This document shows, one piece after another, positions 1 through 12,629 of a stretch of DNA of 12,629 nt. Positions within the stretch are counted from its first letter, which is position 1. The number at the start of each line of letters is the position of its first letter. The notes under the pieces are model-generated. The model was not told the DNA's origin, did no database searches, and saw only the letters and a program-made list of their open reading frames with translations. The stretch is from Fidelibacterota bacterium (GTDB lineage: Bacteria > Fidelibacterota > UBA2242), in the NCBI GenBank assembly GCA_049975265.1, contig JBNGDF010000045.1, positions 3,045 to 15,673 of the forward strand, read 5' to 3'. Both the position numbers and the translations under genes were made by a program.

Positions 1-971
1 AGATTGTGCAGAAACTCATCGGTATCCCAGCCGTTGAAGGGATCCCCCTGATTGATATCCAGACTTCCGAACAGTCCGGCGTCGCAGGCGGTCTGCACTT
101 CATGAGCAAAGGTATGTCCCGCCAGAGTGGCATGGTTATTCTCGATATTGATTTTAAAATCCTTATCCAGACCGTAGTGTCTCAGGAAACCGACGACCGT
201 AGCCACGTCATAGTCATACTGATGCTTGGTCGGTTCCATGGGTTTCGGTTCGATCAGAAAGGTGCCTTTGAAACCGGCGGCGCGACCGTAATCCCGGGCT
301 TTGGTCAGAAACATCGCCAGATGATCGATCTCACGCTTCATATTGGTGTTCAACAGGCTGTAATAGCCTTCGCGACCGCCCCAGAAAACGTAATTCTGTC
401 CGCCGAGTTCAATGGTGGCATCGATCGCCGCTTTTACCTGGGCGGCAACCTGGGGAATGACATTGAAATCGGGATTGGTGGCGGCGCCGTTGGTGTACCG
501 CTTATGGGAAAAGACATTCGCGGTGCCCCAGAGCAGTTTCACACCGGATTCCGCCTGTTTGGCTTTCGCCAGTTTTACCAGCTCTTTCAGATTCTTTTCG
601 GATTCCACCACATTTTTGCCTTCCGGTGCCATATCGCGGTCGTGAAAGCAGTAAAACGGGACGCCCAGTTTAGAGATAAACTCAAAAGCTGCATCCAGTT
701 TGTCTTTGGCAGCTTGCAGCGGGTCGCCGGCGGTATTCCAGGGGAAATCTATCGTACCCTCAGTACCGAAGATATCGGCTCCGTTATTACAGAGGGTATG
801 CCAGTAGGCAATGGCAAAGCGGAAATGGTCTTTCATGGTCTTGCCGGCAACGACTTTGTTCTCGTCGTAATACTTGAACGCCAGCGGGTTTTTCGACTCG
901 GGTCCTTCAAAAGGAATCTTGCCGATACCCTTGAAATACTCCTTCTTACCGATCGTTACATTAACAGACAT
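1..971 (-). CDS. xylA: Xylose isomerase, class II (3' end truncated by window edge)
   Basis: Not in the ORF track. Manual translation from ATG 971 gives [61 protein letters not shown]... and later [49 protein letters not shown] and GWDTDEF, all hallmark XylA motifs. SD AAGGAG lies upstream (tcctt at 981-985 on +). Confidence 0.97.
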
Positions 972-1025
972 AACTTAATCTCCTTCCAATTGTTTGTTTC
1001 ATCGTTACAATCTTAACACTCATTT

Positions 1026-2060
1026 TCAAAATTTAAATTTACTGACGGCATCGCAGAACGCCTGAATGTTTTCCGAACTGACCCCCGGCGGCATTCCACC
1101 GCCACAGGAGGGTATGATGCGCGTCTTATCGGTCAGCGCTTCCAGCATCTCCGCCGTAGCGCGCTGCACGTCGGCGGAACTGCCTGCCGCCATTACATCC
1201 CGGGGTGGAATATTCCCCATCAGGGTCACCCGATTACCGGTCAGTCGCTTCAGTTCATTCAGGGAAATATCGAAGCCCATATTGAAGAGATTGACACCCA
1301 TTTCGGGTAAAAAGGGCGCCGAGACTTTGCAGCTGGCGTCATTGTGCAAAAATTTTACCGAGACGTCAGCGTCGAAAAGTTCCTTGAAATAGGGTAATCC
1401 GAAGCGCCGAAACTCCGGTTCCCCGATAAACCCGATGATATCATCCAGCAGAAAAATACCGTCAATGGTAGGAAAGGTTGCCCGCTGCAGCTGCAGCCAC
1501 TTTTTCAAATATTCGGTTACTTTGCCCATTAAATCATCAACCGCATTAGGGGCTTCCATCATCGCCATCATGAACTCGGTGGTACCCATCAAAAAGCTGG
1601 CGACATTCAGGGGACCGCGGGCGACGGCAAAGCGGATTTTGTGCCCGGCGGCTTCGATTTTGGAACGGGTCAGTTTCAGACGGTTCAATACCAGCGGCGC
1701 GAGACCGTCGGTTTCGGGATCGGGTACCGCAACCTTTTGAATCTCCTCAACCGACGGAATGACCGGAAACGCATGGGGAAATTCGTTGGACGGAAAGCGG
1801 CAGCGCGCCCCAAATGCCGACGGTTCGGTGCACATCCCATACTCCGACCAGAATCCGGGGAGAAACAGCACATCCGGAAAATCGTTAATGGCTTTAAAAT
1901 TGGCGTTTAACCACAATTCTTCGCTGGTAAAATAATCGAGGATACTGATCCCGTACCAGTTCGGCAGCCAGGGACAGTCAATAATGAATGCCACCGGCAG
2001 CGATTTGAGCGGCTCGCCGCGGATAACTTCTAAAAGTGTCTCCCACTGTTTGTCATTCAT
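1026..2060 (-). CDS. Uroporphyrinogen decarboxylase (URO-D)/MtaA-CmuA methyltransferase superfamily protein, not a true HemE
   Basis: Start reassigned from 2237 to ATG 2060 (MNDKQWE..., 344 aa). This start has GGAG 7 nt upstream and overlaps the GH43 stop (ATGAATGA). Family motifs: EPSAFGA, RGPLNVASFLMGTTEFMMAM, IFLLDD, FLHND, LMGNIPP, IIPSCGGGMPPGVSSENIQAF. The HemE signature RQAGRYLPEY is absent. Confidence 0.85.
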   Translation of the reverse strand: MNDKQWETLLEVIRGEPLKSLPVAFIIDCPWLPNWYGISILDYFTSEELWLNANFKAINDFPDVLFLPGFWSEYGMCTEPSAFGARCRFPSNEFPHAFPVIPSVEEIQKVAVPDPETDGLAPLVLNRLKLTRSKIEAAGHKIRFAVARGPLNVASFLMGTTEFMMAMMEAPNAVDDLMGKVTEYLKKWLQLQRATFPTIDGIFLLDDIIGFIGEPEFRRFGLPYFKELFDADVSVKFLHNDASCKVSAPFLPEMGVNLFNMGFDISLNELKRLTGNRVTLMGNIPPRDVMAAGSSADVQRATAEMLEALTDKTRIIPSCGGGMPPGVSSENIQAFCDAVSKFKF

Positions 2061-3804
2061 CTGAAGACTCCAAATTTTCTCGCGGTGACCTGTACACCTC
2101 ATCATCACCCCGATATTCATACCAGTCGAACCAGGCGGATTGATCGGTTTCCGCCCCCAGTGATGTGGCATAGAGTGCGAACATACTTCCCACAAAGCCG
2201 CCGGCAACCCTTGTGGATAAAAACCGCCCGTCCACATTATCCGTTAAGAGCTGCCATTCACCCGGTGTAACGGCGTAGTAAAACGAATAGTCGGCACCAT
2301 CGGCAGCGATGCGCAACCGCAGAATTTGCCCGGCATTTTTCCCGTCGATCTTTTCCGATGCCAGCAATGTCATCGCCGGCAGACCCTCATTATCGTCATT
2401 CGACTTAAAGAGCTGGACAACCGGCACTTCGTCCTGCACCGATTTGCACAAAAAGTAGTAGTGGGTCTCATTCTGAAACGCCAGCAAACCGGCTTTTTCA
2501 TTCTCCCTTTGCGGCTGAAAATCCAGCGCCGCGGCGGCAACGGCTTTCAGATGCTGCTGGCGGCGTCCCAGAAAGGCGGGATTGCTCTTACCGGAGCAGG
2601 TTTCCGGCAGCAAACGCACTTTGACAAAACCGGGTCTGTCCGCCAGATCGTACCATTTCTGATGGGGCGTCCGTAAGAAGGTCCAGTGCGGGTCGAGCCG
2701 GGTGGAATCGAAATCATCCCGGAGAGTGAAATTACCGCTGTAAGGAACCTTTGCCTTTTTCGTCTTTTCGGGCAATGGCAGCGGATATCTGTACTGCACC
2801 TCCTCATAATCGGGATTGATGACAGGCCAACCATCGATCCACTTCACCGGTGCCAGAAAGGTTTCCCGACCGGTGTTGAAAAATCCTTCATATTCGGGCA
2901 GATAGGGACGGCACCCCAGAAACACCGCCCACCAGTCGCCGGTCGGCGTCATCACCAGATCGGCATGACCGGTACAGGTAATCGGATTGGGTCGGTTAGG
3001 GTCTAAATGACGTTGCGTCAGAATCGGATTTTTTTCATAAGGGGTATACGGTCCGGTGACATTCGCACTCCGAAAGACGACCTCAGAATGCTGCCAGGAG
3101 GTACCCCCTTCCGCACAAATCAGGTAGTAATAGCCATCTTTCCTGAAAATGTGAGGACCTTCGATCCAGATCGGCTGTTTGGAAATATCGGTGCCGCCAT
3201 TGACTAATATCATGTTGTCACCGGTCACTCTCAACCGCGCTTTGTCGAAAGAGAACAGCCGGATTGTGCGGTGTCCGTCATAAAGCGGCTGATTATCCGG
3301 CGCAATACTGTTGTAGACGAAATACGCCTGTCCGTCTTCATCGAAAAACAGTGACGGATCAATTCCGTTCACCTCCGGTTGCCAGACCGGATCGGACCAG
3401 GGACCGGCGGGGTCTTCGGAGGTCACTACAAAATTACCGCCGCCATCCACCAACGTACAGGTGACATAAAACACCCCGTCATGCCAGGCAATCGCCGGGG
3501 CAAATAGCCCTCTGGAGAGCCCCAATCCCTCCAGGTTCAGCTGCTCAGGGCGATCCATTACATGACCGAGCAGTTCCCAGTTCACCAGATCCCGGCTGTG
3601 AAAGACCGGAATGCCGGGGTAATAGCTAAAAGTGGAGTTGACCAGATAAAAATCATCACCGACCCGGCAGATACTCGGGTCCGGGTAAAATCCAGCCAGA
3701 ATCGGATTGGTAAAATATTGATCGGTTGCTGATTTCATCTTTTTCTCACTGCATGCAGACAGGAACAGGATTGCAATCAACATCATGGACATCATTCTGT
3801 TCAT
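2053..3804 (-). CDS. GH43 beta-xylosidase/alpha-L-arabinofuranosidase with C-terminal beta-sandwich domain; predicted lipoprotein
   Basis: NPILAGFYPDPSICRVGDDFYLVNSTFSYYPG, GIDPSLFFDEDG, WIEGPHIFRKDGYYYLICAEGGT and TGHADLV supply the GH43 Asp/Asp/Glu catalytic set. The C-terminal domain carries RDDFDS...GGFVG. Lipobox LSA-C follows a hydrophobic N-terminus. GGAG lies upstream of the ATG. Confidence 0.93.
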   Translation of the reverse strand: MNRMMSMMLIAILFLSACSEKKMKSATDQYFTNPILAGFYPDPSICRVGDDFYLVNSTFSYYPGIPVFHSRDLVNWELLGHVMDRPEQLNLEGLGLSRGLFAPAIAWHDGVFYVTCTLVDGGGNFVVTSEDPAGPWSDPVWQPEVNGIDPSLFFDEDGQAYFVYNSIAPDNQPLYDGHRTIRLFSFDKARLRVTGDNMILVNGGTDISKQPIWIEGPHIFRKDGYYYLICAEGGTSWQHSEVVFRSANVTGPYTPYEKNPILTQRHLDPNRPNPITCTGHADLVMTPTGDWWAVFLGCRPYLPEYEGFFNTGRETFLAPVKWIDGWPVINPDYEEVQYRYPLPLPEKTKKAKVPYSGNFTLRDDFDSTRLDPHWTFLRTPHQKWYDLADRPGFVKVRLLPETCSGKSNPAFLGRRQQHLKAVAAAALDFQPQRENEKAGLLAFQNETHYYFLCKSVQDEVPVVQLFKSNDDNEGLPAMTLLASEKIDGKNAGQILRLRIAADGADYSFYYAVTPGEWQLLTDNVDGRFLSTRVAGGFVGSMFALYATSLGAETDQSAWFDWYEYRGDDEVYRSPRENLESSDE

Positions 3805-3855
3805 CTGTGCAACTCCGTTACCTTATTCTCTCCTTTTCAACCAGTACCGGCACAC

Positions 3856-6819
3856 CTATTCCGGGTGGTTAACGACGCTTTCCGGCGGACCCAGATAGCT
3901 CGGTTTCAATCCGCCCCTGTCAATGATAATTTTCTGAAAGACAATTCCGGAGTCCACCAGCCAGATTTTCAAAACATGCTGACCCGCCCCGGCGACATGG
4001 TGGGTTGTCTGGACCTTCATCACTTTGTCCGTTACTGCCGTATTCCACCACTGCGGATACTTCCAGTCGGGCACATCGCACCCAGCATGCATGTTGACTA
4101 ATTGTGGCTCTTCATCATCAACGGAAATTCCGTAGACCAAGCCAGCGGTCTTTTTGAAATTCAGGGTAGGATTCAGATACAGCGTGATTTCGACATCTCC
4201 CCCTTCGAAAAGGGTAAAGTCGTATTCAAGTCCGGGGCTGTCATTCCCGATTTCCCAAGTTTCGATATTTACCGGACGGGCAATCACGGCGGAGTGGGTG
4301 CGCCCGAGATTGGGGATAATTTCCCAATGGATATCAGCATTGGAGACCGCCCGACTGTAATTGGCGGCATTGATGGATACGACGCCGTTGTTCTCCACAA
4401 ATCCCTTGGCAGCAAGGTTTTTAAAATTGTTGATCACCAGCCGGACCGGAATCTTTTGACCGGCACCTTCGACAAAAACAAGCCCCTCTGCTGTCTCTTG
4501 CGGTACTGCTTCCCAATCGATGCTCACCTCTATTCGATCTTCGAATGTCACCGTTCCGGATGTGGCGGAAACATTGATCCACTCTTTTTGCGGTTTGATG
4601 AGATATTCTACCGGTTTCCGGCTTTTATTAAAAATTTCAAGATAGTGTTTCTGGCGATTGATCGGGTCAAATTCCGGCAGAACGGCTTCAGCGGTATCGT
4701 TGGGAAACGCCGCACGCGAGCCTTCCACGGCAACGCCGATTGCCGGTTTCCGTCTGGGTTTCAGGCGGTATACCTTCGGCATGATATTCTTTTCCGGCTG
4801 GTCCCAGGATGTATAGCCGATATGCGTCTGTGCCATCATGCGATTCCATTTGCCACCGGCTAATTTTGTATGATAATCATCGGTCAGGGCGGCATCTTTC
4901 CGGAACAGTTCCGCCACCTTTTCGGCATATTTGTTCGTGGAAGCCCTGCCCTGCTGCTTGTAAAGACGGTTTTTACCGGCGGCGACATACATCTCGTTCA
5001 GGTTGGCACAGATTTCCACCGGAAAGAGAACCAGCTGGTAAAAGGCATCTTTATATTCAGCGCCGATCAATTCATAAATACTCTTCGACTCGGCGACCAG
5101 TTTGTTATAATCGGCGACAACGATTTCGACTTCGTTGTAATCGGTCAGGCTGTAAGTAAAGGGTGTCAACATTTCCGGAGTCCGGCGGGCATTATACTTC
5201 GTGTAGAGGGCAAGGATTTCGCCGATTTTCCCGGCGTATTCAGTCCCGAACTGCTGCGCCGCCCATTGGATATAATAACCGGGCAGGTCGGCGGGTTCGA
5301 TGGCTTCCGGATTCCAGGCGAAATCGAGGAAAAAGCTGATGGGCAACTCCATGGGTTTCAGATCGCCGACATTTACCAGCCACAGCTCCTTCGCGCCATA
5401 GCGGTAAGCAAGATTCATCTGTTCCCAGACCTTTTCGATCTGGGTCACATTCATCCAGCGGTAACTGACCGGACCGCCGACGAAATCGAAGTGATAGTAA
5501 ATCCCGAAACCGCCCTTGCGGGAACGCTCTTCCGGCTTGGGCAGCACCCGGATATTTCCCCAATTATCATCGCATAACAGCAGCATTACATCGTCGGGAA
5601 CGCGCATTCCTTTATCGTAATAATCCTGGACCTCTTTATACAGTGCCCAGACCTGGGGAGTATTTTCGGCAGGCTGACCGGTGACATCTGCGATAATGCG
5701 GCGCTGATCCCGGACGATCTTTTCCAGCAAATCTATCGCCGTTCCCTCCGTCATGGCTTCGTCGCCGTCGCCGCGCATCCCAATGGTAACGATGATTTCG
5801 TAATCTCCCATCCGTTCGATGCCTTCCTGCCAGAATCGGCGCAGAATATCGGCATTTTTTTCGTAATTCCAGGGACCGGTGCCGTAGCGTTCCCACTCCA
5901 CATGGGCGCGCATCATGGGCTCGTGGTGGGATGTCCCGATCACAATCCCGTATTCATCGGCTAACGGGGCATTCAGGGAATCGTCATCATAAAAGGCTTT
6001 GCCCCACATCGCCGGCCATAAAAAATTGCCTTTACAGCGCAGAATTAATTCGAAAACCTTTTCATAGAACAGATGGTTGAAACCGCCGAAGTTTTCCCGC
6101 ACCCAGGAGCCGAGTGCCGGTTCTTCATCGTTCAGAAAGATTCCGCGGTACCTGACCTTCGGTTCGCCGGAAAAGTACCGTCCGGGACGAATATAGACCG
6201 CCTCTTTCGGCATGACGGGCACATCCGCCCAGTAATACCAGGGGCTGACACCGATCCTCTCCGCAAGATCAAACATGCCGAACATCGTTCCGCGCTTGTT
6301 ACTGCCGATAATCACCAGAGCGTGGTCAATCCCCAGTAGTGGTTTTTCGACGGTTTCAATAAAAAATGCATCCCACTTGCCCTCGATCAGAGTTGCGGAT
6401 ATTTTGCCGTTTTCCACCAGATCATCTATATATTGGTTCTTTCCAATAGTCCCGATCAGGACTATTTCGCCGGAGGAGGGAATCTGATCCAGCAGCAGCT
6501 CCGGTTCGGCGCCGGTCACTTTCCGGATATCCGTCTGCAGGATTTCGGCAACTTTCAGCACACCGGGGAAATCATGGGCACTCAAGACAAGGGGTACCGT
6601 TTGACCGGCTCCCGCAAGTGTCAGGGCACCGGTGCATTTTTCAAAGGTAACATAGGATGATTCCGCCCCGGAAATAACAGATTCTCCGGACGCCGCCAGC
6701 GACAGATTGGCGATCACCAGGATCGTCATCAACCATTTTCCAATACCAATGATACGCCGGAAAATCGGGCTTTTTGATAAAAAAGCGGCTGTTCTGTACC
6801 GGGACACAGTTGAGTTCAT
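3856..6819 (-). CDS. GH115 xylan alpha-1,2-(4-O-methyl)glucuronidase, secreted or periplasmic
   Basis: GH115 motifs IGVSPWYYWADVP, YRGIFLNDE, KGNFLWPAMWG, GTSHHEPMMRA, GMRGDGDE, WALYKEVQDYY, DDNWGNIR, YYHFD, NVGDLKPME and C-terminal SYLGPPES. The N-terminal hydrophobic stretch (WLMTILVIANLSLA) resembles a signal peptide. The exact start is uncertain. Confidence 0.93.
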   Translation of the reverse strand: MNSTVSRYRTAAFLSKSPIFRRIIGIGKWLMTILVIANLSLAASGESVISGAESSYVTFEKCTGALTLAGAGQTVPLVLSAHDFPGVLKVAEILQTDIRKVTGAEPELLLDQIPSSGEIVLIGTIGKNQYIDDLVENGKISATLIEGKWDAFFIETVEKPLLGIDHALVIIGSNKRGTMFGMFDLAERIGVSPWYYWADVPVMPKEAVYIRPGRYFSGEPKVRYRGIFLNDEEPALGSWVRENFGGFNHLFYEKVFELILRCKGNFLWPAMWGKAFYDDDSLNAPLADEYGIVIGTSHHEPMMRAHVEWERYGTGPWNYEKNADILRRFWQEGIERMGDYEIIVTIGMRGDGDEAMTEGTAIDLLEKIVRDQRRIIADVTGQPAENTPQVWALYKEVQDYYDKGMRVPDDVMLLLCDDNWGNIRVLPKPEERSRKGGFGIYYHFDFVGGPVSYRWMNVTQIEKVWEQMNLAYRYGAKELWLVNVGDLKPMELPISFFLDFAWNPEAIEPADLPGYYIQWAAQQFGTEYAGKIGEILALYTKYNARRTPEMLTPFTYSLTDYNEVEIVVADYNKLVAESKSIYELIGAEYKDAFYQLVLFPVEICANLNEMYVAAGKNRLYKQQGRASTNKYAEKVAELFRKDAALTDDYHTKLAGGKWNRMMAQTHIGYTSWDQPEKNIMPKVYRLKPRRKPAIGVAVEGSRAAFPNDTAEAVLPEFDPINRQKHYLEIFNKSRKPVEYLIKPQKEWINVSATSGTVTFEDRIEVSIDWEAVPQETAEGLVFVEGAGQKIPVRLVINNFKNLAAKGFVENNGVVSINAANYSRAVSNADIHWEIIPNLGRTHSAVIARPVNIETWEIGNDSPGLEYDFTLFEGGDVEITLYLNPTLNFKKTAGLVYGISVDDEEPQLVNMHAGCDVPDWKYPQWWNTAVTDKVMKVQTTHHVAGAGQHVLKIWLVDSGIVFQKIIIDRGGLKPSYLGPPESVVNHPE

Positions 6820-6881
6820 GGTTTCGATTTCATCTCTTGTGTTGCATTCAGTAAGACTGTGTGATAATTAATTTGAACATA

Positions 6882-6897
6882 ATTGAACCGTTTCAAT
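6882..6897. promoter_or_regulatory. LacI-type operator O1 (ATTGAACCGTTTCAAT)
   Basis: 16-bp palindrome with central CG and 7 of 8 pairs matching. It overlaps the -10 and predicted start site of the GH115 promoter. Near-identical copies occur at 7147 and 8435. Confidence 0.85.
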
Positions 6898-6924
6898 ATT
6901 AACAATAATCTGGCTACTTGTCAA
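6896..6924 (-). promoter_or_regulatory. Sigma70-type promoter of the GH115-GH43-UROD-xylA operon
   Basis: Minus strand reads TTGACA (6924-6919), a 17-nt spacer, then TAATAT (6901-6896). Confidence 0.75.
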
Positions 6925-7146
6925 ATGGAAATCACAATTGTTTCCATTAAAAATATTTATTGTGCATTTTCTCATGATTTGCAGACCACCAAAAAGATCA
7001 TTCCCGATATAAACATGATCATCGGTGTCCACTATTTTCAAGATAAATAAAACGCTGGTTTGAAAAATATTTTAGTCCGGGGGGATTCAATCTGTATTTT
7101 TTTTATTGTTTTTTTCGCCCTTTGACAATATTTTTACTATTGAAGA

Positions 7147-7162
7147 ATTGAACCGTTTTAAT
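7147..7162. promoter_or_regulatory. LacI-type operator O2 (ATTGAACCGTTTTAAT), autoregulatory
   Basis: Differs from O1 at one base. Lies 33 nt upstream of the lacI ATG and just downstream of a TACTAT -10-like hexamer (7135-7140). Confidence 0.8.
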
Positions 7163-7195
7163 CAATTGATAACCGCAAGGGGAAAAGATTAATCC

Positions 7196-8227
7196 ATGAA
7201 AAAAATTACGATTGAAGATGTCGCCAAACGGGCAGGCGTCTCAAAAGGAACGGTTTCGGCAGTGATCAACGCGAAAAATACCGTCAAGCCTGCCACACGG
7301 GACAACATCCTGAAGATCATGAAAGAGATGAATTTTCGCCCCAAAGCCATGGCGCGCAAACTCAAAAACGGTGATCAGGAAAACGCGATCGGGATTATCA
7401 TTAAGGATTTGAATTATCCCTTCTACACCGCCATCGCCACCGGTGTCAGGGAGTACGCCGATAAAAAAGGTTATTCGGTCATCGTGACCAGTTCCGAAGA
7501 TTGTCATGAGCGTGAAAAAAAATTCACCCACCTGTTCTCCGCTATGAATATTAAAGGTTCGATCATCGCCCCTGTACTGGAAGGCACCTCTGAAATCGAA
7601 CATCTGTTTAAATTAAGAATGATTAACTACCCTTTCGTCCTGCTGGAGGATGTCAAGGGGATTCAGGCAAATGTTGTTACCATTGATAACCTGACAGCCA
7701 TCAAGGACGCCGTAAAATACCTGATCGACAACGGTCACACGAAAATTGTCCATTTCGCCGGACCGCCCCATTCGTCGCACACCCAGGAGCGAATCGCCGG
7801 TTTCCGGCATGCATTCAGTGAAAGCCCGTTGGTATTTCACAATGATCTGATTGTTCCCATGGGCTCACACTATGAACCGGTGTTGAAAAAAACTCTCGAT
7901 TACTTTAAAAATCTCGCACCGGATGATTACCCCACTGCGATTGTCTGTTACAATGACCAACAAGCCCTTGCTGTCATGACCGCCTTAAACCGATTGAAGA
8001 TTCTGGTCCCTGACCAAATTTCCATTATCGGCAATGACGATATTCATTACGCCAGCGTCTATCCGATTCCGTTGACCACTATTAAAGCGCCGCAACATGA
8101 AATCGGACGCAAAGCGGCGGAGATCCTGATCCGCAACATCGAATCCAATGTGCAGATTCCCATCGAAAGAGTCGTCTTGGAAACCGAATTGGTCATTCGA
8201 AAATCATCCAGGGTTCTAACCAGCTGA
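7196..8227 (+). CDS. LacI/GalR-family transcriptional regulator
   Basis: N-terminal HTH TIEDVAKRAGVSKGTVSAVIN, hinge RPKAMARKL, and effector-domain motifs IDNGHTKIVH, ERIAGF, PTAIVCYNDQQA, VPDQISIIGNDD, PLTTI, LVIRKSS. Purine-rich SD (AAGGGG) upstream. Confidence 0.96.
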   Translation: MKKITIEDVAKRAGVSKGTVSAVINAKNTVKPATRDNILKIMKEMNFRPKAMARKLKNGDQENAIGIIIKDLNYPFYTAIATGVREYADKKGYSVIVTSSEDCHEREKKFTHLFSAMNIKGSIIAPVLEGTSEIEHLFKLRMINYPFVLLEDVKGIQANVVTIDNLTAIKDAVKYLIDNGHTKIVHFAGPPHSSHTQERIAGFRHAFSESPLVFHNDLIVPMGSHYEPVLKKTLDYFKNLAPDDYPTAIVCYNDQQALAVMTALNRLKILVPDQISIIGNDDIHYASVYPIPLTTIKAPQHEIGRKAAEILIRNIESNVQIPIERVVLETELVIRKSSRVLTS

Positions 8228-8427
8228 ATCGACGATAAATCTCCCCTGTCCACTACTATCAGATCAGCCGTGATGGCAGATTTGCTATAATGCAGAAATT
8301 TCAAAATTGTCTGTCCCTCCGGCTGTCTCTGTCCCGTAAGTAACAATGCCGATTCACGTTATAAGTTAAAAACTGTCTTATTAGTCGTAAAAGGTAAAAA
8401 AAGATGCATAATTTTTCGATTTATTTC

Positions 8428-8456
8428 TTGACATATTAAAACGGTTCAATTAATAT
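8428..8456 (+). promoter_or_regulatory. Sigma70-type promoter of the TBDR operon
   Basis: TTGACA (8428-8433), a 17-nt spacer, then TAATAT (8451-8456). An A-rich tract lies upstream. Confidence 0.78.
8435..8450. promoter_or_regulatory. LacI-type operator O3 (ATTAAAACGGTTCAAT)
   Basis: Exact reverse complement of O2. It fills the -35/-10 spacer of the TBDR promoter. Confidence 0.87.
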
Positions 8457-8636
8457 TGAATAAGTGCAAATAATAAAAATGATGATTTATCACTCTGGAA
8501 CAGCAATTTTGGAAGTCACTTCACAAAAAGGGTTGGGTTTTCAGACACTGCGGGGTAATGTACCATTCAGGTCAAATAAAACCGGTACAGCATTTGCAAA
8601 TACCTAAATAGTCACAAAAATGAGGGTGGTGTATCA

Positions 8637-11600
8637 ATGAAATACTTCATCAGTCATTCTGGCAAACGAAAAATTTTACCCAAAATTCGAGAAATCCGTC
8701 AGATTCGGCTGAAAGGTATCGCCGGTAGCCTCTTAATCGCTCTCTTTTTGGCTCAATCCCTGTCAGCTGCCGGCACCATCAAGGGCAGGGTGTACGATAA
8801 AACGACCAATAAGGGGCTTGCTGCGGCAAATATTGTCATTGAGGGAACCAGCTTCGGTGCCGCCGCCGATCTGGACGGCATGTACGTCATTACCAACGCC
8901 CCCGCGGGAAAGCAGACAATCGTGGTCTCCTATATCGGCTATGTCACCGAAGAAGTAGAGATTGAGATACCGGAATACGGGACTCTGAAAAGGGATTTCG
9001 GAATGCAGCCCGATGTTGTCAAAGGCAAAGAGGTGATTGTACTGGCACAGGGGCTGGGTCAGATTCAGGCAATCAATCAACAGCTGGCATCGGATAAGAT
9101 CAGCAATGTGGTTTCCGAAGCGAAAATACAGGAGTTGCCCGATTTCAACGCCGCTCAGGCGCTGGCGCGTCTGCCGGGTGTCTCGACATTGGAGAGTTCC
9201 GGTGAAGCCAATAAGGTGGTCATCCGGGGACTGGCGCCGCAATACAATACTATCTCGGTAGAGGGAGTTAAACTGACCTCCACCGGGAGTTCGCAAATCG
9301 GTGTATCAGCACTAGGAAACACGTCCGGCAGTATTTCCAATGACCGCAGTGTTGATCTTAGCATGATTTCACCTTATATGATCAAATCCATGTCGGTCTT
9401 CAAATCCCTGACACCCGATATGAATGCCAATTCCATCGGCGGTTCCGTGAATATGGAACTACGGGAAGCGCCTTCCCAACTGCATTACGATTTGCTATGG
9501 CAATCGGGTTATACCGCCAAAACCGGTAACTACGGAAATTACCGCGCCGTGGCTTCCGCCAGTCAGCGTTTTTTCGTGGACAAACTCGGCGCCTATCTTC
9601 TGGTAAATGCCGAAAAATACGATCGTGACGCCGACAATATGGACGCCTTTTATAACACCAGCAGCAGTACTATTGACACGACCACCGGCTATCGTCCGGT
9701 GCGGGTCAGAGACGTCACACTGAGACGACATATTGAGACCCGGAAACGTTACGGCGGCAATCTGATCCTGGACTACAAACTGCCTTCCGGCTCGATCAAA
9801 GCGGTGAACATGTTCACCCGCCTGGCTTCCGATTACAGCGATAATAATACGGTATTGCACTATAGTGATGGGGTCCTGTACTTTAATTATCGGGAAGGGG
9901 AAAATATCACCGATCTATCTGTTAATTCTATCGCTTTAAAGTACGATTTCGGACGAATGCAGATGGATATGAATATCTCGCGCACTGCATCTGAAAATAA
10001 TCTGCCCGAATCCCCATACCTTCAATTTCAAACCGGTGATATTCTCCCTTCTAACGTTCCAGACAACACAATACCTGAAGATTTAGTTCGATTGATTGAT
10101 TTCCCGGGTGCCGACAAGGTGTATCTGACTAATATCAATATATTCAGTTCACTTTACAAAGAATCCAAAAATACAATTTCATCCAATTTTAAATTCCCCT
10201 TTGCAGTAAGTACATTCCTGACCGGTTACCTGAAAATAGGTGGACAATATTATCATCAGAAAAACAGCAACGATCAGAAAACCCCTTACGCCAGAATAAA
10301 TAAAACCGGTGATTTCCAAACGGCAATGGTAGAGGATTTGGAAAAAGTTTTTGGGATTCCGGTAGACTCTGCAACCGCCAAATTTACAGGTGCCCGGTTT
10401 TTGGGTGATGAAAACCTGATGGGGTCTTTCCTTGATAATGAATTCGGGGAAATCTACTTTGCCTGCGACCCGACTATCCCGGCGGAGATGGCGGAATATC
10501 TGGCAAATAGTCCGCAATGGCGGGGTAAAGCCACCGGCGGTCCGGAGCAGACCGGCGGCTGGTACAGCGGTATGTTCCAGACCCTGGCAAATTCCTATAA
10601 ATACATGGAAGAGTATTACGCCACCTACGTAATGTCGGAAATTAAATACAGAAATATCATGATCGTCGGCGGCGCCCGCTACGAAAAAACGGCGTCAAAA
10701 TATACCGCCTATAATATGTTCGACATGCGCAATCCCGATGCTCAAAACTGCGATACGGTTGTCGCCAAACCAAAAAGTGAATTTGTACTCCCAATGGTTC
10801 AGGCAAAGTATTCACCCTTCGGCTGGTTCGATATCCGCTATGCCTACACACAGACCCTTGCCAGACCGGATTACCATCAGATGTCACCGAAAATCACCTA
10901 CAATAATCCACGCAATGTTGTCCGGGCTGGTAATCCGGACCTGCAACCGGCGCTGGCGTGCAACCACGATCTTTATCTGACTTTTCACGGTAATAAGCTG
11001 GGACTCTTCTCTATCGGCGGTTTCTATAAAACCGTGGAAGATTTTACCTATTCCTACGCCTATAAACTGCACGAAACCAGTGATGACGAAATGGTCAGAA
11101 CGATCGACGATTTTAATATCATGGGAATTAAACCGGATAAAGATAAGGGACCCACATTATATACCTATATAAACAGCCCTTACAAAGCGTACGTAAAAGG
11201 GATCGAATTCGATTTGCAGACACGGTTTTGGTATCTGCCCTTCCCGCTGGATGGTGTTATCCTGGGAGCCAATTATACCATGATTGAGTCAAGAACTAGA
11301 TACCCGTATAATGATGAAGTAACCGATTATACGACGCGTCCGCCGGTAACCAAAACCCAATTTGCCACCCGCCCCGGACGGCTGATCTATCAGCCGAACG
11401 ATGTTGTCAATGCATATGTTGGTTATGAGTACAAGGGATTTTCAGCCCGGTTGTCGTTCCTCTTTCAGGGTAATTCCGTGAGCCGGATCGGGACCTTCCC
11501 GGAACAGGATGGCTACACCAAAGATTATTTCCGAATCGATGCTTCGCTCCGGCAGAAACTGCCCTGGCATGGGACCGAAATTTATCTGGACGCCAGCAAC

Positions 11601-11705
11601 CTGAACAATGCCCTTAATGAATCCGCCCAGATTACAATTGACGGGTTCACCAATGTCAAACACTACGGTGCCACCGCCAATCTCGGTGTGAGATTTAGAA
11701 TGTAA
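8637..11705 (+). CDS. TonB-dependent receptor with N-terminal carboxypeptidase-regulatory-like domain; probable xylo-oligosaccharide importer
   Basis: Signal peptide ending SLSA. N-terminal domain GTIKGRVYD...AANIVIEGTSFGAAADLDGMY...SYIGY. TonB-box-like EVIVLAQ. Plug motifs LPDFNAAQALARLPGVS, VVIRGL, KSLTPDMNANSIGGSVNM. Barrel motifs TQTLARPDY, GNPDLQP, KGIEF and terminal strand NLGVRFRM. Substrate is inferred from context only. Confidence 0.92.
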   Translation: MKYFISHSGKRKILPKIREIRQIRLKGIAGSLLIALFLAQSLSAAGTIKGRVYDKTTNKGLAAANIVIEGTSFGAAADLDGMYVITNAPAGKQTIVVSYIGYVTEEVEIEIPEYGTLKRDFGMQPDVVKGKEVIVLAQGLGQIQAINQQLASDKISNVVSEAKIQELPDFNAAQALARLPGVSTLESSGEANKVVIRGLAPQYNTISVEGVKLTSTGSSQIGVSALGNTSGSISNDRSVDLSMISPYMIKSMSVFKSLTPDMNANSIGGSVNMELREAPSQLHYDLLWQSGYTAKTGNYGNYRAVASASQRFFVDKLGAYLLVNAEKYDRDADNMDAFYNTSSSTIDTTTGYRPVRVRDVTLRRHIETRKRYGGNLILDYKLPSGSIKAVNMFTRLASDYSDNNTVLHYSDGVLYFNYREGENITDLSVNSIALKYDFGRMQMDMNISRTASENNLPESPYLQFQTGDILPSNVPDNTIPEDLVRLIDFPGADKVYLTNINIFSSLYKESKNTISSNFKFPFAVSTFLTGYLKIGGQYYHQKNSNDQKTPYARINKTGDFQTAMVEDLEKVFGIPVDSATAKFTGARFLGDENLMGSFLDNEFGEIYFACDPTIPAEMAEYLANSPQWRGKATGGPEQTGGWYSGMFQTLANSYKYMEEYYATYVMSEIKYRNIMIVGGARYEKTASKYTAYNMFDMRNPDAQNCDTVVAKPKSEFVLPMVQAKYSPFGWFDIRYAYTQTLARPDYHQMSPKITYNNPRNVVRAGNPDLQPALACNHDLYLTFHGNKLGLFSIGGFYKTVEDFTYSYAYKLHETSDDEMVRTIDDFNIMGIKPDKDKGPTLYTYINSPYKAYVKGIEFDLQTRFWYLPFPLDGVILGANYTMIESRTRYPYNDEVTDYTTRPPVTKTQFATRPGRLIYQPNDVVNAYVGYEYKGFSARLSFLFQGNSVSRIGTFPEQDGYTKDYFRIDASLRQKLPWHGTEIYLDASNLNNALNESAQITIDGFTNVKHYGATANLGVRFRM

Positions 11706-11762
11706 AGGGAAATCAGTAATGATAGTGAAAAACAATGTAAATAAAATATGGAGGTTCAACTT

Positions 11763-12629
11763 ATGAAACGAATCGTTACAGGAATGATTTGTGCCTGTTT
11801 TCTCAGCCTCTCCTTGTCTGCTCAGGTCAAGGATACGGTTGAAGTAAACGGCATGTATAGCGACGGCGGTGAAGGTGAACTGAACACCGCCATTCAGACA
11901 GTCATTGACGCCGGGAATCTCTCCAATAAGGTTTTCAAACTGAAATCCTACGACTGGTACGTCATTACCGGAACGATCGAAGTACCCGCAGGTGAAACGC
12001 TTGAGCTGGTTGGAGAGCCGATCGGTACAACCCAGGCGACTGCCCCACCGCAGATTCTCTGGACCGCCAGTGGCAGCGTTACGAAAAATTTCATGATTGC
12101 TGTCTATGGCGATCTGATCATGAAAAACATCTGGATCCGGTATGCCGATGCCGCCGGTGTTCAGACCGGAACGCCGATCGTGTTTGATGGCGATACTCTG
12201 GGTGTCACCGGAGATACCGGTGAATACGGTACCTTCGAAAATTGTATTTTTGAATGGATGCCCTGCCCCACCGTAACTGCTTCCGGTGCAATCTGCGTCC
12301 GCTGCGAACATTTTAACGGAACATTCAGGAACTGCTATTTCCGCAACTGCGTAGACTCGCACTTTATGTATTATGGCAGAGCGGTCTCCTTTCCTTACGA
12401 TGTTCCGGGATATCACACGGACTATATCTCCTTCGAAAACTGCACCTTTGCCAACATGGGCTATGTCTACATGCAGGAGGGAACCAACTGGGGCGAGAAC
12501 GTTCACTTCAACCACTGTACTTTTTACAATGTTGTGATGTTTTCGCTGGAATCCGGCTGGTGGTGGAAAATGAACGTCACCAATTCCCTCTTTGTAAATG
12601 CGTTTATGATGGGATTTGTCCCGGCACAG
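11763..12629 (+). CDS. Secreted protein with predicted right-handed parallel beta-helix (pectin-lyase-like) repeats; 3' end truncated
   Basis: Not in the ORF track. GGAGG at 11750-11754, ATG at 11763, and 289 codons open to the edge. Translation starts MKRIVTGMICACFLSLSLSA-QVKDTVEV...GELNTAIQ...FKLKSYDWYVITGTI. Repeats are FENCIF, FRNCYFRNC, FENCTFAN, FNHCTFYN, VTNSLFVN. Confidence 0.85.
   Translation, partial: MKRIVTGMICACFLSLSLSAQVKDTVEVNGMYSDGGEGELNTAIQTVIDAGNLSNKVFKLKSYDWYVITGTIEVPAGETLELVGEPIGTTQATAPPQILWTASGSVTKNFMIAVYGDLIMKNIWIRYADAAGVQTGTPIVFDGDTLGVTGDTGEYGTFENCIFEWMPCPTVTASGAICVRCEHFNGTFRNCYFRNCVDSHFMYYGRAVSFPYDVPGYHTDYISFENCTFANMGYVYMQEGTNWGENVHFNHCTFYNVVMFSLESGWWWKMNVTNSLFVNAFMMGFVPAQ

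Follow-up and report, generated by a model that had tools for sequence, protein, structure and literature searches.

The closest described systems are corrinoid-dependent demethylases whose first methyltransferase (MT1) belongs to the UroD (URO-D) superfamily. OdmB and VdmB of Acetobacterium dehalogenans, together with MtvB, MtoB and CdmB, are placed in this superfamily, some of them without zinc, and have a corrinoid protein, a second methyltransferase (MT2) and an activase as partners (PMC13222342, in its accessible part). Their substrates are methoxylated aromatics or haloalkanes, and the UroD-family O-demethylases named in the accessible part of that paper all act on aryl, none on alkyl, ethers (PMC13222342). 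The mlp clusters carry several Mlps, the type 1 cluster combining Mlp2 and Mlp3 with a corrinoid protein and RACE, and sugars are never mentioned in the accessible part of the preprint (PMC10418091). In the split methionine synthase MtgBCD of Ruegeria pomeroyi, according to the accessible text, an MT1 specific for its donor supplies a free-standing cobalamin protein, which is used for methionine synthesis as well; the donor is glycine betaine and not a methyl sugar acid (PMC12478193). In marine aerobes, a sugar methyl ether that stands in the way of catabolism is taken off by cytochrome P450 carbohydrate demethylases, but these are described, in the accessible parts of the reports, as requiring O2, yielding formaldehyde and acting on 6-O-methyl-galactose, and the protein is unrelated to URO-D (PMC6292453; PMC12316285). 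The anaerobic demethylation of this sugar was called unelucidated in 2025 (PMC12316285). Corrinoid and methyltransferase genes do occur in a glycan-degrading anaerobe, Bacteroides thetaiotaomicron (BT_0340/0342/0343, Mta), where the accessible text lists them as methylamine methyltransferase proteins (PMC8941943). Finally, the use of aldouronates has been described with no demethylation step, leading from release straight to glucuronate catabolism, and 'demethyl' has 0 matches in the accessible part of that description (PMC4194401).

The locus considered here was found in a window of 12,629 nucleotides, the whole stretch of DNA that was analysed, on contig C45 of a Fidelibacterota genome. The main acidic side chain in the xylans of hardwood and many grasses is 4-O-methylglucuronic acid, and the GH115 family releases (4-O-methyl)glucuronic acid from xylan. 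The first gene of the operon encodes a GH115 alpha-glucuronidase (3856..6819, minus strand; PF15979, PF17829). It is followed by a GH43 glycosidase with a GH43_C2 domain (2053..3804, minus; PF04616, PF17851), a gene for a 344-residue protein of URO-D fold (P0001; 1026..2060, minus) and the xylose isomerase gene xylA (1..971, minus; PRK05474 above cut-off), which extends beyond the window; xylB and galM, outside the window on the same contig, complete the order GH115 - GH43 - URO-D gene - xylA - xylB - galM. The URO-D reading frame has no internal stop, its ATG overlaps the end of the GH43 gene, stop codon included, by 8 nt (ATGAATGA), and a GGAG precedes this ATG. A longer frame of 403 aa, starting at 2237, was rejected because all close homologs begin at the ATG at 2060. 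Two long antisense frames, at 6-1016 (plus) over xylA and 11442-12629 (minus) over the last gene, are taken as shadows of the coding strand. No partner (corrinoid) gene is present in the GH115/GH43/URO-D/xylA operon, and no tetrapyrrole gene is found among the 7 window proteins scanned. An earlier, sequence-only reading had placed the gene between GH43 and xylA, overlapping the GH43 stop, in a window free of tetrapyrrole genes, and all of this holds. It had also denied the protein a signal peptide, which agrees, on hydropathy as the sole basis, with an N-terminus that has no hydrophobic stretch (best 11-residue mean, 1.6). The single URO-D gene of this operon differs from the described composition of a type 1 mlp cluster.

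A LacI-family regulator (7196..8227, plus; PF00356, PF13377) is encoded divergently to the GH115 operon, and beyond it lies a TonB-dependent receptor (8637..11705, plus; TIGR01782 above cut-off), probably an importer of xylo-oligosaccharides belonging to the same regulon. The palindrome AATTGAACCGTTTYAAT occurs in three copies within 1.6 kb (6881-6898, 7146-7163 and 8434-8451), a pattern derived from these three window sites themselves. Consensus matches to TTGACA-17-TAATAT are present at 6924-6896 (minus) for the GH115 operon and at 8428-8456 (plus) for the TonB-receptor operon, each overlapped by one copy: the LacI-type palindrome covers the -10 box of the former (feature 6881..6924, minus) and lies in the spacer of the latter, and the remaining copy (7146..7163) stands in front of lacI. 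The palindrome recurs in 13 of 80 related loci; three places of the same genome that are discussed below, C8, C30 and the surroundings of the C12 gene, show no copy. The suggestion that the URO-D gene is downstream of an operator-controlled GH115 promoter is thus upheld as regards the upstream GH115 gene and the palindrome on the promoter match; the promoter itself is a consensus match, in a scan that is at chance level overall (9 found versus 8.8 expected).

The Pfam URO-D model (PF01208) spans residues 7-341 with 125.3 bits (E 3.8e-36) against a gathering cut-off of 23.9, which confirms the superfamily. The score with the hemE model TIGR01464 is 51.9 bits, below the cut-off of 302.95, and the MtaA/CmuA models likewise stay below theirs (TIGR01463, 65.9 versus 235; NF004889, 60.8 versus 244; NF040654, 45.1 versus 400). 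At the places of RQAGR and of the C-terminal His of HemE, which we take to be catalytic, the protein reads IIDCPW and CGGG. The methylcobamide:CoM methyltransferases MtaA and MtbA share with it the fold and the His of the zinc motif. Nevertheless, in a profile of 55 relatives, the HIC...C motif of MtaA (4ay7), whose His-x-Cys...Cys residues are presumably the zinc ligands, aligns to H239-N240-D241...G321: the His-Cys-Cys site reads His-Asp-Gly, both zinc cysteines being replaced. Eleven residues are invariant in 32 of 32 close orthologs (D28, W71, E73, E79, R148, D206, D207, H239, N240, D241 and G321), and C319 is kept in 31 of the 32 and lost in distant kin. The predicted structure is a confident model (pLDDT 95), and the fold search made with it does not separate MtaA (Z 33.1, rmsd 2.7 Å, 328 aligned, 20% identity) from HemE (Z 29.5-31.9). 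CdmB is not among the fold matches listed, which excludes nothing, and it matches only the C-terminal half of the ortholog family profile (E 1.4e-18). Relatives are plentiful: 7770 of 8000 scored candidates match at E 0.001, the best 120 of these being all 68-90% identical, and an Atlas search returned only URO-D clusters. In the host genome, which is 95.3% complete, no gene exceeds the hemE cut-off, and ALAD (PF00490), the sole upstream tetrapyrrole step searched, has no match. Because the HemE and MtaA scores fall below cut-off, the zinc motif is replaced and the fold matches both about equally, the protein represents a separate conserved branch, whose site is acidic, carries a His and is not of the zinc type that activates thiols. 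The statements that it is not HemE and lacks RQAGR are therefore borne out, and 'MtaA-like' was too strong a label, since the MtaA zinc ligands are not kept.

The ortholog accompanies the enzymes that release methylglucuronate. Among 201 genomes of the host phylum, it is present in 15, GH115 in 15, and both in 14, that is, the ortholog is found in 14 of 15 genomes with GH115 versus 1 of 186 without; in the lone genome that has GH115 only, the GH115 gene is cut by a contig end. GH67 occurs in 12 of these genomes, 11 of them with the ortholog. The ortholog and GH115 are less than 10 kb apart in 10 of the 15 phylum genomes, and one more ortholog lies directly behind GH67. Restriction to the 22 xylA carriers, a control for plain xylose use, leaves 13 of 14 with GH115 versus 1 of 8 without. 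A second set consists of 181 genomes of Ignavibacteria, the class of G203, a centre picked for having the ortholog. Here the ortholog is present in 17 genomes, GH115 in 18 and both in 15 (15/18 with GH115 versus 2/163 without), and among 27 xylA carriers the figures are 14/17 versus 2/10, one of these two orthologs being broken. At G328:C1:2709001-2710021 the ortholog is split into two overlapping pieces and contains a stop; this genome has xylA and no GH115. Fisher tests give small p-values, which overstate the association because related genomes are not independent; a few genomes belong to two sets or more. In both lineages, as had been anticipated, orthologs follow GH115/GH67, and the link persists among xylA carriers.

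At the level of single loci, 80 relatives at 60-90% identity were compared, the gene labels coming from profiles built from these loci themselves and named by Pfam; the clusters labelled 'CE4like' and 'BNR' are mixed (GH10, secretion tails) and were left out. GH115, GH67 or CE15 is present in 29 of the 80, and in 23 of the 46 having at least 8 kb upstream. The first 50 loci belong to 49 genomes, 36 with GH115 or GH67 and 13 with neither, and 11 of these 13 belong to the 60-64% identity group (genome completeness not given), made up mostly of a Bacteroidales branch in which DUF6807 and GFO oxidoreductases occur. These two genes directly follow the ortholog in L038, L043, L045, L048, L051-L054, L129, L144 and L172, in genomes often lacking GH115 or GH67. 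PF07470 (GH88/GH105-like) recurs beside the ortholog in 17/80 loci (among them L059, L060, L105) and beside GH67/GH10 in the host (G000:C14:1-1185); its substrate in xylan loci is possibly hexenuronic acid. More distant relatives, from 80 metagenome loci, have GH67 adjacent in 10, mostly near-identical kin, and uxaC or uxuA in a few; ExuT-like carriers are also among their neighbours. In 26 of these 80 (L124-L181), a Nramp-like transporter of 585 aa precedes the relative; a GFO oxidoreductase and a further URO-D protein are often present as well, and corrinoid genes are absent from the vicinity.

Part of the close loci also hold the components of a cobalamin-dependent methyl transfer. A same-strand gene for a corrinoid protein, a homocysteine methyltransferase, an activation domain or a pterin-binding protein lies within 4 kb in 31 of the 80; 21 have both corrinoid protein and homocysteine methyltransferase, 16 of them with the activation domain too, which speaks for the predicted co-occurrence with corrinoid genes. 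The other 49 have no corrinoid-module gene within 4 kb, many of the loci being short. The cassette amounts to a methionine synthase in pieces, with the ortholog standing in for an absent folate-binding donor domain. Its MT2 is most often a homocysteine methyltransferase, unlike that of the OdmB-type O-demethylase systems. MtgBCD offers a precedent for a split methionine synthase supplied by a donor module, with an MT1 that we take to be of the MttB type, a family other than that of the URO-D protein. Cassette records come from Ignavibacteriota, Bacteroidota, Fibrobacterota, Verrucomicrobiota, Kiritimatiellota and Spirochaetota. Variants associate the ortholog with a pterin MT2 and MTHFR subunits (L088, L094), with an adjoining RACo (L046), or with PurU inserted between GH43 and the ortholog (L107/L070), and these suggest folate as the methyl sink. 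A plasmid search for relatives gave 3 records, and on a Gemmatirosa kalamazoonensis plasmid a 39% relative is found in the order SDR - uxuA - URO-D - corrinoid - RACo - an ORF with no Pfam hit - homocysteine methyltransferase. The 21 cassette genomes were tested for other donor enzymes, namely MtaB and a URO-D paralog with H-x-C: the paralog is present in 8, MtaB (in the locus) in 2 and neither in 11, the assemblies being incomplete. In these 11 genomes, therefore, the ortholog is the cassette's only donor-side candidate.

The paralogs just mentioned form a second branch of URO-D proteins, in which the H-x-C...C motif is intact and a corrinoid gene lies alongside (G000:C8:38533-40250, i.e. L011; L020, L030, L036, L037, L063, L074, L082). 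In L037 the paralog takes the place that MtaB holds in L042, and on C8 of the host a pectin methylesterase is found at 28 kb from the paralog, the region being one of pectin and hexuronate genes. Members of this branch may transfer methyl from methanol to corrinoid with a fold new to such methyltransferases, or serve as a sink that releases methanol. A third URO-D protein of the host (G000:C4:4351-6324, L013) is paired with another homocysteine S-methyltransferase.

In the host itself, corrinoid protein, MT2 and activase are all encoded, but the system is not clustered as it is in 21/80 ortholog loci, its parts being scattered over four contigs. A stand-alone corrinoid protein with a DLHDIG motif (C8:38533-39162) lies beside the H-x-C paralog, a stand-alone homocysteine methyltransferase 43% identical to the cassette enzymes is at C12:20258-21133, MetH is on C39, and a RACo activase is at C30:1528-3078. 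The C8 corrinoid protein is not a specific partner, as its query matches 121 of 201 phylum genomes and close orthologs occur in genomes with no URO-D ortholog. Further xylan genes are found on C14 (GH67, GH10 and the PF07470 protein) and C39 (CE15).

The fate of glucuronate in this organism bears on the need for demethylation. A tblastn search of the host genome gave neither UxuA nor an enolase-type mannonate dehydratase, and neither a pterin MT2 nor a free-standing activation domain; no UxaA-type dehydratase was found in it either, and its enolase-family matches resemble, by eye, dipeptide epimerase and enolase. A cluster at C8:77221-86886 (L096) contains uxaC, a TRAP transporter, a mannonate oxidoreductase, gnd, kduD, a LarA-type epimerase (188 bits, versus 500 for the putative hexonate epimerase) and a PfkB kinase, and no uxuA. 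An epimerase shunt for hexuronates is known from Thermotoga work, and the host appears from its gene content to pass mannonate by way of an epimerase to 6-phosphogluconate dehydrogenase, a possible glucuronate-to-pentose-phosphate shunt. By carbon numbering, the 4-O-methyl of glucuronate becomes the 3-O-methyl of mannonate and gluconate. In principle, that methyl could leave as methanol through UxuA, but Gnd must oxidise the oxygen that bears it and would be blocked. The methyl would therefore need prior removal. A complementary distribution of UxuA and the ortholog was considered and rejected, UxuA being present in 5 of the 15 ortholog genomes of the phylum and not seen in 10.

The URO-D protein is probably a corrinoid MT1 that demethylates 4-O-methylglucuronate or its first metabolite, a reading in which we infer the substrate and the B12 dependence from gene context. 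GH115, and GH67 on C14, would supply 4-O-methylglucuronate, whose carboxylate R148 may bind. The invariant E73, E79, D206, D207, H239 and D241 would activate the ether oxygen, with or without a metal, and the methyl would pass to the Co(I) of a cob(I)amide protein, either the C8 corrinoid protein or the B12 domain of MetH. From methyl-cobamide it would go to homocysteine through the C12 methyltransferase, or to folate; RACo, or an activation domain, would re-reduce oxidised cobalt, and the freed glucuronate would enter hexuronate catabolism. Several findings weigh against this reading: the 49 of 80 close loci with no corrinoid-module gene nearby, the single corrinoid gene among 80 distant loci, the 13 of 49 ortholog genomes with neither GH115 nor GH67, the UxuA of 5 ortholog genomes in the phylum, the unspecific C8 corrinoid protein, the restriction of the named UroD-family O-demethylases to aryl ethers, and a methyl flux from growth on xylan that far exceeds what methionine synthesis would demand. 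The oxygen-independent removal of the methyl ether, as first proposed, is thus favoured by the tracking of GH115/GH67 and by the corrinoid cassettes; substrate and B12 dependence are still read from neighbouring genes, and the partner genes lie outside the operon.

The alternative that survives best, though an unlikely one, is that a B12-independent enzyme expels methanol from 4-O-methylglucuronate or its keto form by beta-elimination or hydrolysis, the nearby corrinoid genes merely salvaging the methanol. The chemistry is favourable, since the methoxy group is in beta position relative to the carboxylate and, once the sugar is isomerised, to a keto group as well. PF07470, of the unsaturated-uronyl hydrolase family (GH88/GH105), is within 4 kb in 17/80 loci, and only 1 of the 80 distant loci has a corrinoid gene near. 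Methanol entry genes are also at hand in places: MtaB in 3/80 loci, the H-x-C paralog beside 7 orthologs, and the host paralog next to its corrinoid gene. Enterobacter asburiae JDR-1 reportedly produces methanol from fragments of methylglucuronoxylan, an observation that would be compatible with elimination in other bacteria. Against this, the H-x-C paralog is present in only 13 of 40 ortholog genomes, and in the 11 of 21 cassette genomes with neither MtaB nor the paralog the cassette would have no entry for methanol. Moreover, we know of no lyase of the URO-D fold.

Second in order, and unlikely as well, is a corrinoid MT1 acting on another methyl donor of xylan or gum degradation, be it another O-methyl sugar or methanol. 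The mostly Bacteroidales branch with DUF6807 and GFO oxidoreductases, often lacking GH115 and GH67, could be so explained, as could the Planctomycete-like loci that pair a relative with the Nramp-like transporter and a second URO-D protein. The window protein, however, belongs to a branch in which most loci have GH115/GH67 or the cassette, and the tracking of GH115 persists among xylA carriers. An enzyme for methanol should follow pectin genes; instead, it is the other, H-x-C paralog that lies near the pectin methylesterase locus.

It is quite improbable that the protein is an aryl O-demethylase MT1 for ferulate or lignin fragments freed from xylan. PF00756 esterases do occur in 12/80 loci, often directly downstream, and OdmB, VdmB, MtvB and MtoB are aryl O-demethylases of the UroD superfamily according to the accessible text of PMC13222342, but the host genome has no good match to the PF00756 esterase cluster (best 25 bits), and the distant relatives have GH67, uxaC, uxuA and ExuT-like carriers as neighbours. 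Still less credence can be given to an acceptor-side MT2 like MtaA, methylating a thiol to dispose of methyl groups. MtaA is the best structural match (Z 33.1), His239 is invariant and Cys319 is almost so in close orthologs, but in the alignment Asp241 and Gly321 stand where MtaA has its pair of zinc cysteines, Cys319 sits two residues away and is not conserved in distant kin, and the cassettes already contain an acceptor enzyme (homocysteine or pterin MT2). A uroporphyrinogen decarboxylase present in the operon by chance, as Pfam name, database labels and fold would have it, can practically be dismissed in view of the score (51.9 bits versus 303), the replaced RQAGR and catalytic His regions, the lack of ALAD in a 95%-complete genome and the conserved xylan context.

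The gene is thus real, conserved and mislabelled, and its product, taken as a demethylating MT1, is the best current candidate for oxygen-independent demethylation of 4-O-methylglucuronate. The balance tips, if slightly, towards a whole family of such sugar O-demethylases: cobalamin methyltransferases cleaving an alkyl methyl ether on a sugar acid, unlike the aryl or haloalkane donors of OdmB, VdmB, MtvB, MtoB and CdmB, with similar partners here known from gene neighbourhoods. Anaerobes of several phyla would in this way ferment the main acidic side chain of xylan, passing the methyl groups of the plant wall directly on to methionine and folate, and the enzyme would be a swappable donor module for any corrinoid protein. 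No description of such an enzyme was found in a literature search from which subscription journals were mostly excluded, so an earlier mention is possible. What the window contributes is the orphan form, two profiles at genome level, controlled for xylA, and a search of cassette genomes for other donor enzymes. With a named enzyme family that has cultured carriers, the demethylation gap becomes accessible to a standard Co(I) spectral assay. If the proposal is true, many 'uroporphyrinogen decarboxylase' labels would be corrected, B12-dependent O-demethylases would extend from aromatic to sugar ethers, and the breakdown of fibre would be tied to the supply of B12.
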